In this document: in pieces, positions 1-64,000 of the stretch
Position numbering within the stretch: the first letter of the stretch is position 1
Layout of the letters: every line of letters begins with the position of its first letter
DNA from: Adineta vaga
Lineage: Eukaryota; Animalia; Rotifera
DNA: 64,000 bases
Reading direction: 5' to 3'
Assembly: GCA_021613535.1 (NCBI GenBank)
Contig: CP075496.1
Location: 6,944,001 to 7,008,000, forward strand
Notes under the pieces: model-generated
The model's database searches: none
Told to the model about the DNA's origin: nothing
The model's input: the letters and a program-made list of their open reading frames with translations, nothing else
Translations under genes and position numbers: made by a program

Positions 1-41
1 ATTAACATATGCACTTAAAATACAACTACTTTTTCCCTTAC

Positions 42-2149
42 CCAGCATTCGACTTGCTTTTTGATTGCGTCGTAATCGGGCTTTATGTCGTTCATGCATG
101 AATTGTGCAACGGCTCGTTGACTATATCGACTTGAATGATATGATGTTGATACATTTGATTGTTGAGTATGACGATTAAATCGACGATGATCATCATCAA
201 GTGGATTATCGAATGATGAACTATGATCTGATAAATCTGGGGGAGCAATACCATTATTATTAAGACATTGAGTGGATGAATGTGACTGAGATCGACTACG
301 TTCATTAGTAGATATATTAGGTTGATGAAGTGTATGATCTAGATCTTGAGGATGATGATGGTGATGATGATGATCTTCGATAATCGCTTTAGTAATAATT
401 GTTTGAGATTGATTTTGATATTGTTGTTGATGATAATAATAATATGAAACACAACGTGCAGCTGGCAATGATGATGTACGAGTACTAAGACGAGTACGAA
501 CCAATTGTTGTTCTTCATCTTGATGATTACGTACATCATTTTTTAATCGATTTTCTTCATTTATTTCGGATTGAAAACGTTTTTGTCCAGTAAATGTTGC
601 TGTTGTTGTATGTCGAGTTGAATGATGAGGAAGGTGAGTTGATAAACTTTTGATTTTTTTATCTTTTGCTGTCGATGTTGATCGTCGTTTTCGATCCATT
701 ACATGAGGATATTCACTATTCGTTTGTTGATGAATGGGTACTTCATGTATGTTGATCGGTTTTTCATTTATACTTAAAACTTCTTTTCGAACTGATTTTT
801 GTGTACGATTTCGTTGAAAATATTTATAAATCAGAGCTCGTAATGATGATAATGATATTGATGTTGATGTTATACTACTTTTATTATGACCTGTATAATT
901 ACTAAAGGCAGGTGACATTGTTGATGGTGTAAGAACTGATGTTTTCAAATCGTTTGATGATCCATTTAAATTAAATGTGTCCCAAGTACCGCGAATCTAT
1001 TGAAAGAAAAAGATTGATTAAAAATAACACTTGAATTTGAGCTTTACTACTCTATAATCGAATAAAACATAATGAAGACCAGTATTTTACTTCTTAACAC
1101 TGAAAACTAAAAATAAATCTTTCAGATTTTCAAGTACTAATCCTTGACTTAAACAGTTTTTCTTCGCTCATTTACATATAGTTTTATGCTCATTGATAGG
1201 TAGACGTTAGAAGAGGATATTTACGTAGGGAAAATCTCTTAGATCTCGTTGTATACGAAAACTATTGAAAATAATCTAAGAAAAGATTTGATCAGGCATA
1301 TAATTTATTTTCCTTCATTAAATATTCTTTTGTTACTTTGATCATATATTTATAACCCTATTTTTCTTTGAAAAACTCGTCAAACACACTACAAATAAAC
1401 TTACTAGAACCTCGATATTCTTAATATTAACTATAATTCTTGAGTAACAAGCAAGCATAAACAATAATGGAATATAATAAAAAAATGTACATAGGATAAG
1501 AATTATATATGGACGTGCTGGATGAACACAACCTGGTTGATTTGTTGTGTAATAATGTGCAATAAGAATTGAACTTGGCCAAATTAAAAATGGAATAGCC
1601 CATGAAATAATAATGAATATTAATATCGATGAATAGGAACGATTACGTAGATGAAAATAGGGTGCTAGAGAAGAAAAATGAAAAAATAAACATTTTCAAT
1701 AAAACAAATCAAAATAGAATCTCTACCAGTTAATGCCCAATATCGATCTAAAGCCATTGAAGCAAGTGTAAGAAATGATGCTGTTGAACATGTAAAATCA
1801 ATAGCCATCCATGCATAACAAAGACGATAATCCAATGGCCAACGTAAATGTAAGGAATGCATGGTCATAAATGGCATAACAAATAAACCAACAAAAAAAT
1901 CGGCTAAACATAAACTAACAATGAAAGAGTCCGAATATGATCGTGTATGAAGCCGTAATTTAACGGAAATCAAAACTAAACCATTACCTAGAAAGTCAAT
2001 ATTTTAAATTAATTTTGATTTCATTTCAATAGAAGAAATCTTTATTACAAACCCAAAATAGTCAATATAGTTATTAAACTACATATTGTTAGTACACAAA
2101 TTGCTCGTAAATTCCATTTTAATATATCTGAAGATGTTGTTTCATTCAT
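42..2149 (-). CDS. Class A aminergic GPCR (histamine H1/muscarinic-like); 3' end (TM6-7) runs off the window
   Basis: Spliced exons at about 2149-2053, 1989-1728, 1665-1405 and 997-42. They encode MNETT (N-glycosylation site), TM1 GN, TM2 SLCLADFFVG, TM3 WMAIDFTCSTAS (Asp3.32) with DRY, TM4 W..P, TM5 FYYIPL, and a long Ser/His-rich ICL3 ending NQKASRMLG at a GT donor. Confidence 0.9.
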
Positions 2150-3766
2150 AATTACACTTGTATTCGTCGATACAATATAGATGTTCAAAGAAAACAGTCG
2201 ACTTTAGTATACCATGGAAGATTTTCTATGAACTTAATAATATCATTTGTGACTTTTGTTTGAATGCTCATATTTAGTAAACAGATGTTAATAATTCGTT
2301 GAACTAGAAACAAAATGATAAAGTTAGATATCTTCGGAAACTTGTTGACTCTTTTAACGCATGATATTTGTATAAATAGAGAAAAGAACTCAACGGTTGT
2401 CGTGTGTAAAAGAATAGAGAGAATAGAAAACACACACTTGCACGCATAACGGAGACGACATGAGATAGAGCACATTAACAAATATTAATGTTGAGCTGCT
2501 TAGGAGAGTTTTCTTCTTTTCTGTCTCTCTTTCTATGTCGCTTCCTTCTTGATTTGTTTCAAAGAGAAATAGAAGCAAAAATAATATATCGTAAAGTATG
2601 AAAAGCATAGCTAATAATTCTATTCCTGGAAATAATTGAAACGAGTAGATTTTATATGAAATAGTTTCATTGAAAAATCAAAATACCAATTTATTCGATC
2701 GTTTCTATTTGATTTATGAGGTTGAGAACTAAGATCTATTTGTCAAACATCATTAGTGAAAAAAACATTAATTTTTGAAAAAATAAATATATGTTGATTC
2801 TGCTAGGTGAGAACATGTGTGCGTGTATGTGTTATCTTATTAAGTATAAACACAATGATTGTTCGTTTTTACAAGTTCCGAAGAACTTTAGTTGTATTGA
2901 CAAAACATCTGCGTTTAATATTATTGACTTTTGTTTAACAAAGAAATTGTTTTCGAAGAGAAAAAAATCAATGCTAGAATTTAATCCGGACAAAACATTC
3001 CTGCCGATTTTGTCCTTTCAGAAAAGTCTGTCATAAGAACATAATGCAGGAGTTCTACCCATAGAAGGAAATCTTTTCAATATATTGTAAAAAGATCTAT
3101 CTTACCGTGAAAAACCTCGTTGTTGCGCACTTTGAAATATATGTGAAGAATCAAAACAGGAAGAGATAAGTCAAAAGGTAATAATGAATGTGCATGTTAA
3201 GTAGATAAATCAAATGCGTAATAAGATTAATCAATCATATGTTGTTTATAAAAATACTTGAACAGTCCTAAATAGGCAAGTAATATTACTACTTTGATTG
3301 AAACTAAACACGTAGAGAACAAAAACAAGAATTATTTTTTTTATTATTCATGTCTGAGATCAAGATCGGAAAAGAAGTTAAATGTAAAAAATAATAATAA
3401 AAAAGGGAATCTTCTCTGTTGATTTTATTTCATTATTAGATATACTACGCATTTATATAGTTCACTCTCAACAACTACATAATAGATAATTATTCAAGAA
3501 GAACATTTGTGACTTTTTATTTGAAAAGAACTTTCTTCTTTTGTTAGGTACTTATAAGGAGTTTTTTTAATAGGAAAAAAAGAGCGTAGAAATGAATATT
3601 TGATTGTTTCATTTTCTCTTTTTTCTCGAAGAAAGAAAAACTTGATTATCTGGATTTCTGATGTATATGTGAGGGTGTTAGTAAAATAGTTATTAAATTT
3701 GTATGTCAATGGTGGGTGATTGTGTGCATCACTAATTTACTCGCAAATAATGACGAATATAAAGAG

Positions 3767-3790
3767 AAAGAGAGAGAGAGAGAGAGCGAG
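3767..3790. repeat. (GA)n microsatellite
   Basis: Run agagagagagagagagcgag. Similar GA runs occur near 13323-13340, 15562-15586, 54203-54224 and 57827-57841, typically near gene 5' ends. Confidence 0.8.
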
Positions 3791-6541
3791 AAAAACAATG
3801 AAAAGCCGAAGCAGAGAAAAGAAATGACGTTTGATAGTAGAAGATCGACAATAATGACGTCGATACTTATTATATTGTGTCAGTTGAGTACTACCTCGTT
3901 TCTTTTCTATTTTGTTCTTATTTTTACCAGAAACTTCGCAGAATGGAATACATTTGTCTATGACAAAAATAGATCTTTTTTTATTGATTATGATTCGACA
4001 AAAGAAACATGTGGTGATTTAACAAAGATTTATTATCGAGAGAGACAGAGAGTTTCACAAGTTCCTTGTTTTTCTTCATCAAAGCAATACATATCAACAT
4101 AGATAAATAATTAATTATATTTTATTTGTTATGCTATTAAGAGAAGAGGACAGAAAAATAGCATGCACGACGTCAATTGGAATAGATATATCTTTGTTCA
4201 AATAATCAGATATTTCTATCATAGATACTTACTGTCAATCAAAAGGAAAAATAATGGTTGGTTTTATTGAAAATCTCGATTGATTATGCCATTTGAGATC
4301 ATAATATCGATATGCTTAATGAAATATTTCGATATATACACTGCTTTCTTTGACATTTAATTAGAACATCTGAAAATTATTGTTAATTATCATCAGAAAA
4401 GAGTTATATGAAATATTTTATTCATTATCAACGATAGAATTTCCGTTAGCAAAATTGTTGGATGAAAATCGTTCCTTCGAGATCAATTCAGTAAAATGAT
4501 TTAATTCATCCATTGATAAATTAACATTTGAATTTCCTTTGAGAATTATTATGAACGAGTGAATATATGATAAATATCCCAAGAAATAAATGAGCAAAGA
4601 TTTACTTCATAATGTGTGTCAGTTTTTCAGGGATGGATAATGTTTTACATGTTAATTACTATAGTAGCAAGATTTTGATCAATAAAAATTGGCTAAAATC
4701 AATAAGAATAACTAGGTGACAAGTTGCATAATTATTATTCTAAAAACGCAAATAATGATCAGAATGATCACCATCAGTGTTTTTCGTACTCTTGGTCCTT
4801 TCTGAATCACCATGATATTGTCTTGAACAGAATATTAAATTCATAAAAATCAATAATATTCTTTCAAATATTACAATGATTTTGTATCATTAGAATTTCC
4901 TTCGTATTATTATAATCAGTGGGTAGTAATATGAATAAAAGATTTCTAACTGTGATATTGTTCATATTTATTCATATTATCATTTGAATACGATTGATCA
5001 ACATTTCAAATAAACATAATATTTGGAATGGTTATACAAACGAAAGATCAAGAGTTTAATAAACGAATCATTGTTTCGTGATGACATAGAAAAACGCCTT
5101 TGGGGATTAGCGTGATCGATAGATTCGGAAGAAAATCTTTTTTTCTCTTGAATAATCAATAAACTAATCAAATAAGCTCTTTTTTTTCACACCATCACCT
5201 CCCACGCTTGTGTTTCTATAAAAGAAATCTTTATGTAAAAACAATCAAAGATTGTTCACGGTTTTCATAAACAATCTTTTTCATTTTGAAATAATTTAAT
5301 TATAAAAACACGCCTTCTGCACTTTTTAACCTCAAAGCAAATCAGATAAGAAAATAGAAAGATTCTTAATCTGTCTTTTCATTAAAATATATCCTAAAAT
5401 AGACACTAGTTTTAGTTATCATGAAACTTCCAAGCTACTTTTCTAATGTAATTAATTTCAACATATGTTCATATTAACTACAGTTCAATGAACTATTCTA
5501 AAGTATGTCAACTGGATACATTTTTGTGAGGTATACCTTTTTTCACTACGTTATATTATATTTTATGATAAGAATATTAAAACCATAGTTCTTTTAGGTT
5601 ATTAATTTGATTGGAAAAAATTTTCTCAGTTATTCTTAAGAAAAAAGAAATGTTTTATCCGATTAGATGATATAATATGTTGCTACATTATCTAAGGATT
5701 ACTATAAAATTTTCATGATGTTTTTTTCTCGATTTCTCGTCAGATTAACGTGATTTGAAGAGCAAAATGGAATATCTTTTACATCAAAGGTTATATAATC
5801 TTGTTATGGATTAGTGCGAGAACCAAACAGATCATTTTCATGTTTACCTTTCTGTTTCTATAATAATTATCTATGATCTTTACAGCTCGCTATTAGCATT
5901 TATTCATCTGACACTAATTTCGAGACCTTACACAAAACATGATATATTTCTGTTGTCATATCATAGGTAAACTTGTTGACAGACTGTTTTAATAGCTCGA
6001 TGTAGGCACTTGATTATGTCATGAAACACTCTAAATATAGTGAATGTCCTCATTCAATATAAAAATCGAGGGCATTGCTTCCAGTCTTGGTTGTATCATT
6101 CGAAAGGACAATATAAGTTAGTAATGTAATAGTAACTAAATTCGTTATTCCTTCTTCAATTAATTGAATTTATAAGTAAATTTTATTGATCAAAATGCAT
6201 ACTGTTTTCATAGTAAATGCTCGACAATGTGAAATATGAATCTTTGAAAACAAGTTTATCCAGTGCAAAATAATAATTAAGATCAATTGAAAATAGACCA
6301 TATACACATCTAATTGAAGTTGTCCGTAAGAAAATATTTTGGATAAAACTATCTTTCAACTGTAATCTATCTTATCAATTTCTGATCACACTTTAAAGTA
6401 CATTGTATCTTGTTTTGTCTGAATGTTTTTTTGTTTGTTTGTCAATGAAAGATAATGTGAAACAAAGATTTTCGAGATGCATGAATCATTTCTCTTTCTA
6501 TTTATTGGAGGGATTTGAAAATGAATATATAAATAAGAAGA

Positions 6542-7411
6542 ATGGCTCGAAAAAAAGAAGAAATTGAACGTGAAATTCGAAGAATTGAAGGACAACTTCT
6601 TGTTGCCAAACAGATCTGTCGAGAAAATGTATTCTATTTTAATTTAGTCATTGAAAACAAAAAACAATCTTCATTTTACTTTCTTATAGCTCCAAGAAAT
6701 CAATCAGTTGAAAAAACAACAAGAAAATGATTTAATTTTTCAACAAACGAATCATCTTCTATCAATGAAATCACTCAATTCTGATCAATATGCTGATCAA
6801 TTTAATAATTTAGTAAATAGAAAAATACGTTGTTTCAAATGAATAATATCACATTGATTCATTAGCTTCATTTAGTTTATGAACAACAAACAGAATCAAT
6901 AAACAAGACTATACAATATGATGATCAAGAAGAGAAGGTATGATTTAAAAAACAATCTCATAGTTGCGAAATCAAATGAAAAACACAATGAGCTTCATCA
7001 AATTAGCATTGTTTGATTACTATTAAAACCTAAGAAGTTCTTATTTTTTTCTAAATTCTTTGTATATAGAATGAACAAGACAATTCATTATTAGTTAATC
7101 TTTCATCAAATATTACCGAACTTGAATCTTTATTTGATTATACAAAAACTTTATTCACTCAACCAATTACATCGATTAATATGCTCAATAGTAAATACAC
7201 AACACTAGACGATTCCAAAAAACATCGTTACTTCATTTTGTTTTTATTAATTATAGATACTATTTCATTGCAAGATATTACTGGTGATCCTTCTAATCAA
7301 CGTTACCAACAAATCAATTCAATACAAATTGTTGATCTTCAACAACGAATCGATAGTTTACATAAAAGATTAACTAATAATGATCTATGTGACGATTGTT
7401 TAATACAATAA
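6542..7411 (+). CDS. Uncharacterised coiled-coil protein with C-terminal CaaX motif (CLIQ)
   Basis: Five exons with compatible phases (about 6542-6628, 6690-6812, 6866-6937, 7070-7190, 7257-7411) read MARKKEEIEREIRRIEGQ...IVDLQQRIDSLHKRLTNNDLCDDCLIQ*. Confidence 0.75.
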
Positions 7412-7500
7412 TCGGAAAATTCATTTTCTTTTTATTTTCATAAATAATAAAGCGCGTTCGACAGTATATCATTTAGTTTTTCGCTCTCTCCCCAATCTGA

Positions 7501-7820
7501 ATGTCTAGCTATCAAAATACTGACTGGCAAAAATCAGTGGGTAAGTAAAGAAGAAAAATGTACTTTAAAAACAATTGCTGTTTGTATGGGTGTTTTTGTT
7601 AGCATTCGCATTCACAAGTGGCGGTTTATTTGGTTATTTACTTCGTTCTATTCGTCCAATAGCGATCTTTACATCCGTTGTAGCTGGTGCTGCTCTTGGT
7701 TCTTTAGTTACATATGAATATTTCGACACTGAACAAAAAACATTAGCAAATGATACATTATCACAAGTGAACAATTTACAATCGAATCCTCGACAACAAT
7801 ACGAATATTTTCGAGAGTAA
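7501..7820 (+). CDS. Small (about 86 aa) two-TM glycine-rich membrane protein
   Basis: Exon 1 ATG 7501 to G|GTAAGT at 7540; exon 2 from TTAG|CATTC (about 7603) in phase. Protein MSSYQNTDWQKSVAFAFTSGGLFGYLLRSIRPIAIFTSVVAGAALGSLVTYEYF...RE*. Confidence 0.75.
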
Positions 7821-8164
7821 CGATTTTTATAAAAAAGAGAAAAGAGAAAAGAACAAGCAAGCATATAGAAATTATTCTCATTTATGAATATATTTGCTCA
7901 ACAGAGTCGAATGTTTAGAAAAGAAAATGGAAACGAAGAATAACATTCATACACTGTTAAGGACAAAAGCAAAAAAAAAGAGAAAACGTGGTTGTTGTTT
8001 TTTCAATATTATTTTCATTATTTTGTTTAAAACAATCAATTATGAGTGTTTATTCATTCTCATGCCAAGGAAAAAATATCTCATCACGCTATACAATGAA
8101 TATATCAGACACAGACATGTAAATATATATATATATATCTATTTCGATAGGAATCATTTTTGAT

Positions 8165-9334
8165 TTACCAATGACCATTATGAATTTCGGCAACTTTTCT
8201 CAAGAATTCAGCATGACTTGCATATAAGGGTGTTTCAGAACCGAGATCATGCCAAAAAGCACTTAAAGCATCACTACCACCATGAACATTGATCAATCCC
8301 AAATGTTCATTTTTTCCATCATGAAAATTGTACGCTAAAAAACAGAAAGAAGATTATGTTGCAAATATTTCGATTGAATTTTCGAAGAAAAGTTCGTACC
8401 TGTTGTTTCCATCCAACTATTGTCCGTATTTCTAAGTAAAATAAAATCAATTGATTAAGAAAAAAGAATCAAAAACGGTGATGATTTTCAGTACCTTGGA
8501 TCATCAACATAACCACAATAGATTCGAATACCGCCATTTTCAAAAACATCTTTTATTGTTGCAAGTAAATTATGTTTAGTACGTTCATCCATATCGGGAA
8601 AATTTAATGTTTCTTCATGAAATTCACGTTGTAATGTATCTGTAATTTTCTCTTTTTTCTCAACCATTCCACCTGGTATAGCATATTCAGTAGTATCTTT
8701 TCGACGTATACAAACAAATTGTAAAATAGGTTTTTGCGTAGTTGAATGCTTAACTATTTGACCATTACTATCGCATTTCCAACGTGTAACAATTGGATCA
8801 GCAGCATGATTAGGACCAAAATGACCTAAGAAAAAAAAATGAGAAATTACATTATTTTTCTTTGATTTATTTCAAAGATATACCAAGATGTCCTCGTCCA
8901 GTAATACCCGTTCGTCCACATGGATTTTGTGGTACACGTCCGACAATTTTATAAGTACCATGATACGATCTTCTATCACATAAACGATCATCTAAATTCC
9001 ATGGAATTGTTACAGTTGAATCATATCGAGGATCTCGATCAATATATTCTTTCGTTGATGTTCGAACTTTTTCTGATGTAAATTCAACTGGATGATAATC
9101 AAATGATGTCGACCATCGTACTTTATTGTCGGGTACAACGGTTCGATTAACTAATGGTTGTTCTCTAGTACCCGTTCGAGTATATTTGGCATTAATACAT
9201 GTCATTTCTGATTTGGATTTATCACATGGTATTCCACAGTTACGACATTTATGATGAATTGGTATACGATTATTTTCGTATTGATTCATACGAGTATTCA
9301 AATGAATATTAAAACGAGAGAGAACTTGACCCAT
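8165..9334 (-). CDS. NUDT9: ADP-ribose pyrophosphatase (NUDT9 family)
   Basis: Motifs [53 protein letters not shown] (Nudix box), GYVDDPRNTDNSWMET (partly on a 32-nt exon near 8400-8431) and LYASH...HNGHW*. Confidence 0.95.
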
Positions 9335-10177
9335 TTGTATGGTTAGTAGTACCGAATGTTTTAATAGAATGACAGGGAATATTGGATTTTCATCTGAAAT
9401 AAACAAAACAATGTTAATAGAGAATAATTCGTCACGTTACAAATGAAATTTTCGTTTCTATTGGTTTCATTATATTCGAATACTTGCGTGGTTTATTTTT
9501 GACGTCATTCATATCCCACAATCGACTCATGTATTGACGTAAATTGCCTAACTACCTTCACATATAAAAACACTCACACATATAAATAAAAGAGAAAGAT
9601 TATATTTGATTTAATCGATAAAAAGAGAAGAAATCTAAAAAAAACTGGATTTCTTCCTATCTCTCAATTGATTCATTAAAAATATTATTCATTGTCTCAT
9701 GTTGCTATGTAACGCGAGAGGAATAAGCAGGAAAAAAATACTGCTTTCAAAGAAACTTTCTCCTTCTCTCATGTAGAAGAACGGGTAGAAAAAGAAGAAA
9801 AACAAAAGTCTACTTTCTTTTTGTTTGATTTGTTTTTTATTTTGTTTTATACATCTTGTGCATATTTATCACAGCAGGAAAAAAAAGAGAAAAAAGACAA
9901 AGCTATATAGACGTGTGAATTTTACCATAGAAAAAAAAAGAAAAAGAAGAAGAAGAAGAAGAGATTTGTTGTATTGATAAACAGACAAAACGAAAGTTGG
10001 ATGTCTTCTAAATAAATTAACTCATCAGTCGTCTAGATACAATATTTTAAGTTCACTGTATTTAAAACAAGAAAGAAAAAAAAGTTGATAGCAGCCAGAG
10101 CAAAAGGACAAAAGAAAAATCATGATAAGAATCCGTTTCGATTAACCGAATATAATGTGCAAAGAAGACAATTTGTT

Positions 10178-11618
<1,441 letters not shown>

Positions 11619-13594
11619 TTTTAAAATTTCCAAATACAAAAGAAAACAATTTTTTCTTCTAAAATAGACATATACATAATATATATATTATTAAGGTCGA
11701 TCGATTGATTCTTCAATGTTACAAAATGATCATTCATTCTTTGTTTTTCTTCCCCTAGAAGACAGATATTTAAGTTTAATGTGTTCTATAATACAGTTCT
11801 ATAGCACATGACATGTCTACTATTTATTTTTGTTCATTATTAACATATATGTCAGAAAAAAAAGAGACAATATGATTATGTGAGTCATACAAAATATTTT
11901 GAATTTAGTTGATATTTATTGAGCAAAAAAAAAGTAATAACAATTATTTTTTTCCTTTCGTAATTATTATTTCAAAAATGTATGCAATAGAAAAGAAGTA
12001 ATGGAAGCCTTTCGGTAAAGAACGACATCTGTTGAAATTTATAATATTCTGCTGTTTATATACTTTCATATCGAATTAAAGATTTCAACGACAGTAACGA
12101 GATACCTCCAGTACATATGTTTGCAACTATAGTTTAACACTACTAAAGTTGATTGAAACGCTTGATTAAAAATGCGCTTTATATTAATTATGCGAATTTC
12201 ATTTCTATTCCATGAATTGCTTTTGTCGATTGTCATGTAGTAGTTCGAACATCTAATCATTTACTTGTTTGTCATCATTATACTTCTAATATTTGTACGA
12301 CTTGATGTTTATTCATTTTACATGATGTAAATGTTGCACACGTGGAAAACTCATTAAATCCTTTTGCTTGGGTAGACCATTTACGTACGATACCGAAACG
12401 ATTACCAGCGATTAAAAGAAAAAATGATAATGAGGATGATGAAACCAGGATGACACGATTACAATTAACAACCGTATTGAATAATGAACATGACGATTTC
12501 GTGTGACTATGCTCCATACCTATTTTCTTCATTATACGTTGACCATCAATACAAATAGAAATATTATCAATAGAAATTAACGAGACGTCTTTTATATCAA
12601 TATGAAAACTTTATTTTATCAATTCATGAAGAGTGATTTATACGAATCAAAATTTCTATTATATACCAAAATAATAACATTTATCACATATAAATTGTTT
12701 TAAAGACTTCTCTCTTAGAAATATGATTCATTAGAATAGTCAATGGAGTCAGGAGATGAATGAAATCTGGGGAAATGTATTAACGTACATTATGCTCATC
12801 TTAGATTGTAAATCTATTGATTCATCAAACTTCTTCGTAATTTCATAACTGATATCATTTTATCGATACTATCACCTTTATTGAGGAAGTAATAATAGTT
12901 TACTATCAACAAAAAGCAAAAATAATCCATAAGGTATGCATCTGCTTTAACCAATTATCTACTTTTTCTTTCATGTTCACAGTAGCAGGTGAAAGAAGAA
13001 AGAAAATGAAAAAGAGCAATCAAAGACAAACAACGTAAACCTATCCATTACCTCCAACGACGACAACAACAACAACAATAAGCACCATCGAAACGGATGG
13101 TTATGTATTGTGCAGAAAAAAAGTAGCAAATTCGAATATATTGAGTTGCTTTTTAACACATTTCTTCTTTTGAGAATAGAACTCAATTAACTCTTACACA
13201 TCACCAGGAGATCAACTGTGTGAATATTCATGTTTTCTTTCAATTGCTAATAATCACTAGACGTCGATTTCCTATTCTCAATGTGTTATTATGAGAAACC
13301 GGATGATGAAGGAAAAGAAAGAAAGAGAGAGAGAGAGCGAAAAAGAAAACAACACGAAAGATAATTTTCTTCTTTCGTTCAACGAATCTATCCATCTGCG
13401 CTTGTACATCATTGTAATGTTTAGCTCGTTATGACACCTTTTTCTCTTTTTCTTTCTAAATAATGGACGAAAAAGAAAACGAAATTTGTTGAGCATCTGA
13501 CGACGAATTCTTTCCTTCCTTCTTCAATTATGTCAATCGATAGTATGAATATACACACCTGTCTTCACACTCATTCATTCATTCATCTCATAAA

Positions 13595-14101
13595 ATGATC
13601 CACGTACGTATCGACAATCATCATTCAACTGCTGTAGATATCTATGTTAATATTTCTCCTCAAAATATGATTAATTCATCATCACCTATATCTTCCACTG
13701 ATGAACATATTTATGATCGTCTCTCTCATATCGATACTAGTCTTCCACGACAATCGAAAATAATTCAACATCGAACTGCTTCAATTCGTTCAATGAACAA
13801 GAAAAATTATACACTTCAACAAGTACTTGACAATGTTGAAACAATTCAAAAACAATATGAGAAAGTTATAAATAATCGCATAACATCGACATCATCATCA
13901 TCATCATCCTGCTTCTTCTCGATGAAACAATTGACAAAAGTCTTGAAAAATCTACGAACTATAAAAACGAAAACAACAGAAGAAACTTTTCAAGCAAACG
14001 ATTCAGAACTTAAATCTCCATTTATATTTGGCGGTGAAACATTACAATGGATTGCTTTACCACAAGACGAACATATTTATGAAAATGAATTTCTTCATTA
14101 A
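13595..14101 (+). CDS. Intronless 168-aa orphan with repeated Tyr-phosphorylation-like motifs
   Basis: Long ORF for AT-rich DNA, with codon style like neighbouring genes and an AAAATG start context. Motifs DIYVNI, EHIYDRL and EHIYENEF. Confidence 0.7.
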   Translation: MIHVRIDNHHSTAVDIYVNISPQNMINSSSPISSTDEHIYDRLSHIDTSLPRQSKIIQHRTASIRSMNKKNYTLQQVLDNVETIQKQYEKVINNRITSTSSSSSSCFFSMKQLTKVLKNLRTIKTKTTEETFQANDSELKSPFIFGGETLQWIALPQDEHIYENEFLH

Positions 14102-15790
14102 ATTTAATCTCTATAATCATTTTCGATGTTTAATATACCGGTGATTAATTTTTTTCTTTACTGTACAAATTTTCTTCTTGGTTTTTCCTTATTGCCTATA
14201 TCATATAATAAACAATAGGAGAAATAGATATCTGATGTCATCTGAAAAAATAAACCGACACAACGATCGATATGTAATCATGACATAATCATCTAAAGAT
14301 AGAGTTGATTCATAAAAATACATTCCGTTTATATCGATTATAGAGCTAACTGTGAGAATGTGAATAAGGTGCCAAGAGTCACATTGAGACTTGAAAGAAT
14401 TTGTTATTTTTATAGATGCAACTGTTTGAAATGATAGAACTATTAAGATTATTAAATGACACATGATGAAGGTTTTATTTTTTTTCTCTTGACAAAGAAT
14501 GCATTAATATAAGCTTGTTTTCCTGATGTATTTGAGGAATTAGAGCATGTTACAGATCTTGACTGATGCTAATAAACGATCTTGTGCAAAGCTTTACAAA
14601 GATATTTATTTTGTCGCAAATTAATCATGTTTCCACTGAATTAAACAGAAACAAAAAAATACGATACGTTATTTCAATATCATTTATAATAACACATCGA
14701 CATTATCAACATTTTAACTTTGAATAACATCGATTACATACATGTTAGACTCGATTTATCAATGAATACTTGATTACGGCGATGTTGTTTTCAGAATCTG
14801 TTTTTTGTCAGGGGAAATAGAACAACACATTTGATTAAAGAACTATAATCTTTTCATAACATAAAATATTCAAAAGACAATGTTTTCTTTACCATTATAA
14901 GAAAACTAAATTTACCATTTCGATATTCATCAAAAAGATTATGAATTGAATCATTATGTCTATGAATAACAACAACAAGAATTTGATAATTGAATCATTG
15001 ATATTTATTAATCTATGTCTTTTTCGTATTCATCTTATATCTATATGAGAACTAATTGCGTCTTATGTTTCTTTTGAACCTTTTTGCTACAAGTCTAAGA
15101 CATCTACATTTAATGAATATACATCCAGGTTTGAGGAAGCAATTATTGATAAGAATTATGAATGCATCAAGAACTTTCCAGAATATTTTTATGCTTATAA
15201 GATAAGAGTGGAAAAGAGTTCTTTTTAAAAGATTATAAGGGCATTTGACATGTGAAAAAAATAATCTTTCTCATATACATTTCACTTTATAAAGATTATA
15301 AAATTATTTGTTTTTTTTTTCTTCGTCATTGAAAGAGTTATACTGACAAGTGCAGATACTATGCTCATACTAAATTGAGATAATTAAAGAGATGAAAGAT
15401 CAACTAAGCTTAATCTGACATTCATCAAATGTAGAATGATGATGATTTGTTAATTCTATTTGACATAATTATTCTTTCATTGAAAAGAATATTCAGACGT
15501 AATTTAGATTCTTTGTCGTCATTAACAAGAAAGAAAAAGAAGAATCACCCTAAGCGTGAAAGACAGAGAGAGAGAGAGAGAGAGAAGAAATATACAAATA
15601 ATGATTCATCCATTTCCGCCATTTTTTCATTCTATGTAATCAGCCAACCACTAGTCGTCGTCTTTTTCTTCTTCTAGTGATCTAAACTAAACTACGTCTT
15701 ACTTTTTCTTCGTTTCTTACTATTAAATAAAAGTGATATAGAAGATTCTTTTCATATCTCATTTGTAGATTCTTTCTTTTCATCATTAAT

Positions 15791-18700
15791 ATGGAAGGTA
15801 CTTCTAATGACAAGAAAAGAAAAAAGATCTTTTTTTCTCATCTATTTTTATCTTTTTCAAAGGCTGTCCGCGTCTTCCTGCCGTAAGTTTCGACCTCAAA
15901 TTATCTCTGGATTCAATCAATATATGTGAAAAGATTCCTAATGTAAAATCACTTTCTGTCCTGAATACATGAACTATTTATGTCTTGATTTTATCCTAGT
16001 ATATTACTGCGAATTATCAAGAAAATGGCGAAAATTTTACAAAAGAATGCGAGCAAATCAATCAACTTCGACAGGTAAATAATGAAAGGAAAACGAATGA
16101 TTCTCTTTTATCATGCTTTTCGTTAAGATTGCGATTAGTTGCCCTATCGAGAACCCGGTATTCAAATTCTCAAACGATATTATTGTCAATTACAATTATT
16201 ACGTAATCGTTTTCCAATGTTGCCTGATACGGAATGTTCAGTTCGATTTACTTGGTAGAGTTCTTTAAAAGAGAGAAAGATTAATGAAAAAGTTTCTATT
16301 TCTTTTTTTCTTCAAGGGAAGATGGATTTCAAAGAGAAGAGAATACATACAGTGATATTCGATTTGAAGAAGCGTGTATCTTGTATAATATTGGTGCAAT
16401 GTATTCAAAATTAGGAGCTCATGAATCAAGAAATTCACATGAAGTATAGAGTGATATAAAATGATTAGGATGGATGATGATAGTTTGTATTTTTAGAGTA
16501 TGAAAAATGCTTGTACTTATTTTCGATATTCTGCCGCATGTTTTGAAAAAGTACGAGATCAATATACACCATATTCATTAGATTTCACTACCGAATTATT
16601 AACATGTCAAGTTGATATTCTCTTAGTAGGATTTGATAAATTTCTTTTTTATTCGTGAGATATATGAATGTGATATATTAATAGGCACAAGCACATGAAG
16701 CAGTACTAGAAAAATCGGTGCTTGATCAACGACCACCTACAGTTAATGCGCATATAGCAATGCAAATATCGGATTATTATCAAATGGCACTGACTAATCT
16801 TATGAAACCAGAAGTTAATTCAGTTATATCAAAACGATTTCGAGTAAGATTTGACTATTTAGTTCTCCGACAAACAGATTGGATTCATATATTTCTTTAG
16901 GAATGGCGTGTGGCGTTAACGTACAAAATATCATATTATCGTGCTATAACATATTATTGTTGTGGTATCATTGCTGAAGAGAATAAAAAACGTGGTGAAG
17001 CTGTTTGTTACTTTGAAAATGCAGTTGAACGACTTAAAGATGGTTGGAAAAATGCCGAAAAACTTTCTACAGATAAAACATCGATTTATAAAGATGCACA
17101 TGCTTTTACTTCGAATATTATTACAGGAAGGTAAGTAACAACATATTCTGTAATTAAAAATAATAAGTCTTTAATTTTTTTTCTTTACATAGATATAAAT
17201 CAATAAAACGTGATAATGATAGTGTATATTTTGAAAAGGTACCAAGTTTTTCAAGTTTACCTGCTGTACGAGGTAATGATATTGAGTTAAATATTAACGA
17301 ATAGCATTGTTACTTGAAATTTTGTTTGTTCAGGGGCAATTGTGGCGAAATCACAAGCATTTGATTGTCACAATTCTGATGTATGCGGATCGGATATTTT
17401 TCAAAAATTAGTGCCATTAGTAAATAATCTATTGTTGAAAATTACTGAGTTACATGTATTTCATTTGAATATTTAGGATATTCATTTAGCTGCATCGGAA
17501 TATAGTGAAGAAAAAGCAAAAGTTTTACGTGAAATTATTGAATTAACAGATAGCAAAACTCGTGAACTTGAGTAAGAATAAATTTTTCGATGCGTTGCCG
17601 AGCATATATATATATATTAATTGATTTACAGAACTTTCATGGACTGTCTACAACTAGATCGTATTCCATTAAATAATGATTATCTTCGATTACCACGCGA
17701 ATTACTTGATTGTTGTGTTGCTGTTACGAGCCAACCAAATATGGCAAACGAGCTGATTTCAGTTATGCAACGTATGTTAAATGAAATTGAGTTTTCTAAC
17801 AGAGACTTACACAGCCTGCATGATTATCATATTTTTTGGATTCTGAAGGATGATTCTATCAAATCATTTTCTTTTCATATTATATAGAAATCAACAGTCA
17901 ACATCATGATATTAATGCTCATATAACTGAACTTGAACAATTACTGCAAACTTTCGAAGAAATCAATATACTTGTAAAAACAAATAGAGAATTTAAAGAT
18001 TTACAAACAAATTTGAAAAATATGAGTCAAATGATGTCCCAAGCAAATGATAGTAACATAGAATTACATCGACATATGACAACAATCATCGATCATCTCA
18101 AACTTCTCAATTCAACACCGGATCAAATTGAAAAATCTTTACCATTGATGATTGAATTGAATGGTATACAAACGTATTGTATTCTATTTGAATACATTTT
18201 TATTTCTAATTTAGATGAAATTACTAAGTCAAAATTAGCACGTCTTACATTATTAATTGAAAAAGTCGAAACAATGAAAAAACAACGTGAAATATTAATG
18301 AAAGATTTACGAAAAAGGATCGAAAATGATGATATTACAAAACTTGTTCTTATGCGACGACAAGAAAATCATAAAGTATAAATGAAATTTCATTCTCATT
18401 TGTTTATTCTACATTTTCATTCTTTCTCTTAGAGTTTATTTTCTGATCAATTGAAAAAACATGAAGAATTAATCGATATTATTAAACAAAATTGTATTGC
18501 ACAAGATACCGTTCTTCAATCTTTGACAGAAGCAAATGCAGATATAGCTGATATACGATCAAAAATGATAATGACATTAGAAAAGTAGGAAATTTTAGAT
18601 GAAAATTTCTTTGAAAATGTAGTTCTTTACTTTTCATTGAAAATAGCCGTCAACGATTAATTCAAGAATATATTAGTTCGTATAAATCATTCAATGATAC

Positions 18701-19827
18701 ATTATCAAAAGCAAATGAAGGAATTGAATTCTATAAGAAAGTAATTGAGTGTTGAATTTTATTGATTTTCATGAGAATATGTATCATTTTCTATGTTTTA
18801 GCAAACAACAAAATTCGAATCATTAAATGAACGGTTTACTATTTTACAATCATCACAACCGATAGTTAATTCTCAAATCTCATTTGAATCGAATCGAATA
18901 CAGCAGGATAAAAATATACATACCATTCCCGATCGACCTCGATTGAGAGATTATTTACCAACAATGAAACCTGATTCTTGGGGTTCATCAGTAAATCGAT
19001 TAGCATCAAAAGTTGAAGATAATATATACATACCACCGTCGATGTCACATCAAAAGATTTATAATAATCCTTATTCTAATGTTATACCACCATCGAATTT
19101 ATTACATTCAAATCTCGAGGGTCAAACGTATACATCTTTACCAAATTGTAATTCATATCAAGTACAAGCATCAACACAACCTGAACTCACGTCGATGCGG
19201 TATTTACTACCATCAGTTTCAACGACTCAAGAATCTCCAGTGTCTCGACATACAATGCCATATCAACGACCACCGTTTCATCATTCACATTCTTATGATC
19301 AAAATTTCAATGCTCAAATTCCATCGATGTACAATCATCCTTCAACTACTCAACCATTCTCTCAACAACAACCATACTATACCAATCAAACATATCAGCC
19401 TCAGCATGTCGTTTATCAATCACAACCATTATCATTACATCAGCAAGTATCTCATCCAACACATCAATCAAGTTTACCACATCCGTCCATATTTCAATAC
19501 CAAAATATCAATGATATCCATCGTTCTGCTCAGCAAGCAGTACCGGTTTTATCTTCTAAATTTGATCCATATCGTCCACAACCAGTTGGTGCATATGAAA
19601 TTCCAAATACACAACAAACAATGATTCCATCGCATTTAATCAATTCTCAAGATATTTATCGTCCAGGTGGTTTACTAGGAATGAATCAAACACAATTTTC
19701 ACAATCACCATATAACAACAATCGTTATGATCAAAATCAATTTTTACAATATATTCCTCCTCCTCCTCCATCCTCTTCTTCTTCTACGTCTGTTTCTTCA
19801 TCTTTTGCTAATTTATCAATAAACTAA
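15791..19827 (+). CDS. PTPN23: BRO1 + V-domain ESCRT adaptor, HD-PTP/PTPN23-like, without PTP domain
   Basis: N-terminus MEGCPRLPAVSFDLK (7-nt first coding exon) resembles PTPN23 MEAVPRMP. Also YYCQLQLLRNRFP, DIRFEEACILYNIGA, KRDNDSVYFEKVP, DIFQKLVP..SEYSEEKAK and DDITKLV, then RPRLRDYL and a Pro/Gln/Tyr-rich tail ending at 19827. Confidence 0.88.
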
Positions 19828-20615
19828 AGTTCGAATGATTTAAAGTCAATTTTAAATCTAAACAAATTGTTTGATCAACATCTAGCACGTACATATTACT
19901 GAAATACGATATTCTTTCCTCATTATCATCGAGAAATCGAACATCTACCTAAAAATAGTGGACTATCTTCGTACTTTGTCCGAACTTAAAACGAATCTGT
20001 TATTTAATGATGAATATGCTAAGACGTCATTTATGTGGCTACATTTCTTTGGACAAAATATTTGTTCGGTATTTAATCGATATTTAAATCTGATGGGAGA
20101 ATAGAAAATATTTCTAAGCACATATTTTCAAGTATTTATTCTTATTTTGTATGTAGATAAACCATGCATTAAGTACTAGTAACTAAATAGTTCACTGTAA
20201 AATCAGATTTCAGTTCTTGAAATGATCTATGATTGTCAAGGATCAGCGGTATTGAAGTTTCATGACTGAGAACTTGATGTCAGTTACAATATAAAGTATC
20301 GTTTAAATATCTGCAAATGATATCATATTGATATGAAGAGAAAATACCTGACTGAGTCTCATGATAAGAACATAAAGAATCATTATCAAGTGATATTGTT
20401 ATTTCAATGACGATCGAAGAGCAACGTTATTTTAAGGACATGTGTTTAAAACGATAAATATCTTATTGTAATTGGAACTTATTGATTATAATCTACATCC
20501 GTTTCGTACATCTGAATTATGCACTATCCTTTTATTTGATGGAAGATTCCAATGATATTTATCATTTCAAAATTTCTTTGATTTTAAAAACTATTGTTAT
20601 AGGTTTGTTTGTTAT

Positions 20616-21520
20616 TTATGTAGTATGTAATTCATTGAGTAAATTTTGATCGACTTCAACATGAATACTAAACTTTCGATGCTCATTTTTCATTTCATTC
20701 CATTGATAATAATGTCCTCGTATTCCTTCGTTGTCTCTTGTTAAAAATCGTAATTCAAGTAATGAATCATTACCTTTCACGCTCAGTATCAATACATTTA
20801 ATGAAATATGAAAAACAAATCGTGGTGATTTTACAATTGGAATATGAACAATTGTTGAATTTGATGATTTTTTCGAATAATATTCAAATAATTTCACTTC
20901 TAATAAGTCATTATTTGAATTTCCAACAGGTAGAATATGTAAGTATAAACCTAATTGCTCTAATTGATCATCATATGGCTGATTTTGATTTGACCCTGAA
21001 TGGTTAATCGATGAAGGATTTACTATTGACAACGATTGTTGTTTCTTGAATAACGAAAAAATATATACAAGGTCTTTTCCTTTAGTTTATGAAGACTAAC
21101 TTGATCAATTAATGAAATGACATCCTTTGGCATTCTAGTCGAAACATATTGTTCTGTATTTAAACATGAAATTTTCAAAGGAAGATCACATAGAGAAAGT
21201 AAACGTCTCATACATGTACGTAATTTCCATTCTTGAGCTGTAGTTAAACGAATATCGGGTTCAATCGAACACATTTTTACCCAAGTATTTATTGAATGTG
21301 AACGAACAAATCGACTATTACTTATATGTACATCCGACATTACTGAATGCCATGATGTACTTGTTTGAGTGGCAACTGTAGTATCAGATAAGTCATGTAC
21401 TGTAATACTCATATCATCATCGATTGTATCTGTTTCAATGGATGGCATACTCATCGTTTTCAATACGTAGACGGGAAAAAAAGTATAATACAATAGAAAA
21501 TAGTATAACAGATGCGCCAT
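20616..21520 (-). CDS. Uncharacterised two-exon protein (about 280 aa)
   Basis: Two adjacent long ORFs joined in phase 0 by a 56-nt GT-AG intron (about 21100-21045: LIDQ|KQQSLSIV). The start could be 21520 or 21454. No family recognised. Confidence 0.7.
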
Positions 21521-21956
21521 TTTCTATAGAGTGAATAAAGAATTTAATTGAAATAAACATGACGCTTTAGTTTCGATATTTATCCAAAAATAGTCATGTT
21601 CTTCTATATATTTCAGTTTTACGTATATGAATAAAGATGAAAACAATTAAATCATTATTCTTTAAAACACACCTCTTCTCTCCCCCCTCCCCCTCTGCTC
21701 TTTGACTGTATTACTCGATAGTTTCTGACTGAATTTAGACTATTCGACGATTTAATTTTATTATTCCGCTATATTCAGTTTTGTTTTTCTCTTTTCTTCT
21801 TATTCTCTCCTTCTCTATTCTCATCTACTTTCTATATATATATAAGTAAACAGTATATTGTAATCCGTTTTCTTTTCTTTTTCCACATAAAATTACTAAG
21901 ACACCAATTCATTTTTCAATATAGAAGGATTTTATTTTAAAATTCATTCAAACAAC

Positions 21957-24900
21957 ATGTCACTGAATATTACTCACATACTGCAAGATGAATTAATTAC
22001 TCCCATGGTAAAGAAAACAGCATATGGATTGGCAACAACTTGCATCCTTGGAGCGGCTGTTTATGCTGGATATCGTGTTGCTGCACCTGAAAAGCATCAT
22101 ATTCGACAACATCGACATCCAGAACTCAATGATCAGGTAGGTTCACTGGAAAAGAAATATCGATTCTTACAATGACGTCAATAATTATCATATGTAGGCG
22201 CAAGAAATCTGTTACATTTTTTCTTTTGAATAATATTACTGATTTCGACTGACATCAAAAGTGAATGGAATGCGACTAAAATAAGTTTTTATAGAAATAT
22301 TATTTTTAAAATAGATCGAAAACGTATCTGTCTATCTTTAAGAATAGAATCAAGTCAAGTAAGCAGATATCAGACACGAAACCTCTATTAGTTAAAACTA
22401 AGCAAAAAAAGCGAAGTATGATTCTTAAGCACATTCCAATTTGTTTCAACCAATTGATTTTTTGGTCTATCAAGTACTTTGTTTGAATGTACTTTTATTT
22501 GTACAAAGGAATCAAAAAAAAGACATAGGTTTGTCTTACACATTCACAGTCTGTCATTTGTTGACTTAACGTCGAAAAAGAATGTTTGATTTCGATGTAA
22601 TTATAGTTAGAAAATATTCTACCTGAAATTACTAGGAGTTTGTACAAATAATATACCTTATTTTCGAACATCCCACTGAGGTAAAACTATACATATATGG
22701 TTCGATAAGTCATCTTTATCTTTATAAGAAATATATTGAGTGGCATCTTAACAGTATTTTATAGTTTGGTCAAGAAATCAGTTCAAGTCTCAGAACTACG
22801 ATACAGCCTGAAATAATGTTCATGAAGGAATCAGAACAGTTTATCACCAGCATTTGAACTATTGAGATTATGTACAATTGATGTCAATCTGTGATATCTA
22901 ACTTCTATATGTAATAGTATCGTACAATAGTTTCCAAACAAAAAATATCATGGGCAATTGAGTGTGATTAGATATAGTAAATACTTCTTCTAATCAAACA
23001 TAAATTCTTCCGAGTTAGAAGTTGATCCGATCCATATTTATTATACCATCTTTTTCTTTGATGACTATTTTGATTAGATTGAAAAAGTGATTGATTCATT
23101 AAAAATAACTGATGAACAATTGATAAATATAATGCATATATTAGAAGAAGAAATGAGTGCTGGTCTTTCACCACTAACCCATAAACAAGCTACAGTAAAA
23201 ATGTTTCCAACATATGTACGAAATATACCAAATGGCACTGAAGTTGGTCAAGTTCTTGCGCTTGATCTAGGTGGAACAAATTTTCGTGTACTTTTAATTG
23301 ATTTACGTGGTAATGCAAGAGTTGAATTAACATCGAAAATTTTCGTTATTCCACAATCAATTATGATTGGTGATGGAAAACATGTATGTCAATTACTTTT
23401 ATTTAAATTTTGAAATAAATAAAACATATTTTTTGTTTACTTTAGTTATTTCATCATTTAGCTGAATGTTTATATGATTTTATGCAAAAAGAAAATTTAT
23501 TAAATACTACTTATTGTTTTCCATTAGGTATGATTAAACATTAGATGAATGGAATTTGATATGCATTCGAAGAATTTCCTAGGTTTTACATTTTCATTTC
23601 CATGTAAACAAGAAGGTCTAGCTTCAGCTCGATTAACAGCGTGGACCAAAGGTTTCAGTTGTTCAGGTGTTGTTAATGAAGATGTAGTTAAACTTTTACA
23701 ACAAGCTATCGATGAAAAGGTAATGTCTATATTTTCAAATTTAATTTTACATTTGAAGTTCTTTTATGAAATTCCTTTCAGGGTATAAATGCAAAATGTG
23801 TCGCTTTAGTTAATGATACTGTCGGTACATTAATGGCTTGTGCATATAAAGATCCAACAACAGCAATTGGTCTTATCTTAGGAACTGGAACGAATGCATG
23901 TTATATTGAAAATCTAGACAAAGTTGGTACATGGGATGGTGATTATGATGAACCGAAACAAGTTATTATTAATATGGAATGGGGTGCATTTGGTGATAAC
24001 AATCGTTTAAATCTTATTCGAACGAAATATGATGAAGAAGTTGATCTATCTTCAATCAATCCTGGAAAACAAATGTAACGATTGAATATTTTATATAATT
24101 ACTCGAAGAATTTCTTTATTGTTTTTCTATTTAGTTTTGAAAAAATGATTTCAGGAATGTATATGGGTGAGATTGTTCGTCTAATCATACTTGATTTACT
24201 TCAACATGAATTGCTTTTCCTTGGTCATCGTGATACATATGGTGATTATAAAACTCCATTATATAATCGAGGTGGTTTTTATACAAAATTTGTTTCCACA
24301 GTCGAAACTGATGAAGGTAAAATACATAATATTGAATCGCTGTTTTCTTCTATCATCGATGGTTTCTTTCGAAAGGTATTAAATTTTCTAATACACGTCG
24401 AGTACTTGAAGATATTGGTATTCATAATCCAACCTATGATGATTGTGCTATTGTTCAGCATATATGTCGACAAGTTTCTAAACGCGCTGCTCGATTAGCT
24501 GGTGCTGGTATGTAATTATCATTCTTGCGTTTTTTTAAATCAAAGTTTGCCGTTATGAAAACATCAGGTCTAGCTGTTTTAATCAATCGAATTGGTAAAA
24601 GTGAAGTAACAGTTGGTGTTGATGGTTCACTTTATCGATATCATCCACGTTTTAAACGTAATATGGAAAGATGTATGGAAACATTGGTTCATAAAGATAT
24701 TAAAGTACGTTTTAGTGAGAATTTCTCATCTAAATATATGTATGAAATTAAAATTAGTTGACAAAAAAAAAGCTTTTTAAGTTGAATTTGAAAACCAAAA
24801 ACTCAATCTCTTTAGTTTACAACACAAACTGTTGATGATGCGAGCGGTATTGGTGCTGCGATAGCAGTTGCAGCTCAATGTCGTTTATTTCAAATGAAAT

Positions 24901-25246
24901 AAATTGACAAGAGTATAATTAGATAGAAATCGTTCATTGTTTCATAAATTTCGTTTCTTACTATGCTGCATGTACATAGAAAAATATTATGTTAATCAAT
25001 AACTGAAAATAAATCAACTAATCTCATAATTGTCTTTTCTTTTTCTTTTTATAGTTTAAATTATCTCTATCAGATGATGGTAAACGATTCGAAAACTTTA
25101 TTCATACGATGATTAACTTGAAAATTTTCTTCCTTTTAGGTAGTGGCAAAGGAGCCGCTATGGTAGCTTGTGTTGCAGATCGATCTTTTATGATGACATC
25201 TGTTCTTCGAGACGAAGAAACAGCTGACTATGAAAAAGTTATTTAA
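21957..25246 (+). CDS. HK: Hexokinase with N-terminal hydrophobic anchor and two alternative terminal exons
   Basis: Motifs [80 protein letters not shown] and C-terminal DDGSGKGAA (exons 25055-25079 + 25140-25246). An alternative terminal exon lies at 24816-24902. Confidence 0.97.
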
Positions 25247-25714
25247 TCCTCACATTATTTTTATATTTGAGATATGAAGTTTCTATTTATATGAGAATAT
25301 CTTTCCTTTTCTATCTTGGAATTTGAATAGTTTTGTTTTCGTGTCTTTTATGTTGTTTTAGATCAGTACAGGAAAACCCAATCTATTTTCTTGCTTTTCA
25401 TTTTCTTGTACACCGTGTTTCTATCATATGTGATTTTATCTATTTATCTTGATATTTGTTTTGGAAGATATAAAGACAACTAAATTTTGAAAGAAAGAAA
25501 TGCATAAATAACATTTAACATAATTATAAAAGCAAACTCATTGACCTTGATAATGTCACTGTCGTAAAGTAGGTCATGTCGAATTGTTTTTCACATAGCG
25601 TTGATTACGTTGCATCGTAATGCAAGTATAGATGAAAATTACAAAATCAAGAATCCTTTTCGAAAAACTTTGCTTGTGTTTTTATTCAAACAAAACAATA
25701 GATAACAAGTTCTC

Positions 25715-26529
25715 TTATTTCCGCGTTCGTTTCTTTTTCGATTCTGTTTGGATTCCACCATTTTTACCTAATTTTGCATGTGAACGTCGAGGTTTTGTTT
25801 TCGTATGTTTTCCTTTTTTCATCAAACCTGTTGCTTTCATATTCTGTAATACAGACATTTTCTTCGATAAAGGCGTTTTAATCCTGAAAATATATTCATA
25901 GATTAAAAGAAATTCTAAATCTTTTTTATTCGTACTTTGATTTCTTTGATAATGTAGGTTCATTATCTTGATCCTAAATGGAAAGAAAAACATGGTAATG
26001 ATAAATACGTATCCTAGATTATTATTTACTTTGTCGTCTATTTCATTATCATTAACTTGATTATGACCCATATATATTCCAGTATTTGAATTTAATTGAT
26101 CATCCATTTCTGCAATTTCAATCGTATGATCTTTTAATTCAATTGTTCGTTTTTTTGTATTATTTTCGACGGTATCAAGTAAACCTAATGCTTCATGTCT
26201 TTTTTTCATTTCATCTCGACGCTAAAAAAACATAAACAAATCGATTCGTATTATTTTGTGAATGAATCTTACTTTTTGTCGTAAAATTTTCAAGTCACTT
26301 TTTATTTCATCCTCCAGATCTTTTTGTGCTCGTTCACGACGTTCAAGTTTTCGTTTATGAAAACCTTTTAGATATTCTCTTAAATAAAAATAAACAATTG
26401 AAAATAATTTAAGAAAAAAATCTTTTACTTTCGAGCTTGTTCATCAAAAACAAGTTGCGTTTTAGTTTGACGATTCTTTTTTGATCGACGTTGAATAAGA
26501 AATGATGGAGTACTTTCATCAACATCCAT
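25715..26529 (-). CDS. NOL12: Nucleolar protein 12 / Rrp17 (Nop25 family)
   Basis: Spliced MDVDES...LVFDEQARKEYLKGFHKRKLERRERAQ carries the family signature FDxxxRxEYLxGFHKRK, followed by a Lys/Arg-rich C-terminus. Confidence 0.9.
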
Positions 26530-26689
26530 GATTATTTTTCTAGAATTCATTTCATATTTATGTAATAGTTAATAAAAAATGTTATCCACACAAAATAAAA
26601 TAATGAACTAATCGTACATTTTTGTTTATCACTTGTCATTTGAAAACGATTGATTATTTCAAAAGTCATCTAAGTCTAAGTTTTCATTG

Positions 26690-26725
26690 CCAATTTCTGA
26701 TTGGTCAGAACGATGTGACCAATCC
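26690..26725. promoter_or_regulatory. Clustered CCAAT boxes in the divergent NOL12/TPR promoter
   Basis: CCAAT 26690-26694, ATTGG 26700-26704 (ctgattggtc) and CCAAT 26719-26723 lie in the roughly 500-bp gap between head-to-head ATGs. Confidence 0.55.
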
Positions 26726-27028
26726 ATACGAATTGAAACTAAGTTCATATATTTTGATTTTTTAATTTCAGAATTCTCTTTTCTAGAATATTTTTCTATG
26801 TTTATGTATTCATTATTTCATCAGATAAAATCCATATTTTACCACAGTTCTAATCCATATCCATATGGGGAAGCAAACATATTCTTTTTTTTTCATTTAA
26901 CAGACAGGGACCGACCGTTGGCGCGTGTGTCCGTTAATTAGAAAAGAAAACGACTTTCTCTCGTTCTCTTCTATTCATTTTAATTTTAGATGTTCGTTGA
27001 TTGTCACTCGTAAAATCTAAATCAAACA

Positions 27029-30000
27029 ATGACAACGATAAATGATGAAATCGATTTCGATTTTTCTCAATTTGATGATACTTTAATTAGTGAGAATCAA
27101 AAACAGAATTTAATTGATTATATCAACCAACTGAAAAGTCAAAAACGTTCGATAAATGATGAATTTAATCAATTTAAATCATCAACAGGTAGTAGAAATT
27201 TAACCATCATCTCTTTTTTCTTATAAAATCATTCTTTTTTGCCAATTTATTATTTTTCCAACTAAGTCAATGAACGAACGAAGGAACTAAAATTCTTCTG
27301 CATATATTTTTTCTTCTCTTGTTTGTATTTTTTGCCATTTGTATTCTTCTCTCTCACTTTCTCATCAACTCTTCTCAAAAACAATAATGATCAATATCAA
27401 TAATTATGTAAGTAAGTATCATTGCATGTTGCTAACGCTTGATTTTTCCTACGTAAAAAGTATTGATTCTATTTTTGAAAATTTCATTTTCTTTTTCCTA
27501 AAGGTAATATCAAACGACGACGTACAAAACGACAAATTTCATTACCAATGACAAATCCAGATCACACAAGTAATTTACAAACGATGATTGAAACATTAAT
27601 CTATATCGTACATGAAATCAATCTTGAACAAGTTAAGTTAACAACGACAATAAATCAATTGATTAAACGAGTTAATCAAAATGAATTATATTTAAATCAA
27701 TTAAATATGAATATTGAAACATTATATGAACAATTTCATGTAAGATATGAAATATTTTACATTTCGAGAAAAAAACAAAAGCAAAGCTTTTTCTCATCTA
27801 GACGAAACAATATTCCGAATTTGAATTAGATCCAATTGAAATTCCAAAATCCTCATCATCACTGATCGAAGATAGTAGTCAACAACCAATTGATATGAGT
27901 GTAACAGGAAATTTTTCATTGAAAACTACAAATAAAACGAATGGAAAAGCTACATCGAATAAAGTATGTAAATCTATTTAAAAAAAAAAGTTGATACCAT
28001 TATTTAATTGTTCATATCCTTTAGGAATATATTGAACTTGGTGATCCATCCATTGGTCTATCATGTCTTGTTTTAAAACGTAAATATGATCAAGTTCGTC
28101 GTCGTACAGAACTCGCTTACATTCATGGTGAAAAACGTGCAATCGGTCGTTTATTAACATTTTTAATTCGACAATTTTTTTCCAATGATGAATTACGTAA
28201 TGCTTCATTAGATGGTCGCGTACGTAATACGCAAGCATTAGCTGAAGATCGAATGTGTATTATTGATAAACATTTACAAACGATCTTTGGAATTGATTAT
28301 AATTTATATCGTATAACAAAAGATTGTGCTGAACAAGTGAACGTTGTATGTCGACATGCAAGAAATCCGAAGAATTTTTTTGATAACAATAAGAAAAATG
28401 ATTCTCATTGTAAAATCGAAATGAATCATTTAATTATGGATCAAACTGATATTATTGAGGATAAAGAATTGGATGATTATGAATCATTTCAAGAACAATT
28501 GTTTATTCAAGCAAATGGTAAAATTAGTTTAAAAGAAGAAAACTTATGTCTTCTTTTTTCTTCTTATTTTTTAGGTTTACCGTACAAATTAGATTTATCC
28601 TCCGATACATAACATAGATCAACATGGATTTACTTGATATAGATACATCTTTTCATCTTTAATAATTCTTTCTATCTACAATCTACTTGTTTTGTCTTTC
28701 ATTTCTATTTCTATACACATGTGCGTGTCTGTGTGACTTGATTCTCAAAAATTAGATATTAACCTTGCTTGATTAGTCAGTCGTTCGTTCGTTCGTTCAT
28801 TTAGACATTTTCTTCTTTTTATTTTATGTTGAGCTTGTTTGATTATTTCATTTGATTTATTTAGAACAACGATTTCATGAATTAGCACGTGAATATGATA
28901 CTGTTCGTAGTGAAGTAGTGAAACAACGTGAAATTGAAAGTCAATTACGGAATGAAAATGAACAAATACGTTAGTTATCTTCTTTTATGTTCAGAAAATT
29001 TTATAGTAAATATTTAATTTTTCAATAGAAAAAGCATCGAGTAACATTGAACAGCAGTTGACAACTGTACGACAGAATGAACAACAGCTTAATTCAAAAC
29101 TAGTTTGTTGAAAACTAATTTTGTTTTTCAAGCTTTGTAAAAACATGTTTTTTTTCTCCTAGGAATCTATTTTAGAACAAGTTCGACAATTGTCAACTGA
29201 GCGAGAACAATTGAGAAATTCAATTAATGAAAAAGAAAACGAAAACTATGAATTACAAAGTAAGTTATTTTTTGAAAAATATCCAATAAATAATGATCAT
29301 AATGAAACATCGATATTGCTCTTTCGTTTTGTAGAACAACGTGAAGCCTTAGAAGAAGAAAATCGTCAAGTACATAATACAAATCATGCTACAATTGAAC
29401 GTTTACAAGTATTGGAAACGACGACTTCTCAACTTCATGTAAATCAATGGAATAAAAACTTTATTTTAATACATGAAGAAATTTCTTTTATTCTATTTAG
29501 AGTTTGGAACTGTTATGGAATAAAGAACGTCAATTGTTTACTGATCAATTACAAACATTAGAACATTCATTAATTGAAAGCAAAAAATTAGCTATCGATC
29601 AACAAACTCAAATCATGCAAATGACTGTTCAATTAGAATCAACCGAAGGACAATCTCAAGCACAAGTTTGTCTTTTTCTTACTTCTAAAAAGAAAACAAT
29701 ACATTTGATGTATATCTTATTTTATCAATATAGAAACGTTCATTGGACATAGGTCTTGATGAAAAGAATGAAGCAATACTTAATCTCGATCGACAATTAC
29801 GAGAAAAAACACAACGAATTGAACAGGTAAGCTAAAATACTTCATCCAATGACAAAGATGATCTATTATTTGTAAAATTTGTTCAAGTTTTATTAAGAAT
29901 CGTCGCACATATATTTTTTATTTAGCTTCAAACCGATCTCCAACGAACAGTCCGTCAGATGGAAAATCAACAAATTACATCAAATAAAACCATACAATCG

Positions 30001-33000
30001 CTCAAAGTTTGTTACAAGATTATCCGATTAAAAAAAGAAAATAAAAATAAAAATTGATTTTTTTCTCAATAGACACAAATTGACGAATTAGCAAAGAAGA
30101 ATTCCATCATGAATGAAAAATATGATGAACAAAGTCAATCGTTAGTGAAAATTACTTCAGGTTAGTTTTTTTTTTGATTTAGTTAAAAAAATATTAGTAT
30201 GAATATTAATATAGAACGTGATGTGATCAAAGGAGAAATGAAAACGCTGAATGAAATGTTCGAAAAACAGTCAACGGAAAATGGTAAGTAATATATATGT
30301 CTTAACCACTGATTCCAGTTGAAGACATAGATGTTGTTCCGGTGTATGCGCGTGTTACAGGACCTGCTCCAGGTTGAAATGGACTGAATGACGAAACTGA
30401 AAAAGAATAATTGAAATTGAAATAATCTCATTTATTTTATATTTGAGAACTCACGAATTGATGAAACGAAAGAGATGCGACTGAATCGTTGTTGTGATAT
30501 GCTACCGATACTACTACCATCTCTAAATATTTCAACATTATTGAATACGAATGCAGATGGAGAAATATTGTAAAGAATTTGTTGAAGAGTAGCACCAGCT
30601 TTTGTTTGACAAAAATAGGGACATGTATTATCAAATGTGAAGATCATTTTAATGTCGTAAATAATTGTACTTAATTGACGAACATCTCTGTCCAGAGCCC
30701 TGAAAAAGAATTCATTTTCATTCAGTTATTTCCAACAACTGTCTACTGTCACTTACATGCGTTTCTTTTTACTATCAGCTCTATTTGCGATACCAACACT
30801 AAGGATAGTCACATCCTTCACTGATGGAGAATTTAAATATTGACGAATCTAAATTAGAAATTCAAATGAGCTTATTTAACACCAAGAGTTAGACGATCGA
30901 GTGGTAAGATGGAAGAATAAAATGTGAATATTTCTAAGTAGATATAGTGTTGAAAAGACTTACAATTTGACGAACTTGTTCACGGCCTGATGATCCAAAT
31001 TCACCACCAATATAGTTATTTAAATCAACTGATGATTGTCGCTTACGACCCACAGCAGTACCAGATTCAGCTTGCATCTGAGCTATCATACTTGTGTAGT
31101 TAGCTGAATGTATGAAGAAGAAAAAATCACATTGAATCTTCAAGAGAAATTATTAAGAAATGATTTACTTCGACTTAAGCCATCTGCTTTACTGGGCAAA
31201 TAAGTTGGTATAAGTGCCATAACAATAGTTAGAGCAATTGTGAACAAAATCAAACCTAAACAGCAACATCCCATAAGATATGGAAGTGAAGGATTGGTTG
31301 CGAGGTTTGCTCTACAGGAGGATATAGAGAGAAAGAGAGTAAGGAAAACATAATTCATCGATTGAATATTACCGTTTGTCTCGTGCACTATCATTTTCAG
31401 CTTCCATTTTGAATTTCAAACTGAACTATTGTCGTCCACTTACAATATTTCAGGCCCTACTGTGCTCTGAATTGCTTTGATATTGATTGAGTGTCGAAAA
31501 AACGGAAAACTAATTCTTTTATATAGAGAAGAATTTTTTGTGCTAACAAGCATAGCATTTTCATGAGAGACTCTATCGAAAAATGTCTCTTTCCCAAGCA
31601 CACCCTGCTAGTTGTTTACTCATATCGGAAAATTAAAATTCTCATTTTGCACATAGGCTAGTATCGATCACACAGTTATTTTCTTTTATGCTAATTTTTT
31701 GCTCCAACAAGTGTTTACTAAAGGAAAGTAGGCTCGTTCAAGGTGTATCTATGACTATTTTTTTATCATGGTCCATTAATAAATGTTAGCATTTCATTAA
31801 GAAATATTTTTCTCTTTTCATATGGACGTTTTCGATTAAAAGAAGAGAAGACAACAGTTGCATGAAATGAAGTGCCTATTTGATATCAATCATTCGATCT
31901 AAAATTATATTATGTCAATGTACGTATATAATAGACGTCATTCTAACAAATATTTAGTTTTATGCTTGCTGAAGTCATGAATGTTTATAGGACTTCGATC
32001 AGGTTTCGTTTCTTTTTTGACAAATTATATAAGGGAAACTTACCTTTCATTTTCACAATGAATCAAAGTTGATACCTAGGTACTCATGATTCGTTATTTT
32101 CATTATTTGAAATTGAATTTTAAATGAGTAATTGTTCGCCTTTCATATGCGATAGTCTCCACAATAGTTAAGTCTAAAATGAAGAAACTAGATGCGCATG
32201 GTAGAAATAAATTGTACGATATTTCAAAGTTTATCAAATACTTTTCTAAGGTGTCAGAAGACGAAAGGAAATACTAATGGGTTCATTTTTATTGCTAGCA
32301 GGTCGATATTTAACATCGCTTCATGATTAAATTGCAGTCATTTTATTAAAAAGACTCTACAGATGGACAACATTTGTGTCACTAGTAGATATCTTTTAGT
32401 TTTATATTTTGATTTTATTGAATGATTAACGTAGATACAAATGGAGGATGTGTTCAAATCGAAATAGTTTTATTTTGTTATTGAAAACATTTCATTTTCT
32501 ATTTGAGCAATAACAAATTGAAGGGCATGCATGTTTGTCATTGATGAGATGGACACTCTATTTCTAGAAAATTAATTGATATAATTACCATGAGCAATTA
32601 ATGAAAGAATCATGACTTTTTAAAACAAACGATGAAGACGTAGTTATAAAATCTAAACGTATTGTCAATAATAAAAATGTAAAGACAAGCTTGATCATTA
32701 TGATAAGTCTTTCAATTAATTATTTTCGTAAAATCATCAGTGTAGTATTCATCTGAATGAGATGACTAGTACTATTCACATATATTTGTATTTTAAATTT
32801 CAAGGCTAAATATTTGATTTGTTGTTCCATAAGTATATGAACTTGTTCCATCATGCACACAGATGCCTCATAGAATTGTGGTTATTGTTCGCGACTTGAC
32901 TATTATATCTATAGGAATAAAACATAAAAATGTTTTCCTATATCTATCTAAAAGAAATGAATTCAAGCAACAACATAAATCTCATTTATTTGTTTAGAAC

Positions 33001-36000
33001 AAACGATTCGTCGATTACAAGATGAACTGGATAATACTACACAATTACTTGAATCAATTCGTAGTAAAGGTAAGCTATAATTCTATTTCATTATTTTTTT
33101 CTATTTATAGTTCATAGGTGCTGATTTGACTCAATTGACAAATTTTCTTGATGGTACACTCAATCATATTCGTTCAACTGATTCATCAACACCAACCTCT
33201 GCATCGACACCAACCGGAACGACGGTATTAACATTTAGACAAAAAAGAAACGACATCATTCACTTTTGTTTTCTTCTCTAACTAGAATTGTCCAGAATGT
33301 CGTCAACTAAAGAGTGCACTTGTACTAGAATTAACTGGTAAAGAACGTTTTCGATTTGGCTATGAACAACTTTCATCGGTATGTATAAAGAAAAATGAAA
33401 AAGATCAATAAAAAAAACTAAAACATGATTTGTTGATGTAGATGGTCAAAGAAGCAGCACCAATTCTTCGACGACAAAAACAAGATTATGAAGCGTCCTT
33501 CGAAGTTATTGCTAAATTAACAAGTGAATTAAATGAAGCTCGAAAAGTAAAGCACATGAGTTTTATTGAGAAGTTAACTGTTCATTTCTGTTTATTGTCT
33601 AGGAATTGTCTGAATTGCAACATTTATCTGGAGATAGTATCGAAAATTATCGATATATTCAACGAGAAAATCAATTTTTAGTCAATGATAACAAATCTTT
33701 AGCTACCAAGGTAGATATTTTATAAGAATAAAAAAGAATTAACGTATTCCTGGTCTCTAGATTCAAGTTCTTCTGTCTGAAATCGAAGAATTACGTACAG
33801 GTAAACGTTTACCAGAACGTGAATCATCATCTGAATATGATCCAAATCAACAAGTACCATTAACATTTCGGTAACTATATGACTTTTAATCTTCTTTATA
33901 TATCAAAATACGAATTTTTTTCTTTTTGTAAAAAATAGAAACGTCGTTGAACTTCAACATGTTAATCAAAAATTAGATAGATTAGTACGTGAAATGCGTG
34001 CACAAAGTAATACAGATGATGAAGATTTGCATCGAACAAGATTTGATGAACTTAAAAAAGATCATCAACAACAACAAGAAAAATTAAAAGAAACAAGAAA
34101 TCAATTGGATGGTTTAGAAACACAAGTTTGTTAAATTTTAAGTAGAAAGAAAAAATATATGCATGATTTCTCGTTCATTTTAGATGGCATCACTTATACA
34201 AGAACGAGATTTTCTTCGTTTATTAGTGTCACGTTCATCATCATCACAATTGGTAACGAATGATACTTATTCTCATACAGAATTTCATGAATAAATATCT
34301 TTCTTTTAGACTTCATCTTCCAATCCATCTGTAGATACTCATCAATTAGAAAACTTTCGTGATCAAGCCAATCGTTTACAAGAAAAAATTGAAATTCTGA
34401 CGAAAAAAAATTCCCAATTAACCACTGAAAAAGACGATCTTATGAGGTAAATTATTCACATCTATCTTTCTTTTATTCTTAAGATATGATTTTCTTAGGA
34501 CATCAAATGAAAAAGTTCGTTCAATTCAATATGAACTTTTAACAGCACGTACAGAAGTTGAACAAATGACTGAAAAAGTATGATTAATTCTTTTTTCGTA
34601 TAGAAAAGAAATTTCGATAATATTTTGCTAGTTGAATTTAATTCACGATGAACAAGCAACAAATCGATTAACAATTGCTTCACTTCGAACAGAAATTAAT
34701 GGTTGGCAAGAACGACATAATATGTTAGTACAAATTCGAAATAAACAAGAACAACAATATTTCAATGTTTTATCTGTATGTTGAAATTTTCCTTATAAAA
34801 CTCAAGAAATATCTTCGAATTCTATTTTAGGAATTGCGTCAATTAAAGGATGAAAAAGCTTCATTAGACTGTCGTTTAAATACTTTAGGAAATGAACGTA
34901 AATTTGATTCTATTAAATGTGAACAATTGGAAAATGAATGTATGTTATTAAAAAGTGAAATCAATAAAAATGATCAAATTCAACCAGTTATTGAAAAACT
35001 TCAGGTACAACCTCAATGATAAACAAAACGTTTCTCATCGATGATGTTTTGTTTTTAGATTTTAGCAGAATTTACTAAAGAAAAAACGAAAGCAATGTTC
35101 GAAGCAAAATTAAATGATTTAACTGCACAAAATGAAGAACTCCGTCAACGAATTGAGCAGAATGAACGTGAAAAAGAATTAACAGAACGTACATATCAAT
35201 CACGTTTAGATGAATTTGTACAAAATCTTCAACAAGAAAAAACAAATAATTCAGAAATGCGTACAAAATTTCTTGGCGAAAAGGAAAAAACAGAACAATT
35301 ACAACGACAAGTACAATTTCCTTACCTTTTTCTATTTGATTTTCGTCGACTTATTCATTTTTAGTTACATGAAATTGAATTGAAAGCAAATGCAAATACA
35401 AATCCAAAGACTGGTATGATAAAGAACAATCAATTGACAAAAGAAAACTTGTTTGTTTCTATTTCTCTCTCTATAGATTTTGAACAACAACTAGGAGATT
35501 ATGAAAAAGAAATCAAATTGCTTCGAGTTAAACTTGATGCAGCTAATAATGAATTAGAATGTAGGATAATAACTTGAAAAAAAAAGAGAAACAATTTAGA
35601 TATATTCGAATGTTGATTTATTTAGTGAAACAAACAGTCATTCAATCAAATATTGATAATACGAATCAATTAAATGTTAATGAACAAAAAGCCACTGAAG
35701 AACTTGAGAAAATCAAACAAGTAAAGTTTGATTAAACTTCTTCTATTTAGTTAACTTGGCTTTTACTTTAGGAATATACACAAAAATCGTATGATTACGA
35801 AAATGAAATCGAAAGACTTAAACAAGGTGAGAAAAGTCTGCTGTTCAGTTAGATATTTATAGGTAAATGAAAATCTTTTCAGAAATTCTAAATCATCAAT
35901 CAATTATTAATCAAAATGAAGAAAATCTACGTTCGTTAAATGATCATCTTCAAGCAATTAATGATCAACATCAAATCGAAGTATAAAACATATTTTTCTT

Positions 36001-39000
36001 CGTACAACTTTCATTTATTCATTCATATTTTTTAGTTAACACAATCGAATGAACGGTATGAACAAGTTATTACTGAAAAAAATCATACTTTAGAACAATT
36101 ACAAAATGTGGAACAATCTCTTGCTGAAAATGAGCAGTTGAAAGAAAAATTAAATCAAGTAATTGATTTCTGTTGAGAAAAAAATTATGAAACTTTAAAC
36201 ATTTTTATTCAGTTTGAATCAACAATTCAACAACAAGAAAGCAATTATAATGAATTAGAACAACGTTATAATGAACTTTCACAACAAATGAACAACTTAC
36301 AAAATGACAATGAACGATTACTTGAACAAATTCAACAATATGAAGCAACGCTTGTACAAAAAGATGATATGTTTAAAGTTCAACAAGATCTTACACAACA
36401 AGTTGAACAACGTTATGCAGAATTAGAAGAGAAACATAGAGAACAACATACTTTAATGATGAAGGTATGCAATTGAACTGACCTAATATTAATCTATTGA
36501 AAGTTATGTTGATTATTTTTAGTTATCAACACATTTAGCTGCTAAAGAAAGCGAAACAATGGCTTCAACTACAGATTCATCAGTTAATGAGACATGGAAT
36601 AGTATATTAGCAACTAATAAGTAAGAATGTGTATTGATCAAATGATAATTTCTTCATATTCGTTATTTTATTTTATTTTTCAGTTATGTTCGTGTTGAAA
36701 ATGCTCGTTTAACTGACGATGTTGAACGTATTCGTTTGGAAAATGCTCATCTAAATGAACGTAATAATACATTAGAACAAACGTATATGAATGATCAACA
36801 AACGATTGATGAACTTTCTTCAAAAAATGAAGCATTACAAGCATTACAAGATCGTTTTGATAATGATCAACAACATATTAACGAATTGCAGTCAAAATGT
36901 CAATCATACGAACAAGAAAAACAAAATCATCAACAAGAAAATCAAACTTTTCAAACAACAATTGAACAATTAAATCAACAGAAACAATTATTAAATAATC
37001 AAGTTAAACAATCGGAAGAAAAAGCTCGTTCTAAAGACGAACAATTAACTGTGAAAACAGCTGAAATGTATGTAGACATAAACACTTTTAATTGAACAAT
37101 TATATTCTCTATTTCTTCTTGAAGAGAACGACAAAGACGAGAAATGGAAGATCTCAAAGGAAATGTTAAAAAACTCGAAAATGACAATCAAGAATTGAAA
37201 CAAATGACTACTAAAGTATATGATTGATAGTTTCAAATTGAAAATCTATCTTCATTTTTTTATATTAGTTGAGAAATATTGCTATCAAATATCGATCAAC
37301 TGCGACTGCTGCTGCTGCCACAGCTACAACTACATCTAATACTTCCACAACTAATCTACATCGTCAGCAGATACAGATGATCTATTGAATACTGGATCCA
37401 TAGATGTAACATCTGCAGCTCCAGTTACTGCAGAAGCAAATAAAGTATTTTTCTAGAAAATAGAGAAACGAAAAGGTGAAACGAATTAAACTTTATTTAG
37501 AATCGACCATTACCTGTTGATTTATCGGAAAAAATGGCTAAACTTCGTGAGGCACTTTTAGCAGCACGAACCCGAATAACAGCGCAACAGATTCGTATAA
37601 CTCAAATGACAAATGAATTAGCACGTGCCAAACAAGCTCATATATCAACTGATTTAACAGGTTAGATTTCGATCAAAATTTTTGTCATTTTATAAATATT
37701 CATCTTTATGATTGGTATATTTTGTAGAAGTCCATGCGCTTGTTGATAGTATTCGACAAACTTATGAGACTGAACTCAATGAACTGCAACATATTATTCA
37801 TTTATTTGATACGACCGATTCTAGTGAACATATGGCAGAAATAATACGATTACGAAAGAAAATTGAAGAATTAACAGCAAATAAGGTAAACAGTTATTTG
37901 AATTTTAATGAGCGACGATTGAATGTATGCCGAAATGAAATTTCTATTTCTTAGCCAACAACATCATCATCTATGATTACTTCATCGACTACTAAACAAT
38001 CAGAAGATGTCACACCCAAACCGACTCGTCCACAAGCATTTGCTGCTCCAATGACACAGTATATTTTCATTTGAATATCTATTACTCATTAAGATTTTTA
38101 AATAAATAGAGATCAACCAGCTATCTCTCGCGTCGCTCCAATGGCACCAGCAACAGGTCGTCAAATTGGAGTTGCTATACCGATGACAGCATCAGCAACA
38201 TCTACTGTTACTAGTGCACCTTTATGGACTACCACGCCCACAACTGAAACAGCTAGTGCACGTATGTATTATCAATATGTTTTTGTATGATATATTCTTA
38301 ACCTGTTTTATTTTGTCAAATAATAAAAATAGAAGCGACAACTCCAATTGAACATCCTACTACTCAAATAACAACACCCGCTGGTGTTAATTTGATAATG
38401 AAACGTACACGAACTGATGATTCTGATCACAAGTAAATACACAAATACATCCAGATATACAAGAGATATCTATTTATTATTATTTCTAGATCAACAGAGT
38501 CAACAATGAAACGAACTAAAGCAGAAACAGAGGTGAATACAAACATCATATCTCAACAGATTTTATACAAAACATGCGTAATATATAATGAAACACCTGT
38601 TTACTTCTATCAAAACAGCATATTTCTATAAACAAGTGACTTACAGAAAAGATGTTCTGAAACTAAAAACATATGAAAGAGTTCGACGTGTATCCTATTC
38701 CTCCTACTCGACTTATTTCGATAATAATTAAAAATGGCAAAAGAAATGATAATTGAATTGTAGTTTTAGTCCATAGAATTAAAAAATTGATCTTTTCTGT
38801 TATAGACCACACCATTGATTGCTCATGTTGAACCTCAAGTACGTGAACAACAGCGGCAAATTCCTGTTCAAGTAAATCTTTTTTTTTCTATTTCATAACT
38901 TTTCTATTTCATTTTCCGTTTGTTTCTCAGGAACAGCAACACAACCACCGCCACAAGAAATTATGGAATCAAGTAAGTTGTTCAATAATCAACATTAAAA

Positions 39001-39687
39001 GAAAATGAATCTCTTCTTTTAACTATTGTTAGATGTTATGGAACCGTCACGAACAGATGTGGTATGAATTTAATCTTTCAACAGCAAACGTGTTATCTGA
39101 TATAATGTATAAATATTTAATTTTAGGTACCAGTTGATAATGAAGCAATTGCTACTTCTATTGAAGAAATAACCTCGAATGAACAAAGTAATAATTCTAT
39201 CTTTTTGATCAGATATAATTCTTAATTTTTTTTTGTTCTAGTAATGGAAGTTGATACTCGATTGAATACTCCACCTGCAAGTGTTGTTGCACCTGGGGAG
39301 ACAACAACAGCTACGACGACGACGACAATGACAGTCGACGCAACCAATGTGACAGTCACGGAGCAAACAACTGATCAACGTCGTGATATTTCACTTATTG
39401 TTTATGATGTTCAATCAATTCCAACTATTGGTGGTGGTAGTGCTGGCAGTGTTGGTGGTGGAGCGACTCCACCCAATCGTGGTGGGGTCGGTCGACAACG
39501 TCCTTTTTCCAGTAGTATGTTATTTGAAAACATCATGGATGAAACATTTCAATTTCATAATTACTTTTTTGTTTTAGTTTCAGGTACTCGACGCCCATGG
39601 CCAGCACGCGGTAGTGGTATCGGTGGTGGAAGAGGAGGTTTAGGTGGACGTGGGATTGGCGGTGCTGGACCACCTGCTCGTCAATAA
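27029..39687 (+). CDS. TPR: Nucleoprotein TPR / Megator (nuclear basket coiled-coil), many exons, with one apparent frameshift
   Basis: QFKSSTEQRFHEL resembles the TPR N-terminus. Also VKEAAPILRRQKQDYE, LTFRNVVELQHVNQKLDRLVRE, EINGWQER, LRNIAIKYR, LREALLAARTRI, a disordered tail and an RGG-like end (GGGRGGLGGRG). Confidence 0.9.
27387..28612 (+). CDS. BEN-domain protein nested (sense) in TPR intron 1
   Basis: Exons at about 27504-27739, 27802-27963, 28025-28517 and 28575-28612. They encode basic KRRRTKR, a coiled coil, PIDMS, and RLLTFLIRQFFSNDELRNASLDG..ALAEDRMCIIDKHL..FG..VNVVCRHAR, which fits the BEN consensus. The first exon is either 27387-27411 or TPR exon 1. Confidence 0.8.
30302..31407 (-). 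CDS. Type II single-pass membrane protein of unknown family, nested antisense in a TPR intron
   Basis: Six phase-consistent exons read MEAENDSARDKR|ANL..GCCCLGLILFTIALTIVMALIPTYLP (TM)..GRKRQ..KKKRM..CPYFC..|LSSFSPFQPG...TGISG*. The gene sits in TPR intron 30284-32997. Confidence 0.8.
31517..31526 (-). promoter_or_regulatory. TATA box of the nested antisense gene
   Basis: CTATATAAAA on the minus strand, about 110 nt upstream of ATG 31407. Confidence 0.45.
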
Positions 39688-40385
39688 ACATTCAAATTTT
39701 TTTTTCTTTATGTGATTCTGTTATTATGCTAAATGTATAATCTGTAGTATGTGTATTTACAATCTTTTTCTGTCTCATTTATCATTTATTCACTTGGATT
39801 TGTTCATATCAGCGTAAAACTATGATGTTCTACATTGAAATACAAATTATGTTAAATCTAAATAATATCTCTTTTAATGACATTGTGTATTGTTTGAAAT
39901 ATCGATGTCATTTTGTATTTTATGACGTGTAAAGTTACCAATACTACTATTTGATATAGACTGCATTCAAAAAGGCTACCTCAGATGAGAACACATGTTC
40001 AATACAAACTTTGTCGATTACTTTCAGAGTCAATTCAAAGCACTCGCTATATATTCTTTCTGTTTTTATCAAAGAGAAAAAGTGAATCCCGGCTTTTAAA
40101 ATTGGTATTGGATAATAGTCAAACTCCATCGAAATTAATCTTAATTCACATAAATTGTAAAGCTGAAAGAAGCTTTCATTTTCTAACAAGCATTAGAAAA
40201 TTCTTGTCTGAAAAACCGATGATTTACTACTACTTCATGTATTTTGTTTTTTGAATGTAGAAAGAAACAGAAAAAAAAAGAAATAATAAAGGAAACACGG
40301 ACAGGATAGGTATGATCAAAGTAAACTGACGACTAGGAAACTTATATTTGATGTCGTCTAATAGTAATAGAAGGATATTCTAATG

Positions 40386-40829
40386 TTATTTTGCTCCAGT
40401 TGCATCATCATATTTTGAACCTGGAAAATCTTCATGTCCGATAAGATGATATGGAGGTGTATTCAATGCACCTGCTCTTGGTACAATTACTGTTCGTAAA
40501 TATATATATGCTAATACAATACTAATAATTCCACCAGCAAGTACTTTATTATAATGAGCTTGTTTTTGTCCATTGATTTCTTGCCAACTACCTTCTGGTT
40601 TTGGTAACCAATCAAGTGTTGCTTTATGTTCCCATAAACGATTATAGAGTGTTTTATATGTATCATGATGATGATCATGATGATGATCTGCTTCATGATG
40701 ACCACCGTGTTGTACTTCGCTGCTACCATGACTTTTATGACGACGAGAATCCATCATGGGAAGATTACTTGTAATCGTAGCACGTTTAACAACATTGACT
40801 ACATTTGGCTTTAAAACACGTGCCAACAT
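40386..40829 (-). CDS. Cytochrome c oxidase subunit 7B-like (prag01/Deltameth_res family)
   Basis: Mitochondrial presequence-like basic N-terminus and a His-rich stretch. TLDWLPKPEGSWQEINGQKQAHYNKVLAGGI plus a TM matches the invertebrate prag01 signature (LPxPxGSWQE...YN.vL.gG). Confidence 0.8.
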   Translation of the reverse strand: MLARVLKPNVVNVVKRATITSNLPMMDSRRHKSHGSSEVQHGGHHEADHHHDHHHDTYKTLYNRLWEHKATLDWLPKPEGSWQEINGQKQAHYNKVLAGGIISIVLAYIYLRTVIVPRAGALNTPPYHLIGHEDFPGSKYDDATGAK

Positions 40830-41426
40830 GTTGTATTCAGAAAGAAGTTGAACGAAATATATCTAAAATTTGAAAAACAGATCAAAGTATTCTCTTCTTT
40901 TTTTTCTAATTTAGATGTCTTGTTTTCATTTCATCAGTGATTCCTTGTAAACAATATGGCGATTCTTAAACCAATAGTATTTAACAAGAAAAGTATAGAG
41001 AGCGCTCTCTATATCTATTTACTTGTTTATTCCTTTACGTTTTTTCTTCGTTGATTTGTTTTTTTTCATCCATCTTTTACTTGAACTTGTGGCGATATCT
41101 ATCATTTAATATAGAAGAATAAGAAGAAGAAGAAGCAGAACTGCTTATCATTACAAAAGAATTTCCTTCGAAATCTGCTGTTTTTTCTATTTTTCTCTTA
41201 TTTGATTTCTTGTACAACTAGGGTATTTCTTCTGAATATTCTGATGACATTTGTCAGCTGGTTGTATATACGGCCATTTTTTTCTACAATGACAACTATT
41301 TCTCTTTTCTTTCGCCTACATCAGTTAAATGTATATATATATATGTGTGATTTTCTAGATTTTCTCATTTACAATTAATTCTGAATAGATCAATCATTCA
41401 ATGCTTTAATATTCAACTTCTATACC

Positions 41427-42183
41427 ATGTCAACAGCAAGTACCAGTCAACGACGTTTATTTAAAGATTTACAAAAGATTCGTTCAGAAGAACTACCAGG
41501 TTTGTTTTCTTTCTCATCAGATAGAGTGATTAAATATAAATTAATTCGTATGTTTTTTTTCTCTCCAGGTATTCATGCAATACCTGTCGATGATGATATG
41601 CGTGTTTGGAATGCTTTAATTGATGGACCAGTTGATACGTGCTTTGAAGATGGATTATTTACGTTAAGAATGGAATTTACTGGTATTTACAATGAAAATA
41701 TTTTCGATTTTCTTACGAATAAAAGTCGTTTTCTTTTCCTTAGACAATTATCCATTAACACCACCTATAGTTCGATTTACATGTAAAATGTTTCATCCAA
41801 ATGGTATGTGAACATTTATTTTCCCTCTAGTGATGTTTTTTTTTCCTAATTAAGAATTTCCTTCATATATTCTTTGTTTTTCAGTTTATGCTGATGGTAG
41901 CATATGTTTGGATATATTACAACGAAATTGGAGTCCAACTTATGATGTTTGTGCTATATTAACATCAATACGTTCATTATTAAATGATCCAAATCCAAAT
42001 TCACCAGCAAATAATGAAGCAGCGAAATTATTCGTTGAAAATCGTCGTCTATATGAAGCAAAAGTTCGCAAATTAGTAGAAGAATCAATCATGGCTGACC
42101 ATATTCATAATGATTTAAAGATTACGGATGATTCTATTGAATCCAATGATAAATCTCCAAGTGAAACAACATCTAATGAATGA
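41427..42183 (+). CDS. E2 ubiquitin-conjugating enzyme, RAD6/UBE2A-B-like (divergent)
   Basis: Four exons encode [14 protein letters not shown]...[59 protein letters not shown]. The catalytic Cys and HPN are intact. Confidence 0.93.
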
Positions 42184-42448
42184 ATCAATTTCTTTCATTG
42201 TATTTAACAGTCGTTTTCATTTTCTTCTTTTGTTTTTTTTGTTATTGAAATTTCTCTTTTTCATTCATTTATTAATAATGTATATACAAAATATATTCAT
42301 CTATTCTAGATGTAAAAAACATGTGAGCGTGCTAATTTAAGCACTGCACGCTCGTTGATTACAAAGATAAATTTGTTCTCTCTCTTTCTATTTTTTTTCT
42401 TTTATTATTCTAATCAACGAGATATTTTCCAAGAATTGAAAAACCAAA

Positions 42449-45400
42449 ATGCCGGCTCGTTCAACTTATAATCAACCTTTATCAACGTCATCAAATCATC
42501 AAATAATTAATAATAATAATTCAAATCAAATTCCTACAACAAATTCAAATACAGATATTACATCTTATATTGGAAAAGTGTTAACTATTAATCAACATCA
42601 AATCGTTGTTGAAGATATTTTAGGACAAGGAGGTTTTGCATTTGTATTTCTTGTTCGAGCATTTAATCAACAACGTTATGCATTAAAACGAATGTATGTT
42701 AATAATGAACGGGATTTAATTGTTTGTCAACGTGAAATTGCAATATTAAAAGAATTTTCTTCACATACAAACATCGTTAAATATATTGATTCATCGATAC
42801 AATGTTTAACACCACCATCACAATTGAATACACAAAGAAAACATAGAGCGGACGATGATGATAATGAAGATAATGAAGATGATGCTATTTATGAAATACT
42901 TTTACTAACGGATTATTGTTCAAATGGATCATTAACTGTAAGTTAGAGGATACAAAAATTTGATTTATATGAGGTGTAATATAGAGTATCGAGAAAACTG
43001 GAAGTTCCAGTTTTCAGTCTAATACTAACTTTAGATTTTGTATTCTCATGGGAAACTAGTGAAAAGTGTAACTAATAATCATATGACAAGATTTAATATG
43101 CACAGAGCTTTGTAACTACATCGAAGTCTATACATATCTATATCTATATCTATATCTATATATTTATATTTATATCGGTATTGCAACTATTAATTTTTCT
43201 AGACTCGTTTGAATGAACAACGTAATAATGGTGTATTATTAAATGAACGTCAAATTCTACGTATATTTGCCGATATATGCAATGCTGTATGTTCATGTCA
43301 TCACCGTCGTCCTCAACCAATATTACATCGTGATATTAAATTAGAAAATATTCTTATCGATCCGCATCAGTCGTTTGTTCTTTGTGATTTCGGTTCAGCT
43401 ATTATGCTTCCATCTTCAACACAAAATGATCATCAACAATATCAAGCGAATCAATTGACAACGACAATAATTCAACAATTGGAAGAAGAAATTCAACGTT
43501 ATACAACATTGTCGTATCGCGCACCGGAAATGATCGATCTGTATAGTCGATTGCCAATTACATTGAAAGCCGATATATGGGCAATGGGTTGTCTTCTCTA
43601 TAAACTTATGTATAATGTAATGCCATTTGGTGATAGTATCTTAGCAATACAAAATGGAACCTTTGTTATACCTGATGATATGGCACAAACTTATAGTCGA
43701 GAATTGAATTTATTAGTTCGATATATGTTAGAAATCGATATTAATAAACGACCAGACATTTGGCAGGTATGAAAAAAATGAACTCTAACTTTGTTCGTAA
43801 TGTTGACGAACTTAGATCCATTCATTCACCATTTTTCCTTTATTTAAAATTTTGTAAGAATTGCTCTGAAATTATCTAAACAGTATCATTTCTTCGCTCA
43901 TTTCCGTCTTAAAATACTAAATAATCTATAATTATAGTTACTGAAAAACAAAAAGAACTATTATTTGTTTCTATTTAAGGTCGCTTTCATAACATATAAA
44001 CTACTTGGCACGGAATGTCCAATTCGAAATCAATATCAATCAAAAATTCCGGATCTCAGTACTATACCAATGCCATTAACCGAAAGTGAATCACGTCATC
44101 AACGTACAATGGCTTTAGCAAATACAAAACCTACGTTAACGAGCAACTCTGATGAAACATCTATACTTGGTACAGCAGTAAATCCACGTGAACGTCCTCG
44201 TGGAATGATAGCCCCATCAAGTTCTTTCATTACTTTTAATCAATCAACTCAACGACCAACAACTGCTGCTGTTGTTCCAGCACCTCCTCCTCCTCCTCCC
44301 CCACCATCTAAACCTGTACCTCCACCTCGATCATCTCATCAACGATCTGGTTCAGCAGCTCAACTGATGTTCGATGATGATTTTTCGCAATTTTCCAATC
44401 ATACTTTTAGTTTAACCAATATTCCAAATATGGCAATCACAACACCAAAAGCAACAATATCCACACCTGATCGAAATGTTTCTCGTGCACGACCATCACC
44501 ACCAGCATCTCTATCTTCTGCATCAGGTCTGGCTTTTAAACAACAATTATTTCCTCCACCTCCAGCTACTTCAGCAAGTAATACACAATTAACAGGAATA
44601 TCTGTTGTTCATCATCAACATCGACGTAGTGCTTCACAAACGATAAGTCCAATCGATAATCAATCGACTGTTCAACAGACTTCTTCTGTTGAATCTACTG
44701 CATCATTCGATCGTCGACATTCAATAGATTCTTCTGCAAAACCATCATTATCACAGTCAGAAGTTTTATTCATAAACGAAACTTCTGATGATGATGATGA
44801 TGATGAAGATGAAGAAGCATTAACAACAAATTTAAATAAACTAAAAGTTTACAATCATTCAACAGAAAATGTCAAATCACGAGAAAGTCTTATTTTAAAT
44901 GAAGATGATCGTCTTTTTGCAAAAACATATACAATTAATTCGCAATTAAAATCCGATGATGAACAAACTTCATCCTCACTATCCGATGAAGATGAAATTA
45001 CGGATAAAACTAATAGGGTATGTTACTGAAAATATCTTTTGATTTACAATTATAATCATATTTGATCTTCTTTGTAGAAAAATAAGAAAAAAGCACAAGT
45101 ATCATTAACACCATTACGTTCAAGTCATCATCCATCAACAGACGAACAAGAAAAACATATTTCATCGCCAAGTACAACTAACAAAAATATTGTCAAACGT
45201 TTAATTGAACGTTGTTCCCTTCAACAACAATCTCAACAAGATGAACCTTCCGCATCATCAACTCCATACAAACGAAAAGATTCGTTTACACTTGCTAATG
45301 AACATCCAATTTCAATGAGTGGTTATTCAGAAACTAAACCACATTCAAATGATAATAATAATGACAATGATGATGACGACGACGACGACGACGACGATGA

Positions 45401-47281
45401 TGATGATGATGATGCTGATGAAACTCATGTTAAGAATCACGATGTCAATAATGCTGGTTTCGATCAATTAATAAACGAAGATTCGGATGATGATGCACCT
45501 TTACAAACAATGAATACCAGTAAAAATAATGTTGGTAGTAGTCTTTTTACGACATCTCGTCACAAAGAACAACAATATGAACATTTTCAAGATTCCGATG
45601 ATGATGATGCTGAAATAAATCATTCAAATACAAAAACATCATCTAGTAAGTTGACAACTAGACATTTAAGAGTAATTTATTGTCCATTTTATTTTCTCCG
45701 CACATTTTTATAGAAGATGTAACTTGGTTCTAAGATTGAAATTGAAAGTAAAGTCTCTCCATCATCTAATTATTTTCTTGATTCTCTTACACCTTTAGCT
45801 TTTATTTAATGAAAGCTCAAACTTATTTCTATTAAGAATTATAAATGTTAATAATTATTCTTTTCTTTTTATCCATATAGATCCAACAACAAAATTGTTT
45901 AATCTTTTCACTACAAATTCTAACAAAACAAATCCATCTAATGATACAAAACGTATATTAAATGAGCAGAATAATCAAACAAATTCATCTTTTATTGATA
46001 ACGATAATCCATTTCTTCAAGCACCGTTTCATTTTTCTCATCGTTCTCCTACACACAAACAAATCGCACAACTTCCGTCTTCATCTATCCATACTGATAC
46101 AAATTCTACATCTAATATTACTTCATTCGATCCAACTAGTATTGTCGTTGGAAAAAGACTTAGTGCATTTGCTCCATATCATAGACAAGAACTCAATTCT
46201 GGCAATAGTGGTAAATTCATCTTTTCGTTTTTCAATAATTAATCAATCAAAGTCAAGTTTGTTATGAAATGTAGAAGGAAACGATAAAGTTTTATCAGAA
46301 TTTAGAAAAGAAAAATCAAATAATTAATTAATTATTAAAAAAGTCTTTTATGAATTCTTGTCAATTCATTTTCTCGTTTTATTTCAATTGTATACATTGA
46401 GAATATTGAGTAGGAGGAAAATTCTATTCATAATTCAATATTCTGACTTGACTTTCATCTTCCGTACTCTTATAATCATAAAAGAGAACAAATATTTGAT
46501 GTTAAAATCATTGTAGACATAAATCTCTAATGTTAGTTATTTATTGAAGTAAGAAAAGATAGAGAACATATTATTATGTCAGCGAATGAAATTCGAAATA
46601 CGTCAAATCAGCAGTTGACATTCTATTTCTCTCTTCTTTTCTATTCTAGTCGTTGATCCATTATCATCATCCTTTACTTTTGGTGCATTAAAGCAAAAAA
46701 TTCCACATTCAGAATCCTATCCTCCGGGTATTAATACGAATACTACTAATCTTAACAATAACAACAACAATGATAGTAATTCAAATAATCAATCATCAAT
46801 ATCAAAAGATGTCTTTACCAATGCACCATTTAAAACTAAATCATTAGCAAAACAATCATCAGAACATCAATATTCAATGGCAACAAATAAAACTAATGCT
46901 ATATCCCCCGCATCGTCTCATTCAACATCATCTCCAAATTCTCAATTAATAGATTTTACTGCTCCAACACATCCAATCATTGAGTCAACAATCAAAGAGC
47001 AATCTCTATCATCACCTCTTCGTCGTCCGGTTGGTTCAGCTGGTTTAGCAAAAAATTTCAGTGCTTTTGGAACGATTAATACTGGCAATGATCGATATTC
47101 ATTTCATGCTGACCGTATAAATAATGATGGACAATCATCAAGTGATGAATTTACTTCATCATCATCATCACGAAAACGTTCCAATAAAAAGAAATCTTCC
47201 CTACCAACGGGAAATGATTCTCAGCAACATGGATATGCAAATCTCTCATTTAATGATGCTATTGTCGATGAATTACTATGA
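42449..47281 (+). CDS. Numb-associated kinase (AAK1/BMP2K family)
   Basis: Kinase motifs LGQGGFAFVFLV, YALKRMYVN, HRDIKLEN, LCDFGSA, EEEIQRYTTLSYRAPEMIDLYS and RPDIWQV. Also NPRERPR and a disordered tail with NPFLQAPF and DVFTNAPF. Confidence 0.95.
43131..43175. repeat. (TATATC/T)n microsatellite in kinase intron
   Basis: Sequence tacatatctatatctatatctatatctatatatttatatttatatc. Confidence 0.8.
45362..45420 (+). repeat. Coding (GAY)n trinucleotide repeat, poly-Asp
   Basis: gatgatgacgacgac...gatgat encodes a tract of about 15 Asp in the AAK1/BMP2K tail. Confidence 0.85.
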
Positions 47282-47660
47282 TTTGATTTAATGCTCCTTC
47301 TTTCCGGTGACTAATCAAACCTTTCACCTTCACGTCTTTTCTTCTTCTTTTTGTGAGCGTTCTGTCATTCCATATCCTTTCTTCACTGATTATTCCATAA
47401 ATGTCATTTTCTCTCTTTTTTTCTTGTTCATGCATATAATCATGTGTATAGAAACAAATCTTATCTCTTTCTTTTTTTCACATTTTTTCTTCATTTTCTG
47501 TACTCGATTCGATGATATATCTATTTATTCTTTTATGATCTCTACATTATGAAAAAAAAAATAAAAGACAAAACAAACTAACTCAATAATGCAATAAAAT
47601 ATAAACATTTTCTTTAATGAAAGAATTATCTTTTTTTTTAACTTTAGAAAGTTTATTTCA

Positions 47661-48581
47661 ATGAGAATCTATTTGAAACCAACAGTAATACTCATTATCT
47701 GTATCATATGTCTCCTTCTCTTTGGAGTTTATACATGGACTTGGTGGCAAAGACATGTATGAGATTATCATTTTCTTCTGATCTATATGACTCGATTTGA
47801 TTTGTGATCTTTAGAAATTACCTACGGTTCGTTTTACCTATCCAACACCAAAGACAAATTTCAATGATTTAGAACAAGCACTGCTTTTGGACAATCGAGT
47901 TCTATCGAAATGTCAACATTTTGCTCAGGGCAAACAATTACTTATTGTTGATAGTAAAGGTATAAATTTCTTTCAATATTGACATAGATTCTCGACAGTG
48001 TCAGTTAGAAACGAGAAAAAAAATTACCAATGAAACTTGAACACTTAACAAATCTATTAAATATTTAACATTCACCATGGAGAAACAAAGAAACATTTTA
48101 ACTTTCAGTTTTTCTTCTTCATTTACTAAAAAGCAACAGAAGTTATTTGATTAATATATTTAGGTTATCTTTGTGAACGTCGTCATCTTGAAAAAACAGA
48201 CGGTTGTTGTCAAACATCATCATCATCGATTCTTGGTCCATACGTCTGTGATAATTGTACATTAACAACTCATTGTTGTAATTCATTTGAACATTGTATA
48301 TCTTGTTGTCTCAAACCTGATCATGTATGATGACTTTTATTTCATTCAATCAAAGCTAATGTTTTTCTTTCTTCTTCTTTTCGTATATTTTTCAGCGTAT
48401 ATATCTTCAACATTACATTCATTCTCGTGATTTAAAAACCAAATTACTTCTTTCACATTTATCAACACCATTTGATGTATGTTTATCACGATGTCGTACG
48501 CATGGTCACAGTGTTAGACATGAGAATGAATATATTGATATAACATATAAATATTGTTTTACATCCAATATAAATTCATAA
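47661..48581 (+). CDS. SPRING1: SREBP-regulating gene protein (SPRING1/C12orf49 family)
   Basis: N-terminal signal-anchor followed by the Cys-rich domain CQHFAQGKQLLIVDSKGYLCER..GCC..CDNC..CCNSFEHCISCCLKP..FDVCLSRCRT..SVRHENEY..KYCF, over four exons. Confidence 0.92.
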
Positions 48582-48602
48582 TAATAGTAATAATAATAAA
48601 TA

Positions 48603-51600
48603 ATGATTGATTCGGAAAATACCAATGAGAAAGAAAAGGAAATAGAAAGAAATCCAAAATATCTATCTTTTCACGTACCATGGCTCGATTCAAGTCATCA
48701 ACAAACATGTTTGCCGGATAGTCCATGGCAAAAGGTAAAAGTGTTAGAAGTAATTTCTGCTTTTTTTCAATTGGAAATCATTTTTTTCATAGATTCTTGA
48801 TGATCTTGAACCAACATTAGCAAATCGAGTACGACAACAATTCAATAATCCACAACGTCGACAAATGCTAATTGAATTACTTGGTACACAATTTCAAGGG
48901 AAATTCTTCAAAACTGAACCAGATAATCCTTCTATATTAGTTCGTTAATTTAAATCATGTATATCGATGAAATTCTTTTCTAAAATTTCTAGAATTCACC
49001 AAATATGACCGAAGAAGAACGACGTAAACTTGAAAATGAAGCAAAATCATGGTTGCAAATACAAACTCTTAAAGTCGCAACAGAAATTGGTGCAGGTTCG
49101 ATCTCATTTTATACTTCATCTGATGAAATATCTTTCATAATTCTTTATTTTTATAGCAATGAAAGAAAACGATCAGTAAGTATGAAAGAAATAGAAATAA
49201 AATAATCGATTGTAATATAATAGAATGGGTCACGTATCTGATGATATGACGAAATTTCTTGAATATACAAATCAAATCGTATGGAAAGCACTTGAACGTT
49301 ATTTATATCAATATCAACAGAAAGAACTTCAAAAACAAGAAGAACAAAAAGTACAAGAAATGAATAAATATAAACATCAAAATGCATTAGCTGGTGGTTC
49401 AAAACTTCGATCTATTCTACGAGATTCACGAATGCATTCAAGAAAATTACCAATCATTCGTGGTTTGTCATTTTCTATTCGACTAAACAATAACTATTCT
49501 AAATTTGATTTATTTAGAATCATCAACGTCTCATCCAATGACATCACAATATAGTGATTTAATATCCAATTCAATAATAACATTACTTAAACAAGACTTA
49601 CGTCGTATAACATTTATTAAAGAGAAATTATTTGGTCAACAATTACCTATGGCACTTCGACAAATTAGTTGGACAGAATGTTTATTTCGATTCGAAAAGA
49701 AACCATTTGAATCTGATTTGGTTTGTTTGTTTTCTATGATTATCATTGAATTAATTGATTGTTTGTAGAATTTTGTTGAATTGAAAACCAGACGTGACTT
49801 TGCCAGTGGAATAACACGTGGAAAAAATGAACTTAAACTATCAAATCCATTGAATACACCCATAAAAAATCTGATCGAAAATGATGTTATTGAAGTAAGA
49901 TTATGTCTTCTCTATATACTTTTAATAATCATCAGTTTTCATCATTCGATTTCGTAATCTACTTGATGATATGATCTCTTTCTTCTTTGTTTAGACATAC
50001 AGCAAAACTCGTGCACTTCAATCATATCTTGAAGAATATCATTTACGATTTACTATAAAAATTCTAAATGTTCTTTATACTTATAAGAAATCTTATGAAC
50101 CATATTTCATACATTGGTTATTACCATTTCAATTGACTTATTTCGATGAAGCAAACAAAGGTATTTTGATGTATATTCATAACTTTTCAAAACGAAATTC
50201 AATGATTCGTTTAGATGAAGAAATTTATGTTATTGCTATGCATCTTGATTTATTTATTCGTCATTGTTTTCCAAAATGGTCAAATGTTTTTACAATTGCT
50301 AATAAAATTATTAGTACTATGTCAATTAATGATTCAGAATTCTATTATCATTTAAAAAAAATCTCAAAAATCAATGCAAAAGTCAATCCAAAGGTACTAT
50401 GATTGATTTCTATTCAATTTATTTTGAAAAATTCATATTTATCTAGGATTTTCCGATGGAAATTCTTTCGTTAGATGAAAAGCAAACGAGTAAGAAAAAC
50501 ATTTATGAACATGAGTTAATAACTGATCCAGTTATCTTTCTTCGAAAATGGATTTGTGAAGTAAATATTGAAACTAGATTATTCGAAGTAATTTTTCATA
50601 ACAATTTAGATGTTTGTTGGAATCCTTCATTCTAATAGTGTTCTCTATTTATGGGATCAATTTTTCATGATTAAATGGGAAATGATTTATATTGAATATG
50701 CATGTCGAGCAATAATATATCTATTACGTGATAATTTTATGTGTGCTGAGAATTATGAAGAAATGCGAAAGATTTTTCTCGATGAACCTTTTCAATTGTA
50801 TACATCGGATATTCAGACAGCTTTTGTTCATTTGGCTTTGAAACAAGATGATCCAAAATACATTCCAGCAATGAATCAACGTGCACGATCAATGAAACTT
50901 TTAAATAATATTCCGATCCTATCGAATAAACAAAAACTTTATCTAGAATCAATTGGTATTAAGGATATTTCATTGAATTTAATCACACTTGTGGTATGTT
51001 ATTTAGTTATGTTGAGCGATGATTGATAAGATTTTAATTAGACGAAAGATCCTCGAAAAGATCTTCAATATAAATCGATCATTGTTGAGATCGAAGCACA
51101 TGGTGGTGGAGAAAAACTTGGACATATTTCAACCAAATCGATTCCAATAATTCGTACGTAAACATGATTTTTGTATTTTCATTCATTTCAATATATTAAT
51201 TTCAGAAAAACGAGAACAATTGAAACCTGGTTGGGACAAACTCATAATTGAAATTTCGAATGAAAGATTGATTCTCTCAGTTAAACAAGCACGTCAATCA
51301 TCAATACCTATACGAATTCAAGCACTTATTACTATTCATCAACACATAGATGGTACACAAGATTTCTTTTTTTTTTTTTAAATAATCATTCACTTTCCTT
51401 TTCTTCATTAGTTAATACAGAACAAATTCTCGGTCATTGTCGTTTTCCATTATATATTCCACAAAAAATTGGTAATCTGGATACATGGGATGTTACATTT
51501 GGACCCGTACAACGTGCTTTACATTCTGGTCAATCTCCATCATCAATCGACATGATATCAGACATACCCAAAACATTCGTTTCCGGTATGTAAACGACCT

Positions 51601-52168
51601 TCGAAATAGTTTCAATTGCCTAGTTCTATCTGATAAATAGAAATGAAAAAATATAAGAGAATTCATATATGAAACTATGCTTTATTCTTGAATAGATCCT
51701 GAGTTGACAGAACAACAATAATATCAACAATAAAAACTGGCATAAAGACAAAAGATTTCTGATTGAATGTTTTGCTTTCTCACTAATCTAGATCTTTGTT
51801 AGTTTTGTTGATTTATACTTTACTAACAATTCTATGGATGTTTTATATGACTCTTTTCTATTTTGCTTGGTAGCTCTAATGAATCAATCTATTTAAAAAA
51901 GAAAACATATGCTCTACAAAAAGAATTCTTTTCCGTTCAATTAGTCTTATCTATAAAAGGGAAATAAAGTCTTCTGTATTTCATCACGCGCATAAAATAA
52001 TCTTTCCTCAATTTGATTTATGAGCTTTCAAATCAAATCATTATTGAGTATAAGAATATTTGATGTAAAAACATAACAGTTGTAGATTATTTTTCATTTA
52101 TAGATAAAATCGGTCCTGGTTCAACAATTTCACTTGTTATTTTCGATCCAAAATCTGAACAATATTAA
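48603..52168 (+). CDS. TBC (Rab-GAP-like) domain protein with probable C-terminal C2-like region
   Basis: Multi-exon ORF including a 19-nt microexon (49157-49175) needed for frame. LPMALRQISW, LIENDVIE and KWICEMFVGILHSNSVLYLWDQFF resemble TBC motifs; the beta-rich C-terminus contains ILGHCRFPLY. Confidence 0.7.
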
Positions 52169-52413
52169 ACTTTGTAAGTCCAATCTACATCGTCTTATTC
52201 TCAGTATTACAAAACTAATACTTCCTAGGAATAATATGTTTTCTTTTTCGCTACATTTTTATGTAAGATGCTGCTAATACTTGCTAAACAACGAATTTAA
52301 ATTAGTTTTCTACATATCTCATGATTAATTCTTGCTTCTTCTTTACCATATCGATAGAATATATCTTTAAATTTCTTTTAGAATTAAATTCGTCCATATT
52401 TTAATGATTCAAA

Positions 52414-53100
52414 ATGTCAAATATATCTTTACTTAAATTTTTGATTTTAATTCGACTTTTATTTTGGTATTTCACTTTATTAGTATGTGCATCAACACGT
52501 ACACTTTTTATTGTTCAAACATGGTCAAAATTGTTAACTTTTGTCATCATATTAAATCTAAGTGTTTCATTGATAAATCTTTTTGTGGAAAAGTCTCGTA
52601 AATATAATGAAAAATTCGAATATTTTCTAGTCATTTTCTTATCTTTACTAATCATTCTTACATTTATTGTTTACATATCTTATCTACATAATATTTATTA
52701 CTATATTATGAATCTATTAACTTTGAATATAATGCAAAATGATCGAAATCAAAGTTTATTATCGATTTCTTTGAACTATTATCAATGTTGTCGTATGCAA
52801 GAAGAAATTCTTTTCGATTCAGTGAATGAACGCGAATATTTTCTTGCCTTTTCTTATTGTGAGAAAACGATTGAAGAGAATGAAATGAAAAAAGATCAGT
52901 GGGATCATATCACAACATGTGGAACTATTTTTCGATCGATCATATTTTACACTCGATTGTTTTTTATATTTGATTTCTTATTCAATCTTTTTATTGTGTT
53001 TCAATATTTCAAACATATATGGACGAATATGAATGAATCTATTGAGAATAATCAACATGAGATGATAATCAATGAGAATTTTAATAATAAATTGAAATAG
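52414..53100 (+). CDS. Divergent tetraspanin-like four-TM protein (intronless)
   Basis: 228-aa ORF with three N-terminal hydrophobic segments, a large loop with YYQCCR..C..C, and a fourth TM, matching tetraspanin topology. Confidence 0.65.
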   Translation: MSNISLLKFLILIRLLFWYFTLLVCASTRTLFIVQTWSKLLTFVIILNLSVSLINLFVEKSRKYNEKFEYFLVIFLSLLIILTFIVYISYLHNIYYYIMNLLTLNIMQNDRNQSLLSISLNYYQCCRMQEEILFDSVNEREYFLAFSYCEKTIEENEMKKDQWDHITTCGTIFRSIIFYTRLFFIFDFLFNLFIVFQYFKHIWTNMNESIENNQHEMIINENFNNKLK

Positions 53101-56024
53101 AAGTTTGCTTTTTTTCTTTCAATAAATAAAATCAATACAGAACTTCTTTTGTCAATATTCTATTTGAATAACTCACTATGTTACAACAGAAAAGAAAATT
53201 ATATGGTTTAGTTCTAATCTTGATGATGAAAAATTACAAACAATCATCGATATGACAATCATGATTGATATCTTGTCCACCTCGAAAGATAATCGAATTA
53301 TTTAGGAATATTACAACATCTTCATCATGTTTCTTTCGAATAGTTTTCATTTTAAAACGGAACATCAACTGCTGAATGATATTATATAATTCATTAGAAA
53401 TCAATCATGAATGAATGTCAAGTGCGAACATGCATGTCAATATCAACATAGAATTCTTTGGCTATTCAATAGAAATCTATCTCTATTGACATTTTTATTT
53501 AACAATGTTAATTGTCTAATAATAAACTAAAGTAATGTGAAGAAGAAGAAAAAAATCTTAAAGACAATACTTCAAACTTTCGAATGTAAATAATTAAACA
53601 CTAAGATCAAAGAAAGTGAAAGTCATTCATCGTTATATTAACACCAATCACTAGTTCACACTTTATTATCAAACATTGATACTCAAAGAAGAAAGAAAAT
53701 ACACATATCATGCATGGAGATTCGTTTTTTCTTTTTTCATTTCGTTTATCTCAATCCGTCAATATTGCAACAAAATAATTCGATGATTTTATGTCAGATG
53801 ACAAAAAAAGTTAATTTTCATCGATTTGATTGTATATATTCATAAATATAAAGTGATTATTTTCTACACAAATCTTATTCGCTATTAATCGTACACGACA
53901 CACTAGCGTTTGTTTGATTCGTGCTCGATTAGAACTATCGTTTAATATATATATATATATATTATATGTGCGCACATGCATATTCATATAAAGAAAGGAG
54001 AAAACATAATCATCATCATCAACATTGATATGTATGATATGAGAGAGGCGTATAATTTTTACCTTTCTCTTTCTTTCCTTTTCTTTTCTCAATACACTTG
54101 TGTCGATATAAAGAATGTTTGTTAACATGCACAGGTAACTTAAATCCGATTAGAAGTTCAATTGTTCTTTCTGTCATTCATAAAGCAATGATCGACAGGT
54201 GAAGAGAGAGAGAGGGAGAGAGAGAAAGACAAGGAAAAAAACGAAATAAGTTTGTTTTTTTGCATGTGTTGTATATACAAGTATAGAGGAAGGGCACTTG
54301 CCATGTCGATTGGTTGATTTCCCTAGACGAGACAAGGAATAGACTGAAGTTTCTCATTCGTGTGTGTGTGTGTGTTTTTACTGTTGTTAGTTATTCTGCA
54401 TCTTCTTTAGAAAAACAGACAGACATTCAAGTTAGAATAAAACGAGATGCAATCTTTTCGATTGCTGCCGGCGATCAATCGAACGATTGATCGATGATAA
54501 GTAGCCTCGAATGTATAAGGTCTTTCAATATCATTTCGTTGCCTTGCATTAAATGATTTTTTTTCATGCATATATATATATAAACTTCAGACATTGTCAA
54601 CAAGTTTTTTTCTTAGTTTACTCATCGATCAAAACGCCTTTAACGACTCTCATATATTTCTGTATTTTGTCTTATATGTGGAGAGAGCGAGGAACGAAAT
54701 AATGACAATGATTGTTATCACTTGAGCGTGTCACAACTCATCGTCTTTCGTACTAGATCGCTGTTCATTGAACATATCCATCATCATATTCGCCCTTCTA
54801 GCTAATACTTTTATATGAAACAAGAAGCGCGCGAGAAATAGAGAAGAAGAGAGAGAGAGGCGTGCACTAAATATAGACGGATGGTTATCGGAAGAGCACG
54901 CGAACAGGCGTCGCTGTCGTCGTCGTCGTCGTCGTCATTTCAACGTTGAATTAGATCACTCTTCATTTTGTCTATTTGAAAAGCAAATATCGATAAATAT
55001 TTGACGTGTTCAGTGATACTCTATAATTATCGTGTTAAGAAAACGAAAAGAAACATGCCAATCAACATCAAACACAAGTAAAAGAACAACAATGACGACC
55101 TATGATCATCGTCTTCATCATCATCACACTTGAGTTTTATTTTATTCATAATAATGTGCTTGCTCACTCGTTCGATCGATGTATAAGAATGAATGTGCGT
55201 GTTGACTTCTTCTATAGCATCACTATGATTGATTAGCATATTTTATTTCAATATGGTACAACTCAACAGTGTTTCTTCTTTTGTTTGCTTCTTCTCTTTT
55301 ACTGCTGTTGCCATACAAAGTGTATTAAACATCGTGTTTAACATATGTCAATGTACAGAAATAAGAGAAAGAGAGAGAGAGGTGTATGTGGGCCGTAGGC
55401 AAATAGAAACGAGATTTCTATGGGCTGATTAAATTATAAATTTTTTTTCAATATATTAAAGAAGAAAAACAAGGATGTGTCGCAGCTGTACTTTGGTGAT
55501 GATCATCATCATTCAGCGAATAATTGTTAGTGTGAAATATCAATTAAACGAAGGAGAAGAAGATCAAAAGAGTGAACTCATCATTGAAGTTAAAATGCGT
55601 TGACTTTTCAATATAAATAGATTTCAATGTTGTTTACCACCATTGATCTACGCATCGATAGATGATAAGACAAACATTGTCGAACGAAAAGGTGTTGTGT
55701 GTATCGACTTATCGAATATAACAATCTTTCTTCTCTGAAGAGCGAAGAAGGAGAGGATAGACATGAAACAAACTAATGGACAGCTATTAGACACTTGACG
55801 AGTCAGAAGAAGAAAAAACGAGACAATCTTTATCCAGCGTATGTGTGTGAAGCACACACGTTAACTTGACACTTTTTCAATCTGATCTTTTGACTTGAAG
55901 ATCGTTTTAATATACATTTATATTTTTCACAACAAAATACAAAAAAAAATGAATTGACAAAGAAAAAGAAAGAAAAAGAATGTTTCGGTTCGCGATTTAT
56001 TTCCATGATGTCAATTGAGAAACA

Positions 56025-57272
56025 TTATTTCGTCGGTGAACAACTAGTTGATGAGGAATTGGGAGATGATAAAGAATTTGTTGAATGATCCGATGAATGT
56101 GATGATGGTGAACTTGTTGATGGTGGAGGAAACAATAAATATGGTATCGAAGGTGTAATATAGGGATGAATGATATGTGGTGATGATGTTGATGATGATG
56201 TTGATGTTGATGTTAAAGATGAATTTGTTCGATTAGTTTCATTCGATTGAACAACATCAACAAGTGACCAAATTTTCGGACGATTTGTTGGTGGTGGTTG
56301 AAATGAATTTGTTTGATTATCATCATCATTGTCATCACGTTTACGTTTTAAATTAGTTAAATTTGATGATTTTACTGTTTGTTCTTGATGAATAACAACA
56401 TGAGATTCATTTTCATTCTCATTTTCATCATCGACATCATCATCTTCATCATCTTCATCATCATCTTCTTCTTCTTCTTCACTTTTACTATTATTGGTTG
56501 TTCGATGAAGTTTATTTTCTTTTTTTAAACGTCGTCGAGCATTAGCAAACCATGTTGAAACTTGTGTTAATGTCATTTTTGTAACCATTGCTAGGACCAT
56601 TTTTTCATTCTTGGTTGGATAAGGATTTTTCCGATGTTCATAAAGCCATGCTTTAAGTGTTGCTTTAATAAAAAGAAAAAAGAGAAAATACAGATGATGA
56701 TGATGATGCTGATGAATTCATGGAAAATGATCCCATCCACTTAAAGAGGCTCAAAGGAATTTAATCAAATGTTTTTTAATGCGTCTTTTCTTGTGGAAAA
56801 AAAAGACGGGGGACACCAGAGGAATGTAACGTATGCAATCGATCTGCATATCAAACGAGATGAGATTTTTCGGTTAGTCACGTCTTTTTTTGTCATCAAG
56901 CAACTAACTAACGCGTCCGCATTTTTTATATGATGATGAGAAACAAATAATATTGATGATATTGACTTATGGGAATAAACACGTTTGTCATTAACTTACC
57001 CGTTGTTTCACGTGTTGCATTTTTTCGTTTATGATTTGGATCATTAAGACTAGAATAGAAAAAGAAACAGTTTTCTTTCGAAAAGAAATAACAAAAGATT
57101 CTATTTACGCTAAATTATAATAGAAAAATGGTTGCATTGTTGGATCCATCCATGAATTTGGTCGATACATATTCGGTGGTAATTTTGGTGCAGTATTAAT
57201 TAATGATGGCATCATTGAAAGATGAGAGTAGAATGAAGAAAGTTCGACAGAATTATTTGTGAGTGAACTCAT
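56025..57272 (-). CDS. IRX: Iroquois-class TALE homeobox protein
   Basis: Three exons (57272-57109, 57049-57000, 56662-56025) encode [60 protein letters not shown], an acidic tract and the IRO box [10 protein letters not shown]. Confidence 0.97.
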
Positions 57273-57518
57273 TTTTTACTTTTCTAAATGAGATGAAAAT
57301 GTATAAGCGAGAGTGAAAGGTGGGTCTAGTCTGTTTTTTTTTGCATGTAAAAATGCTTGTCGAACAACACGAAGAGCAAATCGGATGTATGCATTTTCTC
57401 TCTTATTAAAGCGAGAGAGAGACAGAGAGACAGAGAGCGAGAGGAAAAAAACGAAAGAAGAAAAATAGCGAGAAGACAGACAACATCGTACGTAAAGAAG
57501 AAGAAAAAACCGTTGTCA

Positions 57519-57531
57519 ATTGGCCAATCAG
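57519..57531. promoter_or_regulatory. Palindromic double CCAAT box upstream of Iroquois
   Basis: ATTGGCCAATCAG about 250 nt upstream of the Irx ATG, next to GA-rich sequence. Confidence 0.45.
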
Positions 57532-58854
57532 AAATTTTCTCTCTCTCCTAGTTCTTACTACCAATCTGTTTGTTCGACGAGGGCAAATTAAATAAATGAG
57601 CCGAAGAGAAAAAAAGAAGCTCACTATACCGTGACTACCTTCATAATAATATCGATTTGCAAACACCTTTCGTTTTTCGTTTGCATTGAGAGAAATTAGT
57701 GTACATGTAAACTAGCTCTTTTTTCGTTTTTTTTTGTGTCTTATTAATAGCTTTTATTACATTACCTTGTGATCGATTGTGTTAGATGACATAGAATTAT
57801 TTGAAATGTGAATGGATACAAAAAACGAGAGAGAGAGAGAAAAAAAACAGGAAGATTTTTCATGAATCAAAAAAGATACGAAGTGTTTGAAATGTATTTA
57901 TGTTACTGTAATAATATATTGTCATTATGAAGTGTTACTCATGGAGATATATAAATATATTATTTAAGAATAGACTACTAAGAGCATATTTTAAAGATTA
58001 CCTTGAATATTATCGTTGTTATTTTGAGTGGATTGAATAATTACTTGAATATGGTAATCATTCAAGTGGATCGTATGTTATTCTATTTAACGGACTAACT
58101 TTTAATGATAATAATCATTGATGAATAAATAAACGTTGGAAAGATCCGATTCTGTGTAATTCGACGAGAGTTAATATTTATTTAAATGAATATTTAATTT
58201 TTCAAGATGATTAAATCGAAATTTGATCTTTTCAAAATGAGAAAAGAAATTGTTTCTTGCTATTCGTCACACGCGTTTCTACACTTGAATTTCGTAATAA
58301 TGCACACAACAGGAGTGAATGTTTCCTCATCGATCAAATTCGACACGCTTTTTCTTCTTTCCTTCTGGATAGAACTGGCAAGGTTCATTAGCTGAAGAGA
58401 AGAGAAACTTCTCATTGTGAGATTAGTGAGTGTGATGTCATTTCGAATCGATCTTTTTCCTCTTGAAAAATGTCTACATATCAATTGTTTTGGATGGGAA
58501 AACGACAAGCACATAACGATCATTACAAAAGAAAAATATTCAAGCTATTAATTCCTCGTTTGTTCGTACATACATATATTTACACTGCACGATAGCGACG
58601 TCTATAATCCATTGAAGAGGAAAAAAAACGATCATTGATCTTTAAAGATTGATAAGAATTTTTCTATGGAAAAGAAAAAAAAAGAATGAATGAATTTTTC
58701 AATAGGAAATCTTTTCGAAGGCACTGAAGAACCATCTGAATATGAATTTGTGAAATGAATCATTTGCAAAAGAGATTAAATTTGTGCGGGTAGAACTGAA
58801 AGAGAAACGTGTTTTTTTCTTGTAGATTTTTTTGTTTTTTTTCTTCTACTTTCT

Positions 58855-59693
58855 ATGCGTGAACAAATGGTTTTGGATGAAAAAATTGTCGGCGTGGAAT
58901 TAAGTGCCAGTAAAAAACAATTCAAATGGCCTGTGAATGATACTGAAAAGAAAGTTAAAGATAATGAAGATGATGATAATGAAAGCAGCGATGAAATGTC
59001 TGCTTTACAAAAGAGTTTTGTTGTTCACAGTGTAAGTTAGAGTTGTTGAATACGATTTATATCGATGTCTTTATTTGATTCTAGGCAGTACTTGGTGTTG
59101 GAGCCAAAGCTGATCAACGAAATTTAGTTCATTTAACAATCAAAGATGCTACTGGTGATAAAGTCATTCTTGATCAACCAATTCTTTCTTTATCATTGAA
59201 TAAAAATGATTCTGTATGATTATTTTTTATCCGTTGAATCTGAATTTTATCGTTTTTTTTTATTCTCTTAATTTAGATCTCAGCATTTAATCTCCGTGTT
59301 TTATTAAGTGAAACAACTGAAGTAACATTTAAATTAGTCGAAGGTGATGGTCCGGTTCATTTAATTACTTCTAAAATACTTGGTAAGAATGAAGATAGTT
59401 GTTAACAAAAAGTAAAACATGTCTCTTCGCCTTTTTTTCTTCACTAAGAACCTCCATTCGATTTCGGTGGTTATTCATCTGATGATGATGAAGATCAATT
59501 TGATAACATGAGTGTTACCAGTGATGAAGATCTTCCTCAAAATGCTGGTGATCGAAAAGCTCAAACAAATTTATCAGAAAAAACTTCAAAAAAATCCAAA
59601 AAAAATCCAGTGGGATCGGTAAATAGTCATACAAACAATAACAATTCATCGGAATTGCAACAACAGAAGAAAAAACGAAAGAAAGATGAATAA
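58855..59693 (+). CDS. Nucleoplasmin-like (NPL domain) histone chaperone
   Basis: Four exons encode GVELSASKK, AVLGVGAK..RNLVHL, PILSL and VTFKLVEGDGPVHL (NPL signature FxLxxGxGPVHL), acidic tracts and a C-terminal NLS KKKRKK. Confidence 0.88.
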
Positions 59694-59924
59694 AGATATG
59701 AAGAAATATCCAAGTATTTTTGTGTCTTTTTCCAATTGACAAAAGAACAATAGTGGAACACAAAAAGAAAAAGAAGAGAAAATTTTGTTGTTATTCGTTC
59801 ATTTGTTATTATGTGGTTTGTTCTCTTTTTTTTTGTCATTGACTTTACATGTGAATGATTACAACCCCGATATGAAATAGATAAAAAGAAACAAAAAAAA
59901 AAGTGAAGAAAATTCTTTTGTAAA

Positions 59925-62900
59925 CTACCACACAGTACATTTATCTATTCGACTGTTGTTTTGCCCTGGCTTACAACCAAATACACGATCAAAAGCAACA
60001 AAATTCGATGTAGAACCAAGTACTCTAGAATAAAAAATCAGCATAGATGTTTTTTTTGAAAAGATTTTGTCACTTACCGGAATTGTCCAGGAGTATGAAC
60101 ACCAGCCAAAACTCGACTCATAGCATATGAATTAGTCATTTTTGAACACCATACTTGTGCATAATTAATAAAAAACATTTGTTCAGATGAATATTTTGTT
60201 AGACCTGGTAATTTTTTATCGATATTTCCGTGTAAGCGAGTCCATTTTTGATAAGCCTACAAACATACACATGAATCAAATTAATATTCTTAACACACAG
60301 AGTCAAAAGAATCCTCTCGTAACTTACATAGAATGCTTCTTTAATTCCTCCATTATCGGCAATATTTTCTCCTTGAGTTTGATTGCCATTTATCTAGAAT
60401 AGATTGAAATAAGTATTATAAAACAAATCATATTGTAACTTACAGTCGTATTAATTTGTTCAAGAAGATATTGACTATATTGTTCAACAATACAAGTTTT
60501 ACGTTTATTAAATCGATTAATTGTTTCTGGTGTCCACCAAAGTATTCGATTTCCATCTTTATCAAATTGACGACCATTGTCATCAAAACCATGTGTAATT
60601 TCATGCCCAATAACCGCTCCGATTCCTATACATCCACACTCATTTTCTTTCTTTCTTTCATGTCAACTTACCTCCATAATTCAAATATCTAAATAGTGCA
60701 AAGAAATATCATTTGTATTTAAACAAAACAAAACGAAACAAATTCCTACTTTGGTGCATCTTTATTGAAAAATGGCATTTGAAGTATACCAGCAGGAAAT
60801 GCTACAAAAAGAAAAGAAAAGAAAAGAAGAATTTATTTCTCATAACGAAAAAATAAGATGTTTACTGATTTGATTTTTCGACGGTATATAAAAAGCATTG
60901 ACAACTGTTGGTGGAGTCGATCCCCATGCTTTTCGATCGACAGGTGTACGAAATACTTTGAAATTTTCCTTTGCTTTTAATCGTAATATTAATAGAATAT
61001 TATGAATATAAGATTCATTGAAATTATACTAGATCAAACAAATTCATTTGCATAACATATGAGAATTGATTTAAGATGATTTTTCATACTTCAGCATAAT
61101 CTTCTTCTAATTCTGTTACATTATCACTACCTAAATATTCTGGATAACCAATTTTTTCATCGATATCCAATGCCTAGAAGAAAATCATGTAAATTTTATA
61201 GATTTCATTTTTGATTTACTTTATCAATTGCTTTACGTTTTGAAATATCATCCATCCAGGTAGATTCATTAAGCATATCAATAAATGCACTTCGAATATT
61301 TCTAATCATTTCCAAAGACTAAATATACACAAGAGAAATTTTGTTTGATGATATTTACAATATGAACTATCTTCATACCTGATTTCTTGCATTTTCATCG
61401 AAATATTTCTTAATATAAAGTTTAGCAACTGCAAAACCCATATTATTATTAACATATGCTCCACATGTTATTGATCGTGCACGTTCGGCAGATGTACCAC
61501 GAAGTGTTCTATCAAATTGTTCTCTGATACTTCGATAACGTTTTGGCATATTTGCTGCTCTATTCATCATAAATCGCCAGATAAAGTAATTCTGTAGAAC
61601 ACGTGGTGATTCTTTAGCAATGGTGAGTGAAGCATTACGAAGAAATTCACCTTCACTAATCGATATATTATCATGATCAAGTAAGGTAACATTAGCCAGA
61701 AGATAAATTTGACGAACATAATTCGTAAAATCAAACTGAAGAAGAAAAATTTCAGTTAAATAATGTAACAATGAATAAAATATATTTACACTAGTATTAA
61801 ATATTCTAGAAAGATTACTAATTGTAGTACGTATTGTTTCATTTTGTCTTGCTCGTTGTTCAGCAGCTGTCCAATGAAACTAGAATATACACATATTAAC
61901 GTTTTTCCTGAAAAATTAATTATCAAGAGATTGATTACAGAGGAGATCTTTTTTTCAAAATTATAGATATCTCGAACATCATTTTCAATAGTTGAGCTGC
62001 TATTTGATAAAGACAATGCTAAATCAGTAATAAATTGTCGATATGCTTTATTTAGTTTTGTATCATTCAAGTAATATTGTCGTTGTTCAAGACCAAGATC
62101 ACTTTGAGCAATCTAAATAACATCATGAAGATTAAATTGAATAAAATATTTTACTTTTATTGTACATACTCGAATATAATAAGCGGATGAATTCTTATCA
62201 TCTGTTGCTGTTCCACAATTAAAAATAACATTATTATTGTATTCACGTAATTTGATTAATAAACGTGAAAGATTAAAATGAGTTTCATTCCATGATGTGC
62301 CTTGTAGAATTGGCCAACCGCCAAGTTCATGATCAACTATAGATAGAACTGTATCGACACCAGCCGATTCAATAGCCACCTCATTCACACATGATGAATA
62401 TAAACGACGTGCATTAGAAATGGCTTTGATTTGAATTGTCTCATTTGGTTGTGGTGATGTTAGAATATCTAGAAATATAAAACAATAGATATTGATATAC
62501 ATATACATATAAAATAGACAGAGAAAGAACTTATTTGATAAGTAATTCGAAAAAACTATCACTAGGAACGAACAGAATCTTTGCTATTTGAAGTCATGCA
62601 ATAATTTCGCTTTAATATTCGAACATGTATCTTTATCTTACCGACGACATTATTGTCCAATTGATTTCGTAGCACATTGAATGTATCTTGAGCACCGGCT
62701 ATAATGAATATATAATTTTTTTCGTATAAAAATTTCAAAAAACGTAAATCTTCACTAACTATCATCGGGTATTCGATTATTCTTCAGCCAAGTTCCACAG
62801 GCAAATTTAAAAAAATCTTCACATGGTTCGATAGTTTCGTCAATACTTTCCAATAAATAATTTGCTAAACAAAAACAAACATCATGCAATTCTAATCGAT

Positions 62901-63358
62901 TCTTTTTCAAACCTGCTTTGATACACAATGGAGTTAAACATAGATCATTTTCAACTGAAAAGAAAAACAAAACAGAGTCAAATTAAATTTTTCAATCTTT
63001 TACCTGGTTTTGATTGTATTGTTTTAGTTTTTTCAATTGTAAATAAAATTGATAGTACAATAGTTGAAAGAAGAAATATAGCAGTAAGAATACCGAGTAA
63101 ATAGAAAACACTTTTCTTCACAGAAGATTTAACTGGTATTGGATCACTGCAAGGAAATAAGGGATTTAATGTATGATATTCTTCTTGTGTGTCTGCCACT
63201 TTTGATTTAAATTAATAGAAATATTTTATATTATATATACATAAATAAAAATAAAACAGTTTAAAAGAATGATTCTATTATATCAACGGAATAATATTCT
63301 TTGTTTTCATATATATATATTTAAAAGAGATTTTAATAAATAAATATCAATACTTACT
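59925..63358 (-). CDS. Neprilysin / M13 zinc metalloendopeptidase, type II membrane
   Basis: N-terminal [56 protein letters not shown] (HExxH), GENIADNGG and C-terminal CTVW*. Exon phases are consistent. The start is inferred across an intron. Confidence 0.96.
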
Positions 63359-64000
63359 TTTTTATAGGATAAGAATCAAGACAAAACTCAATAGGCATTA
63401 CGAATTATAAATCAATTCTATTCGCAATCTAACGTGAATATTTCTAATATCTTTCTTCTTTTACTTTTTCTGCTCTCTTTTCCGTGTGAATAATCTATGA
63501 CATAGTTTTCCCCTGACTATTACAATCAAAAATGTCAAACATGTATCAATGACTATAATTTTCTTACAAAATAGAATGTCTAACAGAAATGAAAAAAAAG
63601 AGAATGTATTTGAAGTGATAAGAACACTTCTGTTGTTGTTCTATTTGTTCTAGTCATTCTTGATCAAATTTCTTCCTACACACTTCTTTTTTTTGTCTTG
63701 CTCATGTGATCTATCACTAGTAATCAAATAATAAGTTCGAAATTTTTTTACTTTCTTCTATTTCACCAAAAAAAAAGAATATTGGTAATTACATACTTTA
63801 CGTATTTTTTCGTCATTTCTTGTCGAGTCTTTACTATGAAAGCAAACTTGTTTTTGTGATCAAATTCTTCTATTTAATGTTAATCAGTTCAGTTTATCAC
63901 CTATTCTATCTCACATGTTGTCATTATATAACGTAATTCCTTTGACATTCTCTTTTGTTTATAATCCATTGATAAATCATGTCTAGAGTGATCTTTTCTT

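Follow-up and report, generated by a model that had tools for sequence, protein, structure and literature searches.

A hexokinase gene of the rotifer Adineta vaga carries two tandem homologous copies of its last coding segment, here called exons A and B, behind a single donor. The evidence favors, with reasonable confidence, a real and old alternative last coding exon that is minor in this gene. Under this explanation the two copies would compete for the phase-0 donor between 24704 and 24705. Splicing to B1 and B2 would yield the major protein, with a GSGKGAA helix and a tail, while splicing to 24816 would give a minor mRNA whose frame ends in A and leaves B untranslated downstream. Translation of that mRNA would produce a protein with a DASGIGAA helix and almost no tail. 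The pair would have been born before the split of two hexokinase classes and the divergence of Adineta and Rotaria, and later duplicates would have specialized by keeping both exons, A only or B only. In the gene described here, B would have become the main exon, with A surviving as a weakly constrained minor alternative. A TGCATG element between the exons may direct the choice.

Gene structure and the exchanged C-terminal segment

The gene lies in a stretch of 64,000 nucleotides that was analyzed as a whole and is called the window (G000:C4:6944001-7008000), within a genome of 100.8 Mb on six contigs with about 30% G+C. Its exons and neighboring features are collected in Table 1. Every intron of the gene is of the GT..AG type, including the one that opens with the GT at 24705-24706 after E8, and loose letters upstream of 23071 in the RNA contigs correspond to the end of E1. 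A sequence-only reading of this DNA had put the donor at 24705, the acceptors at 24816, 25055 and 25140, and an AATAAA over the stop of exon A; sequence and frames agree with these positions exactly. The major form has no canonical poly(A) signal for its 3' UTR in the window sequence, and a Pfam scan of the downstream neighbor returned no family match.

Table 1. Exons, introns and nearby elements of the hexokinase gene, in positions of the window
Feature	Positions	Strand	Remarks
Hexokinase exon E1	21957-22136	+	ATG and hydrophobic N-terminal segment; donor GT at 22137
Hexokinase exon E2	23078-23383	+	GT..AG joints in RNA contigs, 4/4 runs
Hexokinase exon E3	23446-23527	+	GT..AG joints in RNA contigs, 4/4 runs
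Hexokinase exon E4	23583-23719	+	GT..AG joints in RNA contigs, 4/4 runs
Hexokinase exon E5	23782-24074	+	GT..AG joints in RNA contigs, 4/4 runs
Hexokinase exon E6	24135-24316	+	GT..AG joints in RNA contigs, 4/4 runs
Hexokinase exon E7	24376-24507	+	GT..AG joints in RNA contigs, 4/4 runs
Hexokinase exon E8	24568-24704	+	Phase 0, ends ..HKDIK, last codon AAA; donor common to A and B
Intron removed with acceptor A	24705-24815	+	111 nt, GT..AG; joint 24704 to 24816 in X16 and X17
Exon A	24816-24902	+	Acceptor ctttag; 28 codons, DASGIGAA; TAA 24900-24902; minor form
AATAAA	24898-24903	+	Overlaps the exon A stop
TGCATG	24967-24972	+	In the A-B spacer; candidate splicing-regulator site
Exon B1	25055-25079	+	Acceptor tatag; FKLSLSDD and first base of a Gly codon
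Intron within B	25080-25139	+	Phase 1, 60 nt, in frame, stop-free
Exon B2	25140-25246	+	GSGKGAA helix and 20-residue tail; stop 25244-25246; major form
3' UTR, major form	25247-25399	+	RNA contig ends at 25368-25399
Downstream neighbor gene	25715-26209	-	Convergent

The identity of the gene was established by profile searches, run exon by exon or with natural proteins. E2 matches Pfam PF00349 (Hexokinase_1) at positions 2-101 of 201 (E = 5.2e-28), and E5 and E8 match PF03727 (Hexokinase_2) at positions 2-71 (E = 1e-25) and 171-217 (E = 3.9e-7), respectively. The C-terminal hexokinase domain of PF03727 is thus present through the adenosine motif (VGVDGS). Exon A of the window, with its 28 residues, and B2 are each too short to score alone. 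Related proteins supply the missing end: in an Adineta steineri model (P0401), which joins E8 to an A exon, the PF03727 match reaches position 241 of 242, and the A exon of a paralog on contig C3 matches positions 223-241 by itself (E = 0.011). The A-type end of P0401 also aligns with the C-terminal helix in both halves of human hexokinase-1. Because an A-type end completes PF03727 and aligns with that helix, A and B are two versions of one structural element. They cover the same last PF03727 positions, of which the A-type exon supplies about 223-241, and each follows the same phase-0 donor with an AG acceptor of its own, as the claim of two homologous alternative last coding exons had it.

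The two versions differ in the glycine motif, which reads DASGIGAA in exon A and GSGKGAA in exon B2, so that A has Ile where B has Lys. The replacement of Gly by Ala in exon A had been noted from the sequence alone, rightly, and four Adineta-type species share it. In glucokinase, helix alpha13 moves during activation, taking part in the change from open to closed form that controls activity (PMC3567010). The exchanged C-terminal CONNECT-2 helix probably corresponds to alpha13. The x of GSGxGAA is Lys in B exons and Ile, Val or Thr in A exons; in human glucokinase this residue is Arg447. The tails differ as well. In the window gene A has almost none and B has 20 residues, and in the second hexokinase class described below the A tail is polybasic and the B tail acidic. 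From these differences, the A and B forms may differ in enzyme behavior; the switch in kinetics or G6P regulation put forward by the sequence-only reading would be a possible case.

RNA evidence for the two junctions

The RNA data are assembled Logan contigs from four runs (X1, X5, X16 and X17), each from a different study. Hexokinase contigs lack introns in all four, and are therefore RNA-derived. The route from E8 through B1 to B2 is present in 4/4 runs, with B2 in the main contigs of each; in the X1 and X5 contigs the letters of B1 sit between the two sides of a joint 24704 to 25139.

There is low-level use of acceptor 24816. The joint 24704 to 24816, GT..AG with 111 nt skipped, is found in two of the four runs, X16 (study P9) and X17 (study P10), which bears out the junction predicted by the sequence-only reading. 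In both runs it lies in a record of 295 letters, made up of 26 letters of E8 followed by the collinear sequence 24816-25082. The X16 record has the reference letters throughout. The X17 record carries two allelic differences, 24861 A>G, which changes Ile to Val in exon A, and 24936 A>T. The depth of the record is 7.8 in X16 against 80 for the E8 contig (about 10%), and 15.9 in X17 against 274 (about 6%), contig depth being a poor measure. In X1 the region of exon A is represented only by an unspliced piece, 24764-24948, at depth 2.4 versus 48, and X5 yields no A sequence. Neither run has the A junction in its contigs, which weighs little because contigs drop rare variants.

DNA contamination was considered as a source of the A contig and was rejected, since the other contigs of these runs have no introns and the A contig has an exact GT..AG deletion of 24705-24815. 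Plain pre-mRNA would also be a poor explanation of the collinear record, because the upstream intron part 24720-24810 is at depth 0 in X16 and X17.

The A-using RNA in the available contigs keeps B downstream. The record passes the end of exon A and runs collinearly through 24903-25054 into B1 and the start of B2. Exons A and B1 are consequently found on one RNA (X16 record 7, X17 record 11). The description of the two exons as mutually exclusive therefore stands at the level of protein only, because exon A carries a stop; at the level of RNA the two are joined in one contig. The polyadenylation site suggested for exon A itself is putative. The AATAAA at 24898-24903 is not conserved in the orthologous loci L017, L030 and L031, and the X16 and X17 contigs read through it. 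A contig of X1 ends at 24948, and contigs cannot show RNA ends. The element was rejected as proof of a terminal exon, on its lack of conservation and on the lack of a canonical signal in the major 3' UTR as well.

Occurrence of the paired exons, constraint and alternative readings

The genome contains four close hexokinase copies, the window gene on C4 and others on C1, C3 and C6. The C1 copy, the ohnolog of the window gene (79% identical), has no exon A; its B is split in the same way, after an E8-to-B1 intron of 86 nt. In the C3 paralog (G000:C3, about 9960900-9961400) an intact A-type exon stands after tttcag (FVLQLSNDGSGIGAALTVAA..), and the B exon that comes next is intact and unsplit. 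In the C6 paralog B is intact and A is a broken relic, without AG or glycine motif. Only one end is present in each of the more distant paralogs on C4/C1 and C5. The C5 paralog shares the phase-1 position of the intron between B1 and B2, and this intron is therefore old.

A search with the open frame of E8, combined with contig look-ups, located 15 further loci; the open-frame search recovered bdelloid fragments, the closest named relatives being Adineta and Rotaria. Protein searches with the acanthocephalan hexokinase P0004, whole or as residues 30-533, returned mostly two-domain vertebrate hexokinases and no rotifer proteins. A protein tree of E5 and E8 (143 columns) left all bdelloid copies unresolved, and the loci were for this reason assigned to classes by signature residues and the synteny of the downstream gene. 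One class, that of the window gene (C4 class), reads RIGK..MERCMET..KDIK, and the other RINK..MEKCMK..KNIK. The convergent gene downstream of the window hexokinase is shared with L017/18, L031 and L030 and is absent beside the C1 copy.

Within the window's class, exon A is open and preceded by an AG acceptor in L017-20, L036 and L031 (motifs ..DASGIGAA.. and ..DASGTGAA..), and a split B1/B2 follows. In L030 of the same class tttac replaces tttag before A and the motif is degraded (SSGTDAT); in L021-23 and L035 only B is present. The last exon of the A. steineri model P0401 is of the A type, 28 residues long, and carries DASGIGAA as in the window. In the second class, L032 has both exons intact and a B without intron. 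In Rotaria sp. Silwood1 and R. sordida exon A is well conserved and used by public models, and the motif of exon B is degraded (GSGKEVA, GSGQRAA). L033, L034 and L016 have A only, and the acanthocephalan P0004, from Pomphorhynchus laevis, has an A-like end (GSGIGAAL).

In total, A is followed by B at 10 loci, seven of them outside the window genome; A stands alone at three and B alone at three. A-type exons are found at the equivalent place in 13 related loci, which, with the E8-to-A junction in RNA contigs from two studies, takes the paired exons beyond chance. Of the 13, 11 combine an AG acceptor with an intact glycine motif, and the remaining two (L030 and C6) have neither. The pair is found in both hexokinase classes of this genome, in Rotaria and in several Adineta-like metagenomic loci, a distribution which indicates, on sequence comparison, that it is older than the split between the classes and the divergence of Adineta and Rotaria. 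The exon duplication had been called ancient from a single locus, and the comparison with other rotifers upholds this. Copies have since kept both exons, A only or B only. Sister genes and genera have reached opposite outcomes, with A lost in the window's ohnolog and B decaying in Rotaria.

Constraint on exon A can be followed among the orthologs. Exon A shows 80% identity between the window and L017, against 0.48 for the upstream intron, 0.70 for the A-B spacer and a shuffled baseline of 0.62. The core of the exon (codons 5-20) has four synonymous and no non-synonymous changes in this pair. Over all 28 codons, pN/pS is 0.44 (window-L017), 0.68 (window-L036), 0.62 (L017-L036) and 0.89 (window-L030); by the same measure E8 gives about 0.1-0.15 and B2 0.1-0.35. 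At least four Adineta-type species (window, L017, L036 and A. steineri) retain the open frame, the AG acceptor and DASGIGAA in combination, and the intron sequence flanking exon A cannot be aligned among orthologs. Exon A in the window's class is maintained under weak constraint, as would be expected of a minor form or of one on its way to loss.

The spacer between the exons has one conserved element. TGCATG is found in 5/5 orthologous spacers, 27-64 nt past the stop of A, in surroundings that align poorly, against about 0.047 expected per 150 nt from the background. The A-B spacers of the RINK..KNIK class lack it. RBFOX-type splicing regulators bind UGCAUG, and the element may govern the choice between A and B. 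A search of the genome for the RBFOX-specific Pfam PF12414 gave no match and is uninformative, control genomes being equally silent.

An alternative that is unlikely, and still the strongest of those considered, holds that exon A is a slowly decaying relic of the duplication, and that joining of E8 to A is splicing noise at an acceptor that happens to be intact, giving a product without a role. Usage of A is low and confined to two of the four studies, pN/pS rises to 0.68-0.89 in some pairs, C1, L021-23 and L035 have lost the exon, and in L030 and C6 it has decayed. Ala in place of the first Gly of the DGSG motif, and the reading of A-containing RNA on into B, would also fit a relic. Against this stand the joint retention of frame, AG and DASGIGAA in at least four Adineta-type species beside intron sequence that cannot be aligned, and the conserved TGCATG close to exon A. 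A lost acceptor and a lost motif go together, as expected with selection on intact exons, and in Rotaria and other loci an A-type end is the working C-terminus. Low usage of A wherever it is found, together with its poor constraint (pN/pS 0.44-0.89), its loss in C1 and its decay in L030, does count against an alternative last coding exon in the window gene.

Exon A could instead act as a poison alternative, in which a premature stop before the B1/B2 junction would send the mRNA to degradation and tune the level of hexokinase. The geometry is suitable: in the A contigs the stop is followed by B1 and the beginning of B2, and given read-through RNA, this stop (24900-24902) lies 177 nt upstream of the junction at 25079, more than 50 nt away. 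The A record thus has the geometry of a nonsense-mediated-decay target, an observation that also weighs against an alternative last coding exon, and the conserved TGCATG suggests a regulated choice. A stop alone would suffice for such a role, however, and the glycine motif is conserved as amino acids, with only synonymous changes in the core between the window and L017. The B exon is intronless in the C3 paralog and in L032, which leaves no downstream junction there, and genes with A only end normally in the same exon. A poison role of exon A is improbable.

That the E8-to-A junction is an artifact of de Bruijn assembly and the RNA does not exist is highly improbable: the data are at contig level and E8 contributes only 26 letters to the joined record, but the same 295-letter record arose independently in two studies (2018 and 2025), once with the reference allele and once with two allelic differences, its joint falls exactly on GT..AG, and, with TTTA beginning both A and B1, the 26 letters of E8 plus TTTA make the 30-letter overlap that would be expected of a true branch in a 31-mer graph.

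Relation to known systems and significance

The preferred reading, a real and old alternative last coding exon, is of a kind already known. In pyruvate kinase, the mutually exclusive duplicated exons 9 and 10 give rise to PKM1 and PKM2, with altered allosteric behavior. As in that gene, a tandem exon duplicate in a glycolytic enzyme gives two versions of one structural segment. Unlike A and B, the PKM exons are internal, exclude each other strictly and give two abundant forms. In hexokinase the duplicate is the last coding exon, exclusivity comes from the stop in A, A and B can lie on one RNA, and A is minor.

Alternative last exons are found in calcitonin/CGRP, and in Caenorhabditis elegans egl-15 the choice between exons 5A and 5B is UGCAUG-dependent and made by Fox-1/RBFOX. 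The hexokinase gene resembles both in having one donor and two downstream exons with different protein ends, and it resembles egl-15 in the conserved UGCAUG in the intron between the alternatives. Unlike in egl-15, this element is conserved only in loci of the C4 class. Vertebrate glucokinase and hexokinase isoforms arise from alternative first exons or promoters that change the N-terminus or targeting. These belong to the same enzyme family and also use alternative exons, but the rotifer gene exchanges the C-terminal CONNECT-2 helix. In the literature searched, no description was found of a duplicated or alternative last exon in hexokinase. By comparison with these systems, tandem exon duplication with alternative segments, as in PKM1/PKM2, and alternative last exons are both familiar, and the hexokinase case appears to be new.

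Ancestral splice alternatives can be partitioned among gene duplicates, a form of subfunctionalization. The hexokinase copies follow this pattern in keeping A and B, A only or B only. The partition is incomplete, unlike in full subfunctionalization, as at least the window gene, C3 and L032 hold both exons intact. Even so, the loci would cleanly illustrate how an ancestral splice alternative is divided among copies after whole-genome duplication. In annotation, models limited to one isoform choose one end arbitrarily, and public models in Rotaria even split the gene. If the A form is noise or a decaying relic, the value of the pair would be limited to annotation and to this evolutionary example.

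Hexokinase sets the entry into glycolysis, and a natural swap of its C-terminal helix gives paired variants for the study of kinetics, inhibition and localization. A broader proposal can be put forward only tentatively, as possible but on balance doubtful: from a time before their families separated, bdelloids may have retained regulated selection between two forms of the C-terminal helix and tail of hexokinase, B with Lys in GSGxGAA, and A with Ile or Val there and a short or polybasic tail. UGCAUG would steer the choice, ohnologs would partly have partitioned it, and the forms would differ in domain-closure kinetics, product inhibition or localization. If true, regulated choice of this helix would be the counterpart, at the first step of glycolysis, of PKM1/PKM2.

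The spacer between the alternative last exons

In each of the five orthologous loci (the window, L017, L036, L031 and L030), the hexamer TGCATG follows the stop codon of exon A by 27-64 nt, with about 0.05 occurrences expected by chance per spacer; its flanks align poorly among the five. Spacers of the C3 class lack the hexamer. RNA contigs from runs X1 and X17 carry 24861 A>G, an Ile to Val change in exon A, together with 24936 A>T, and those from X16 have the reference letters at both positions. These variants probably represent a second haplotype or a strain difference.

Features at the hexokinase locus and its orthologues
Feature	Locus	Position	Strand	Remark
Hexokinase exon 1	window	21957-22136	+	
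Intron of the B version	window	25080-25139	+	60 nt
TGCATG	window	24967-24972		
TGCATG	L017	3352-3361		two copies (doubled)
TGCATG	L036	about 1441		
TGCATG	L031	about 3355		
TGCATG	L030	about 1556		
Convergent gene downstream of hexokinase	window	25715-26209	-	

Exon structure, gene models and neighbourhood

In the window, as in L017 and L030, the intron that divides the B version keeps the reading frame and contains no stop codon; if retained, it would add 20 residues within the glycine motif. It interrupts the Gly codon of DG|SG in phase 1, a position common to the window gene and a distant hexokinase paralogue on contig C5 (L013), and is absent from the B exons of the C3/C6 class and from L021 and L035. 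At the other end of the gene, exon 1 codes for a hydrophobic N-terminal segment resembling a membrane anchor. The intron between exons 1 and 2 is about 940 nt long, greatly exceeding the 55-62 nt of the introns between E2 and E8.

In Rotaria sp. Silwood1 and R. sordida (L024-L029), the E7-E8 intron spans about 2.2 kb, and because of this length public annotation divides the hexokinase into two models. The larger model (345-726 residues) is missing its C-terminus, while a separate one of 95-98 residues consists of E8 and the A exon. In other samples, three related hexokinase loci each possess a single last-exon version, A in L016 and L034 and B in L035; their G+C content is ~38%, compared with ~30% in the window genome.

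The convergent downstream gene, whose window copy matches no Pfam family, also follows hexokinase in L017/18, L031 and L030. An adjacent called gene in L017 is labelled Nop25 (PF09805).

Charge of the alternative tails

In the C3/C6 class (L004 1747-2180, L032, L025, L028 and L003), the A and B ends of the protein carry tails of opposite charge character. A tails are polybasic (..KQKPKQRRRSHL); B tails are acidic and long (..DENEEEDIRIQFQ..). This opposition hints that the A and B forms of this class may differ in their localisation or partners.

Follow-up and report, generated by a model that had tools for sequence, protein, structure and literature searches.

A same-strand nested gene with a predicted BEN fold in a TPR-like gene of bdelloid rotifers is bracketed by conserved complementary boxes

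Organization of the locus

The window (the whole stretch of DNA that was analysed, 64 kb with about 30% G+C and introns of 50-115 nt, from an assembly of 100.8 Mb in six contigs) carries on its plus strand a host gene, here called TPR-like, whose open coiled-coil exons run from 27029 to about 39700, and a second gene that lies on the same strand between the first two exons of this host. Host exon 1 (27029..27188) begins with the ATG at 27029 and comprises 160 nt, i.e. 53 codons and 1 nt, such that it ends in phase 1 at ACAG/GT, and host exon 2 (28865..28969) is delimited by the joints 27188>28865 and 28969>29029 in RNA contigs. RNA contigs of the host extend upstream to 26987 or beyond. Immediately before the host start codon, a conserved block (26985-27008) includes an ATG at 26990 with which a seven-codon ORF begins.

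The nested gene begins with a private first exon (27314..27411, the 5' end being a minimum), in which the ATG at 27387 is followed by overlapping tandem donors at 27408 (phase 0) and 27412 (phase 1). The acceptor AG at 27502-27503 precedes nested exon 2 (27504..27739), which opens with GT AAT ATC AAA CGA in phase 1, is present in RNA contigs and encodes a basic KRRRTKR motif followed by a coiled coil. Nested exon 3 (27802..27963), a poorly conserved linker, is represented by a contig of run X3 (record 12) and by loose ends in run X2, and nested exon 4 (28025..28517), defined by RNA contigs, a profile and a predicted structure, encodes the putative BEN fold (28025-28399). Nested exon 5 (28575..28808) holds the stop codon (28610-28612) and a 3' UTR that extends to at least 28808. 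Just 5' of the host exon 2 acceptor lies a conserved G/U-rich element (28829..28845, plus strand), found in the window and in eight relatives, which may be a branch region or a downstream element for polyadenylation of the nested transcript. The coordinates, phases and splice sites on which the original prediction was built all proved correct when checked against the sequence, as did its observation that the nested gene is phase-compatible with host exon 1.

Identity of the host gene and of the nested protein

The host gene had been named as the gene for the nuclear-basket protein TPR, an identification that we find weakly supported and hence reduce to "TPR-like". Among many exons searched against Pfam, a single one of the host (33934-34131) matched the last 26 of the 110 positions of PF25785 (Nucleoprotein TPR-like; E=0.005, 17.5 bits against a cut-off of 27), a partial and sub-threshold match, while the two host exons before it gave no match to this model. 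The other TPR models, PF07926 (TPR_MLP1_2) and PF25481 (Nucleoprot-TPR), had no match anywhere in the genome in a six-frame, exon-by-exon search in which introns would split both domains. Likewise, a profile of host exon 1 retrieved no TPR chain from the PDB, and an atlas look-up of one host exon returned generic coiled coils only. Several host exons presumably resemble human TPR. A second gene (C2:7229451-7229756; L020, 7515-8084) scored 32.3 bits with PF25785, above the Pfam cut-off in the genome search, and shows no detectable sequence similarity to the host gene of the window. Either of them may be the TPR orthologue, the gene on C2 being the better match to PF25785.

The assignment of the nested protein to the BEN-domain factors fared better, if not by the route envisaged. 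Searched with Pfam PF10523 (BEN), the segment 28025-28525 stayed below threshold (E=0.13, 13.0 bits versus a gathering cut-off of 23.2), and two orthologues scored 18.9 and 16.2 bits (E=0.0018 and 0.013) over the same profile range (5-73 of 76). However, when a profile of the family (A1) was run against the PDB, the five best matches were all BEN domains of BEND3 (E=7.6e-4), and a deeper family profile (A3) again placed BEND3 first (E=0.016). An AlphaFold model built with a 32-sequence alignment reached a pLDDT of 90.6 and a pTM of 0.83 (a single-sequence fold of nested exon 4 gave a pLDDT of only 33.6), and Foldseek ranks 1 to 12 were all BEN domains (BEND3, BANP, NACC1 and Insensitive), with probabilities of 0.97-1.00, TM-scores of 0.51-0.65 and a best E-value of 5.8e-3. 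On the strength of the family profile and the predicted structure, we accept the nested protein as a probable divergent BEN fold that is preceded by a basic motif and a predicted coiled coil. It resembles Insensitive, Elba/Bsg25A, BEND3, BANP and NACC1 in that a C-terminal BEN fold would follow a predicted coiled coil, and it differs from them in its low identity (8-20%), in its sub-threshold Pfam score and in belonging to a family that seems confined to bdelloids.

Protein searches were conducted exon by exon. An exhaustive HMMER search yielded 13 relatives of the nested protein and a profile search 57, the named ones among the latter all coming from the bdelloids Rotaria and Didymodactylos, which suggests a family restricted to bdelloid rotifers. 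Paralogues, among them P0010 and the C1 copy, are built alike and possess start codons of their own; the C1 copy (L002), a stand-alone gene with 30% identity, is the only paralogue of the nested gene in the genome. We found no paper in the literature that combines bdelloids and the BEN domain.

Transcripts of the host and nested genes

Transcripts were taken from the Logan contigs of four runs from two studies, from which rare isoforms drop out; the four runs were taken as RNA because GT..AG joints are present. Fifteen of the 21 joints are listed as such, and the other six were matched by expected ones (four nested, two host). The host joint, aligned at 27186>28863, becomes 27188>28865 with GT..AG borders after a shift of +2, and it is carried by a 1146-nt contig in X1 (depth 39.6), a 1145-nt contig in X2 (depth 24.3) and a loose end in X3. 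Making the host mRNA does require, as had been deduced, that a same-strand spliced gene and its 3' end be skipped.

Each of the four runs has contigs in which nested exons are joined, at a nested depth of 3-8, and contigs together with loose ends support the joints 27739>27802, 27963>28025 and 28517>28575 (in record 16 of X5, 28025-28516 is joined to 28574-28808). The upstream end emerged from X1, in which a contig of 399 nt (record 3) consists of 98 nt of upstream sequence, 27504-27739 and 65 nt of the next exon. The total depth at 27359 and at 27377 equals the depth of this contig, and the bin means of 4.31 and 3.73 fit 27314-27411 joined to 27504 exactly, while the donor at 27408 does not fit. 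This depth arithmetic indicates that the in-frame donor at 27412 is used in the species of the window, at a junction that is deduced and not among the listed joints. Nested transcripts hence begin with the private exon (at least 27314-27411) spliced to 27504, pass through three more introns and end shortly before host exon 2. In X5, moreover, 27825-28808 is covered at a depth of 8 and host exons 1-6 at 0, showing that nested RNA can occur in the absence of host RNA.

In the window species the nested gene is therefore made as an mRNA of its own, with a private first exon and an in-frame AUG at 27387. The original prediction had offered this exon as an alternative start of 25 nt (27387-27411); its AUG and donor stand, while the exon is longer (at least 27314-27411) and is the sole start seen. 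The proposal that host exon 1 is shared, giving rise to either the host protein or a TPR-BEN chimera, was borne out in one half only, as the host splice 27188>28865 is present but the junction 27188>27504 is missing from the contigs, joints and loose ends of all four runs. Because contigs lose rare forms and nested depth is only 3-8, this absence excludes the chimera as a major isoform and nothing rarer. By the reckoning of the prediction itself, a nested transcript that starts with a private exon, as in these runs, is simply a nested gene here.

Conservation of the layout in bdelloids

Fifteen further loci with the nested gene were retrieved from metagenome, Logan and NCBI assemblies and represent 12 distinct ones (L012, L013 and L018 match L011). 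The order host exon 1, nested gene, host exon 2, all on one strand, is kept in 12 of 12 as far as the contigs reach, and Hexokinase and Nop25 lie upstream, as in the window. Host exon 1 has 66-88% protein identity to that of the window across these loci, no better than host exons 2-6, and it ends with ACAG/GT in every locus, as nested exon 2 everywhere opens in phase 1. Judged from these sequences, the sense-nested layout is old and conserved. The orthologous loci anticipated by the original prediction thus exist in 12 distinct versions, while a homeologous one was not found, two host exons matching only themselves in the genome. In one relative (L008, 1521-2311), nested introns two and three are lost, with exons 2-4 forming one open frame (P0001, 240 aa) and the private and last introns retained.

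The start codon of the nested gene

Nested exon 2 bears a coding signature from its first codon. Between the acceptor and the only conserved Met, 11 sequences contain no in-frame stop, whereas the other frames carry stops; the length of this stretch differs between sequences by multiples of three, and in the KRRR and KR blocks 120 of 120 pairwise codon differences are synonymous and none is non-synonymous. On the basis that exon 2 is coding from its first codon, an upstream exon bearing an AUG is needed. Although the private donor is conserved, most relatives have either no AUG before it or one in the wrong frame: with this donor the AUG falls in phase 0 in L009, L010, L014, L016 and L022 and in phase 2 in L005, L006, L017 and the L011 group, it is absent from L008, and it is in phase 1 but 79 nt away in L007. 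The window attains phase 1 via the second donor 4 nt downstream, which the relatives do not have. To judge from sequence, some lineages could regain the frame through weak GT sites at a distance of 4 nt. This way out is closed to L006, L017 and the L011 group, where an in-frame start results neither from the conserved donor nor from a GT placed 4 nt before or after it. In L009, L010, L016 and L022, splicing of the private exon with its phase-0 AUG to exon 2 would give a six-codon uORF with its stop within the first nine bases of exon 2, a mini-uORF that is possibly conserved.

The only start that works in every locus is host exon 1, which brings back the chimera. Its junction, 27188>27504, would string together 53 TPR-like residues, a Gly, KRRRTKR, the coiled coil and the BEN fold, and such a protein might be real and functional, existing beside the private form in the window species and as the main form in other bdelloids, a reading that we put forward tentatively. 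It would provide the upstream AUG that the coding 5' part of exon 2 requires and that most private exons fail to supply in frame, even though weak donors 4 nt away could restore the frame in several lineages other than those named above. The donor of host exon 1 and the acceptor of nested exon 2 are in the same phase in every locus, yet this may be a one-in-three coincidence that was inherited once. In three NCBI models, P0070 and P0099 (Rotaria sp. Silwood2) and P0100 (Rotaria sp. Silwood1), nested exons 2-3 follow directly on host exon 1, but these models are automatic predictions and not transcripts, and a predictor that has to supply an ATG would choose exon 1. Against the chimera also speak the four runs from which its junction is absent and the conservation of host exon 1, which does not exceed that of its neighbours. 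We regard exon sharing, argued from the reading frames of these loci, as a live possibility in the clade that falls well short of an even chance. The series of species in which the private start codon is in frame, out of frame or missing makes it directly testable by RT-PCR.

There is a precedent in the cholinergic locus, where a same-strand gene (VAChT) likewise sits in the first intron of its host (ChAT); exon 1 is joined there either to the nested VAChT or to host exon 2, and this sharing was confirmed by RT-PCR (PMC7524744). The two loci differ in that the VAChT ORF lies wholly in an exon of its own, whereas the shared exon here would be coding and donate 53 residues, and in that sharing is absent from the RNA contigs of our locus, where the nested gene has its own first exon and four introns.

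Bdelloids are known to trans-splice, and a spliced leader might alternatively release the nested gene from transcripts begun at the host promoter. We consider this very improbable. None of the runs lists a loose end at 27504 or 27314, although loose ends down to 13 nt in length appear elsewhere, 27314 is not preceded by an AG acceptor, and a leader would not supply the missing AUG, since the spliced leader is not known to contain one.

Complementary boxes bracketing the nested gene

Two boxes on the plus strand form an inverted repeat of 19 nt with 95% complementarity that brackets the nested gene: box A (27269..27287) lies 80 nt after the exon 1 donor, and box A' (28783..28801) falls within the nested 3' UTR, 63 nt upstream of the acceptor of host exon 2. 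Their exact core motif occurs at only these two places in the 64-kb window. A box pair is present in nine of the nine sequences that reach both ends; box A follows the exon 1 donor by 51-92 nt, box A' precedes host exon 2 by 54-76 nt, and the stems measure 14-26 bp. The intron around the boxes is otherwise poorly conserved. Stems of 14-17 bp with G-U pairs arise by chance in such A+T-rich DNA, so the argument rests on conservation and covariation, not on stem length. First, lineage-specific variants are common to A and the reverse complement of A'. Second, duplexes of A with its own A' have a mean of -34.6 kcal/mol compared to -27.0 kcal/mol for cross-species pairs, a value reached by 0 of 20000 permutations. 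Third, within the A+T-rich and the G+C-richer group taken separately, the true matching of A to A' is the best of 720 and of 6 permutations, respectively. Conserved complementary boxes with covariation thus bracket the nested gene. Long duplex folds of the whole flanks were uninformative, and L021, another same-strand nested locus of this genome, contains only short A+T-rich chance pairs and comes without orthologues by which to judge them.

It might be objected that the nested gene is a plain one and that the boxes act as DNA, either as inverted sites of a single factor that delimit the nested unit or as remnants of the terminal inverted repeats of an element with which the BEN gene arrived, their likeness maintained by gene conversion. 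The core motif may indeed have a life of its own, being found 575 times in the 100.8 Mb genome versus 104 times for a reversed control (about 5.5-fold), often in tandem, and BEN domains are sequence-specific DNA binders, going by the titles of solved complexes among the Foldseek matches. Yet decaying repeat ends would lose their complementarity across lineages whose proteins are 66-88% identical, the lineage variants change both arms together, which a binding site does not predict, and the fixed distance to two host splice sites fits a role in RNA. We therefore think it unlikely that the boxes function only as DNA, while noting that covariation of A and A' could stem from gene conversion between two copies of a DNA element.

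A model for the processing of host and nested transcripts

The host of a same-strand nested gene must ignore good acceptors and a poly(A) site, and how it does so is rarely known. The reading that we favour, with a probability of roughly 55%, is that an old sense-nested BEN gene with its own mRNA is looped out of the host pre-mRNA by a bridge between boxes A and A', the chimera being at most a minor isoform here. As the observed 5' end of the nested contigs falls downstream of box A, only RNA begun at the host promoter would carry it. In such RNA, box A could pair with A' and loop out the nested exons along with their 3'-end signals, and this pairing would bring the exon 1 donor beside the exon 2 acceptor and favour the splice 27188>28865. 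RNA begun at the private exon, conversely, would have no box A, and its cleavage and polyadenylation would follow. Where relatives have no private AUG in frame, the chimera may still be the main start, although the box pair, if it works as proposed, would act against it.

Looped-out exons and a choice between splicing and polyadenylation that is controlled by structure have been described for human conserved complementary regions and Drosophila Nmnat (PMC8052449). The likeness is that two conserved complementary boxes, separated by about 1.2-2.4 kb, flank exons and a 3' end which the host transcript has to pass over (PMC8052449). In its candidate role, however, our pair would loop out a whole independent gene and not an alternative exon, and its upstream box lies between two candidate transcription starts, so that promoter choice could decide whether the duplex forms. 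The locus offers a compact, conserved candidate answer to the processing problem of same-strand nested genes, and we view the box pair as its most interesting and most testable result.

One contig sits uneasily with the bridge. X3 contains a 319-nt contig (depth 6.78) that is unspliced over 27040-27358 and carries three non-reference bases, at 27215, 27222 and 27271, the last one inside box A. It may represent host pre-mRNA of the other allele, an allele-specific failure of splicing or a longer first exon. Being unspliced across this interval, it indicates that box A can lie on RNA that reaches the private exon, which counts against the bridge.

The bridge and exon sharing could also be parts of a single switch, in which one coding first exon gives rise to two unrelated nuclear proteins. 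If the duplex forms, TPR-like mRNA would result; if it fails or forms late, a TPR(1-53)-BEN protein would be made, the only AUG-initiated full-length form in most bdelloids, from which the window species would recently have escaped via a few inserted bases (the second donor 4 nt downstream, which puts the private AUG in frame). We regard this combined scheme as doubtful.

Neighbouring genes

Upstream, a minus-strand gene for Nop25 (nucleolar protein 12; 25654-26560, E=1.2e-7 for the Nop25 match) is divergent from the host gene. No RNA coverage is seen over 26585-26978, leaving about 400-450 nt untranscribed between the two genes. The promoter region that they share contains, upstream of host exon 1, a block of about 39 nt (26907..26945) that is almost invariant in four aligned loci and is also visible in L008, L009 and L022.

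Downstream, a highly expressed minus-strand gene (29878-31410), which has five introns of the CT..AC form and whose poly(A) tail is at 29878, extends into the host intron 30284-32997. It encodes a small membrane-like protein with no Pfam match. Its last exon (29878-30396) is antisense to three host exons, and alternative acceptors 1 nt apart are also present (30848>30964 or 30965).

Follow-up and report, generated by a model that had tools for sequence, protein, structure and literature searches.

The operons of tunicates (Ciona, Oikopleura) and the SL1-type operons of Caenorhabditis elegans consist of co-oriented, unrelated genes with almost no intercistronic region, use a single spliced leader (SL), and are conserved in their linkage (PMC7986045). 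In these operons, each downstream gene receives a leader, while the upstream gene retains its 3' UTR. Operons and polycistronic mRNAs were stated to be unreported for rotifers as of 2021 (PMC7986045), and among the searchable papers we found none that describes operons, or bicistronic or dicistronic mRNAs, in bdelloids.

Reinitiation after long ORFs has been documented almost only in viruses and retrotransposons, and it allows for a stop and a start within about 20–30 nt of one another, for a UAAUG or AUGA overlap, or for a start upstream of the stop (PMC10275272). In calicivirus VP1/VP2, influenza B M1/BM2, hypovirus ORF A/B, and the SART1 retrotransposon, the two codons are no more than about 25 nt apart, have nucleotides in common as TAATG or ATGA, or are arranged with the start upstream of the stop, and the reading frames usually differ (PMC10275272, PMC3035654). 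These viral and transposon RNAs carry a defined TURBS element with a UGGGA core. For reinitiation to be efficient downstream of an ORF of about 190 codons, a dedicated element is normally required. In green algae, polycistronic nuclear mRNAs encode at least two conserved proteins on one capped and polyadenylated transcript (PMC7896298).

Here we analyze the junction of two genes, SPRING1 and a TBC-like gene, in a 64,000-nt stretch of Adineta vaga DNA (the window; all coordinates refer to this stretch, and all features described lie on its forward strand). We tentatively propose, with slightly less than even confidence, that the two genes are cistrons of one conserved, leader-capped dicistronic unit, the second of which would be translated through termination-coupled reinitiation.

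Results

SPRING1 occupies positions 47661–48581, with exons at 47661–47756, 47815–47959, 48164–48324, and 48396–48581 (stop codon included), and RNA contigs show GT..AG joints at all three introns. For the window, each exon was searched on its own, and the RNA-derived loci L031 and L048 served as spliced queries. Exons 3 and 4 matched PF10218 with 46.2 and 43.9 bits, respectively (cut-off 22), in agreement with the gene name given in the original prediction, and the full SPRING1 orthologue in L048 scored 114.8 bits. Because the alignment attains the end of the profile (position 131 of 131) six residues ahead of the SPRING1 stop, this stop is genuine. SPRING1 is a single-copy gene in the A. vaga genome, and its deposited model lacks the last exon. 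Transcripts of a co-oriented gene upstream end in a zone at 47540–47592, where individual RNA contigs terminate at 47540, 47560, or 47592. Orthologues of this upstream gene in Rotaria and A. steineri carry a Pkinase domain, and its contig depth was 3–5 times that of the SPRING1 and TBC-like contigs in four runs.

The TBC-like gene, deposited as I4U23_019221, extends from 48603 to 52168 according to RNA joints, the deposited protein, and the C termini of orthologues. RNA-confirmed exons are 48603–48734, 48793–48939, 48993–49095, 49157–49175, 49224–49462, 49518–49720, 49769–49894, and 49995–50160, and the next exon starts at 50215. Exons beyond 50215 were taken from the sequence (50610–50993 by eye), and the last one, at about 52103–52168, was deduced from orthologues, whose C termini map to 52094–52165; the last exon of the deposited model is doubtful. 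In four runs, RNA contigs with GT..AG joints bear out both the predicted donor that follows 48734 and the next exon, which is in frame and begins at 48793, and the deposited protein maps from ATG 48603. Exon 48603–48734 is coding, as it is kept in the ohnologue and in 10 other lineages and contains the only in-frame ATG 5' of the conserved PF.IQWLDSS motif; the alternative of a noncoding exon with transcription starting farther downstream thus finds no support. In all lineages but one, the TBC-like ATG is the sole in-frame start before the conserved motif.

The predicted name of the second gene fared less well than that of the first. PF00566 (RabGAP-TBC) matched the deposited A. vaga protein with 17.2 bits, below the cut-off of 25.2, and over the last 65 profile positions only, and one frog homologue reached 25.7 bits, just above the cut-off. 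A Pfam search with the single exons of the gene gave no TBC match, and a word search using the exon-1 ORF gave zero candidates. "TBC-like" is used here for a weakly suggested resemblance and not for membership in the RabGAP-TBC family.

A third co-oriented gene at 52414–53100 (228 aa) has no Pfam family. The third ORF of L045 matches the window at 52450–52866 (E 2e-25), and in two other species the third gene is on the same RNA contigs as SPRING1 and TBC-like. The spacer between the TBC-like and third genes is 246 nt in A. vaga, 2 nt in L047, 31 nt in L045, and about 40 nt in R. sordida.

At the junction, the sequence reads AAT TCA TAA (48579) TAA TAG (48585–48587) TAA TAA TAA TAA (48597–48599) ATA ATG (48603–48605) ATT GAT. 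On rereading the letters, the predicted succession of seven consecutive stops (48579–48599) and an ATG in the shared frame, 21 nt past the first stop codon, proved exact, and an AATAAA does lie at 48595–48600, 2 nt before the TBC-like ATG. The run might act as an insulator against read-through, or of frame, between two independent genes, as the seven in-frame stops and the frame common to both ORFs could suggest. However, in the 10 other lineages the spacer differs and the seven-stop run is not kept; there, SPRING1 ends in just one stop, the frames are different, or the ORFs overlap. The shared frame recurs in only two of the 10, and two ORFs share a frame by chance in one case out of three. 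The pattern is also a common microsatellite: the 100.8-Mb A. vaga genome has 973 matches to (TAR)7 and 2,812 to its reversed register, and another seven-stop run in the 64-kb window, at 44786, is an out-of-frame (GAT)n coding repeat. The genome-wide counts and this second run rule out the stop run as a rare signal. Furthermore, the first codons of the ohnologue align with the 3' part of the run. An insulator, which had been suggested for the run, is thus very improbable, and the (TAA)n microsatellite offered as its alternative is borne out by a pattern that is common genome-wide and unconserved. Judging from the sequence comparison, the run is SPRING1's own stop plus lineage-specific TAA-rich filler with no role of its own.

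Across 11 lineages, which include Rotaria sordida and a relative with 54% GC, the distances from the SPRING1 stop to the downstream ATG are 21, 20, −1, −47, −4, 12, −8, 25, 26, 15, and 12 nt. Length and frame of the spacer vary, yet the distance is always within −47 to +26 nt. The two ORFs overlap in four lineages (L025, L029/30, L031/45, and L035), and stop/start overlaps among the junctions comprise TAATG, ATGA, and ATGatTGA. At dS values of 0.45 to above 1.3, dN/dS is 0.19–0.31 for SPRING1 and 0.16–0.36 for the TBC-like gene, which indicates purifying selection on both genes alike, and the tight linkage of the pair is conserved across many bdelloid rotifers. An excess synonymous constraint at the 3' end of SPRING1 was considered and rejected as only marginal (synonymous conservation 0.85 versus 0.73–0.78).

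The bicistronic option of the original prediction, a continuous spliced RNA over the junction, is supported by contigs from A. vaga and two other species. A. vaga contigs bridge the junction in four runs from two studies. One study contributes two runs with contigs of 2,438 nt that lead from SPRING1 exon 1 through 48396–48732 into the TBC-like exons, with all introns removed, and in the two runs of the second study, contigs bridge 48426–48627 and 48426 onward. As controls, contigs gave no cover on introns and broke at the roughly 100-nt gap 5' of SPRING1. Separate contigs of SPRING1 and of the TBC-like gene had equal depth (10.2 versus 10.2–11.8; 9.5 versus 9.2). In the two other species, spliced contigs contain the SPRING1 and TBC-like ORFs and the beginning of the third; the SPRING1/TBC-like junction is an ATGA overlap in L031/L045/L046 and a 26-nt spacer in L047/L048. 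These contigs are assemblies and not single molecules, in which the junction is unquantifiable and a short internal leader-bearing branch would be lost; they show RNA continuity in three species and support the cotranscription of SPRING1 and the TBC-like gene as one RNA.

A fusion protein formed by splicing or read-through was rejected, given that there is no such RNA joint and that frames vary between lineages. In the P0001, P0002, and P0019 contexts, contigs were either too short or unconnected with the junction.

The rotifer SL sequence (PMC3795323) is present in 42 copies in the A. vaga genome, versus 0 for a reversed control, and at the three loci examined it is followed directly 3' by GTAAATA, a GT donor. 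A contig of another species, L048, starts with CTTACCAAGAG followed by ATG, and this is the last 11 nt of the SL joined to the SPRING1 ATG. The first cistron thus carries the leader in this species. In the window, a pyrimidine tract plus AACTTTAG at 47630–47647 is the likely SPRING1 spliced-leader acceptor, and this pyrimidine-tract/AG motif is present at nine of nine genomic loci (seven distinct sequences), 0–22 nt 5' of the ATG. No conserved motif of this kind was found before the TBC-like ATG in 10 lineages. Five of these 10 have no AG within about 60 nt 5' of this ATG, and an AG 5–22 nt 5' of it is present in the A. vaga window, L037, L045, L047, and L056. The TAG at 48587, proposed earlier as a trans-splice acceptor, is ruled out as a conserved one by the 10-lineage comparison.

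The same data bear on a rival explanation, in which the locus is an SL operon whose genes have no intercistronic region between them. Its dicistronic RNA would be a precursor, or an mRNA for SPRING1 alone, and leader addition at an AG near or inside the SPRING1 end, for example at TAG 48587, would give nested mRNAs, of which each is translated from its first cistron. This would fit with the SL gene copies and their GT donors, with the leader on the first cistron in L048, with the AG close to the TBC-like ATG in five lineages, and with a block, TAGTAATAAT, that is common to the ohnologue's upstream sequence. Tight clusters are resolved by SL trans-splicing in other SL-bearing animals, and an internal leader branch would be invisible to contigs. 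Yet the acceptor of SPRING1 is kept at all nine loci, whereas none is conserved for the TBC-like gene, half of the lineages being AG-free for about 60 nt, and an acceptor farther 5' would leave two upstream AUGs in the leader. Where the ORFs overlap, as in four lineages, one precursor cannot give both complete mRNAs. Formation of the upstream 3' end before a downstream acceptor, as in an SL operon, is not what we see at these junctions, with their overlapping ORFs and with no canonical AATAAA in the junction sequences of L025, L035, L037, L045, and L047. Among the contigs of four runs, a type of data in which they would not show, there were no leader or poly(A) loose ends at the junction. Together with the lack of reported rotifer operons (PMC7986045), this places the SL operon on the unlikely side.

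A SPRING1-less paralogue of the TBC-like gene has its own X-box 45–141 nt 5' of the ATG in every species seen. By comparison, no X-box was found in SPRING1 or within 2.5 kb upstream of it, the whole window has zero strict matches, and the SPRING1-linked TBC-like copy has neither an X-box nor any other conserved noncoding element. A second rival explanation assumes two overlapping transcripts: TBC-like transcription would start within the final 50–80 nt of SPRING1 (about 30 nt past TATAAATA, for example), SPRING1 transcripts would continue into the TBC-like gene, and assemblies would merge the two. The paralogue illustrates that a short proximal promoter can drive a gene of this kind. Most lineages have TATAAATA 31–57 nt 5' of the ATG, no upstream AUG occurs in the stretch of at least 45 nt that precedes the start codon, and k-mer assemblies merge transcripts that overlap by at least 30 nt. 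However, TATAAATA is made by YKY codons, and conserved codons force the motif; in L025, the TATA-to-ATG distance would put the start site 3' of the ATG, and L029 has in-frame ATGs solely upstream of the motif. Equal contig depth on either side of the junction and the missing X-box or other conserved noncoding element also argue against an internal promoter, which moreover would leave unexplained why the start codon has remained within 26 nt of the stop at a dS above 1. We consider this explanation unlikely. Apparently, the TBC-like gene relies on neither a promoter nor a leader of its own for expression.

Reinitiation, our preferred mechanism, would account for a start that has remained −47 to +26 nt from the stop, in some cases with nucleotides in common. 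The spacing in all 11 lineages, including TAATG and ATGA, agrees with that described for reinitiation after long ORFs. The canonical TURBS core UGGGA is absent at the SPRING1/TBC-like junction. At 48544–48553, a candidate complement to an 18S loop is offered as a lead only. In seven of 10 lineages, an 8–10-nt complement to the A. vaga 18S loop AUUUAUAU is located 32–59 nt 5' of the ATG; it is AU-only and coincides with YKY codons, which explain it, and the empirical probability of a loop match of at least 8 nt is about 0.03 for a 60-nt window. The complement is absent in L045, in L056, and at the second junction, and the GC-rich lineage is among those without it. The AUUUAUAU hairpin would correspond to 18S helix 26 of the mammalian sequence.

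Discussion

In the mechanism we propose, transcription would begin upstream of SPRING1, and the leader would be trans-spliced to the conserved acceptor just 5' of the SPRING1 ATG. The introns of both genes would be excised, and the RNA would continue via the 21-nt spacer into a TBC-like ORF with no promoter, leader space, or conserved splice acceptor of its own. We infer that the second protein is translated from this dicistronic RNA in its mature form and that ribosomes terminating at the SPRING1 stop restart at the adjoining TBC-like AUG. In other species, the third gene would be part of the same unit. A leader-capped polycistronic mRNA of the pair, or of the trio in some species, translated with reinitiation that may be aided by pairing with the 18S helix-26 loop, is a possibility that we hold with some reserve.

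A conserved cellular junction of a stop, 0–26 nt, and a start offers a natural test case, with the X-box paralogue as a built-in control. It could reveal by what means eukaryotic ribosomes, or the machinery of trans-splicing, allow a downstream gene that lacks a promoter to be expressed, and how regulation comes to differ within gene pairs following genome duplication. The deposited models are incomplete (SPRING1) or doubtful (TBC-like) at the last exon, and such junctions may therefore stay hidden in automated gene sets.

Among the known systems, green-algal polycistronic mRNAs share with the bdelloid unit the joint transcript for conserved proteins. Their upstream ORFs are reportedly short and bypassed by leaky scanning. 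Unlike in the algal case, leaky scanning would be unworkable past the SPRING1 ORF, with its about 190 codons and internal AUGs. The unit resembles tunicate and SL1-type operons in its co-oriented unrelated genes, the near absence of an intercistronic region, the single leader, and the conserved linkage, but at the bdelloid junction the coding regions abut or overlap, and the downstream gene is without a conserved acceptor or an observed leader. In spacing, in shared stop and start nucleotides, in starts upstream of the stop, and in mostly different frames, the junction is similar to those of the viruses and of SART1. By comparison with the viral systems, the bdelloid pair consists of intron-containing nuclear genes that, in place of the canonical motif, have only an AU-rich stretch weakly complementary to the same loop of the rRNA.

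Results

The junction between SPRING1 and the downstream TBC-like gene reads ...AAT TCA TAA TAA TAG TAA TAA TAA TAA ATA ATG ATT GAT, where the first stop (48579) and the ATG (48603) share a frame; the seven in-frame stops of the original prediction are exact, as is its AATAAA just upstream of the ATG (48595-48600, forward strand). There are 973 matches to a run of seven TAR triplets genome-wide (100.8 Mb, 6 contigs, the window being C4:6944001-7008000), and 2,812 to this repeat in a different register. A second seven-stop run in the window stems from a coding (GAT)n repeat read out of frame, and no other lineage compared at the junction has the run (11 lineages including the window). The genomic matches, the second run and this absence rule out a special signal, and the suggested role as an insulator was not borne out. 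The 3' half of the run aligns with the first codons of the ohnologue on contig C1 (ATG GCA AAT AAG versus ATA ATA AAT AAT G in the window). An ordinary feature in itself, the seven-stop run marks an unusual, conserved type of dicistronic junction.

SPRING1 has forward-strand exons at 47661-47756, 47815-47959, 48164-48324 and 48396-48581, and the TBC-like gene at 48603-48734, 48793-48939, 48993-49095, 49157-49175 and 49224-49462, followed by further ones. All introns listed were seen as GT..AG joints in contigs of four A. vaga RNA runs from two studies, including that from the predicted donor near 48734 to the in-frame exon 48793-48939. The 19-nt micro-exon 49157-49175 has joints on both sides in 4/4 runs. 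Besides the usual 49462/49518 junction, run X1 has a minor contig in which 49460 is connected to 49517 with an extra C; this may be an assembly error or reflect use of an alternative donor or acceptor. PF10218 confirms the identity of SPRING1 on exons 3 and 4, and its profile end is reached six residues short of the stop. The downstream protein is only weakly TBC-like: the deposited A. vaga protein scores 17.2 bits against the RabGAP-TBC profile versus a cut-off of 25.2, and its animal homologues are labelled 'uncharacterized'. Searches with the window itself covered its exons one at a time. The deposited models look wrong at 47661-48581 and 51585-52168: I4U23_019220 (SPRING1, 135 aa) stops after exon 3, which RNA joins to exon 4, and I4U23_019221 (TBC-like) terminates in a mini-exon near 51697-51723, while orthologue C-termini map at 52094-52165.

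A 2,438-nt contig from two runs passes from SPRING1 exon 1 through an unbroken 48396-48732 into the TBC-like exons, and the junction is bridged by contigs in the remaining two runs; this continuity rests on assembled contigs, which do not prove single molecules. Contig cover of introns is zero in all four runs, and SPRING1 and TBC-like depths are equal where their contigs are separate. Contigs are interrupted in a gap of about 100 nt 5' of SPRING1; those of the upstream gene stop at 47540-47592, at 3-5 times the depth.

Scanning metagenome contigs with an exon-1 alignment gave 23 loci, and protein look-ups contributed the genomes of Rotaria sordida, R. magnacalcarata and A. steineri plus Logan contigs. 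The TBC-like gene lies directly downstream of SPRING1 in 11 lineages, with stop-to-ATG spacers of 21, 20, -1, -47, -4, 12, -8, 25, 26, 15 and 12 nt (-1 being TAATG, -4 ATGA and -8 ATGatTGA). The spacer comparison called for by the original prediction thus finds length varying but linkage kept within -47 to +26 nt. The value of 15 nt is that of R. sordida; the last one, 12 nt, comes from a relative of 54% GC, so AT-richness is not the cause. In all lineages but one, the TBC-like ATG is the sole in-frame start before a conserved PF.IQWLDSS motif. Both genes are under purifying selection, as judged from dN/dS of 0.16-0.36 at dS of 0.45 to above 1.3. Locus L030 (1861-2030) is shorter than L029 (1426-1600) by 45 nt of the last SPRING1 exon, missing between two 'cgaacacata' copies; in both, the downstream ORF has its only in-frame ATG some 40 nt or more 5' of the SPRING1 stop.

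RNA of this conserved unit is continuous in other species as well. A metagenome-collection contig (L031) and Logan contigs from four runs (L045/L046, L047/L048), all free of introns, each hold SPRING1, a TBC-like ORF of 741 or 720 aa and the beginning of a third ORF homologous to window 52414-53100 (forward strand, 228 aa, no Pfam family). Counterparts lie at L045 2853-3311, L047 from about 2775 and L052 10856-11542, and the spacer before this gene is 246 nt in A. vaga, 2 nt in L047, 31 nt in L045 and about 40 nt in R. sordida. The transcription unit may be tricistronic, because the third gene shares RNA contigs with SPRING1 and the TBC-like gene in two other species.

Discussion

Rotifer operons and polycistronic mRNAs were stated in 2021 to be unreported (PMC7986045), and we found no later report in the literature searched. 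In one species the unit is leader-capped at SPRING1: L048 opens with CTTACCAAGAG, the 3'-terminal 11 nt of the rotifer spliced leader (PMC3795323), and the SPRING1 ATG comes directly after. The leader has 42 gene copies in the A. vaga genome, with a GT donor directly after it at the 3 loci examined, and its 11-mer did not occur elsewhere in the DNA examined. The copies are clustered, above all on C5 (C5:9884356-9925969), and occur in inverted pairs about 155 nt apart (for example, C1:2551160-2551336).

Internal trans-splicing of this leader could also yield a TBC-like mRNA. None of the contigs from the four A. vaga runs was reported with a leader or poly(A) overhang, and an internal leader branch, if short, would be lost in them. 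All 9 genomic loci (7 distinct sequences) carry a pyrimidine tract and AACTTTAG 5' of the SPRING1 ATG, one variant acceptor being TTTAAG abutting the ATG. This motif was not found 5' of the TBC-like ATG in the lineages compared, half of which lack any AG over about 60 nt, and the acceptor predicted at TAG 48587 is not conserved. We consider internal trans-splicing less likely than reinitiation.

An internal start site could instead drive the TBC-like gene. The ohnologous C1 region is collinear with the window but without SPRING1, which is single-copy in A. vaga, and in every species examined the paralogue without SPRING1 has, 45-141 nt 5' of its ATG, a palindromic X-box-like (RFX-type) motif (for example, GTTACCATAGCAAC and GTTGCCATAGCAAC; loci L002 at C1:6035644-6039152, L022-L028, L036, L049-L051 and L053). 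The motif was found neither at the SPRING1-linked copy nor in the whole 64-kb window, and an internal promoter seems the least probable of the three mechanisms. The constant presence of the motif at the paralogue points to a gene with a cilium-related role and to regulatory divergence between its two copies. The likeliest history is reciprocal loss following genome duplication: one duplicate would have retained its own promoter and lost SPRING1, and the other would have lost the spacer and become dependent on SPRING1 transcription.

We tentatively favour another of the mechanisms raised by the original prediction, reinitiation on a bicistronic mRNA, in which terminating ribosomes would resume at the AUG adjoining the SPRING1 stop, because no other model requires the observed stop-start spacing and because the junction lacks the features of the locus's own SL-type junction 5' of SPRING1. 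Close to the junction, at 48544-48553, lies CATATAAATA, a complement of the apical loop AUUUAUAU in an 18S hairpin (L055, 18S rRNA gene positions 1059-1074), which we take, from the mammalian sequence, to be helix 26; mammals have UCCCA at this position. Helix 26 is the target of motif 1 of TURBS, the viral termination-reinitiation element (PMC3035654). Any TURBS-like pairing in rotifers would have to be AU-rich, since the loop is AU-only. The complement, itself AU-only, is accounted for by YKY codons near the 3' end of SPRING1, has a chance of about 3% per 60-nt window, and was found neither in the GC-rich lineage nor at the second junction; the putative pairing is a lead, not evidence. The stop-start spacing itself fits the rules published for reinitiation downstream of long ORFs (PMC10275272).
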